Virus record (IMG/VR): IMGVR_UViG_3300034073_001388
Coordinates: 1 to 29,167 of that record
Reading direction: 5' to 3' (one strand)
DNA from: a virus
Taxonomy: Duplodnaviria > Caudoviricetes
DNA length: 29,167 nucleotides
The notes beneath the pieces are model-generated. The model did not search any database, had not been told where the DNA came from, and was given only the letters and a program-made list of their open reading frames with translations. This document shows, one piece after another, positions 1 to 29,167 of the stretch. Made by a program: the position numbers and the translations under genes. The number at the start of each line of letters is the position of its first letter. The first letter of the stretch is position 1.

Positions 1-316
1 CAGCCAAATCGTCGTTCGGGAACCGCTGGTAAATCGCCTTCAACTCCTCGACCACGTTGTCGCCAGCGGGTTGCATCATCGGGATGCCTGCGGCAGCGGG
101 ACCGCCACCAGGACCGAACGGTGCGCCCTCGGTAATAGGTTCCATCGGACGAGCAGTAGGCGCGGTAAGCGAACCTGGTGCCGCTGGAACAGCGCGGCGG
201 GCGGCCTGTTGTGCACGCTGCTCTGCTGGCGCCCGACCAGTCGGCACCGCCTGAACGCGACGCTCCTGCGCAGCACCCTCACCGTACGTCTGACCTTTGA
301 ACTGTGGCTGAACCAT
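1..316 (-). CDS. Hypothetical Pro/Ala-rich protein downstream of portal (runs off the window edge)
   Basis: ATG at 316 abuts the portal stop (TAAATG). Open frame MVQPQFKGQTYGEGAAQERR...VVEELKAIYQRFPNDDLA to the edge. Not in the ORF track. Confidence 0.8.
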   Translation of the reverse strand, partial: MVQPQFKGQTYGEGAAQERRVQAVPTGRAPAEQRAQQAARRAVPAAPGSLTAPTARPMEPITEGAPFGPGGGPAAAGIPMMQPAGDNVVEELKAIYQRFPNDDLA

Positions 317-2080
317 TTATCCCCCGAGTTGTGCGAGAAGTTCTTCGAGCGACGGCTCACCCACAGGACCAGCAGCAGGCGCCTCGGCACCCATACCTGG
401 CATCGCCAACCCTGGCATCGTCTCGGGTGAACCCTGCGGCATGGCTTCGGCTTGACGTTGACGTGCACGCTCATCGGTTTTGGCGACCGCTTCGAATAGT
501 GGGACGTCTTGTTCGACGACGAGACGGGTGAGGTACGCCAAATCCTCGGGCTGGTACGGGCCTTGCGGGTTCGCAGCCTGCTGCTGAATCGACGCCAACA
601 GCGCATCCTCAACGCCTTCGGCGATGATGCGGTCGTGTTCGAAGTCGGGGTCGGAAATCAGCGGGTCTGCTTCGCGAGCCGATTCTTTCGACATCAAACC
701 GACACCGAGACGCTGACCTAATCCGATGATGAGGTTGTTGACGTCGGTGCCAGCAGCCGAATACGAAACGAAGTGGTAGTCCGTCTGCCACACCTTGTTC
801 GGCGTGTACGTCTCCTGCCCTTGTGTCATACGACCAGACATGAAGAACGTTTTGGGCTGCCCACCCCAATAGGCTTTCTCTAATGCGATTGCGATTTTAT
901 CCTCGTGGAGTATCGAGTTGGCAAAGATTTCTTGTGCTTCTTGTACACGGTAATCCACCGTCGCTGAAAGCACGGCCTCGCCGCGTCTACCAGTTCGGAT
1001 GTTGGTTGCGGACTCGCCGCCGAACTCTGCGGGTATCGCGCCTTCAAGACGCTCTTGGCGTTCCAGACGGTCGAGGGCTGTGTCGGTTTTGTAACCAGGA
1101 TTTAGTTGCAACTGCTGGATGTCGCCACCTTTGACGACACCGAGGATGCCTGACTTGCCGTCAGCAAGTTGCAGGATTTCTGGGTTTTCGCCAGGGCGGG
1201 CAACCAAGTATTCTTCGGGGAAGATGCCGCGCTCAATCGCAATCTCCGTCAACGCCTGCAAACGTGCACGCGTGTAATACATCCCCAACACGCCATCAAA
1301 CTGACCACGCGGCTTATCGAGGGTGATTCGCTGCGGGACGACAGCGAGCGGCATACCAGTACGGTTCGGGATTGCCTCCAAAAGGATTGCCTGCAAACCC
1401 GCACGCTCAGACTGCGACAACTCAGGATTATCCTCAGCACCCAACACGATGAGTTGCATCGAATCATCACACACATACTCCAGCAGCGTGTAACGCGAAT
1501 CTGAGTCGACGCGACCGAAACGCAACTGACCCGACACCAACTCCCCATAGTTCTTCAACAACCATGACGCGGTGACACGCGAAGTGAAGATGCAGTTCTC
1601 TGGAACCACATCGTCGTCATCCATCGGCGCGGCGAACGTGTCCAACGGGTTACGCACCTGCCACTTCGGGGTCAACGTCGAGAAATCAGGCTTCAAGAAA
1701 ACTGGCGAAGACGAATACGCGAGCAGGTGTCGTGCGCGGCGACGCAACTTCATCTGCATACGGTTCTCATCCCAGAAACCGAGCATCGCCTTCTTACGCA
1801 TACGCGCCAACTTCTTCGAGTTCTCCGAACCCTCCTTCACAGGCGGGAAATACGGATTCGGCATCGTGGATGAGACGCGCATCGACATCTGTTCAAGCCC
1901 TTGTACGAGCAGGTTTGCTACGTTGGTTTTGGCGTTGCGGTCCAACTCATTGAGTGGAACAACGACGTCGCCGTTGGCAAGGTCGCGGACACGGCGCATC
2001 TGCTCATGAACAGGTCCAGCAGCGAGTCGGCGCTGGTGGTACAGTTCAACGATTTCGTCTAGTGAGCGCACAGTCTCCAA
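317..2080 (-). CDS. Portal protein (head-to-tail connector)
   Basis: 587 aa, directly downstream of terminase, with a Gln/Pro/Gly-rich C-tail typical of podovirus-like portals. True start may be GTG at 2071. Confidence 0.8.
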   Translation of the reverse strand: METVRSLDEIVELYHQRRLAAGPVHEQMRRVRDLANGDVVVPLNELDRNAKTNVANLLVQGLEQMSMRVSSTMPNPYFPPVKEGSENSKKLARMRKKAMLGFWDENRMQMKLRRRARHLLAYSSSPVFLKPDFSTLTPKWQVRNPLDTFAAPMDDDDVVPENCIFTSRVTASWLLKNYGELVSGQLRFGRVDSDSRYTLLEYVCDDSMQLIVLGAEDNPELSQSERAGLQAILLEAIPNRTGMPLAVVPQRITLDKPRGQFDGVLGMYYTRARLQALTEIAIERGIFPEEYLVARPGENPEILQLADGKSGILGVVKGGDIQQLQLNPGYKTDTALDRLERQERLEGAIPAEFGGESATNIRTGRRGEAVLSATVDYRVQEAQEIFANSILHEDKIAIALEKAYWGGQPKTFFMSGRMTQGQETYTPNKVWQTDYHFVSYSAAGTDVNNLIIGLGQRLGVGLMSKESAREADPLISDPDFEHDRIIAEGVEDALLASIQQQAANPQGPYQPEDLAYLTRLVVEQDVPLFEAVAKTDERARQRQAEAMPQGSPETMPGLAMPGMGAEAPAAGPVGEPSLEELLAQLGG

Positions 2081-2092
2081 TACGATAGCAAA

Positions 2093-4069
2093 TCAAATCC
2101 AGGAAGGGCGCCACAGGCGAGGCGGAACCTTCAACGGCCCCAACTCAGGCAGATGCAACATGGCAAACCAGCACGACATCACGAGGTCAGTCCCGTTCTT
2201 CTTGTTCGGCGTCCACGACGACAACTCCTCGACGAACGCCAACGTCTTCCAGTTTTCCCGCATCGTCGGCAGGCGAACCTGACCCGTCCTAAACAAGTTC
2301 GGCAGCAACGCCTCCACACCCAGGTTTTCGTCTAGTTTGTTCCTGGAGGTTGTATGAGGGATGACGTTGACCCCGTGAAGGGCTTGCCACTTGCGAACGA
2401 AATCGTGGGCGAGGAGGAACCGTTGGGCGGCGTTGACCTCAACAATCCAATGGGAGATGGGGTAGCCCATCTCGAACGACCTGTTCTGCCAAATCTCCAT
2501 TATGCCGCCGTACTCGCGGCTCGACGTATCGAAACCAAGTAGTTCCTCCGCCGTTAGTTTCACCCGCTCACAGTCAATCAAATAGCGCAGGTTTGTTTTG
2601 GGTTGGTAGAGCCACCATTGGATAGCCCAAAAGTTCGTCGGCGAAGGGTCCACTGAAGCAATCGAAATAATCGGCGGCTCCAGATTCGACGGAATGTACC
2701 CAGGCCTACGGTCATTGTCGATACACCCTGGATACAACACGCCATCGTTGCCCATGCCGCCCGTTGCCCAGACGCGTTCAATCAAATAGTTGCCTTGCGC
2801 CATGTCCTCCTGCTGATAGATGACCTGGAACTTCGCAGGCGTCGAGTGCTTCAGGTATGAGAGGTCTTTCCACGACAACCTGTACGGGTCCAACAGCGGT
2901 CCGTTGGGCCAGGGTGGTGCAGTAGTTTTCTTCGATTCGCGCCCCGTGTCCAGTTCCTCGTAGTAAGCCTTGTAAATGAAATGCGTGTACTTGGATTTTT
3001 TCTCTGGTTCTTGGACGTTGGAAACGTCGGTGACGTCGGACCCGTCGTACGCGTCAGGGTCTTCCTCGTAAGTCACTTTGGCGAGACAATGGGCGTAGAG
3101 GTCACCTGGTCCCAAACGCTGACCGATAACAGCCAACAAGCCGCCTGGGTCGACGCGTGCCTCAGCGACGGTATCCCACCGTTCCAAAAGTTTGTCTCTG
3201 GCGACGGACTCTTTTGCGTTCTCTGGGGTTGCCACGTCATCGAACAAACAGAGGTCGGCACGATGACCGATGAACTCTGAGTCAATACCGTACGAAGAAA
3301 CGGTCGGTTCTTTGTTGTCGAGACCTGAGAGGTCTTCTTGTTCGACGATGAACTCCTCAGCACGCCACAACGCGCCACTCGATGACGGTTTGAACCGCCC
3401 ATAGTCAATAGACAGACAGCCCTCGGCGTTGATAGCCAACCCTTTCTCCACCAAAATCGGGTCAGGATGCAAAGGAAACGGGCGTTCCAACGTCTCACGG
3501 ATACGACGGCTGTACATCTTCGCCAAGGTTTGTGTCGCTGAACCGATTAGCACACGAATCTTGCGGTTACGCACAATCATCCAACACGCAAAATCGTGAA
3601 ACAACGTCGACTTACCAGCACCAGGCGGACAGTTGATGAGAATGAACTCCTTCTCAGGAGATTCCAGCATCTTCACAATCTTGTACGCAGCATCCACCTG
3701 CCACGGGCTAGGTACTCGGCCTAAGTATCGGCGTCTGAAGTAGTCGAAATCATCCCAACCCCTCTGCGCCTCAGGGCTCAACCGCTCGTAGGGGATGACG
3801 GGCGGCAAATCGGCGACATCCATCGCCGCCTTCCACTGCTCCGCCTGCACACCACCCTGCTTCTTACGCACCTGACCGACCTCAACCTCAGCCAACTGAA
3901 TCTCCGCAGCCGCTTTCCGCTTCTTCGCCTCCCACTTCGACGCCGTATTGACGTGCACCCCAGCAATCTTCGATGCGTCCTGAATCGACATCCCAGCAGC
4001 ACGCGACTGCCAGTAGCGTGCGACATCCTGCGGCGGTATCTGCCGCCTCCCCGACCTACCTGCTGGCAT
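2093..4069 (-). CDS. terL: Terminase large subunit with N-terminal HTH extension
   Basis: Walker A CPPGAGKS, Walker B-like LCLFDD, RNase H-type motifs IASVDPS and DLVMS. N-terminal GMSIQDASKIAGVHVNTASKW is HTH-like. Confidence 0.9.
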   Translation of the reverse strand: MPAGRSGRRQIPPQDVARYWQSRAAGMSIQDASKIAGVHVNTASKWEAKKRKAAAEIQLAEVEVGQVRKKQGGVQAEQWKAAMDVADLPPVIPYERLSPEAQRGWDDFDYFRRRYLGRVPSPWQVDAAYKIVKMLESPEKEFILINCPPGAGKSTLFHDFACWMIVRNRKIRVLIGSATQTLAKMYSRRIRETLERPFPLHPDPILVEKGLAINAEGCLSIDYGRFKPSSSGALWRAEEFIVEQEDLSGLDNKEPTVSSYGIDSEFIGHRADLCLFDDVATPENAKESVARDKLLERWDTVAEARVDPGGLLAVIGQRLGPGDLYAHCLAKVTYEEDPDAYDGSDVTDVSNVQEPEKKSKYTHFIYKAYYEELDTGRESKKTTAPPWPNGPLLDPYRLSWKDLSYLKHSTPAKFQVIYQQEDMAQGNYLIERVWATGGMGNDGVLYPGCIDNDRRPGYIPSNLEPPIISIASVDPSPTNFWAIQWWLYQPKTNLRYLIDCERVKLTAEELLGFDTSSREYGGIMEIWQNRSFEMGYPISHWIVEVNAAQRFLLAHDFVRKWQALHGVNVIPHTTSRNKLDENLGVEALLPNLFRTGQVRLPTMRENWKTLAFVEELSSWTPNKKNGTDLVMSCWFAMLHLPELGPLKVPPRLWRPSWI

Positions 4070-4788
4070 TACTTCTTCTTAGGAACTTTTACGCCAGCAC
4101 GCTTCAACTTTTTTGCAACTTCAGAAAAAACCTGCTCAGGCGATTTATCAGCCAACTTTATTTCCGAAACAACTTTCGCTCGGGAAGAAGATGAGGTCGC
4201 CAAAATGCCACGATTCAAAGAATCCTGAGACAAATCAGTAGCCCTCTTCGGCGTCCGCACAACATAAACAGACCCCTGACCAGAAGGAGTTTGCGGTTTG
4301 AGCCAACCCATTTCACCAGTCGCATACTTCCTAGACAACTCAATGCTGTCCGCTAAATCCGTGTTCGATTTTCCGACATTTGCAAGATTCTGATTCCTCA
4401 CGGGAGACTGGTCAGTGCGAAAAACGTACACTTTGGCACCTTCCCCTTTTTTGGGTCCCCTGATTGGTGTTCTTGGTTCAATGTTTTTTAGGCCACCCAC
4501 GGGAGAACCGTGCAAACCAACAACCTCACCCCGCAACCTATTTATCCCGCGGGCCGCAGCACCAGACTTCACCGCCGCAACACCAGCACCAATAGCACCA
4601 GCAGCACCAACCCCAGCCGCATACGCACCCAACCCCAACTCCGCACGAACCTGCTCCATCTGCCCACCACCAGCATCAGCCTTCGCCTCAGTATCCGACG
4701 CATTAGACCGAGGCATCCTTGATTGCACCGTCCCACGATTACCGCCAAGCCACGCCCCCACATCCTTACGCTGCGTACGCTTCGCCAT
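4069..4788 (-). CDS. Hypothetical protein with ADP-ribosyltransferase-like C-terminal domain
   Basis: Motif order LHGSP..GLK.IEP / VYVF / SRKYA / GSVYVV resembles the His-class ART fold. Gly/Ala hydrophobic stretch in the N-half. Start taken at ATG 4788 (track: 4809). Confidence 0.55.
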   Translation of the reverse strand: MAKRTQRKDVGAWLGGNRGTVQSRMPRSNASDTEAKADAGGGQMEQVRAELGLGAYAAGVGAAGAIGAGVAAVKSGAAARGINRLRGEVVGLHGSPVGGLKNIEPRTPIRGPKKGEGAKVYVFRTDQSPVRNQNLANVGKSNTDLADSIELSRKYATGEMGWLKPQTPSGQGSVYVVRTPKRATDLSQDSLNRGILATSSSSRAKVVSEIKLADKSPEQVFSEVAKKLKRAGVKVPKKK

Positions 4789-4799
4789 CAGTGCAAACA

Positions 4800-4840
4800 A
4801 ACATAGCATGTTGCGTCAACGCACACCTTTCTGCTACCAT
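4800..4840. promoter_or_regulatory. Divergent promoters: plus-strand TTGCGT-18-TACCAT and minus-strand extended -10 TGCTATGTT
   Basis: TTGCGT 4811-4816, tgcTACCAT 4832-4840, minus-strand TGCTATGTT 4808-4800, and inverted repeat TGCGT-CA-ACGCA 4812-4823. Confidence 0.5.
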
Positions 4841-4846
4841 CCAAGG

Positions 4847-5040
4847 CAACACCAAAAGAATACGGACCCTAAACGGTTACATTCCTCCCAACCACAATCA
4901 TCGGTTGGGGCAGCATGGTTAGACCGCACGGACACATGGCCTGAAAAGGGGACCGATGGTGGTCGCCTTCTTTCGGTATAAAGAACAGACGGGTTCAGGC
5001 GTAAAACAGAACTTGGGGGGGCTTATAAACCTGTAGCCCG
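4847..5040 (+). ncRNA. Candidate structured non-coding RNA
   Basis: No convincing ORF. Stems CCCAACC/GGTTGGG, GCCTGAA/TTCAGGC enclosing GACC/GGTC and TTCTTT/AAAGAA hairpins, and GGGCT/AGCCC. Follows a sigma70-like promoter. Confidence 0.4.
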
Positions 5041-5291
5041 TCGCCTCTAGCCGCCAACCACCAGAAGAGGGAGTGCTTACGCACAACCACCAACCTCCGA
5101 CCCTCTGAGCCTCGATGCTCTAGAAGCAAACACCCGAAACCTGCACAACCACACAAACCCTACCCCCCCCTCCCTGCCTCCCTGGGTCACAAACCTGCCA
5201 CCAACAAAAATGACCACACAGACCGACGCTTATACATACACATAGAGGGGGGTGGCTCGGCAGACCCCCCGTGACCCGTCGCCCCGTCGTG

Positions 5292-5325
5292 CGAACACAC
5301 GTTCGCCCCACCAAACACACGTTCG
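5292..5325. promoter_or_regulatory. Two LexA (SOS) boxes
   Basis: CGAACACACGTTCG 5292-5305 is a perfect CGAAC-RNRY-GTTCG. CAAACACACGTTCG 5312-5325 has one mismatch. Confidence 0.75.
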
Positions 5326-5372
5326 CCTGCTCACTCTCCGCAGTCAACCCACCACAACCCCCCACCCCCACC

Positions 5373-5417
5373 AAGTTACCCGTCAGTAAGTTACCCGTCG
5401 GTAACTTCCGAGGAAGT
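5373..5417. repeat. Tandem palindromic GTTAC-N6-GTAA(C/G) operator-like repeats
   Basis: AAGTTACCCGTCAGT AAGTTACCCGTCGGT AACTT with 15-bp period, followed by palindrome ACTTCC-GA-GGAAGT. Confidence 0.7.
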
Positions 5418-5425
5418 CCGCCTAC

Positions 5426-5488
5426 TGTTAGGTGAGCCTTACAAGTTGTTAGGTGACCCTTACGGGTTGTTAGGGTTGCCTTACAGGT
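5426..5488. repeat. Three 21-bp tandem repeats resembling DtxR/IdeR iron boxes
   Basis: TGTTAGGTGAGCCTTACAAGT / TGTTAGGTGACCCTTACGGGT / TGTTAGGGTTGCCTTACAGGT. The core matches the first ~15 nt of TWAGGTWAGSCTWACCTWA. Confidence 0.65.
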
Positions 5489-5524
5489 TTGGGGGTTTGT
5501 TGCGGTTGTGTTACAGTTCGCTAT

Positions 5525-5579
5525 TGTGACGAAAGTCACAGTGGAAAAAGTTGACAAGTGGCGACGGGTTCGCTATGGT
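5525..5579 (+). promoter_or_regulatory. Early promoter P1 with upstream CRP-family box
   Basis: TGTGA-CGAAAG-TCACA 5525-5540; TTGACA 5551-5556, 17-bp spacer, TATGGT 5574-5579; 5' hairpin 5586-5606. Confidence 0.8.
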
Positions 5580-5627
5580 GTACTCATCGGGGGAAAGCCC
5601 CCCGATACCTAGAGAAAGGGTACACAA

Positions 5628-5795
5628 GTGAACAAGCAACAGACACTCGCAAGGGTGACCAAGACGGGAACCGCCTTCGATGGCGCGACCGTTGAGGTCA
5701 TCGGGGCGAGCGAGACGGAAGGACACCTTAGCGTGTCTCTCATCGGCTACGACACCGTGCTATCGGTGGCGGAAACGAACCTAGAGCGTATCTAG
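5628..5795 (+). CDS. Small early hypothetical protein (55 aa)
   Basis: GAGAAAGG RBS, GTG start, MNKQQTLARVTKTG...NLERI. Below the ORF-track cutoff. Confidence 0.75.
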   Translation: MNKQQTLARVTKTGTAFDGATVEVIGASETEGHLSVSLIGYDTVLSVAETNLERI

Positions 5796-5798
5796 GTA

Positions 5799-5848
5799 GC
5801 CCGAAACGCCGTGAGGCGTCTGGCGGTTTCTCCGCCACTGATGAGGGC
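5799..5848 (+). ncRNA. Type II hammerhead ribozyme
   Basis: GCCC-GAAAC-GCC-GTGA-GGC-GTC^-TGGCGG-TTTCT-CCGCCA-CTGATGA-GGGC. Intact core (CUGAUGA, GAAA, GUC) with all three stems paired; cleavage predicted after 5820. Confidence 0.92.
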
Positions 5849-5872
5849 AGAACCCTGAGAGAAAGGTAAGAC

Positions 5873-6103
5873 ATGATTACGAGAAAGGACTACCAAGCCA
5901 TAGCGAAACTACTCGCGGTAGTAGGCGCGGAATCCCAAGAACACCGAACAGCGACCGACCAAGTAGCCGAGAAACTCGCGGACTACTTCGCGGTCACTAA
6001 TCCGAGGTTCGACCGAGAGCGTTTTACTTCGGCTTACCGAGTCGGGTGGGCTATCCTTCGGGCAGTGAAGCGCGTAGAGGAGTCGCGCCCCGTCACCGTC
6101 TGA
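5873..6103 (+). CDS. Early hypothetical protein (76 aa)
   Basis: GAGAAAGG RBS. MITRKDY...NPRFDRERF pattern recalled from small phage early proteins. Confidence 0.85.
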   Translation: MITRKDYQAIAKLLAVVGAESQEHRTATDQVAEKLADYFAVTNPRFDRERFTSAYRVGWAILRAVKRVEESRPVTV

Positions 6104-6112
6104 GGCAATACG

Positions 6113-6201
6113 ACCCTAGCCAAGTTTAGACTTGACTCGCCCGCGATAGGCGACTAGGGTACAAGGTAGAGCGTGCTCGTGGTGAGTACGCTACCGAATA
6201 C
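6113..6201 (+). ncRNA. Intergenic tRNA-minihelix-like structured element, copy 1
   Basis: 7-bp stem ACCCTAG/CTAGGGT, hairpin, 5-bp stem with 7-nt loop, ACAA, then GGTA-hairpin-TACCGAATA. Confidence 0.65.
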
Positions 6202-6218
6202 GAGAAAGGCAAAACAGA

Positions 6219-6593
6219 ATGACCAGAAAACAGGCGTTCGATTCCGCAATGCGTGAACTACGCAAGAACGGAATCACCGCGAAACGAAATGTTCAGGGCT
6301 GTTGTCGTTCGTGCGTAGCGTACGACCTGCCCCACGATAAGCCACTCGTCTGGCACTACGGCGGACAGGGAAACGCGTTCACTTGGCGGAACGATAAGCC
6401 CGTCTACACCTACACGCCCACCTACCAAGACGAAGAACCGATAGCGTCTATCTTCCTGAATCATTCGGGGCTAGTCGCCGATTCTGGCGAGCGCACCGAG
6501 GCGGGGCGGGTTGTGGTGGAAACATTCCTACGGCACGGGTTCGGGGTCGTCTGGAACGGCACCGAATCCAAGTGTGTAGAGGTGGTGTTCTAG
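6219..6593 (+). CDS. Early hypothetical protein (124 aa, CCxxC motif)
   Basis: GAGAAAGG RBS; GCCRSC motif; C-terminal VVWNGTESKCVEV. Confidence 0.85.
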   Translation: MTRKQAFDSAMRELRKNGITAKRNVQGCCRSCVAYDLPHDKPLVWHYGGQGNAFTWRNDKPVYTYTPTYQDEEPIASIFLNHSGLVADSGERTEAGRVVVETFLRHGFGVVWNGTESKCVEVVF

Positions 6594-6603
6594 CAAGGTT
6601 GCG

Positions 6604-6688
6604 ACCCTAGACAGGTAATGCTTGCGTGAGGCTCACGACCTCGCTAGGGTACAAGGTAACACTAAGCGTGGTGCTTGGTGACCGAATA
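6604..6688 (+). ncRNA. Intergenic tRNA-minihelix-like structured element, copy 2
   Basis: Same architecture as copy 1 with different but still paired internal stems. Confidence 0.65.
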
Positions 6689-6710
6689 ACAACAGAGAAA
6701 GGCAACACAA

Positions 6711-7013
6711 GTGAAAACGGATTATTGGTACACAAGTATTAACGAGATACGGTACGAGGCGAAGCGAGCAGGCTCGCATTTCTTCGATGCCGACACGATG
6801 CGATTCTTCGGCAGTCGGGTTCTACCGACTGTCTACGGGGGTCGCTACTTCATTACGAGCGAGCAAGACCACTACGGCAACGGGGCGAAGGCGTACACGA
6901 TTCGCATAGCCCTAGCAGGTGGAAACATAGACACGGTGGGCGACTTCCAAGCGTACGCGACGAGGGCGCAAGCGGTGTCAGCGGTGAAGCAACTACTCGC
7001 CGAGGGGGTGTGA
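6711..7013 (+). CDS. Early hypothetical protein (100 aa)
   Basis: GAGAAAGG RBS; HFFDADTMRFFGSRV...YFITSE motif. Confidence 0.85.
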   Translation: MKTDYWYTSINEIRYEAKRAGSHFFDADTMRFFGSRVLPTVYGGRYFITSEQDHYGNGAKAYTIRIALAGGNIDTVGDFQAYATRAQAVSAVKQLLAEGV

Positions 7014-7234
7014 CCGTGACCGAGCAAGAGAAACTAGACGAGGCGCTACGCACAATAAACTTGTGCCTGCGTGCGGTCGGGTTGGATACCCACCTCGGGC
7101 ACCGAACCCCGCAGACGCTACGCCTCAGTGCCGAGGGTGCTGAGAAGATAGCGGAAATGTTGCGCCGAATCGCCGATAATACGCGGGCGAAAGTGCGTGC
7201 CGAGCGCGAGTGGAATCAGAAGTGGGGTGCGTGA
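7010..7234 (+). CDS. Early hypothetical protein (74 aa)
   Basis: GTGA start/stop overlap with the upstream gene. Confidence 0.75.
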   Translation: MTVTEQEKLDEALRTINLCLRAVGLDTHLGHRTPQTLRLSAEGAEKIAEMLRRIADNTRAKVRAEREWNQKWGA

Positions 7235-7383
7235 CCGTGCCGAAGTGGGATAACTACACGAGCGCGTGCGACATCTGCGGGTATCGCATGGAAGGGTACG
7301 CCGAACACGAGACAGTGTGCGGGGCTTGCCTTGACGAGATAGAGCAACAAGAAGCCGACAAGAAAGAGAAGGTGAGCAAGTGA
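7231..7383 (+). CDS. Small zinc-finger-like protein (50 aa)
   Basis: GTGA overlaps at both ends; CDIC...CGAC. Not in the track. Confidence 0.7.
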   Translation: MTVPKWDNYTSACDICGYRMEGYAEHETVCGACLDEIEQQEADKKEKVSK

Positions 7384-7751
7384 CGCACGACGAACTCTAC
7401 GCACTAGCGACCCGTCACGGGCGAGACGCAGCCGAAAACTATTGGGTAACCGACCCCGCAGAACCCGAGCACGCTCGGGAATGGATACGCACCGCCGAGG
7501 CAGGCACACTACACGATTACGTTCTGCCTTCGCCGTTCGATGACTTCATGCCGAGCGACCTGAACACCGAAGGGTGGTCGTGGGGCGAGTTGGCAGACTA
7601 CGAAGGCTATTGGCTCGGGGCTTACTTAGAGCGCACGACAGAACTTATGCGCGGGAAGTTGGCTGAGGTGTGTGACTGTGACGGGTTGGAAGATGACCTG
7701 AAAGAGGAAGGTTACACCTGCTACAAGTGCTACGAAGGAGACGCGGAATGA
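7380..7751 (+). CDS. Acidic early hypothetical protein with C-terminal Cys cluster
   Basis: Coupled ORF; CDC...CYKC. Confidence 0.8.
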   Translation: MTHDELYALATRHGRDAAENYWVTDPAEPEHAREWIRTAEAGTLHDYVLPSPFDDFMPSDLNTEGWSWGELADYEGYWLGAYLERTTELMRGKLAEVCDCDGLEDDLKEEGYTCYKCYEGDAE

Positions 7752-8020
7752 GCGCGACAGTGTTCACCGTGTGGGTCGGCGGTTGCGAAGTGAACGACCA
7801 CTACCTCGGCGCGTTTGAGGCTGAGACGATAGCGGAATCGTGGCGCGATGACGGGTACGACGATGTTGTCGTGGAAGAACTAGCCGAGTGTCCCGCGTGC
7901 CTCTGGCATTATCCGCTTGGCGGGTGGGTTCGTGTCGCTTGGGAAGTGATGGGCGACCCGCGCACCTCTGTCGAAGTGTGTCCCGACTGCGGGCGACACG
8001 CCGAGGTGGTGACCGTATGA
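7748..8020 (+). CDS. Early hypothetical protein with two CxxC motifs
   Basis: ATGA overlap, GAAGGAG RBS; CPAC...CPDC. Confidence 0.75.
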   Translation: MSATVFTVWVGGCEVNDHYLGAFEAETIAESWRDDGYDDVVVEELAECPACLWHYPLGGWVRVAWEVMGDPRTSVEVCPDCGRHAEVVTV

Positions 8021-8175
8021 GGCACGCCGAATACGACTGCGACAGGTGCGGGGCTGAAACCCCCGACGGGCACGGGCACTACTACAAGGGCGAGAGGCTG
8101 TGCCCTGAGTGCTGTGAGGGGTTGCCGTTCTGGGAATACCTAGACGCTGACCTGACGGTAGGCGACGATGATTAG
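8017..8175 (+). CDS. Small zinc-finger-like protein (52 aa)
   Basis: ATGA overlap; CDRC...CPEC. Confidence 0.75.
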   Translation: MRHAEYDCDRCGAETPDGHGHYYKGERLCPECCEGLPFWEYLDADLTVGDDD

Positions 8176-8305
8176 GTTCATGTTCTGGGCGGTCGTCGTG
8201 AACCTCGCTTGCTTCACCCCGATTCTGTTGACGTGTCTAGCGTTTTGGGATTCGCAGGGTCGCCGTCAGTCGTTCGGGCGTTGGCTGAAAGAGAGGTTGC
8301 TATGA
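8168..8305 (+). CDS. Small membrane protein (45 aa)
   Basis: MIRFMFWAVVVNLACFTPILLTCLAFW...; overlaps both neighbours. Not in the track. Confidence 0.6.
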   Translation: MIRFMFWAVVVNLACFTPILLTCLAFWDSQGRRQSFGRWLKERLL

Positions 8306-8499
8306 GACCGCCGATAGTGGGGTATGCGCTCGGGCATACTTGGGTTGTGATGCTGACTGTCGGGTTTCTGTCTGGCTCGGTGGTGACGATGACGCTTGTC
8401 GGGTTGGCGGTGTATCCGTTTTTTCATCTTGGGGTGAAGGTGTGGCAGGTGTGGCGAACAGGTGTTCGTCGAACAGGTGTTCGGGGGTGGGGTCAATGA
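8302..8499 (+). CDS. Small membrane protein (65 aa)
   Basis: ATGA overlap, GAGG RBS, two hydrophobic segments. Confidence 0.6.
   Translation: MRPPIVGYALGHTWVVMLTVGFLSGSVVTMTLVGLAVYPFFHLGVKVWQVWRTGVRRTGVRGWGQ
8455..8483. promoter_or_regulatory. Tandem perfect LexA (SOS) boxes
   Basis: CGAACAGGTGTTCG at 8455-8468 and 8470-8483. Confidence 0.8.
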
Positions 8500-8515
8500 C
8501 CACGCCGTTTCGTAG

Positions 8516-8561
8516 TGTGACAAGAGTCACACTTGACAAACTGCCGAAAGTGTGCTATGAT
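8516..8561 (+). promoter_or_regulatory. Early promoter P2 with abutting CRP-family box
   Basis: TGTGA-CAAGAG-TCACA 8516-8531; TTGACA 8533-8538, 17-bp spacer, TGcTATGAT ending 8561; 5' hairpin 8568-8586. Confidence 0.85.
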
Positions 8562-8605
8562 GGTTTCGTCGGGCTGGTCGCCCGACACGAGAGAAAGGAG
8601 AGGGG

Positions 8606-8860
8606 GTGAACAAAGTGGACACCCTACAAGAAGATGAGCAGGTAACTCTGAACATCACCATGTCACGAGAAACAAAAGAAGAAGTGATGATGGCAGTGTT
8701 CAGGTACTACCAAGACATACTCCGAGCGATGGAAGAAGTGAAGCACAGCAATACGGAGTATGACAAGAAAGCAAGAGAAAAGAGAGAAAGAATCTGCCAA
8801 AACTTAGTGGCGGTACTAGGAGACTGGTACTCCCGCTGTGCGTTGCGTTACGAAATGTAA
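8606..8860 (+). CDS. Early hypothetical protein (84 aa)
   Basis: GAGAAAGGAG RBS; A-rich coding. Confidence 0.75.
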   Translation: MNKVDTLQEDEQVTLNITMSRETKEEVMMAVFRYYQDILRAMEEVKHSNTEYDKKAREKRERICQNLVAVLGDWYSRCALRYEM

Positions 8861-8866
8861 CTGGCA

Positions 8867-8926
8867 GGGTGACTAGCAGGCTGGGGAGTGCGAGCCTCCC
8901 CCACCCGCAAGGTAGCGATACCGAAT
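8867..8926 (+). ncRNA. Intergenic tRNA-minihelix-like structured element, copy 3 (divergent)
   Basis: GGGTG/CACCC stem, GGGAG-TGCGAGC-CTCCC arm, GCAA, GGTA-GCGA-TACC-GAATA. Confidence 0.55.
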
Positions 8927-8960
8927 ACCAAACAACCAACAGAGAAAGGACAACTAAATC

Positions 8961-9326
8961 ATGGGCGCAGACCTGATGATTAGCGCAATAGAAATCAAAC
9001 ACAACGAGGAAACAGCACTCCGAAAGGTTGACGAGTTGGCGATTACCGAAGCCGACTTATCCAACCTCACGGACATCGGTGTCTGGCGTTACGAGGACGA
9101 GGAGTTCACTCCCGAACTTGTCGAACGGATAAAAGCGGACTTGCGGAAAGCCGTCAAGGTCGTCTACCACTCAGGCAGGCGAGATACCACTCGGTTCTAT
9201 GTTGATTACGGCAAGACTAGCGAACGCAAGTTTGTCGTTACGGGTGGCATGTCGCACGGTGACGCACCAACCAACGCTTGGGATTCGTTCTGCCTAGTTG
9301 AGGCGTTTGCCTCAGTCATGGAATGA
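8961..9326 (+). CDS. Early hypothetical protein (121 aa)
   Basis: GAGAAAGG RBS; MGADL...VTGGMSHGDAPT. Confidence 0.85.
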   Translation: MGADLMISAIEIKHNEETALRKVDELAITEADLSNLTDIGVWRYEDEEFTPELVERIKADLRKAVKVVYHSGRRDTTRFYVDYGKTSERKFVVTGGMSHGDAPTNAWDSFCLVEAFASVME

Positions 9327-9492
9327 TGATGCCTCGGCGTAGCGAGTGGGGGTGCGATGCTTGCGGGTGTCGCATCACTCTTCACGTCACGCCGTCTGAA
9401 CCGCCTCGCCATAGGTGCGGTGGTTCTGCTCGGGCGGAGAAGTTCATACAACTAATACCAATAACCAAACAAACAGAGAAAGGGAACAAGTA

Positions 9493-9660
9493 ATGACCAC
9501 AGAAACAAGAAAGTTGGTGGCGGGATTCGTCATCTTCGACAAGACCACAGGCAGAGTGCTCGCCACACTGCCCCAAACCCTCTCCATCGGAGACACGGTG
9601 GACGGGTTCACCCGTGCGGGCTACGAAGTGGACTGGCACTGGAAGGAGATGGAAGCGTGA
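9493..9660 (+). CDS. Early hypothetical protein (55 aa)
   Basis: GAGAAAGG RBS at 9476 and ATG at 9493 (track start 9415 unlikely). Confidence 0.75.
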   Translation: MTTETRKLVAGFVIFDKTTGRVLATLPQTLSIGDTVDGFTRAGYEVDWHWKEMEA

Positions 9661-9911
9661 AGCCGATACCAGCAAACGCAACGGGGGCGTGGTGCACCAT
9701 CAAGTACCACGACGAAGACAACACACTCTCGCCCGTGTTCTTCTCCTTCGGAGAATACGACGAGGACAAGGACATGGTGTACGACTCGCTCGGACACCGA
9801 GACGACCTCGTGTTCTTCTACACTTCGCCAGAAGAGTTGCCCGACCTTATGACCGACTGGGGTCAAGACTTCCAAGTGCTCTCGGTCGAGTACTACGAGG
9901 TGGCACGATGA
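9657..9911 (+). CDS. Acidic early hypothetical protein (84 aa)
   Basis: GTGA overlap. Confidence 0.8.
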   Translation: MKPIPANATGAWCTIKYHDEDNTLSPVFFSFGEYDEDKDMVYDSLGHRDDLVFFYTSPEELPDLMTDWGQDFQVLSVEYYEVAR

Positions 9912-10222
9912 CACGCACGGCAACAGTCGAACAGTGGGAAGCGTTCTTCCGACCCGTACCCAACACCATCAGCGACGAACCATCATGGCAAGACCTCGAC
10001 GGGGTAGGGATAATGTTCTCCACGTCTGGCGAGGAACACGAGTTCGTGTGCGACCACAACCTCAAACGCCAAGTCTGGACATGGGTCGACGGCGACGACG
10101 GAACCTACATCGTGAACGGCTACTCGTTCGTGAACCGTATCGGCTACTTCGTAACCGAGATACCGTACGACGACGGCGACAGTTGGGAAATCAAGGTCGA
10201 TGACTTTGAGGTGGCGGTATGA
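9908..10222 (+). CDS. Acidic early hypothetical protein (104 aa)
   Basis: ATGA overlap, GAGG RBS; VWTWVDGDDG...VNRIGYFVTE. Confidence 0.85.
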   Translation: MTRTATVEQWEAFFRPVPNTISDEPSWQDLDGVGIMFSTSGEEHEFVCDHNLKRQVWTWVDGDDGTYIVNGYSFVNRIGYFVTEIPYDDGDSWEIKVDDFEVAV

Positions 10223-10695
10223 CGCACCCCGAACTCCCGTTCACACCGTACGACGGAACAGGCGGTCACGCAGGCTCAGAGGCAAGCCGACTCAGAGCAG
10301 AGACGGAAGCCGAAGACGGCACACTCGCAGACAGACAAGCCCTCATCTTGGACTACCTAGACAAGACAGGTGCTGGCGGTGCGACATGGGCAACCACAGG
10401 ACAAGCACTCAGCCTTCATCACGGGCAAGTCTCAGGCGCGCTATCGAACCTTCACCAAGCAGGGGCGGTGTTCATGCTGAGGAAGCGAAGCAACCGAAGC
10501 CACCCGTACATACACGCCAAGTATCGTGCGTTCTACACCGACGCAGAGGTACACGACTCACCCAAGACGACGAAGGCTGGGCAGAGGCGGGTCAGGTTGG
10601 AAGAGTTGGTGGCAGCGTGCCGTGACGGGCTGACATCGGGGTTTGACGGGCAGCGTATCGCTGGCATCGTCAAGGCTCTCGATGAGTTGGCTTAG
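10219..10695 (+). CDS. Winged-helix DNA-binding protein
   Basis: RQALILDYL...GATWATTGQALSLHHGQVSGALSNLHQAGAV is wHTH-like. Confidence 0.7.
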   Translation: MTHPELPFTPYDGTGGHAGSEASRLRAETEAEDGTLADRQALILDYLDKTGAGGATWATTGQALSLHHGQVSGALSNLHQAGAVFMLRKRSNRSHPYIHAKYRAFYTDAEVHDSPKTTKAGQRRVRLEELVAACRDGLTSGFDGQRIAGIVKALDELA

Positions 10696-10960
10696 ACGAT
10701 TCCGACCCAAGCCCACCCCCAGACGCACCGTATGGCGAGCAGAACGAGCCGACGGGAAATGTTGGGCTGGGGAATACCTGTGGCAGGGTCGGACATTCAC
10801 CCACGATGAACGGTTCATCTACCTGTGGGGCAGTGAGGCTGCGTGCCGTGCTGCGATTCAGTGGCGGGGATTTGCGAACGTGCGCCCCGTCGAGGTAGAG
10901 TTTGATAGTTCTGTGAAACGCCCAAAGAAAAAGCGGTACAACCACAACCGCTGGCGTTAG
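10682..10960 (+). CDS. Basic hypothetical protein
   Basis: ATG 10682; last gene before the hairpin. Confidence 0.65.
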   Translation: MSWLRRFRPKPTPRRTVWRAERADGKCWAGEYLWQGRTFTHDERFIYLWGSEAACRAAIQWRGFANVRPVEVEFDSSVKRPKKKRYNHNRWR

Positions 10961-10961
10961 C

Positions 10962-11016
10962 AGTGGAGTCTCCCCGCCTCTCGTTCACCTTTCTCCGAGG
11001 GGTGGGGAACTCTACT
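10962..11016 (+). terminator. Long hairpin at the convergence of early and middle operons
   Basis: About 21-bp stem whose G-U pairs favour plus-strand RNA; 12-nt loop TTCACCTTTCTC. Confidence 0.7.
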
Positions 11017-11410
11017 CGCTGTCTTCCCAACCTTGATTAGTTGCCCGCCACACGGCAGCAGGGTTCATCGCTTCGCAACTCTTCTTCTGTTCGACTGACT
11101 CATAGAGGCGCACGATGTGGATACACGGGTCGTTGCCTTCGTTCAGGTCTTCGTCTTCGCCCGCTGTCACAGCAAGACCGTCGTGCGTGTAGCACATGGG
11201 CGGTGAACACCACCCCGATTCGTAGCCGATGCGTGCCCAAGTATCGAAGTCCATCTGGTTGCTCATATAGTACGCGATTCCTTTCTCTGTTATCTGGTAC
11301 ATCTCTTCCCCGTTGTCGTCGATGCCGACGACTTCGAGTATCCCTTCCTGTTCGAGCGCGGTCAAAGCGTTCTTCAGTAGGCTGAAACTTACTGGGTCGA
11401 AGTCGTTCAC
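11012..11410 (-). CDS. Hypothetical protein, wHTH-like N-terminus
   Basis: GTG 11410 overlaps the upstream stop; LTALEQEGILEV...YQITEKG. Confidence 0.75.
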   Translation of the reverse strand: MNDFDPVSFSLLKNALTALEQEGILEVVGIDDNGEEMYQITEKGIAYYMSNQMDFDTWARIGYESGWCSPPMCYTHDGLAVTAGEDEDLNEGNDPCIHIVRLYESVEQKKSCEAMNPAAVWRATNQGWEDSE

Positions 11411-11589
11411 GTGTCGACTCGTTCCCATTCGGCTTGTGAGAAGCCTTTGATTCTTCCGTCGAGTTCGATGTACACCCACGTTGGTGCGTCGGGGTCGCAG
11501 TTGCATCCCTGTATCTGGCGCGGGTTGTGTCTTACGACTTCACCGCATTTGAGGCAGCGGACTTTCGTTTGTTTGGTTTCTTCTGCCAT
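11407..11589 (-). CDS. Small zinc-ribbon protein
   Basis: CLKC...CNC. Confidence 0.7.
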   Translation of the reverse strand: MAEETKQTKVRCLKCGEVVRHNPRQIQGCNCDPDAPTWVYIELDGRIKGFSQAEWERVDT

Positions 11590-11714
11590 CGTTCGTCACT
11601 CGCGGTCAGTTTGCCTGCACGGTACGGGTGGCACGGGCATGGGCATGTGTCGCAGATTTCTTTCGACCATTTCGCCAACGCCCGTTCCACCGTACCGCAA
11701 TGCTCACACCCCAA
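11532..11714 (-). CDS. Small Cys-rich hypothetical protein
   Basis: CEHC...CPCPCH; fills the operon gap. Confidence 0.5.
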   Translation of the reverse strand: MGCEHCGTVERALAKWSKEICDTCPCPCHPYRAGKLTASDERWQKKPNKRKSAASNAVKS

Positions 11715-11946
11715 CGTGGTCTTTCTTTCCGATGTCGAACCAGTTCTCCCAGATTTCCCCAGGGTGTCTGCCTGTCTTCACCGCGTAGCGGTCGGCATCC
11801 CACTGGTTGATGGTCGAGTCTGGTTTAGCCCAACGGTGGATGGTGTCGCGTGAAACACCGAACAGTTCAGCGAGTTCCGACGAGGGTCGGTTGCCGAACT
11901 CTTCCAAAAGTTTCACGGTCGGATAGCAGTACTTCCCTTTGTGCAT
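11704..11946 (-). CDS. HTH DNA-binding protein
   Basis: SSELAELFGVSRDTIHRW; start ATG 11946. Confidence 0.75.
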   Translation of the reverse strand: MHKGKYCYPTVKLLEEFGNRPSSELAELFGVSRDTIHRWAKPDSTINQWDADRYAVKTGRHPGEIWENWFDIGKKDHVGV

Positions 11947-11950
11947 GGAT

Positions 11951-12175
11951 TCAGAACGGCTCTTCGTCCTGTGTTTCCCTGCGGGTGATTGGCTTGTCGT
12001 CGCTGACCGACCAGAGTTGGGCGTCGTCGAACTTGGCGACACGCTTGGCGAGCCACACCGTTTTCTCTTCACCCTTCTTGTTGGTGACGGTTACTTGGTC
12101 GCCTTCTTGTCCGTCGTAGCGGACTTTGACGCCCCACGATTCGTCTTTCAGTCGGTACCATGTTGCTGATTCCAT
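11951..12175 (-). CDS. Small beta-rich protein with acidic-PF C-terminus
   Basis: GAGGAG RBS; ends QDEEPF. Confidence 0.8.
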   Translation of the reverse strand: MESATWYRLKDESWGVKVRYDGQEGDQVTVTNKKGEEKTVWLAKRVAKFDDAQLWSVSDDKPITRRETQDEEPF

Positions 12176-12351
12176 TATTCATCTCCTCTGTTGTGTATTA
12201 GGTTGTTCATTTTGTTTCCATACTCTGCCACGAGTTGTTCCAACATGGCAACTTTTCGTAGCAGTTCTCTTTTGTCCTCGCGTAGCGAGTCCAAATCTCG
12301 TTGTAGGTCGGTTATCCACGCTTCGTAGAAGATGGATTGGTTGTCGCTCAT
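12175..12351 (-). CDS. Coiled-coil hypothetical protein (58 aa)
   Basis: GGAG RBS, ATG 12351, heptad pattern. Confidence 0.75.
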   Translation of the reverse strand: MSDNQSIFYEAWITDLQRDLDSLREDKRELLRKVAMLEQLVAEYGNKMNNLIHNRGDE

Positions 12352-12617
12352 GGTGTCTCCCGTTTGGTTGGTCGTATGTTTCTGCGTTGGATGGGTGTGA
12401 GTCCGCCCCAGATTCCGTAGTTGATGCGGTTGTTCACGGCGAACATGAGGCATTGTTTCTTGACGGGGCAGGTGGCGCAGATTTGTTTGGCTTCAAGGTT
12501 GTGTTGGTTGTAGCCGACGTTGGGGAAGAAGGTGTCGTAGTCGGTGCCGAGGCAGGCTGCGTCTTCTTTCCATTCTTGGTAGGTGTCGATGAGACGCCAT
12601 TCGGAGAGGAGTTCCAT
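12348..12617 (-). CDS. whiB: WhiB-family Fe-S transcription factor
   Basis: W...AAC...FFP...AKQICATCPVKKQC...GIWGG: four Cys plus the G(I/V)WGG turn. Confidence 0.95.
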   Translation of the reverse strand: MELLSEWRLIDTYQEWKEDAACLGTDYDTFFPNVGYNQHNLEAKQICATCPVKKQCLMFAVNNRINYGIWGGLTPIQRRNIRPTKRETP

Positions 12618-12627
12618 GTAGGTGTAC

Positions 12628-13158
12628 TTAGAGCCGCCACGGTTGCCAGCCGTTGCCGTTGGTTTCTTGGGCGTAGTCATGGATGGCTTTCGCGGCGAGG
12701 AGGTTGAGGTGGGGGTCGAACAGTTGTTCGCATCCAACAGTAGATAGAACGCCGATGGTTTGCAAGTATCCCTTCGAATACCAACGTGTGGGTAGGCACC
12801 AACTCCTGTCATTTATCTGCGTCAACCCGACATCGGTGGAACCATCGGCGTTGAGTTCGGTGTTGTGCTGGGTGGGGTCGCAGCGGGATTCCCGCCACAT
12901 CACGTAGTCGAGGGTGGGGAGGAGGTCGTCTGTCCAGCCTGCTTCCCGTGCCAGCCCCCACCACTGCGGGCAGCGGGCAGTAGCGGGGGGCTGGGGGAGA
13001 CTGGTCGTAGAGGTGGTCTGAGACGCGTCAGGAAGCGTTATGAGCGCCGTTTGAGGGGTGGGGGTAGGTGTGGGAGGGGTCGGCTGGTCTACCCCCCAAA
13101 GCCCTACGAAAACGAGGGTGGCGGTAACGCCCGCAAACAAGCGGACAATCCAGTCCAT
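12628..13158 (-). CDS. Membrane-anchored lytic transglycosylase (SLT/lysozyme-like)
   Basis: N-terminal TM/signal, Pro/Thr linker, RESRC (catalytic E), GLTQIN, GWQPW. Confidence 0.8.
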   Translation of the reverse strand: MDWIVRLFAGVTATLVFVGLWGVDQPTPPTPTPTPQTALITLPDASQTTSTTSLPQPPATARCPQWWGLAREAGWTDDLLPTLDYVMWRESRCDPTQHNTELNADGSTDVGLTQINDRSWCLPTRWYSKGYLQTIGVLSTVGCEQLFDPHLNLLAAKAIHDYAQETNGNGWQPWRL

Positions 13159-13622
13159 CAGTTGCCCTCCACCCTAGCCGACAGCAGCGCAGCCAGTTCA
13201 CTGAACTCGGTCAAGGTCATAAGACAGATACCCTCGCTCGTACCGTCAGGCATGGCGACCATCACGAACGGGCGAATGTCGCCCAACGCCTTCGCCGCAT
13301 CAGACTGGGCCTTAGCGGAGTTGAAACGGGTAGCAATCGGACCGACCTGTAAGCCTGCTTTGATTTCGGTACGAAAAGCACCAGCCCAGTTCTCTTCGTG
13401 ACGTGTAAGGTGACCGCCCAACCCCAACTTCTTACGGGCACGACGCGCCTTCGCATCCCCTTTAGTCCGATTTCGGCGACCGCGAGCGGCAGGGTCGGAA
13501 CACCCTCTAACTCTTCGTACGCCACGTCGGTCGGGTCTTCCCAGAGTGCCAAACAGCGGGCAGTTGTCCAAGGAACATTTGTCCTTGTTGCCTTGACATT
13601 CCCCTTTGCGTTCATCGGTCAT
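13158..13622 (-). CDS. Hypothetical protein, possibly Holliday-junction resolvase-like
   Basis: GRRNRTKG...EIKAG...PFVMV loosely fits a PD-(D/E)XK resolvase; N-terminal Cys cluster. Confidence 0.5.
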   Translation of the reverse strand: MTDERKGECQGNKDKCSLDNCPLFGTLGRPDRRGVRRVRGCSDPAARGRRNRTKGDAKARRARKKLGLGGHLTRHEENWAGAFRTEIKAGLQVGPIATRFNSAKAQSDAAKALGDIRPFVMVAMPDGTSEGICLMTLTEFSELAALLSARVEGN

Positions 13623-13815
13623 TGCCTTTGTCTTTCTCTGCGAGTGCTGTTTGCAGTCTGGCAATCTCGGCATACAGCAAACCCATTTCGTTGTATGCGT
13701 CGTTCAGTAACGTGTTGAGTTCTCCGCGTTCAGTTCGACTGGCGAACAGCCCGAGTCGTGCGCGAACGCCGCCGAGTGTCGGAAGACTTACAAGAAAATC
13801 TGCGGTTGTGGTCAC
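13612..13815 (-). CDS. Hypothetical protein (67 aa)
   Basis: Coupled ORF with a coiled-coil C-terminus. Confidence 0.65.
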   Translation of the reverse strand: MTTTADFLVSLPTLGGVRARLGLFASRTERGELNTLLNDAYNEMGLLYAEIARLQTALAEKDKGNDR

Positions 13816-14612
13816 TTCATTCCCTCGATAATCAGGATGGCTTTGTTCGCCTCACCCTTGGTCAACTGTTCCAACCTGTTGAGGTGCGGCTTGTTCAACA
13901 AGTCCTTCACCTTTTCAATCTTGTCGGTGTACGAGCCGACGCCTTTGGCTGAGAGCATGGCGCGAATCTTTCCGATTTGTGCCTTCGTCGCCTCGGCGTC
14001 TGGGTCTTTGATTTGTGGGGTGTCGGCAATCTGTTCCGCGGATGGGAACGCTTCACGGATTTGTTCAATCAACGTCTCGGCGTCGGCGACATCCTTCGCG
14101 GTGGGTGCCTGCTTCAGTTGGTTGAACTTGTCACGCAACTTCGGCATGTCCGCATCGCTGAGCGTGGCAAGGTTGACGCCCGCCTCGGTTGCGACCTGCT
14201 CGGGGTCGAGCGCGTTCTTCGCGCACGCCTCACGGAACTTCGTCAACATGTCCACAGCGGGCGCAGGCTTCGGTGTGTCCTGTCTTGCGACCTTCTGCAT
14301 CTCCTCACGTGACGGGCGTGGCGCCGTCTTGGATTGGAACACGTAGTTCGCCAAAGCCCTGCCGATTGCGGAGGTCTCGGCGTTTTCTACGTGGGATGTT
14401 TTGTTGACGGGTGACAGGTCGCGTACCTCTTCGGCGTACCCCGTTGCGACGGGGCGCGGGTCGGAGATGTCCTTGTAGATTTCTGCACGGAACACGACTT
14501 TGTTGTCGTCGTAGTGGTGGATGGCGGTGAAGACTTGCCCGTTCGGGAACTGTGCCCAGAACTTTGCGAGCCGTGTCTCCACTGTCTCGTAGTTGTCAAG
14601 GTTGAATCGCAT
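13812..14612 (-). CDS. Single-strand annealing protein (Rad52/Sak/ERF-like)
   Basis: ATGYAEE...VENAETSAIGRAL; adjacent to the exonuclease. Confidence 0.7.
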   Translation of the reverse strand: MRFNLDNYETVETRLAKFWAQFPNGQVFTAIHHYDDNKVVFRAEIYKDISDPRPVATGYAEEVRDLSPVNKTSHVENAETSAIGRALANYVFQSKTAPRPSREEMQKVARQDTPKPAPAVDMLTKFREACAKNALDPEQVATEAGVNLATLSDADMPKLRDKFNQLKQAPTAKDVADAETLIEQIREAFPSAEQIADTPQIKDPDAEATKAQIGKIRAMLSAKGVGSYTDKIEKVKDLLNKPHLNRLEQLTKGEANKAILIIEGMK

Positions 14613-14615
14613 GGC

Positions 14616-15563
14616 TTATTTTTCCTTTCCGACCACACGGAACGTGCGGTACGTTGATTGTTTCTTGTACTTCGCAGCAAGAGCAGGATGCTCCGCTTCG
14701 AACTTCTTGGCGTCGAACGATGTGCGTGTCGCCGTCTTCCATGTGACGAGCAACTGGTCTTGCATCAGACCGTACTCGGAGTCGCCGAGCATCTCGCACA
14801 GTTGTGCCTTCGCCAAATCCTCGGACTGTTCAGCCTGAGCCTTCTGTTCTTTGGCGAGTAGGTAGCGTTCGATGAGCGCGAGCGCGTCCTGCGGGAGGTC
14901 GACTGCTGCGTCTGCGCCGCCTTTGCCTTCGGGGAATCTTTCCTGAATGTGACGGTATTCGACGACGGCGTTGTCTGGCATTATGCCCATGTCGATAGCC
15001 GCGAGGAACGTGCGGCACCTGTCGATGTGGGTTTGTTTCTCGTCGCTTGACACGCCCTGCACATGGAAGTGAAGGTCGAGGGTCGAGTCGAAGACGACCC
15101 ACGTAATCTCCGAGACGCCCGTGCAGATGGCTTGCTGTACGCCCTGCCAATACCAGTAGTCGGGGAGTTTGCCGCGCCAAATCTTGTTCGTCGTTTTCTG
15201 TTCGAACACCCTGCCGTCTTCGGACATGGAGTCGATGGTGGCGATGAGCCGTACTCCTGGTTCGTCGTATGCGAACAGGACATCTGGCTCGGTCAGGGGG
15301 TGACCGAGCAGGGTGCCTGCCCATTCGCGGATGGGTGCTTCGAGTGTGGTGCCGCGAAGCATCGCCGAGTTCGGCGCCTTCGGTTGCGGCGGGTTCTCCG
15401 CGAGGAGTTCGGTGGCGAGGTCGGCTGGTGTGACGAACGCGTGCTGTCCGTGCACCGCGGCGCACGCCGACGCTGCGATACGGGCTTCACCGTTCTCGTT
15501 CCTCCAGCGGATGTTCAACCATTCCTGCGAACCGTGCGCAGGTTTAGCGATTCGGGTAATCAT
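14616..15563 (-). CDS. YqaJ/lambda-exo-like recombination exonuclease
   Basis: EWLNIR...IAASA...RGTTLE...ATID...EQKTT...WQGVQQ; GAGAAAGG RBS. Confidence 0.85.
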   Translation of the reverse strand: MITRIAKPAHGSQEWLNIRWRNENGEARIAASACAAVHGQHAFVTPADLATELLAENPPQPKAPNSAMLRGTTLEAPIREWAGTLLGHPLTEPDVLFAYDEPGVRLIATIDSMSEDGRVFEQKTTNKIWRGKLPDYWYWQGVQQAICTGVSEITWVVFDSTLDLHFHVQGVSSDEKQTHIDRCRTFLAAIDMGIMPDNAVVEYRHIQERFPEGKGGADAAVDLPQDALALIERYLLAKEQKAQAEQSEDLAKAQLCEMLGDSEYGLMQDQLLVTWKTATRTSFDAKKFEAEHPALAAKYKKQSTYRTFRVVGKEK

Positions 15564-15601
15564 TACCGTGCCTTTCTCTTAGTTGTGATGTTCTGTACTT
15601 C

Positions 15602-15630
15602 ACCGTACAGGAGGGGAGTCACATTGTCAA
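15602..15630 (-). promoter_or_regulatory. Sigma70-like promoter for the recombination/whiB operon
   Basis: TTGACA (15630-15625), 17-bp spacer, TACGGT (15607-15602). Confidence 0.65.
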
Positions 15631-16164
15631 GTTTCTCATTTCGACAAGGTACTTATAGCCTTTTTTGAGGTTGCAGGCGGCGCAGGCAGGGGCAAGATTG
15701 CCTATTGAATGTCGGCCACCCCTGGAAAGGGGAATGATGTGGTCTATGTGCTCAAATCGGCCACCGCACATGTAGCAGGGGCTGTTGCGTATTCGCCTAA
15801 GTTCTTTTGCTGTTACTTTGAAAACGCCAGCCTGAAGTTTTTTGGCTCTTCGTCTCTGTACGTATTGTACTTGGTCTCTAATCCTTTGCTCGCGTTGACT
15901 TTTGTATCTGTCCCGTTGATAGGAAACATTGCGCTCACGATTGTTCCAATAGCGCGCTCGCGCTTCCGCTCGGAGACGTGGAAGATGGCTGTTTCGAAAT
16001 CGCCGTTGAGCCGCAATTCTGGCCGCCCGATTTTTTTGATACTTTGCTTTATCGTGTTTTTTGTGACAAGGCCTACACATCCTGGCCAGCGCGTCATGGC
16101 GTGATTTGTCTGAACGGAACTCCGTCTTGGGTTTAGTGGTGTGGCACTTGGGGCAGTACTTCAT
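15619..16164 (-). CDS. HNH endonuclease (free-standing, homing-like)
   Basis: CYMC...HIDHIIPLSRGG.H...NL...CAACN; N-terminal CxxC pair; visibly AT-richer than its flanks. Confidence 0.9.
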   Translation of the reverse strand: MKYCPKCHTTKPKTEFRSDKSRHDALARMCRPCHKKHDKAKYQKNRAARIAAQRRFRNSHLPRLRAEARARYWNNRERNVSYQRDRYKSQREQRIRDQVQYVQRRRAKKLQAGVFKVTAKELRRIRNSPCYMCGGRFEHIDHIIPLSRGGRHSIGNLAPACAACNLKKGYKYLVEMRNLTM

Positions 16165-16442
16165 TACAATTCGGGGGTGCCGAGCACTACGACCTTGTTG
16201 ACCATGCCGAGGGGGATGTGGGTGACCATGCCGATAGTGTCCATTTCGGGGAGTTCGTCGGGCATGTAAGAGCCAGTGATGGAAACGTAGCCTTCAAGGA
16301 TGTCGGGCCATAGCCAGCCGACCGATACCACTTCGCAGGGTTTCGGTTTGTAGTCCTTCATGTCTATCCAGCCGTTGCTGGAGTCGAACGCGTCAGTCCA
16401 GTGGATAGCCACCAGCGACCACGGGCAGGCTTTCGGGGTCAT
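16164..16442 (-). CDS. Hypothetical protein (92 aa)
   Basis: Coupled ORF; IHWTDA...SVGWL. Confidence 0.8.
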   Translation of the reverse strand: MTPKACPWSLVAIHWTDAFDSSNGWIDMKDYKPKPCEVVSVGWLWPDILEGYVSITGSYMPDELPEMDTIGMVTHIPLGMVNKVVVLGTPEL

Positions 16443-16870
16443 GCGTCGTACCTCTGGTCATACAGTAAAGCGCAGACGTCGGCGGGTTTCAACAGGTAGC
16501 CCCACGCGGGGTTGTCCGAACGGCGGGCGAAGTCGCGGGTTTCCAACGTGTCCTTGTTCGCGTCGATGAAACGTTTCAGGCGGTCGACGGCGACGATGAT
16601 GAAGCCGCCATCCATCGAGAAGATGTACACCCACCACTGTGCCTTGGTGACTTGTAGCCCTGAGCGTACCCATTTGCCTGAGCGTCGCGGGTTTTGGCGC
16701 ATCTCGATTGCCATGTTCCCGTTGCGGTAGCGGTCTGCTTTCACTTCGAACGAACCTTCGACGAGGTTTTCCAGCATGTTGCGGATTCGTTTCTCGCCCA
16801 TCTGCCCGTACTTCAAATCCTCCGCGAAGTTGAAGGTGTTGGACTTGATGTCCCAGGCGCTGTTCTTCAC
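16439..16870 (-). CDS. PD-(D/E)XK nuclease-like protein
   Basis: GQMGEK...FEVKADRY...IE...SGL..TKA.WW. Confidence 0.65.
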   Translation of the reverse strand: MKNSAWDIKSNTFNFAEDLKYGQMGEKRIRNMLENLVEGSFEVKADRYRNGNMAIEMRQNPRRSGKWVRSGLQVTKAQWWVYIFSMDGGFIIVAVDRLKRFIDANKDTLETRDFARRSDNPAWGYLLKPADVCALLYDQRYDA

Positions 16871-17217
16871 TCGGCGTACGTCTCGCCAGTCTTGAACATG
16901 CGGGCGAGTTCTGCTGTCGTACGACTTGATGCTTCGCGTACCATCTGGAGGCAGCCGACGTATCCTGCGAGGTCGATGATGTTGTCGGGGATGTCGAGAT
17001 GGTTGTCAAGTTCGTTCATCAGCCGCGACAGTTTGACGCACACCATGAACAGGATGCCGTCTTCGGCGGTCATCACATCGTCGCCTTTGAGTGCGTTGTA
17101 GATGGAGACTGTGCGCGAATAGTCTTCGAGCGGATGCGAGTAGGCGTTCTGCCTGTCGCGTGTAATCAGTTCATGCGCTCGGAGAAGAATCTCCGCGCCT
17201 GCGGTCGGGTCGTGCAT
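16867..17217 (-). CDS. DUF6378-like protein (helical nucleotide-metabolism-associated family)
   Basis: DRQNAYSHP...KLSRL...DNIIDLAGY. Confidence 0.7.
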   Translation of the reverse strand: MHDPTAGAEILLRAHELITRDRQNAYSHPLEDYSRTVSIYNALKGDDVMTAEDGILFMVCVKLSRLMNELDNHLDIPDNIIDLAGYVGCLQMVREASSRTTAELARMFKTGETYAE

Positions 17218-17350
17218 GTTTCCCCTTTGCGAGTTGTTCGACTTTGGCTATCAGATTCCACAAGTCGTCTTGCTCGGTCACCCCTGGGTAGACCTTACGA
17301 AGAAACCTGCTTAGTGCTTTCAACTCCATTTTGGTGAACTGTTCGCCCAT
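17171..17350 (-). CDS. Hypothetical protein (~59 aa)
   Basis: Fills the gap. Start uncertain; a TTGACA-17-CAAAAT promoter-like site overlaps 17356-17328. Confidence 0.55.
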   Translation of the reverse strand: MGEQFTKMELKALSRFLRKVYPGVTEQDDLWNLIAKVEQLAKGKHARPDRRRGDSSPSA

Positions 17351-17582
17351 TGTCAAGCATCCCCTCCGAGGCATGAGAATCTAGATGACGGGTGAGCCGT
17401 TCGTCAACTCGGTCCACCTTCGTTTCGATACGGTTCTGGGACTTGTACAGCATCGTGAGGACCCCGCGGACGTAGGCGTGGTCGTCGTGGTTTTCTCTCT
17501 TGAACTGCTGGAGGACTCCGACGATTACACCTCCGACTGCCGTGACTACGGCAGCCAAGACGAGCGCCCAGCCCCCATCCAT
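17295..17582 (-). CDS. Single-TM lysis-cassette protein (holin/accessory)
   Basis: N-terminal TM then coiled coil; directly after the endolysin. Confidence 0.65.
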   Translation of the reverse strand: MDGGWALVLAAVVTAVGGVIVGVLQQFKRENHDDHAYVRGVLTMLYKSQNRIETKVDRVDERLTRHLDSHASEGMLDNGRTVHQNGVESTKQVSS

Positions 17583-18133
17583 TATGCCTCAGTCGGCTTG
17601 TTCGCGAGCCACTCTTTGACGCGGGTGGGCACGTTGTCGCCCGTGACGTAACGCAGATGCCACGGCTCGGACTGGACTTCCCATGAGAAGCCGAATGACT
17701 GTGCGTGTTTGAGCAGCCACTCCAAGCGTTTGCCTGAGGCGTGGGCGATGTCGATGGCGATGCCGAGGTTGTGGTTGCTGGTGCCTGGAACCGCCATTGG
17801 CGCTAACCCTTTTTTGAGGTACCAGACTTTCCCTTTGTAGATGCGCGGCGTTTGCTTGAGGAGTTTCTTGCCTGGTTTGTCCGTGTGCCTTTGGTAGAAG
17901 CCGTACTCTTGGGTTTCGAGCGAACGGTACGTGTCGGCTTGGCTGGTTGGGGAGAGGTCGATTCCTTCGGCGTTGGCTGCTGCGTCCATTGCTTCGTATG
18001 CGTCAGCCGCACAATGATGGAGTTTGCCTTTGCCTTCAATGCCGCGAAGAAGTTCGGGAGCGAGTTCACCAGGTTTTACCCCTTTCAGGTGGGTGCATAG
18101 GGTGACTTTGACGACGGGGTATTTGTCGGGCAT
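17582..18133 (-). CDS. Endolysin, peptidase M15 (VanY-like)
   Basis: YRS...Q, PGTSNHNLGIAID (SxHxxGxAxD), EPWH. Confidence 0.9.
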   Translation of the reverse strand: MPDKYPVVKVTLCTHLKGVKPGELAPELLRGIEGKGKLHHCAADAYEAMDAAANAEGIDLSPTSQADTYRSLETQEYGFYQRHTDKPGKKLLKQTPRIYKGKVWYLKKGLAPMAVPGTSNHNLGIAIDIAHASGKRLEWLLKHAQSFGFSWEVQSEPWHLRYVTGDNVPTRVKEWLANKPTEA

Positions 18134-18387
18134 TACTTCTTCCCGAACGCTTCTTGGATTTCTTCCTTTGTCAACTCGCCGTCAGTGGATGCGGCGGCAA
18201 GTTTCTGGATGACCTGTACCACCGCCATGAATCCTGCGAGGAGAGCGGACTTGGCGACCGACACGCCGATGACCGCGCCACCTGTGACGGCGGGTAGGGC
18301 GTTGGCGAGGAACAGGGAGAACAGGCGTTGTCCGAGGTCGAGGAACTTGGCTACGGTTGCGTTTGCTTTCAACATGACTTCATTCAT
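18133..18387 (-). CDS. Putative holin
   Basis: Two hydrophobic segments and a charged C-tail; upstream of the endolysin. Confidence 0.7.
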   Translation of the reverse strand: MNEVMLKANATVAKFLDLGQRLFSLFLANALPAVTGGAVIGVSVAKSALLAGFMAVVQVIQKLAAASTDGELTKEEIQEAFGKK

Positions 18388-18547
18388 CCTTGCCCCCTGT
18401 GAACGTTAGGACCGAGTGTAGCACCAGTGCTACGCCGCTTATCCATAGGGCTTGTTTGAGGGTGGGGCCTGAGAGGGTGATGAGGACCAAGCCGATGCCT
18501 GCGACGGTCCACGAGTTTTCTTTCACGTAGTCGAGGAGGCGTTTCAT
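18380..18547 (-). CDS. Small 2-TM membrane protein (55 aa)
   Basis: MKRLLDYVKENSWTVAGIGLVLITLSG...; overlaps both neighbours. Not in the track. Confidence 0.75.
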   Translation of the reverse strand: MKRLLDYVKENSWTVAGIGLVLITLSGPTLKQALWISGVALVLHSVLTFTGGKDE

Positions 18548-18783
18548 TTGCGTCTGATACTAGTCGTTGCGGCGGCTACGACTGTTACGACGATGATGGT
18601 GTTGACGACTTGGCGTTGTTCGTCGGTGATTTTTGAGCCTTGTCGTATGCCTCCGCCGTTGCAGAGTTCTACTGCCCCTATTTCTAGTAGTTCCTCCGTG
18701 CTGCGGGGGTCTTCCCAGCGTTCGCCTGTGGTGTGGCAGTGGACTGGGGTGAGGGGTAGGATGATTGCGAGGAGGGTGAGCAC
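18544..18783 (-). CDS. Membrane-associated hypothetical protein (79 aa)
   Basis: Hydrophobic N- and C-termini; ATGA coupling downstream. Confidence 0.6.
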   Translation of the reverse strand: MLTLLAIILPLTPVHCHTTGERWEDPRSTEELLEIGAVELCNGGGIRQGSKITDEQRQVVNTIIVVTVVAAATTSIRRK

Positions 18784-18789
18784 ACTACG

Positions 18790-18915
18790 ATGTTAGGTGT
18801 GCGTGATTTGTTTCTAGTTTTTTTGGTTGGGGTGGGGTTGGTGTTGTTTGTGCCGATTGCGTTGTTGTTGTGGGTGTTGTCGTTGTGGGGTGACGACGAG
18901 ACGCCGTTGGATTAG
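18790..18915 (+). CDS. Opposite-strand hydrophobic peptide (41 aa)
   Basis: MLGVRDLFLVFLVGVGLVLFVPIALLLWVLSLWGDDETPLD; fills the intergenic gap almost exactly. Confidence 0.45.
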   Translation: MLGVRDLFLVFLVGVGLVLFVPIALLLWVLSLWGDDETPLD

Positions 18916-19173
18916 TTATTCCGTCGGTTCGACGGCTGGTGTGACGAACTCGTCTAGTTCTGCGTCGTAGCGGTCACCGATACCAGCGTACTTGGCACGG
19001 AAACTTCCCGAATAACTTGTTTGTTTCCATTCGCCTGCGAGTTTGAGTGTGTTGGCGATAAACGCTTGACCTGCGGCTTCTGACGCAGGGAAGTCGCCGC
19101 CGCCACAGTCGTCGTTGGCGATGACAATTACCTGTTGAACGGTGTTGCCTTCTATGCGTGCGAAGTGAGCCAT
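18916..19173 (-). CDS. Tail-fibre-associated small protein, copy 2
   Basis: MAHFA...WKQTSY...FRAKYAGIGD.YD; paralog of 20009-20245. Confidence 0.8.
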   Translation of the reverse strand: MAHFARIEGNTVQQVIVIANDDCGGGDFPASEAAGQAFIANTLKLAGEWKQTSYSGSFRAKYAGIGDRYDAELDEFVTPAVEPTE

Positions 19174-19175
19174 TG

Positions 19176-20012
19176 TCAGACCTTGAACCTTACATAGACG
19201 ATGCCTGAGCCGCCGTTCGGTGTGCCGCCCATACCGAACGCACCGCCACCACCGCCACCGCCTGAGTTTGCCGTGCCAGCAACAGCATTAGAAACGCTCT
19301 TGCGTGCGCCATTACCGCCGCCACCTGTGCCGCCTGCCGCCGCCGTATTACCGCCACCACCACCACCACCGCCTTTGTAGGTCGTGCCAGCAGTTTCACC
19401 TAGAAACGCCGAAATGTCTTGCCCTGCGCCACCTGCGCCACCCGTAGTACTGCTGGCATTGCCGCCTGTTGCGCCAGCACCGCCGCCACCACCGCCGCCG
19501 TTGTCAATACCTGTAACACCTTGACCGCCAGCGTTGCCGATGTTTGTAGTACCAGCAGATGATACGGCAGTCGTTGAACCGCCGCCACTACCGCCTTGAC
19601 CACCAGCACCGTCATAGCCGCCGTAACCGCCACCGACACCGCACATTTCTTGCACAACAGATGTGTTGCCATTATTGCGATACAGCGCACCACCAGCACC
19701 AACGATTACTTGTGCGTTGGCCGTCAAATAAAGAGTGCCTTCGCAAACACCGCCACCACCGCCGCCGCCTTGACCTTTATCAAAAGAACCGCCGTTATCT
19801 GAACCTGACCCACCGCCGCCAACGACCAGCACATCAAACAGTCCAGCCTTCGTCACCGTCAAAGTAGAACTAGATGTGAAGGTGAGAAGCGTGTAGTTCA
19901 CACCACCCACCGTAATAGACGACGACGAGCCACCCGTCGCCACACCGTACTCCATGATGTTCACCGTGTCAGTCGTCTGCGACGACACATAACCCAAATA
20001 CGAACGACTCAT
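19176..20012 (-). CDS. Glycine-rich tail fibre/receptor-binding-like protein, copy 2
   Basis: VLVVGGGG...GGSGIVYVRF Gly-rich domain. Confidence 0.8.
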   Translation of the reverse strand: MSRSYLGYVSSQTTDTVNIMEYGVATGGSSSSITVGGVNYTLLTFTSSSTLTVTKAGLFDVLVVGGGGSGSDNGGSFDKGQGGGGGGGVCEGTLYLTANAQVIVGAGGALYRNNGNTSVVQEMCGVGGGYGGYDGAGGQGGSGGGSTTAVSSAGTTNIGNAGGQGVTGIDNGGGGGGGAGATGGNASSTTGGAGGAGQDISAFLGETAGTTYKGGGGGGGGNTAAAGGTGGGGNGARKSVSNAVAGTANSGGGGGGGAFGMGGTPNGGSGIVYVRFKV

Positions 20013-20245
20013 CCCGCTACCTCAACAGTCGGTGAAACGAACACATCATTCTCGACATCGTAGGTGTCGCCAATACCAGCGAACTTCCCACGAAAGTTGC
20101 TGTTGTACGACGTTTGCACCCACTCACCAGCAATACCACAAGCAGCGATAAACGCTTTGCCTGCGGCCTCGGTTGGTGCGTCGGCGTTGCCGACGACGAT
20201 GACTTCACGCACGATACCGTTCTCGACCTTTGCGAAGTGTGCCAT
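20009..20245 (-). CDS. Tail-fibre-associated small protein, copy 1
   Basis: MAHFAK...WVQTSYN..FRGKFAGIGDTYD. Confidence 0.8.
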   Translation of the reverse strand: MAHFAKVENGIVREVIVVGNADAPTEAAGKAFIAACGIAGEWVQTSYNSNFRGKFAGIGDTYDVENDVFVSPTVEVAG

Positions 20246-20246
20246 G

Positions 20247-21065
20247 TTACGCCAATGTCAAACTTCCCGTGGAATCCCACGCATAGTAGGTGTACGAACC
20301 GTCTGTGCCTGTGGTCGGTGAACCTGTTGATGTGATGGTGAAGTTGGCGCCATCGGCGGTGAGCCAACGCACTACGACACGACCTGAACCACCGTTGCCA
20401 CCGTTCTGTGACGTGGCACCACCGCCACCTCCGCCACCACGGTTTGCAGTACCAGCACCACCTGGTGAACCACCCGCGCCAGCATTGGTACCCGCCGTAC
20501 CACTAGCGCCCGCACCGCCACCACCCGAATAACTAATGCTCGTGCCCGTGTATGAGTTCGTTGATGCTGCGCCGCCTGTAGTGCCCGAACCTGCGCCACC
20601 AGCACCGCCGCCGCCGCCAGCCGTGCCTTCACCCGCGCCTGCTGCACCATTGTTGCCTTCGCCACTGATGCCCGTGCCGCCAGCCTGGTCACGGCAACCA
20701 CCGCCGCCAGAACCACCGATTTGCCCAGAGTTGCCCACATTCTCCGTGGTTGAACCTGCGCCACCACCACCGTTCGCGGAGTTGATAAACGCGGACGCCG
20801 TACCATTTCGCCCAGAAACAAGAGTGCTAGTACTTCCCGCGCCTGCCGCGCCAACCTTCACCGTGTAAGTCGTCTTACCGATAATCCCTGAACCCGTGAC
20901 GAAACCGCCGCCACCGCCGCCTGCACCTGGGAGGCTCGTGTTGCCGCGACTGCCACCACCGCCGCCGCCGACAAGCAAAAAATCGACAGCAAGAGTCTGC
21001 GAAGCAAACACAGCCTGAGACGACTGCGACGACACATACCCAAGTTGACGGCGAGCCGTAGCCAT
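20247..21065 (-). CDS. Glycine-rich tail fibre/receptor-binding-like protein, copy 1
   Basis: FLLVGGGGGG...GGSGRVVVRW. Confidence 0.8.
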   Translation of the reverse strand: MATARRQLGYVSSQSSQAVFASQTLAVDFLLVGGGGGGSRGNTSLPGAGGGGGGFVTGSGIIGKTTYTVKVGAAGAGSTSTLVSGRNGTASAFINSANGGGGAGSTTENVGNSGQIGGSGGGGCRDQAGGTGISGEGNNGAAGAGEGTAGGGGGAGGAGSGTTGGAASTNSYTGTSISYSGGGGAGASGTAGTNAGAGGSPGGAGTANRGGGGGGGATSQNGGNGGSGRVVVRWLTADGANFTITSTGSPTTGTDGSYTYYAWDSTGSLTLA

Positions 21066-21068
21066 CAG

Positions 21069-21431
21069 TTACGCCGCAATCGCGTTGACAAACCCAGTCA
21101 ACAAAATAACGTCAGCCGTCGCAGCAAACGCCTTCACAACCATCCCATTCTGCAAAACCAAACCAGGAATCACCGTCACCAAACCAGCCTCAGGCAACAC
21201 CGTCAACTCAATGTTCCCATCAGCCGCAGTAGCAGTACCCCACTCAATCGTCAACTTCACACTCGAAGCCGACGTATTGTTCGCATACAACCAAATCTCA
21301 TCAAACGTACCCACCGTCGTACCAGCAACAGCAGTATGCACCGTCACCGTCGCAGACGTAGACGTACCCGTCACCTTGATTGCTTTACCATCCGTTGAAC
21401 CAGACAGTTTCTTTTTCGTGAATGTAGCCAT
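21069..21431 (-). CDS. Virion structural protein (120 aa, beta-rich)
   Basis: AGGAG RBS; Thr-rich; located in the tail module. Confidence 0.7.
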   Translation of the reverse strand: MATFTKKKLSGSTDGKAIKVTGTSTSATVTVHTAVAGTTVGTFDEIWLYANNTSASSVKLTIEWGTATAADGNIELTVLPEAGLVTVIPGLVLQNGMVVKAFAATADVILLTGFVNAIAA

Positions 21432-21442
21432 GTTCTCCTATC

Positions 21443-21928
21443 CTAACTGAAGACTTGTATTTGGAGAATGTCAACCGAAGCAGGAATCGCAGCCCACTTC
21501 AACCCCGTCGTCTCAGCCGAATCAGCCGTCAACACATAATCGTTCGTACCGACCCCAAGACGGGCAACATCCGTACCATTGAACGAAACAAGGTCACCCT
21601 TCGTAGTCCAACGAGAAGCCAAAAAGTTCGCCTCATCAGCATCATCCGCACTGAACACGGGGTAGATGGTCGCACCCGAAGCATGGCTCTGGGCGGTCGT
21701 GTCATCCTGCGCACGGGTAAGGGTCAGGGTGGAACCCGAGATGGTTGCCGTGCACTTCTCCTCAGCAGCAGTCCCAGGACTGATGACCACATAGAACGGC
21801 ACACCAGCAGACGAAGGCCAACCCGTCGTCGCCGCAATCGTAATCGACGTGTCACCAGACGCAAGCGCGTTGGTAATGGTCGTCTGCGCGGCTGCGCCCT
21901 TGTACTGTCTGCGAGTTACTGCTGCCAT
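21443..21928 (-). CDS. Tail fibre proximal/anchor protein
   Basis: LTLTRAQDDT...H..GA and TTKGDL...RLGVGTN..VLTADS....GLKW fibre motifs. Confidence 0.7.
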   Translation of the reverse strand: MAAVTRRQYKGAAAQTTITNALASGDTSITIAATTGWPSSAGVPFYVVISPGTAAEEKCTATISGSTLTLTRAQDDTTAQSHASGATIYPVFSADDADEANFLASRWTTKGDLVSFNGTDVARLGVGTNDYVLTADSAETTGLKWAAIPASVDILQIQVFS

Positions 21929-21946
21929 TGGTTCCTCATCATAGCA

Positions 21947-23803
21947 CTAGCGGATGGACCGCATGACCACAATAGCCGTACCCTCCCAATCCCAGTTCGC
22001 CTGAGCCGAGGACCGATTCAAAGCCTGCCATTGAACGTTCTCAATGACCACGGGGAACGTCTCCTCGTTCTCCTGATAGACGATGACCTTCGGGGTGTCC
22101 ACCAGGTCGCGCAGTAGCCGCATCTCGTTGTTCACGTCCTGCCAATACTCCCTGCCGCCAATCTGAAGTTTGTGGTGCATGAGTAGGGGTACGGTGAAAA
22201 TCTGGCTGCGTAGCGAAGCGACGAACGCCCTCGCCATCCAGCGGGTCAGAATCGGACCCAAAGCCGAGTTCGTCGAGTTCCTCTCCAACGTCACCTTTAT
22301 CTCGGCCTCAAACGCTTTGTCCTCCAGCCCTTCGACCGTTGCTTCTTTCTGGTCGGAGGCGGTCCAGGCGGTGAACTCGTGGAAATCTGCGCCATCGTTC
22401 GAGATGGCTAGGGTCACCGAACCGTCGAGAGGTAGGGCACGCAGGTCGAGTTTGGCGACAATCTTCGGGTCTGGTACACCCCAACGGTAGATACCTGACC
22501 GCAGGTAGCCAGAGGCGACGAGGTTGGTGGCGTGTGGCGTATAGACGCCATGCCCAGACACGGTGAACATCGGCGCGTCGTTGAACTCGTGGACATCCAA
22601 CACCGTACCCTGGGCGGTAGCCATCAGGTCGGAGGCGTACGCAGGCTGGTTCGGGGAGATGAACACGCTGATGTCCATGCGTCCGATGCCAGTCGAGGTG
22701 GAATCGAAGTTGGTCCACGAGAAGTAGATGTATTTGCCGATGCCAGCGAACGCGCCAACCGCACCACCAATGGTGACGAGCGGACCGATGACGAGGTTCC
22801 CTGCGTCATCAGCCGAGCAGAACCTGAATCCTGTGTTCGTGCCGATGATGATGTAGCCGAGATACCCGTAGATTGCTTGGACTATTTCTCCTTGCGGGAG
22901 TTCACCAGCCACCGTCGGAATGTCAAGGGCTGTGCCATCTGCCTTGATTTGTGTCTTGTAGATAAGCGAGAAGTTCCCCGAATGACCCGCACAGTAGATG
23001 TGGGATTGTCCGCCAGCGAACCCGACCCACGTGAAGTTCGTGTTCGGATGCGTGTAGAGAGGCGACGGGTTGTTTGCGCTAGAAGTTGGTGTGGTGGTGA
23101 TGTTCCAAATCTTGTGCTTGTCCGAACCCTGACCAGCAACCATCAGACGGCCCCTGACGTACGCAAGTTTCCCCGCCTCAATACCAGTGATGTACGCCGA
23201 CGAAGTGGAGATGCCTGCGGTCGTCTGGTCGATGTCACCATTCGCATACGAATAAAACACGTTGTAACCATCCGACGTAATCGAATACAGATTCGACGCC
23301 GCCGTACCAGTCACCGTAGTAACCGTCACAAAATCCGTCGTGTACTTCACCGCCTGCCCATCGGTCCCATACAGGCGGCTGCCAGCAGTCGTCGCATACA
23401 GATTCGTACCCGAAGTCGAATACACGTTCGTCGTATCCTTCAACAACGACAAGCGGCCCTTAGTCCACGGGTCAACACCCTTGCTCGAATAGAACCTGTA
23501 CGCCTCAGCGTCAGCCGTATCCGAATACTGCTGCCCAGCCCCATAGTGCCACGACGACTGCGAACGACGCCACAACCCCTGCGGGTTCAACGCCGACTCG
23601 CCAGGCTCAGTTGACTGGTCCACCGAATCGCGGACACGGGCGTCGTACTGTCGCGTGAAAGAGTTCGCCGCAGTGTCAATCATGTACGGTCGCCCGTTGA
23701 TGGCGACAGGGAAAACATCGGGTACGAGTTGCGTCGCACCAGTGCCCGTGTAGAACGCGGTCGCTGGTTTGAACGCGTCCTTGAAACGCGTAAGCGTAGC
23801 CAT
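21947..23803 (-). CDS. Tail nozzle / tubular-B-like structural protein
   Basis: 618 aa, beta-rich; follows the adaptor-like gene. Confidence 0.6.
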   Translation of the reverse strand: MATLTRFKDAFKPATAFYTGTGATQLVPDVFPVAINGRPYMIDTAANSFTRQYDARVRDSVDQSTEPGESALNPQGLWRRSQSSWHYGAGQQYSDTADAEAYRFYSSKGVDPWTKGRLSLLKDTTNVYSTSGTNLYATTAGSRLYGTDGQAVKYTTDFVTVTTVTGTAASNLYSITSDGYNVFYSYANGDIDQTTAGISTSSAYITGIEAGKLAYVRGRLMVAGQGSDKHKIWNITTTPTSSANNPSPLYTHPNTNFTWVGFAGGQSHIYCAGHSGNFSLIYKTQIKADGTALDIPTVAGELPQGEIVQAIYGYLGYIIIGTNTGFRFCSADDAGNLVIGPLVTIGGAVGAFAGIGKYIYFSWTNFDSTSTGIGRMDISVFISPNQPAYASDLMATAQGTVLDVHEFNDAPMFTVSGHGVYTPHATNLVASGYLRSGIYRWGVPDPKIVAKLDLRALPLDGSVTLAISNDGADFHEFTAWTASDQKEATVEGLEDKAFEAEIKVTLERNSTNSALGPILTRWMARAFVASLRSQIFTVPLLMHHKLQIGGREYWQDVNNEMRLLRDLVDTPKVIVYQENEETFPVVIENVQWQALNRSSAQANWDWEGTAIVVMRSIR

Positions 23804-23806
23804 CGG

Positions 23807-24691
23807 CTACTTCCTAAACTTGATTGGGTACTGCGCCTTCAATCGTGCGGCTTCGGCAATGATGCGCTCGCGACGCAAACGGGCAAGATTCTGCATCGAA
23901 TCACGCACCGCCCCAGGTGGGACCTCGTTCGCCCGACGGGTATCCGACTGTGATTCCGTGAAGTTCCGTTTGATTTCACGCCCGTTCATCATCCGCAGAA
24001 TCACGCCAGTTTCCACGATGTCATCGCAAGTGGTTGGCAGGAAACAGTTCGTGGTCAGGTCCGAGGATTCTGAGGTGGCGCGAGTGAACGGGGCCTTGTA
24101 GCGGACGCGGACCGTACCAGCCATCACAGGCTCATCGAACACGAGCGTGTTACCCGACGCGAAATCGGTGGTCGGCAAACCAGTTTGCAGGCGCACATAG
24201 CCGAGCACAGGATGGTCGTCTGCCAGATAGCGCAGACGCGCATCAAGGAGTTCGATAATCGTTCCAGATGAGGTGATGTCGATTTGTCGGTCCGAACCGT
24301 TGTACGTCAAATCGGTGGTGACGACACGGAACAACCCGTTCATCGTTGAGGAGAGGTCGTCTAGTTCGGCGTTGACCGCATCGAACATTTGCGCCCGCGG
24401 GAAACGCGGAGAGAGCGTAGCAAGTACGTTGGCTGAGTGAGCCGCAGCGGTAGTTCCGTTGAACCCTCGCTCCACCGTGAGCGTCTTGGTCGCAGTGTTG
24501 GCTTCCCAAACGTAAAAGAGTTCTGACTCAATCTCGAATACAGAACCAGCACGAAAGCCGCCAAGGTCATAAGACAGAACAACACTCGTCGTGCTGCTAT
24601 CGAGGCTTGACGCCAACTTGTTGCGTTCTTCAACGACCCCTGCCAACATCTGACGCGAAGCCCTGTTCAGGACCGTCGCAACCGTCGTCAT
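23807..24691 (-). CDS. Head-tail adaptor / tubular-A-like protein
   Basis: Helical termini with an inserted LTVERGFNGT..AAH beta domain; genomic position. Confidence 0.55.
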   Translation of the reverse strand: MTTVATVLNRASRQMLAGVVEERNKLASSLDSSTTSVVLSYDLGGFRAGSVFEIESELFYVWEANTATKTLTVERGFNGTTAAAHSANVLATLSPRFPRAQMFDAVNAELDDLSSTMNGLFRVVTTDLTYNGSDRQIDITSSGTIIELLDARLRYLADDHPVLGYVRLQTGLPTTDFASGNTLVFDEPVMAGTVRVRYKAPFTRATSESSDLTTNCFLPTTCDDIVETGVILRMMNGREIKRNFTESQSDTRRANEVPPGAVRDSMQNLARLRRERIIAEAARLKAQYPIKFRK

Positions 24692-24862
24692 CTAGTAGGT
24701 GTAACTCCCGTATCCTGGGAACGAACCTGCTTGTGCTTTCGCGGATGTCTTGCGGGTGCGCTTACCCTTCTTGGTTTTGGGGGTGGCTGCACGCATCTTC
24801 GATGACTTGTTGCCGCGCATCGGCGCGTTGACATCACCCTTCTTCATCTTCGGCAGAGGCAT
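24692..24862 (-). CDS. Small Lys-rich protein (56 aa)
   Basis: MPLPKMKKG...GYGSYTY; TAATG coupling. Not in the track. Confidence 0.7.
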   Translation of the reverse strand: MPLPKMKKGDVNAPMRGNKSSKMRAATPKTKKGKRTRKTSAKAQAGSFPGYGSYTY

Positions 24863-24972
24863 TACTTCTTCTTCCCTTTGCGCTTGACGCGACCGTACTC
24901 CATCATCTGTTCCTTCTTGGACTCAGACTTCTCGTGACGCATCTTGGCTTTCTTGGTCTTGTACTTGCTCAT
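24862..24972 (-). CDS. Small Lys-rich protein (36 aa)
   Basis: GAGGT RBS; MSKYKTKKAKMRHEKSE...KGKKK. Confidence 0.7.
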   Translation of the reverse strand: MSKYKTKKAKMRHEKSESKKEQMMEYGRVKRKGKKK

Positions 24973-24994
24973 AGTGGGCACCTCTGCTGAAAGA

Positions 24995-25249
24995 CTACCA
25001 CTTCACGCGGTCAGCCCAATACGCTGCCGACATCTTGCCCTTGGCAATGTTCTTCGCGTGACGAGCCTTGAAAGCCCTGTTGCGGGCAGTGCCCTCGGGG
25101 GAACCCTTGACGCCCTTCTGCCCGAAGCGAATCAACTTCACCTGGTCGCCCGATTTGGCGAGCACGGCATGGGATTTCTTCGGGTGGCTCGGGGTGGCTT
25201 TTGGCTTGTTGTAGCCAGCGAATCGTTCACCGCGATAGTTGATGCTCAT
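24995..25249 (-). CDS. Small basic protein (84 aa)
   Basis: KLIRFGQKG...FKARH...SAAYWA..VKW; start ATG 25249. Confidence 0.8.
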   Translation of the reverse strand: MSINYRGERFAGYNKPKATPSHPKKSHAVLAKSGDQVKLIRFGQKGVKGSPEGTARNRAFKARHAKNIAKGKMSAAYWADRVKW

Positions 25250-25407
25250 TGGCGTTTCGCCCAAGCGTTGTCCACGAGGTTCGGGTACGGGCGCCCAGCG
25301 TCAGCGGCACGCCGCTTGGCGGCAGCCTTCTGCTTGGGGCCGAGAGGCTTCGACTTTTTGTTCGGGTTCTTTTTGTCCCAGAACGCCTTCTTACTTCTTT
25401 TTTGCAC
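25246..25407 (-). CDS. Small basic protein (53 aa)
   Basis: ...KAAAKRRAADAGRPYPNLVDNAW. Not in the track. Confidence 0.7.
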   Translation of the reverse strand: MQKRSKKAFWDKKNPNKKSKPLGPKQKAAAKRRAADAGRPYPNLVDNAWAKRQ

Positions 25408-25531
25408 GGCGGGCCTCCGACATTCCGATGGCGATTGCCTGCTTGCGCGACTTGACCTTCTTGCCTGAAGAAGACTTCAGGGTGCCGCGCTTGTACTCTC
25501 CCATAACTTTCTTCATTTTGTCTTTCTTCAT
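25391..25531 (-). CDS. Small Lys-rich protein, DUF6496-like (46 aa)
   Basis: KVMGEYKRGTLKSSSGKKVKSRKQAIAIGMSEA; GGAGG RBS. Confidence 0.75.
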   Translation of the reverse strand: MKKDKMKKVMGEYKRGTLKSSSGKKVKSRKQAIAIGMSEARRAKKK

Positions 25532-26631
25532 GTGACCTCCATAGTGTACGAATCAACGTATCCTGCTGCACGCACCACGTCAAGCACCCCTTCCGACACA
25601 CGCATCGGAACACCCTTCGTGAACCTGTAGGTTTTGTCTGCGATGTCGCATTGAAGGTTGCGGTCAAGGGTGACCCGATACCAGACGGTCGCATGTTTGA
25701 ACACGGGGTCGGCAATCAACGACCCTACGGGAAGGGTGTCTGTGAGTTTTCGGGCTGCCGAAGCCCACGACCAGTCAGCCAGTTTCGGTACCGTAGCCTT
25801 AGCCCAACCAAGGTGTTTGTCGTGGTTTGTGTACATTTCGCGCATCGCCTCGGCTAGTTCCCGCGGGTCGGATTCATCCCACATCCCGCCGTAATGCGAT
25901 TCGGCTGGCTTGTGGGAGATGACGATGGGGGCGAGATGCGCAAAGTCGCCTTGCCCTGATGCCGCGTTCATAATCGTCGGCACCCCGCACGCCATCGCCT
26001 GCAACGGCATCAAGCCGAAACCTTCGCCCCTGGTTGCCGCTATCCAGCAGTCTGCGCTACGGAAAAAGTCGAGGGTTTGGTCGTCGGTGAACCAGCCGCG
26101 GTGCAAAAACACGTTATCTGGCAGGTCCAGTTCGGGTACCCCGAACGCTTCAGGGTTCGGTTTCAGGTGCAACTCGGCGTCGAGGTCAGCCATGATGAAC
26201 GCCTTCAACACGATGTCCAAACCTTTGCGCAGCCACTGTGACCCGCCAGCATGAAACCTGAATCTGTGGTTCGCGGCCCTTTTCTTCGGTTTCCACCGTT
26301 CCACATCCACCCCCAACGGAACAAGTTTCACGTCTCGATGATGCTTCGAGAACAGTTCAAGGTTGTGGGTGCAGGGAACGATTACCTGGTCGTATGCGGG
26401 TAGCCAGTCAATGAAACGCTCGGGCAGGGTGTCTGACTCCCACATCGTAAAACACGTCTTGTGTTGACCTGCGTAAAAGTGTTTGATTTGGAACGGCTGC
26501 ATCATAAACACCATCACGTCGGCGTGGTCGTGCAGGGTTACGTCGGTGGGTGCGTTGTCAACGAACCCTTTGAGCATTGACCCGTACCCGTATTTGGGGT
26601 CGGGGAAACCACGCCAAGACTGGTAGTTCAA
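25528..26631 (-). CDS. Glycosyltransferase, GT-B / family 4
   Basis: RKGLD...EGFGLMPLQAMACGVP. Confidence 0.9.
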   Translation of the reverse strand: MNYQSWRGFPDPKYGYGSMLKGFVDNAPTDVTLHDHADVMVFMMQPFQIKHFYAGQHKTCFTMWESDTLPERFIDWLPAYDQVIVPCTHNLELFSKHHRDVKLVPLGVDVERWKPKKRAANHRFRFHAGGSQWLRKGLDIVLKAFIMADLDAELHLKPNPEAFGVPELDLPDNVFLHRGWFTDDQTLDFFRSADCWIAATRGEGFGLMPLQAMACGVPTIMNAASGQGDFAHLAPIVISHKPAESHYGGMWDESDPRELAEAMREMYTNHDKHLGWAKATVPKLADWSWASAARKLTDTLPVGSLIADPVFKHATVWYRVTLDRNLQCDIADKTYRFTKGVPMRVSEGVLDVVRAAGYVDSYTMEVT

Positions 26632-26861
26632 TCCGCGGTCTTCTCCAGTTTCGCTGACCCGTCAATCTTCATTGGCTGCCCACCCGTGCGACGTATCCGC
26701 TTGTAGGCATCCAAGTCTTTGTCCAACTGTTTCTCTTTGGCGTTCAACTGCTGCACGTTTTTGCGGGTCGGCATCGCAGAACCAGACATCCGCACATGGC
26801 TGATACGGCAAGCAAAACAGCCAGGTGTATCTAAATCAGGATGCGTCTCTGCGTGTTTCAT
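26628..26861 (-). CDS. Hypothetical protein (77 aa, His/CxxC)
   Basis: H...HP...CFAC; coupled ORF. Confidence 0.75.
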   Translation of the reverse strand: MKHAETHPDLDTPGCFACRISHVRMSGSAMPTRKNVQQLNAKEKQLDKDLDAYKRIRRTGGQPMKIDGSAKLEKTAD

Positions 26862-26867
26862 TTTCCC

Positions 26868-27152
26868 CTACGAGATGTATGCGCCGTAACCTGCCGCAGT
26901 AAGACTAGCAACCTCATCAGCCGTCACCTGATTGTCGGTGCCACCCCAATACACCTTGGAGATGGTGGTGATGTCGTTTGGTTCGTTCTCCGTGTAGGTG
27001 CCGTTCGTCAACAGGAAGACGTTCCTGCCGCGAGGTTCGGCATCGAAATGTTTGAACAGCGAATACGCCAACCGAACCTCCTGAGAATCGAACTCCTTCG
27101 GTGGGATACCCAACACCATGAAGTCGTCGGTTGGCGGTCTAAAGGTGCTCAT
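26868..27152 (-). CDS. Structural protein paralogous to the C-terminal domain of 27149-28231
   Basis: Shared FRPP...G.NV..LT.GTYT...K.Y.GG..N.VT..E...L.AAGYG.Y.S. Confidence 0.8.
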   Translation of the reverse strand: MSTFRPPTDDFMVLGIPPKEFDSQEVRLAYSLFKHFDAEPRGRNVFLLTNGTYTENEPNDITTISKVYWGGTDNQVTADEVASLTAAGYGAYIS

Positions 27153-28231
27153 GAGACGTAACTACCGTAGCCTGCCGCAATCAAGTCATCCTTTTCTTCC
27201 TGTGTCACAAAGTTCTGGGAGCCGCCGTAGTAAATCTTGGCAATGAGCGTGTAGTCCCGCTGCTCTACCGTAGTGTAGGTTCCGTCGGTCAACTTGTAGA
27301 CGTTGCTGCCAGCGTAGGTGGGTTGCGCGTAGCGGAACAGGCGACCCGCAATCGACATGTCGTCACGGTCGGCGGCGGCAATCTCGGTGGTTGCTGGTGG
27401 GCGGAACAGCAGCAGTTTGATGATGCTGTTGCTGCTCGTGCCCGTGCCAGATGCGGAGGCGCTGCGTTGGGCGACGCGAGCCGAAACAATCTCCCTGCCA
27501 CCCGTACCCGATGCGGTAGCGGTACGGAAACGGGTAATGACTTTGACGACAACCGACGACCCTGCGCCCGTGCCCGTGGCGGTGCGCGGTGCGATGTGCA
27601 GTTGGCTGACGCTCGACGCACCTGCCCCCGATGCTGTGGCGGTGCGTGCACGGGTGACTTCGCCGTCGGCTGTCTGTGTGCCTGTGCCTGATGCTGTGGC
27701 GGTGCGGGGCACGATACGCAGCCCTGTCGCCGTCTGGGTGCCTGTGCCAGACCCTGAGCCTGTGTACGCACGAACCACGTTGCGCTGTGCGCTGGAAGCG
27801 CCCGTGCCCGAACCTGTTGCGGTACGGGGTGCGATGTGCAAACCAGTCGCACCACCCCCAGTGGTGCCTTGACCACTCGCAGTGGCGGACCGTGGAACGA
27901 CACGCTCACCCTCAGCGGTCTGCGTACCCGTACCAGCGGCGAGTGCCGTGCGCTTCGCCACCAGCACAGTAGTGGTCGATGATGACCCTGACCCTGAACC
28001 TGTCGCAGTACGCAGCGATAGAACTAGACGTTGCGCAGTTGACGACCCTGTACCTGCTGCTGAAGCAGTGCGCTCAACGACGACTAGACCGCGATAGAAA
28101 CCCTGCGTCGTCTTGTACGGTGACGCAAAATAGACGACCTTGCGGTACGCGTAGTTCGGTACTTCCTCGAACTCCCGAAAGCCAGGAGTGTCGGTGAATC
28201 CGAACGTGAAGTCGGTGACGCCAGTAGCCAT
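27149..28231 (-). CDS. Ser/Thr/Gly/Ala-repeat fibre-like structural protein
   Basis: About 11 imperfect ~21-aa repeats RTAT(A/G)SG(T/S)G. Confidence 0.75.
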   Translation of the reverse strand: MATGVTDFTFGFTDTPGFREFEEVPNYAYRKVVYFASPYKTTQGFYRGLVVVERTASAAGTGSSTAQRLVLSLRTATGSGSGSSSTTTVLVAKRTALAAGTGTQTAEGERVVPRSATASGQGTTGGGATGLHIAPRTATGSGTGASSAQRNVVRAYTGSGSGTGTQTATGLRIVPRTATASGTGTQTADGEVTRARTATASGAGASSVSQLHIAPRTATGTGAGSSVVVKVITRFRTATASGTGGREIVSARVAQRSASASGTGTSSNSIIKLLLFRPPATTEIAAADRDDMSIAGRLFRYAQPTYAGSNVYKLTDGTYTTVEQRDYTLIAKIYYGGSQNFVTQEEKDDLIAAGYGSYVS

Positions 28232-28245
28232 GCGGCTACCTCACC

Positions 28246-28608
28246 TCAATCGAGGGTCAGCGTCAGCGAAGTGATTTGGAAAGTGTCGCCAGCGGTGACC
28301 GAAGCAGACGAAGACAACGCACCAGTCCACAGACAGTTGCCCGCAGTCGAGTTGTCCCACAGCGAGAAATGCGAATAGGTTTCCGTGGTAGAAACGTTCG
28401 TCCATTCAACTGTCGCAGATGACGCCATCGAACCGCTGGATGCGGCAGAGAACGTGACTTCTTCACGGGTTGTCTCTGTGGCTGCGTTGCTCGTGCCAGC
28501 CTCACCAGGGTCACCAGTGTGCAACTTCACGTAGACGTTGCTCACCGAAAACGATTGAGCGCGAAGGGTATCGAGCAGTTTGTTTTCTGCGTAGTTAGAA
28601 ATCGACAT
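28246..28608 (-). CDS. Virion structural protein (120 aa)
   Basis: MSISNYAENKLLD...YVKLHTGDPG...HFSLWD...GDTF; first gene after the capsid. Confidence 0.75.
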   Translation of the reverse strand: MSISNYAENKLLDTLRAQSFSVSNVYVKLHTGDPGEAGTSNAATETTREEVTFSAASSGSMASSATVEWTNVSTTETYSHFSLWDNSTAGNCLWTGALSSSASVTAGDTFQITSLTLTLD

Positions 28609-28632
28609 CAGTTACCTCGCCTGAGATGATAG

Positions 28633-28683
28633 CAGAAAACAGAAGTGGGGGAGCGGGGCAGGGGAGGAAACCCCGCCCCCCAC
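28633..28683 (-). terminator. Intrinsic terminator after the capsid gene
   Basis: GTGGGGGGCGGGG-(TTTCCTCCCCTG)-CCCCGCTCCCCCAC followed by TTCTGTTTTCTG. Confidence 0.8.
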
Positions 28684-28709
28684 CGATTCTGTTGAACTAG
28701 TTATCTAGT

Positions 28710-29167
28710 TCAGTTTGCGCCGAGCGACGAAGCCGACTCGATGCGACGCAGCGAAGCCTCACGGAATCGTGCGTAGCCGCCGAGCCAGTACCAGCCGACA
28801 GGCTGGAAACGCTGGAGCACGTCAACCACTGGACCGCGGACAACGCGTGGGAACGCGCCGTTGCCATCCACGATTGAGTGTGCCTTGGCGAGGGCCTGAC
28901 GACCCGCGATGTGCGTGCAGTACGCATCCACGGTGCCAGTCGAGCCTGAGCCGTTCGAGGCGTTCTCGAAAATCTTCGCACGCGGCGTCTCAATGAAACG
29001 CACGCCTTCGAAGGCTCCGACTTCGCCGTTGTAGATGTTCGCTGGGTCGCTGTACACGTGCGGGTCACGCCACGAAGCCACACCAGTCTCCTTGCGGAGG
29101 TCGTATGACACGTCGGGGTGAATGTAACCCATGTACATGCCGTTGAACGAAACGGCGTTGGCCTTGC
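28710..29167 (-). CDS. Major capsid protein, C-terminal part (N4-gp56-like; starts outside the window)
   Basis: YIHPDVSYDLR...GEVGAFEGVRFIET...DVLQRFQPVGWY; followed by a terminator. Confidence 0.85.
   Translation of the reverse strand, partial: KANAVSFNGMYMGYIHPDVSYDLRKETGVASWRDPHVYSDPANIYNGEVGAFEGVRFIETPRAKIFENASNGSGSTGTVDAYCTHIAGRQALAKAHSIVDGNGAFPRVVRGPVVDVLQRFQPVGWYWLGGYARFREASLRRIESASSLGAN

Follow-up and report, generated by a model that had tools for sequence, protein, structure and literature searches.

Organization of the locus

The window, a 29,167-nt stretch of a caudoviricete virus genome (IMG/VR record IMGVR_UViG_3300034073_001388), carries three copies of a tRNA-like element in intergenic regions of its early genes, each followed by a hairpin, a Shine-Dalgarno (SD) sequence and a gene (Table 1). 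The initial annotation had placed these copies ~6-10 nt behind stop codons, and indeed their closing stems (S1) begin 9, 10 and 6 nt past the stops at 6103, 6593 and 8860. The closing stems were found as claimed (ACCCTAG/CTAGGGT in copies 1 and 2, GGGTG/CACCC in copy 3), as were the stacked second stems, which differ between the copies and still pair (TCGCC/GGCGA, TGAGG/CCTCG and GGGAG/CTCCC, each with a 7-nt loop), and the GTGGT loop common to copies 1 and 2. A variable hairpin had been claimed for every copy and is present in copies 1 and 2, but copy 3 contains an 11-nt unpaired linker instead; the second stem, described as 5 bp long, has 6 bp in copy 3, with the 7-nt loop kept. Similarly, the RCAA tail, the GGTA-hairpin-ACCGAATA arrangement and the GAGAAAGG ribosome-binding site hold for the window copies but are only subfamily features: homologues whose detection did not rely on these patterns carry R-C-D-A tails together with different hairpins and SD sites.

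The three window copies are confirmed as members of a real repeat family, and the pattern CAAGGT-N(3-33)-ACCGAAT matches three times in the window compared with 0.05 expected matches, a number (three or more) reached in 0 of 100 shuffles. Copies L119 and L309 from related phages are of the same type as copy 3, both with the T-loop TTCGAGT. An origin by permuted duplication, with an upstream GAATACG echoing the 3' end, was rejected in view of the C-rich leader in several copies.

Table 1. Coordinates of the tRNA-like elements and neighbouring features in the window
Feature	Position	Strand	Details
Early promoter TTGACA-17-TATGGT	5551..5579	+	5' hairpin and SD follow; transcript with the hammerhead and copies 1-2 predicted to start here; putative function
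Type II hammerhead	5799..5853	+	Rfam 26.3 bits, gathering score 37; predicted cut after C5820
Copy 1, tRNA-like domain	6113..6160	+	S1 6113-6119/6154-6160; D-like hairpin 6121-6134, loop TTAG; T-arm 6137-6153, loop CGCGATA
Copy 1, R73-C74-D75-A76 linker ACAA	6161..6164	+	predicted cut region
Copy 1, downstream part	6165..6209	+	hairpin 6165-6195; GAAT 6196-6199; SD GAGAAAGG 6202-6209; then gene 6219-6593
Copy 2, tRNA-like domain	6604..6650	+	S1 6604-6610/6644-6650; D-like hairpin 6612-6624; T-arm 6627-6643, loop CTCACGA
Copy 2, downstream part	6651..6702	+	linker ACAA 6651-6654; hairpin 6655-6683; AC-rich spacer; SD 6695-6702; then DUF7447 gene 6711-7013
Second early promoter TTGACA-17-TATGAT	8533..8561	+	located upstream of copy 3; 5' hairpin and SD follow; putative function
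Copy 3, short-form tRNA-like domain	8867..8906	+	S1 5 bp, 8867-8871/8902-8906; D-loop-like linker of 11 nt 8872-8882; T-arm 6 bp, 8883-8901, loop TGCGAGC
Copy 3, downstream part	8907..8949	+	linker GCAA 8907-8910; hairpin 8911-8922; AC-rich spacer; SD 8942-8949; then gene 8961-9326

A family of elements in related phages

The family comprises at least 72 distinct copies in phages related to the window phage. Most per-position counts given below refer to a curated, pre-selected set of 68 copies, while a set of 26 was picked by the 3' motif alone. Using a descriptor that is blind to the tail, we scanned 48 relatives of the window phage: 38 of 57 early-sense matches ended in R-C-N-A and none in CCA, compared with R-C-N-A ends in 0/17 antisense, 0/9 late-region and 0/7 shuffled matches. 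Further copies found by model had an R-C-D-A end in four out of four cases. No descriptor match was obtained in 26 of the 48 relatives, some of which do hold copies that the descriptor misses. When trained on window-like copies, a model found only part of the R-C-G-A copies (E 0.003-0.2) and missed window copy 3; therefore, the unity of the family rests partly on the descriptor. Scanning metagenomes by pattern (20 of 64 parts) yielded true copies at 7 of 118 loci, most loci being chance matches, and single 8-mer searches with one mismatch were uninformative.

Apart from type II hammerheads that stayed below the gathering score, Rfam scans of the window, of 9 + 7 loci and of two short regions returned nothing but matches at chance level. 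The comparison that the initial annotation had called for thus found no family, C4 and ribozymes included, that matches any scanned copy above chance level. A literature search for such phage elements yielded no description. The family may be among the candidates of PMC10690425 or PMC5737381; three of the six supplements of the former gave no match to two motifs (one as DNA and RNA) and three contig names.

Judged from WhiB, the element-carrying phages probably infect actinobacteria. Terminase and WhiB searches of genome contigs for the host found no relative, and against cultured phages the terminase reached about 25 % identity at best, mostly with Streptomyces phages.

Fold, covariation and tRNA geometry

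In comparison to shuffled sequences, folding z-scores were -3.73 for copy 1 and -3.10 for copy 2, while copy 3 alone folded no better than shuffles (z -0.74). The predicted minimum free energy fold of copy 2 differs from the proposed one, which lies about 3-5 kcal/mol higher. Across the family, two-sided changes were found in 15 of 15 modelled pairs, G-U pairs included; positions 55 and 75 were checked for covariation and displayed no clean pattern.

Together with the conservation of the T-loop, these two-sided changes require an explanation at the RNA level. They argue against a DNA-level cassette, as does the strand specificity of the matches; in such a cassette, a sigma-type promoter (TTGACT/TTGCGT-17-TAGGGT, 6132-6160 and 6622-6650) would precede a 5' hairpin and SD, and/or the element would anchor recombination during gene shuffling. 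Such -35/-10 look-alikes occur in copies 1 and 2, and the two real early promoters share the hairpin-SD layout, but only 18 of 68 copies contain a look-alike, copy 3 does not, and sigma-70 hexamers are not a family feature. The genes behind a single element subtype vary from phage to phage, those following 67 elements fall into 44 clusters, and the window phage encodes a RecE-like exonuclease, all of which would suit a recombination anchor. Altogether, we regard a purely DNA-level function as very unlikely, whereas cassette shuffling, which the initial annotation had also considered, is plausible as a by-product.

The conserved plan consists of a stem and T-arm at tRNA spacing, a T-loop, a D-like hairpin or loop, the four-base R-C-D-A linker, a hairpin and the ribosome-binding site. 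In agreement with the proposed minihelix geometry, the distance from the loop C to the end of the closing stem is 16 nt in 26/26 copies picked by the 3' motif, as from C56 to N72 in tRNA; in the curated set it is 16 nt in 39, 15 nt in 21 and 14 nt in 8 copies. S1 and T-arm together form a stack of 11-13 bp, close to the ~12 bp of the tRNA acceptor/T-arm. Their lengths anti-correlate (r -0.46; SD of the sum 0.92 vs 1.49 for the difference), which is partly circular since the descriptor itself limits the lengths, and in L011 both merge into one continuous 12-bp hairpin. An anticodon arm is absent, with at most one hairpin separating S1 from the T-arm, and ARAGORN detected neither a tRNA nor a tmRNA in the window and the 48 relatives. 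The D-like loop ends with G in 45 of 62 cases and in 17 of 31 distinct loops.

C56 of the T-loop is invariant in the 26 motif-selected copies, A58 occurs in 27 of 68 curated copies, and a canonical T-loop (GGTTCGAnTCC) was found in a minority (L119, L166, L155, L190, L200, L203, L212 and L309). Many T-loops are degenerate, which we counted against a processing role.

At the 3' side, R73 (A in 44/68) and C74 are kept while C75 is absent from 67 of 68 curated copies; an encoded CCA end occurs once among 72 copies, namely in the ACCA tail of L309. Positions -1 and 73 form a Watson-Crick pair in one and a G-U pair in three of 68 copies, +1 is G in only 33/68, and -2 is a pyrimidine in 60/67. The downstream hairpin (hairpin 2) starts at position 77 or 78 in 63 of 68 copies.

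Exchange with hammerhead ribozymes

The initial annotation had regarded the element as equivalent to the hammerhead in the slot upstream, and two gene families with hammerhead/element swaps now bear this out. The gene downstream of the hammerhead at 5799 in the window has near-identical counterparts in L015 and L089 which are preceded by an element instead; for this gene family the hammerhead is found in the window and L155, and for the second one L200 stands against L189 and L220. This slot exchange points to cutting.

A new self-cleaving ribozyme in the same slot would explain the replacement of hammerheads without any host enzyme. Such an RNA would form a new class on an anticodon-less tRNA-elbow scaffold, perhaps with a rearranged twister-sister-like core, in which R-C-D-A lies opposite the strand leaving hairpin 2, builds the active site together with the base of this hairpin and is cut at N^A. 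In the window subfamily, GCAAG faces CGAAU in the register of the twister-sister L1 loop (G5 C6 A7 A8 G9 / C60 U61 C62^A63 U64) and the copy 3 loop TGCGAGC is similar to SL4 (PMC5660989), so that the GCAAG strand and the UGCRAGY T-loop are common to both, and minimal twister-sister-like cores are known (PMC11620745). C74 faces an A in nearly all RCAA copies (34 of 35), but only in 16 of 32 others, although A63U kills twister-sister, and the A that prevails at position 73 corresponds to G5A, which nearly kills it. Thus, neither G5 and A63 at the cleavage loop nor the topology of twister-sister (RF02681) are kept across the family: S1 closes upstream, the T-loop sits on the wrong side, that of S1, at a fixed 12-bp distance, no G59 bulge appears in the hairpin 2 folds and P1 pairing 3' of the would-be cut is missing. 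The CUGANGA/GAAA core and third helix of type III hammerheads are missing as well, the core strand being R-C-D-A. Leader and trailer did not pair better than randomly combined partners, as 96-98 % of 5000 permutations were equally good, and no Rfam ribozyme matched any scanned copy. With both core types failing, the ribozyme option of the initial annotation has lost ground and appears unlikely to us.

Two additional arrangements were considered. A third helix joining leader and trailer was rejected because permuted partners pair as well, and a T-loop folded back on the linker in twister-sister style is disfavoured by the anti-correlated stem lengths and the continuous hairpin of L011.

A candidate signal for host tRNA-processing nucleases

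Fold, covariation, tRNA spacing, strand, intergenic site, R-C-D-A linker, adjoining hairpin and slot exchange were all observed in the data. We read the elements, with somewhat more belief than doubt, as cut signals for host tRNA-processing nucleases, most likely for an RNase Z-type cut on the 3' side within the R-C-D-A linker. Taken separately, a 3'-side cut, with or without prior action of RNase P, is plausible without being probable, and RNase P as the only enzyme is rather doubtful. Docking of the D-like loop onto the T-loop would create an elbow, which the enzyme may grip in order to gauge the 11-13 bp stack and to cut after R73 or inside the linker. This would leave the upstream mRNA with a protective tRNA-like fold at its 3' end and the downstream mRNA with a near-flush hairpin at its 5' end, followed by a strong SD. 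Cutting by the type II hammerhead nearby would have the same outcome, a terminal hairpin on both products. RNase P may cut at +1 too, alone or first, and both cuts together would release a mini-tRNA of ~40-50 nt. The shared cores probably double as crossover points for the swapping of early genes.

C74 is conserved in the elements although it inhibits B. subtilis RNase Z by itself. RNase Z recognises its substrates by clamping onto the elbow and measuring distance, CCA being an antideterminant (PMC4919913), and it cuts trailers beginning with CC or CCA poorly, while D and anticodon arms are dispensable (PMC7479834). In line with both sources, the elements combine an acceptor/T-arm with an unpaired discriminator and a trailer other than CC/CCA. 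The B. subtilis enzyme is slowed by 5' extensions of at least 33 nt (PMC7479834); the elements lack a short leader, being embedded in a long transcript unless RNase P acts first. RNase P cuts acceptor/T-arm minihelices using a 12-bp ruler (PMC11143913), and the elements provide this ruler, a T-loop and an unpaired -1/73. They do not provide the pairing of R73-C74-C75 to the GGU of L15, and fast RNase P cutting is disfavoured because C75 is missing: with a G75 substrate, the B. subtilis enzyme was slowed more than 100-fold (2 mM Mg; PMC1874595, Table 3). RNase P substrates without CCA do get cut in vivo. Taken together, the tail is a perfect fit to neither RNase P nor RNase Z, and processing by either is the best reading; the conserved C74, A76 and -2 pyrimidine lack an explanation under it.

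U is rare at -1 (3/68), but since U-1 does not dominate in high-GC bacteria, this was no longer counted against RNase P.

A tail that is suboptimal for RNase P (no C75) and for a B. subtilis-type RNase Z (C74, long leader) looks as if processing were avoided. This would suit a tRNA mimic which stays uncut in the mRNA and stabilises or boosts the next gene, either by binding an elbow recogniser (host or phage protein, ribosome) or by blocking an exonuclease or acting as a decoy. S1 starts 6-9 nt past the upstream stop in 48 of 68 copies, just past the site at which a terminating ribosome unwinds the mRNA, suggesting that the fold must persist. In contrast, the exchange with hammerheads speaks for cutting, the four-base linker is constant and, together with the flush hairpin at 77/78, resembles a prepared 5' end, and a scan of 27 ORFs identified no candidate protein binding the element. 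We therefore hold an uncut mimic to be a minority possibility, albeit one to be taken seriously.

The conserved R73-C74 junction could also be a structure-guided site for actinobacterial RNase E, which cuts 5' of cytidines; the mycobacterial enzyme cuts at RN^CNU, where C occupies +1 and purines are slightly favoured in front of it (PMC10641625). As +3 is A and not U, just four unpaired bases lie between two helices, and T-loop and 12-bp ruler would be left unexplained, we consider this highly improbable.

Relation to known systems

If processing by tRNA-maturation enzymes holds true, these phages would run a bacterial version of mitochondrial tRNA punctuation, in which borrowed host enzymes divide the early operon into gene units that are stabilised separately, a task for which elements and hammerheads would be interchangeable. 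In plant mitochondria, t-elements are tRNA-like folds near mRNA ends, proposed as cis-signals for RNase Z and/or RNase P that make 5' and 3' mRNA ends (PMC1920247). Compared with t-elements, the phage element belongs to a bacterial virus, forms one family between many genes, lacks an anticodon arm, avoids CCA, has a built-in hairpin and SD and is exchangeable with hammerheads, and its cleavage is a prediction. Intergenic and tandem hammerheads of phages and prophages occupy the same slot in polycistronic phage RNA (PMC3088659), but the element has neither the hammerhead core nor the third helix and probably depends on an enzyme of the host. If this reading holds, the purpose of intergenic phage ribozymes becomes directly testable, because what the slot requires is defined by two devices that are unrelated to each other. 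Moreover, the ~70 natural variants represent a ready set of mutants for studying how elbow, 12-bp ruler and bases 73-76 are read by actinobacterial RNase P and RNase Z, including the odd rule that C74 and A76 are kept while C75 is avoided. A portable processing cassette of ~90 nt would also serve operon engineering in Streptomyces or Corynebacterium.

The phage RNAs C4, M3 and P4 CI are single-copy, trans-acting antisense regulators, and the P4 CI RNA, like the other two, is a tRNA-like substrate of RNase P. The C4 antisense RNA of P1/P7 and the M3 RNA of phi80 are tRNA-like and cut from a longer transcript by host RNase P (PMC11143913). Unlike these, the elements are multi-copy intergenic units with variable loops and without a match to Rfam C4 (RF01695). 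When L309 was compared with mascRNA/menRNA (RF01684), only the 17-nt T-arm aligned, at chance level (14.6 bits, GA 42.5, E 1.8). In their design, however, mascRNA/menRNA and the tRNA-like domain of tmRNA are shortened tRNA mimics with acceptor stem, T-arm and a reduced D region, like the element, and the D-loop-like region of tmRNA is stemless, as is the linker of copy 3.

A conserved family of intergenic elements

Comparison of related phages indicates that the repeated intergenic elements are a real, covarying and uncatalogued phage RNA family, which mimics the tRNA elbow and stands in for hammerheads. The three copies reported in the initial annotation are present as described, except that copy 3 has an 11-nt unpaired linker in place of the variable hairpin and a 6-bp T-arm. 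Their joint motif occurs three times against 0.05 expected. Against shuffled sequences, folding energy favours copies 1 and 2 (z = -3.73 and -3.10) but not copy 3 (z = -0.74), and the fold proposed for copy 2 lies 3-5 kcal/mol above the minimum-energy fold. The case is therefore built on comparison and not on folding energy. The motifs stressed at that stage (GGTA, ACCGAATA and GAGAAAGG) do occur in the window copies, but are features of a subfamily and not of the whole family; a -35/-10 look-alike (18/68 copies) is also a subfamily feature.

Pattern scans returned 22 and 86 viral and 118 metagenome loci, mostly chance matches, among which true copies were chosen by structure. To avoid pattern bias, we turned to terminase relatives (the best 80 of 110) and to 14 further loci related through the gene downstream of copy 2, read their slot contents and then ran a descriptor (stem, stacked T-arm and N-K-C-R loop) with an unconstrained tail. 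Upstream DNA was long enough in 48 relatives, where the early sense strand gave 57 distinct hits; 38 of these end in R-C-N-A, compared to 0/17 antisense, 0/9 in the structural region and 0/7 in shuffled DNA, and 22 of the 48 contigs have at least one such early-sense hit.

The curated set comprises 68 distinct copies after removal of duplicates, obtained from 50 R-C-N-A hits among 137, minus one chance hit, plus 21 located by hand; the window copies enter it through the near-identical locus L164. Membership of the set required R-C-N-A and K-C-R, so that the invariance of both follows from the selection. The tail is tested independently by the unconstrained scan of the 48 relatives, and the loop C and its spacing by 26 copies selected by 3' motif only. 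A covariance model added four further copies, all with an R-C-D-A end. This model, built from window-like copies, recovered R-C-G-A copies only in part and weakly, and even with E values of up to 3 allowed it did not find window copy 3. The breadth of the family thus depends on the descriptor and on intermediate forms such as those at the related loci L156, L175 and L177.

Rfam scans of the window and related loci matched the element to no family, and literature searches for phage elements of this kind yielded no description. The family was also not found in passages of PMC10690425, PMC5737381 and PMC10085705 or in three supplements of PMC10690425. The principle itself has precedents in plant mitochondrial t-elements (PMC1920247) and in the single phage RNase P substrates named in PMC11143913.

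Anatomy, covariation and tRNA likeness

In tRNA numbering, the upstream stop is followed by the closing stem S1, a D-like hairpin, a T-arm that stacks on S1, the linker R73-C74-D75-A76, hairpin 2, an A/C-rich spacer and the ribosome-binding site (SD). S1 starts 6-9 nt after the stop in 48/68 copies, the D-like hairpin is present in 62/68 (an 11-nt linker or nothing in the remainder) and hairpin 2 begins at 77 or 78 in 63/68. In the leader of the element (e.g. window 6109-6112), position -2 is mostly a pyrimidine (60/67) and -1 a purine (52/67) in both subfamilies.

Aligned by plain MAFFT, 23 copies show two-sided changes at each of the 15 pairs of the 5' domain, and pairing cells reach 92%, compared to 27-46% with partners slid; these controls leave relatedness in, yet S1 comes in 42 and the T-arm in 48 different sequences. 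A model-fitted alignment shows two-sided changes in 24 of 27 pairs.

The suggested tRNA-minihelix geometry was borne out: a loop C precedes the S1 end by 16 nt in all 26 copies selected by 3' motif only, which equals the distance from C56 to N72 in tRNA. The longer S1 is, the shorter the T-arm tends to be (r = -0.46), as a ruler would require, and we count this toward a tRNA-like reading. Several homologues carry canonical T-loops; L309, a copy-3 type locus, has G-TTCGAGT-C, a GGCAGAC linker and an ACCA end. In 45 of 62 copies (17/31 distinct loops), the last base of the D-like loop is a G that might be the partner of C56, which is only suggestive. In contrast to tRNA genes, the element has no anticodon arm, and ARAGORN called no tRNA or tmRNA in the window or 48 relatives; the elements are therefore not tRNA genes.

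Separate degenerate tRNA-like folds lie upstream of the early promoter region in the related loci L166 (~9040-9105, minus strand) and L173 (~8940-9010, minus strand), the former with a canonical T-loop and an ACCA end but no ARAGORN call. At eight related loci (L182, L189, L195, L203, L207, L209, L213 and L220), a third conserved hairpin and GTTCA stand between hairpin 2 and the SD; this subfamily is the first element of the early block in its phages. In L308 (2860-2900, plus strand), hairpin 2 itself is a TGTGAC-AAGA-GTCACA palindrome with a TTGACA promoter directly after it; element and promoter cassette are fused there.

Exchange with hammerheads and candidate nucleases

The proposed equivalence to the hammerhead slot is supported by two gene families with either hammerhead or element in the same upstream position, which favours a processing signal. 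Upstream of the 76-aa gene at 5873 lies a hammerhead in the window and an element in L015 and L089; for a 49-aa gene, the slot holds a hammerhead in L200 and an element in L189 and L220. Where the 76-aa family becomes more distant, its members have a promoter ahead. A 5' end with a hairpin before the SD would result from any of the three, be it promoter, hammerhead cut or cleavage in the R-C-D-A linker. Tandem phage hammerheads cut polycistronic RNA in vitro (PMC3088659). By pattern, type II hammerheads occupy early-gene slots in the window, L015, L155, L193 and L200; two scored by Rfam fall below the gathering score, so standard annotation misses them.

A self-cleaving ribozyme of a new kind is quite improbable. 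The window copies resemble loops L1 and SL4 of twister-sister (PMC5660989, PMC11620745), and membership was therefore tested, but rejected: an A stands opposite C74 in 34/35 RCAA copies but in 16/32 others; position 73 is A in 44/68 copies, although G5A nearly abolishes twister-sister cleavage (PMC5660989); neither a G59 bulge nor a 3' P1 strand is present; and no leader-trailer helix was found in the copies.

The mechanism that we infer, and consider marginally probable, is that the element would be a cut signal for host tRNA nucleases, with about two thirds of this confidence on a 3'-side cut. A WhiB gene in the window points to an actinobacterial host. RNase P, which also accepts minihelices as substrates, recognises the elbow, a 12-bp ruler and R73-C74-C75 (PMC11143913). 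On G75, however, RNase P of B. subtilis is >100-fold slower (PMC1874595, Table 3), and C75 occurs in 1/72 copies, which argues against fast RNase P cutting. RNase Z clamps the elbow, dispenses with D and anticodon arms and is blocked by CC or CCA (PMC4919913, PMC7479834), which fits the avoidance of C75; long leaders slow it (PMC7479834). Against a cut by tRNA nucleases, the tail suits neither enzyme perfectly, T-loops are degenerate in many copies, and the reading does not account for C74, A76 and the -2 pyrimidine. C74 alone inhibits B. subtilis RNase Z. Actinobacteria differ: S. coelicolor has 65 tRNA genes, 53 of them without CCA, and for most of the other 12, which encode it, the cut falls between the two Cs (PMC4681348). 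In mycobacteria, RNase E cleaves 5' of C (PMC10641625; bioRxiv 10.64898/2026.04.06.716707).

The early gene block

The tailed-phage window is one contig of 29,167 nt.

Features of the window
Feature	Position	Strand	Remark
Portal	317-2080
Terminase	2093-4069
RecE-like exonuclease		minus
Palindromes TGTGA-N6-TCACA	5525-5540, 8516-8531		just upstream of both early promoters
Early promoters (two)	5551, 8533		near-consensus; drive small-gene block
Small-gene block	5628-10695	plus
Type II hammerhead	5799-5853
HNH endonuclease	15619-16164	minus
VanY-like peptidase domain	17582-18133	minus	probably endolysin
Glycosyltransferase	25528-26631	minus
WhiB gene			PF02467, E 7.8e-22

GAGAAAGG sites recur in the small-gene block, with 12 in the window against 0.79 expected. 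At 9440-9493, an AC-rich spacer and GAGAAAGG occur as in copy 3, without element or hammerhead ahead. We take the palindromes to be CRP/GlxR-type boxes; similar boxes are present in 7 of 80 related loci and may link the early genes to host cAMP signalling. The early region is highly plastic among terminase relatives. Some of these, L178 and similar ones, lack the AGAAAGG early block or carry the small genes on the opposite strand.

Follow-up and report, generated by a model that had tools for sequence, protein, structure and literature searches.

The early operon of this uncultured phage ends in a predicted hairpin whose loop is complementary to the ribosome-binding leader GAGAAAGG carried by the early genes that open each block. 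Because loop and early motif change together in many relatives, the hairpin is likely, on somewhat better than even terms, to be a self-made antisense brake in which pairing of loop and leader damps the phage's own early translation. The fold, its position at the junction, the preferred strand, the match with block-opening leaders and the joint change across lineages are visible in the sequences themselves.

The phage and its operon layout

The window (the whole stretch of DNA analysed) is a linear virus record of 29,167 bases, 74% complete, in which portal, terminase, head and recombination genes are present. Small genes on the + strand (5628-10960) form a block, taken as the early operon, downstream of two sigma-70-like matches. 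These are consensus matches only: TTGACA-17-TATGGT at the head of the operon (5551..5579, + strand) and TTGACA-17-TATGAT further inside (8533..8561, + strand). The block converges on a - strand operon, called 'middle', with the exonuclease, an SLT-like gene and a WhiB gene. Both stage labels follow from gene content. The presence of the WhiB gene (12348..12599, - strand; PF02467, E 1.7e-22) points to an actinobacterial host. A terminase search of GTDB genomes for the host returned no match. Annotated phage records contain no DNA relative of the window; terminase and exonuclease matches there are mostly about 25% identical, and one small protein is common to the window and two records of one mycobacteriophage.

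The two operons meet at the last early gene (10682..10960, + strand; 92 aa, without Pfam family) and the last gene of the convergent middle operon (ORF 11012..11410, - strand). The latter resembles a fusion of two small genes, which L023, L026 and L031 carry separately and in the opposite order.

A hairpin fills the space between the operons

The hairpin originally predicted at 10962..11016 (+ strand) is confirmed as a stable fold (-35.0 kcal/mol, z -5.98; 0 of 200 shuffles as stable). The predicted structure has a 21-bp stem with one bulge and G-U pairs, closed by a 12-nt loop, UUCACCUUUCUC (10984..10995, + strand), whose 3' 8 nt are complementary to GAGAAAGG. In a 180-nt context the loop is unpaired with a probability of 0.96-1.0. 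The hairpin fills the 51 nt between the stop codons of the last early gene (10958-10960) and of the convergent gene (11012-11014); it starts 1 nt past the former, and its 3' base overlaps the latter. The same region folds on the - strand with -24.8 kcal/mol (z -3.53). The earlier proposal that G-U pairs favour folding of the + transcript also holds in relatives: of 26 hairpins hand-picked from 38, each with 0-6 G-U pairs, 25 fold more stably on the early strand.

As in intrinsic terminators, a GC-rich hairpin directly follows the last stop codon. No U-tract is called 3' of the stem in the window; U-rich tails are found at this place, on the early strand, in the relatives L245, L284, L305, L306 and L316. 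A scan restricted to sigma-70-like promoters gave no match on the + strand from 10014 to the hairpin, and neither Rfam at gathering score nor ARAGORN gave a match in the window.

The loop matches the leaders of block-opening genes

Among the 8-mers of the early operon GAGAAAGG ranks first, with 8 occurrences against a mean of 0.2 and a maximum of 4 in 300 Markov sequences. The whole window carries 8 copies on the + strand and 4 on the - strand. The motif stands before every one of the 7 early genes that open a block behind an untranslated gap, and before no member of the set of 12 overlapping early ORFs. One of these 12, ORF 9323-9493, is probably spurious, and gene 9493, which begins 166 nt past 9326, is treated as a head gene. 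On the + strand the leaders are located at 5612..5619 (before the first early gene, 5628-5795), 5859..5866 (gene 5873-6103, behind a hammerhead candidate), 6202..6209 (gene 6219-6593), 6695..6702 (gene 6711-7013, head of an overlapping block to 8499), 8591..8598 (gene 8606-8860, behind the second promoter-like site), 8942..8949 (gene 8961-9326) and 9476..9483 (gene 9493-9660, head of an overlapping block to 10960). An eighth, at 15571..15578 (- strand), belongs to the RecE/YqaJ exonuclease of the opposite operon. The loop had been claimed to complement a motif before at least eight genes, and indeed all seven + strand sites and the exonuclease site are placed shortly before start codons. We infer from translational coupling that the seven leaders are the entry points for the whole early operon, as each of the remaining early genes overlaps the one upstream of it.

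The remaining four copies comprise two inside ORFs (5881 and 3448), one in frame (11287) and the loop itself (10995). The copy at 11287 was rejected as a target, being in frame (EKG) within the longer ORF 11012-11410. Duplexes between loop and leader, computed as free strands without loop constraint, extend over 8-11 bp with energies of -11.3 to -13.1 kcal/mol.

The hairpin in related phages

Loci of relatives were gathered by way of two protein alignments and four proteins encoded nearby, and the hairpin was not used. Junction finding by AT skew was too coarse, and the last early gene was used as anchor, giving 134 loci with 49 distinct junctions. A long hairpin with a pyrimidine-rich loop occurs within about 70 nt of the stop codon in 38 of these 49 junctions (28 found by script, and 10 of stem family 3 added by eye). 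The hairpins fall into three stem families, and throughout them the loop is open and 11-14 nt long. The inner 12 bp of family 1 pair in 129 of 132 cells over 11 distinct rows; both sides change at 4 positions, in part through register shifts. For family 2 the count of both-side changes (13/16) was discarded, as it was inflated by register shifts. The MAFFT alignments were inspected only.

The other 11 junctions lack the hairpin; in 10 the convergent genes appear to run together, and L082 has a weak hairpin only. In 15 hairpin-less loci no other position carries an anti-leader hairpin. Of 63 long loci that lack the anchor gene, just one showed a hairpin of this kind, the cut end of a family-1 hairpin (L249). 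A degenerate pattern of stem family 1 retrieved 12 viral loci, 11 on contigs already in the set and one on a short new contig. The single GTDB match to a 20-nt hairpin pattern was rejected as chance, since it lies between ordinary bacterial genes and has no 5' arm. Two RNA runs include contigs of relatives in small shares (0.11 and 0.05); one contig spans the junction and carries neither strand nor end information. In L066, L072, L075, L139, L165 and other close relatives, the called genes behind the SLT-like gene are all on one strand, and the stretch fetched includes no inverted early block or hairpin.

Loop and early motif change together

The original prediction proposed to compare loop conservation with stem covariation. 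The loop did not prove invariant: it changes jointly with the early motif, and the stem keeps its pairing in family 1 as described above. Variants of the early motif found alongside loop variants are GAGAAAGG, GAAAAGG, GAAAGAGAG, GAGAGAGAG and GGGGTAG. In the window and its close kin, a loop ending in CCUUUCUC accompanies GAGAAAGG leaders, and in L151 a loop ending in CCCUUUUC accompanies AGAAAAGG in 5 of 11 genes. The L270 group combines the loop UUACUCUCUCUUU with AGAAAGAGAG leaders, L315 the loop UUCUCUCUCUC with two GA-repeat leaders, and L284 and L286 the loop CUCUACCCC with GGGGTAG in two leaders each. One leader of L274 matches its loop, UAUUUCCCUUUCUC, over 12 nt.

Each loop was scored against the three best early leaders of each phage. 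The permutation figures from this score overstate the independent evidence, because cores are shared between related loops and the phages themselves are kin; the exonuclease tree is partly unresolved, and the genomes are mosaic. Own loops fit own early leaders at a level reached in 2 of 100,000 permutations for 14 representatives, which were hand-chosen and whose loops were delimited by eye after some leaders had been seen. Reduction to seven distinct cores gives 2 of 5,040 permutations, and addition of two failing phages 424 of 362,880. When a fixed 12-mer is taken from the centre of each predicted loop, the 18 loop types from the 31 of 38 loci having at least 6 early genes give 1 of 100,000 (mean 6.89 against 5.85 nt). 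The same tests on middle and late leaders give 27,359 of 100,000 for the 14 representatives and 8,834 of 100,000 for the 18 types. Within the 14 representatives, which as kin are non-independent, an own-loop match of at least 7 nt is found for 27 of the 72 head genes and for 9 of the 80 coupled ones.

Taken singly, 10 of the 18 loop types beat letter-shuffled loops (at most 10 of 200), the window itself being at 10 of 200. The other 8 fail this test (L151, L182, L245, L260, L271, L285, L305 and L306); L151 drops to 48 of 200 shuffles once its loop is cut to 12 nt. L182 and L245 retain the CCCUUUCUC loop and have early leaders that are mostly GGAGG, L245 being without its operon start. Matches between loop and leader in stem family 3 are short (5-7 nt).

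L086 has GGAGGTA as early leader motif, which its own operon-end loop does not match. A strong hairpin located in a coding frame of this phage (L086:15101-15163, - strand; slt+1542-1604) exposes a loop complementary to GGAGGTA and could be a replacement or a chance occurrence. This second hairpin, which L182 has as well, was not counted because of its place in a coding frame.

The leader of the middle gene homologous to gene 16867 keeps the sequence A(2-3)GGGG(G)AAAC across the GAGAAAGG, GAAAAGG and GAAAGAGAG classes. As this middle leader is nearly constant over three loop classes, a change in the host ribosome does not explain the shift of the early motif. The exonuclease leader tracks the loop from GAGAAAGG in the window's kin to GAGAAAAGG in L151, and is without the local tag in the L270 group (GAAAGAGAG class). 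In 9 hairpin-less phages with enough genes, the top-three mean against any loop is at most 5.7 nt. Leader uniformity does not depend on the hairpin, since GGGAGA recurs in as many as 5 leaders of some hairpin-less phages. L191, which has the hairpin, and L129, which does not, share 94.5% identity along 2.2 kb of the middle arm, whereas their early arms align over only 477 bases. Because the middle arm is near-identical and the early arm barely aligns, the hairpin and the tagged leaders appear to move as one module.

Predicted RNA processing and the proposed brake

A type II hammerhead ribozyme candidate is located in the gap between early genes 1 and 2 (5799..5853, + strand; RF02276, E 0.045). 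It scores 26.3 bits, below the gathering score of 37; all core bases are present and the predicted cut falls after C5820. With altered stems the candidate recurs in L191 and L236, making 3 of 31 early regions. Phage early transcripts carrying hammerheads are already known (PMC3088659). Two further leaders are preceded by tRNA-like three-way folds without an anticodon arm (6113-6160 and 6604-6650, + strand), each composed of a 7-bp closing stem, two short arms and a 7-nt loop, followed by ACAAGG. Their arms co-vary in L191, L235, L236, L283 and L297. They match neither Rfam nor ARAGORN and are possible RNase P/Z processing signals. A related element at about 8864-8912 (+ strand) has a 7-nt loop, tRNA T-loop-like in L236 and L073, and is followed by AAGG. 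If the hammerhead and tRNA-like cuts are real, the hairpin would remain attached to the last block alone and could act on the remaining leaders only in trans.

The antisense brake would most likely operate as follows. Host polymerase would transcribe the early operon, the hairpin forming the transcript's 3' end, and as early RNA builds up the hairpin would survive decay and accumulate as a nuclease-resistant 3' piece. Pairing between loop and leader, over 7-12 bp, would compete with the 30S subunit at the block-opening leaders; blocking of the head genes would then also silence the coupled genes behind them. Action in trans is suggested for at least some targets, because the predicted cuts would detach most leaders and because the exonuclease leader, being on the opposite strand and operon, can be reached by the hairpin only in trans.

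Pairing might instead act in cis or with a positive outcome, the 3' end docking on leaders of the same transcript for folding, stability or ribosome recycling. Co-variation is silent both on the sign of the effect and on cis or trans action, and the hairpin shares its strand with 7 of its 8 targets; in the icaR system, described below, cis and trans action could not be told apart, and the authors report no trans effect in vivo (PMC3868564). We nevertheless regard this as unlikely: the SD itself lies within the paired stretch, most leaders would be cut off by the predicted hammerhead and tRNA-like elements, and the exonuclease leader sits on another transcript.

We give an equally small chance to an ordinary bidirectional terminator or 3' stabiliser without regulatory pairing, where the likeness of the loop results from short repeats copied within a recombining early module. 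Neutral copying would have to produce inverted 8-11 nt matches with leader-unlike flanks in three stem families, which is hard to obtain, and it leaves aside the retention of an open loop of 11-14 nt throughout. The position between two stop codons nevertheless suits a terminator, as do the 11 of 49 junctions in which the hairpin is dispensable, the mismatched loops kept in L182 and L245, and the recombination exonuclease encoded by the phage.

Activity could also reside in the opposite strand or in the DNA. The GAGAAAGG loop at the 3' end of the middle transcript would then be a decoy or site for a reader shared with the early leaders (a phage protein or the 30S subunit), without pairing. The - strand does fold (-24.8 kcal/mol, z -3.5), the middle operon ends there, and a shared binder predicts the same co-variation. 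However, 25 of 26 hairpins favour the early strand through G-U pairs, whose counterparts opposite are A-C mismatches, and several relatives have U-rich tails on the early strand. Such a factor must moreover switch specificity among at least 5 motifs, and no candidate protein was identified, which makes this possibility quite improbable.

The original prediction also noted a resemblance of the loop to the 3' end of 16S rRNA, which stands only in part. The window loop shares UCACCU and CCUUUCU with the 16S tail GAUCACCUCCUUUCU and lacks the CCUCC core. This tail is that of several bacteria, with no actinobacterium among those mapped in PMC6288834, where CCUUUCU corresponds to the last seven bases of the common tail. 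The CCUUUCU overlap arises because GAGAAAGG is itself a ribosome-binding site. A broad block of host translation by 16S mimicry is very improbable, even if AGAAAGG host leaders could be hit, as CCUCC is found in 0 of 18 loop types, a UCACC-like 5' half in 1 of 18, and the other loop types (CU-repeat, CUACCCC) follow phage-private motifs. The likeness to 16S is therefore not conserved and general host shut-off is unsupported. Of the predicted occlusion of ribosome-binding sites, the co-variation thus supports complementarity to the phage's own early leaders and not the host part.

Comparison with known systems

In the icaR mRNA of Staphylococcus aureus, similarly, initiation is blocked and an RNase III substrate arises when a pyrimidine motif in the 3'-UTR pairs with the SD of its own transcription unit (PMC3868564). 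The phage likewise places its anti-SD motif beyond the last stop codon, on the strand of its target. However, icaR involves one gene, one target and a motif in a long UTR (PMC3868564), whereas here the motif is an operon-end loop that matches seven block-opening leaders and has lineage-specific variants. The C4 antisense RNA of phages P1 and P7 also uses loops that pair with and partly occlude ribosome-binding sites of its own genes, loop variation setting specificity (PMC5320573). The loop here likewise complements own-gene ribosome-binding regions and varies with its targets, as 10 of 18 loop types show when taken singly. C4 differs from the single operon-end stem-loop in being built of three, two of whose loops pair, in its processing by RNase P and in its role in lysogenic immunity (PMC5320573). 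The C4 and 6C Rfam models have no match at gathering score in the window and none to E 5 in 4800-11400.

The 6C sRNA of Actinobacteria resembles the hairpin in its chaperone-free pairing, pyrimidine-rich loops and high-GC Gram-positive hosts, and is a precedent for short anti-SD loops that act without chaperone in actinobacteria (PMC6486639). It is a free-standing RNA of the host that has host targets and C-rich loops (PMC6486639), unlike the one CU-rich loop of the hairpin. The T4 RegB endoribonuclease follows the same logic, a shared SD motif of early transcripts being used for their switch-off; RegB is a protein nuclease that cuts GGAG (PMC3014915), whereas the effector predicted here is an RNA loop. 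Judged from its sequence, the hairpin is a real, conserved and co-varying element outside the icaR, C4, 6C and RegB families. No description of operon-end anti-leader hairpins in phages was found in full-text searches of the open literature.

The shut-off of phage early proteins is understood in few cases, in T4 partly through the RegB nuclease (PMC3014915). If the brake is true, a 55-nt operon-end RNA reading a shared ribosome-binding tag would be a protein-free shut-off for a whole operon. A more far-reaching idea, which we hold tentatively and with less than even confidence, is that of a lock-and-key timer, where one loop silences the whole early programme through a private ribosome-binding tag. 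The hairpins would then represent an uncatalogued class of operon-end RNA, the tag would diverge by lineage like an immunity type, loop and tagged leaders would be an exchangeable early module, and incoming phages with the same tag could be silenced. The natural loop/leader pairs (GAGAAAGG, GAAAAGG, GAAAGAGAG, GAGAGAGAG and GGGGTAG) are ready-made compensatory alleles and could yield orthogonal translational switches for actinobacteria.

Additional features of the window

Three direct repeats spaced by 21 nt (5426-5494), which lie upstream of the first promoter-like site and close to the GC-skew minimum, are a possible origin or packaging signal. Short hairpins at 5586-5607 and 8568-8586 (+ strand) are located directly 3' of both promoter-like sites, just before a GAGAAAGG leader. 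The intergenic region 9330-9445 (+ strand), before the leader at 9476, is strongly folded (-54.9 kcal/mol). On the - strand, an HNH/endonuclease VII-like gene (15619-16164) is inserted directly upstream of the exonuclease leader.
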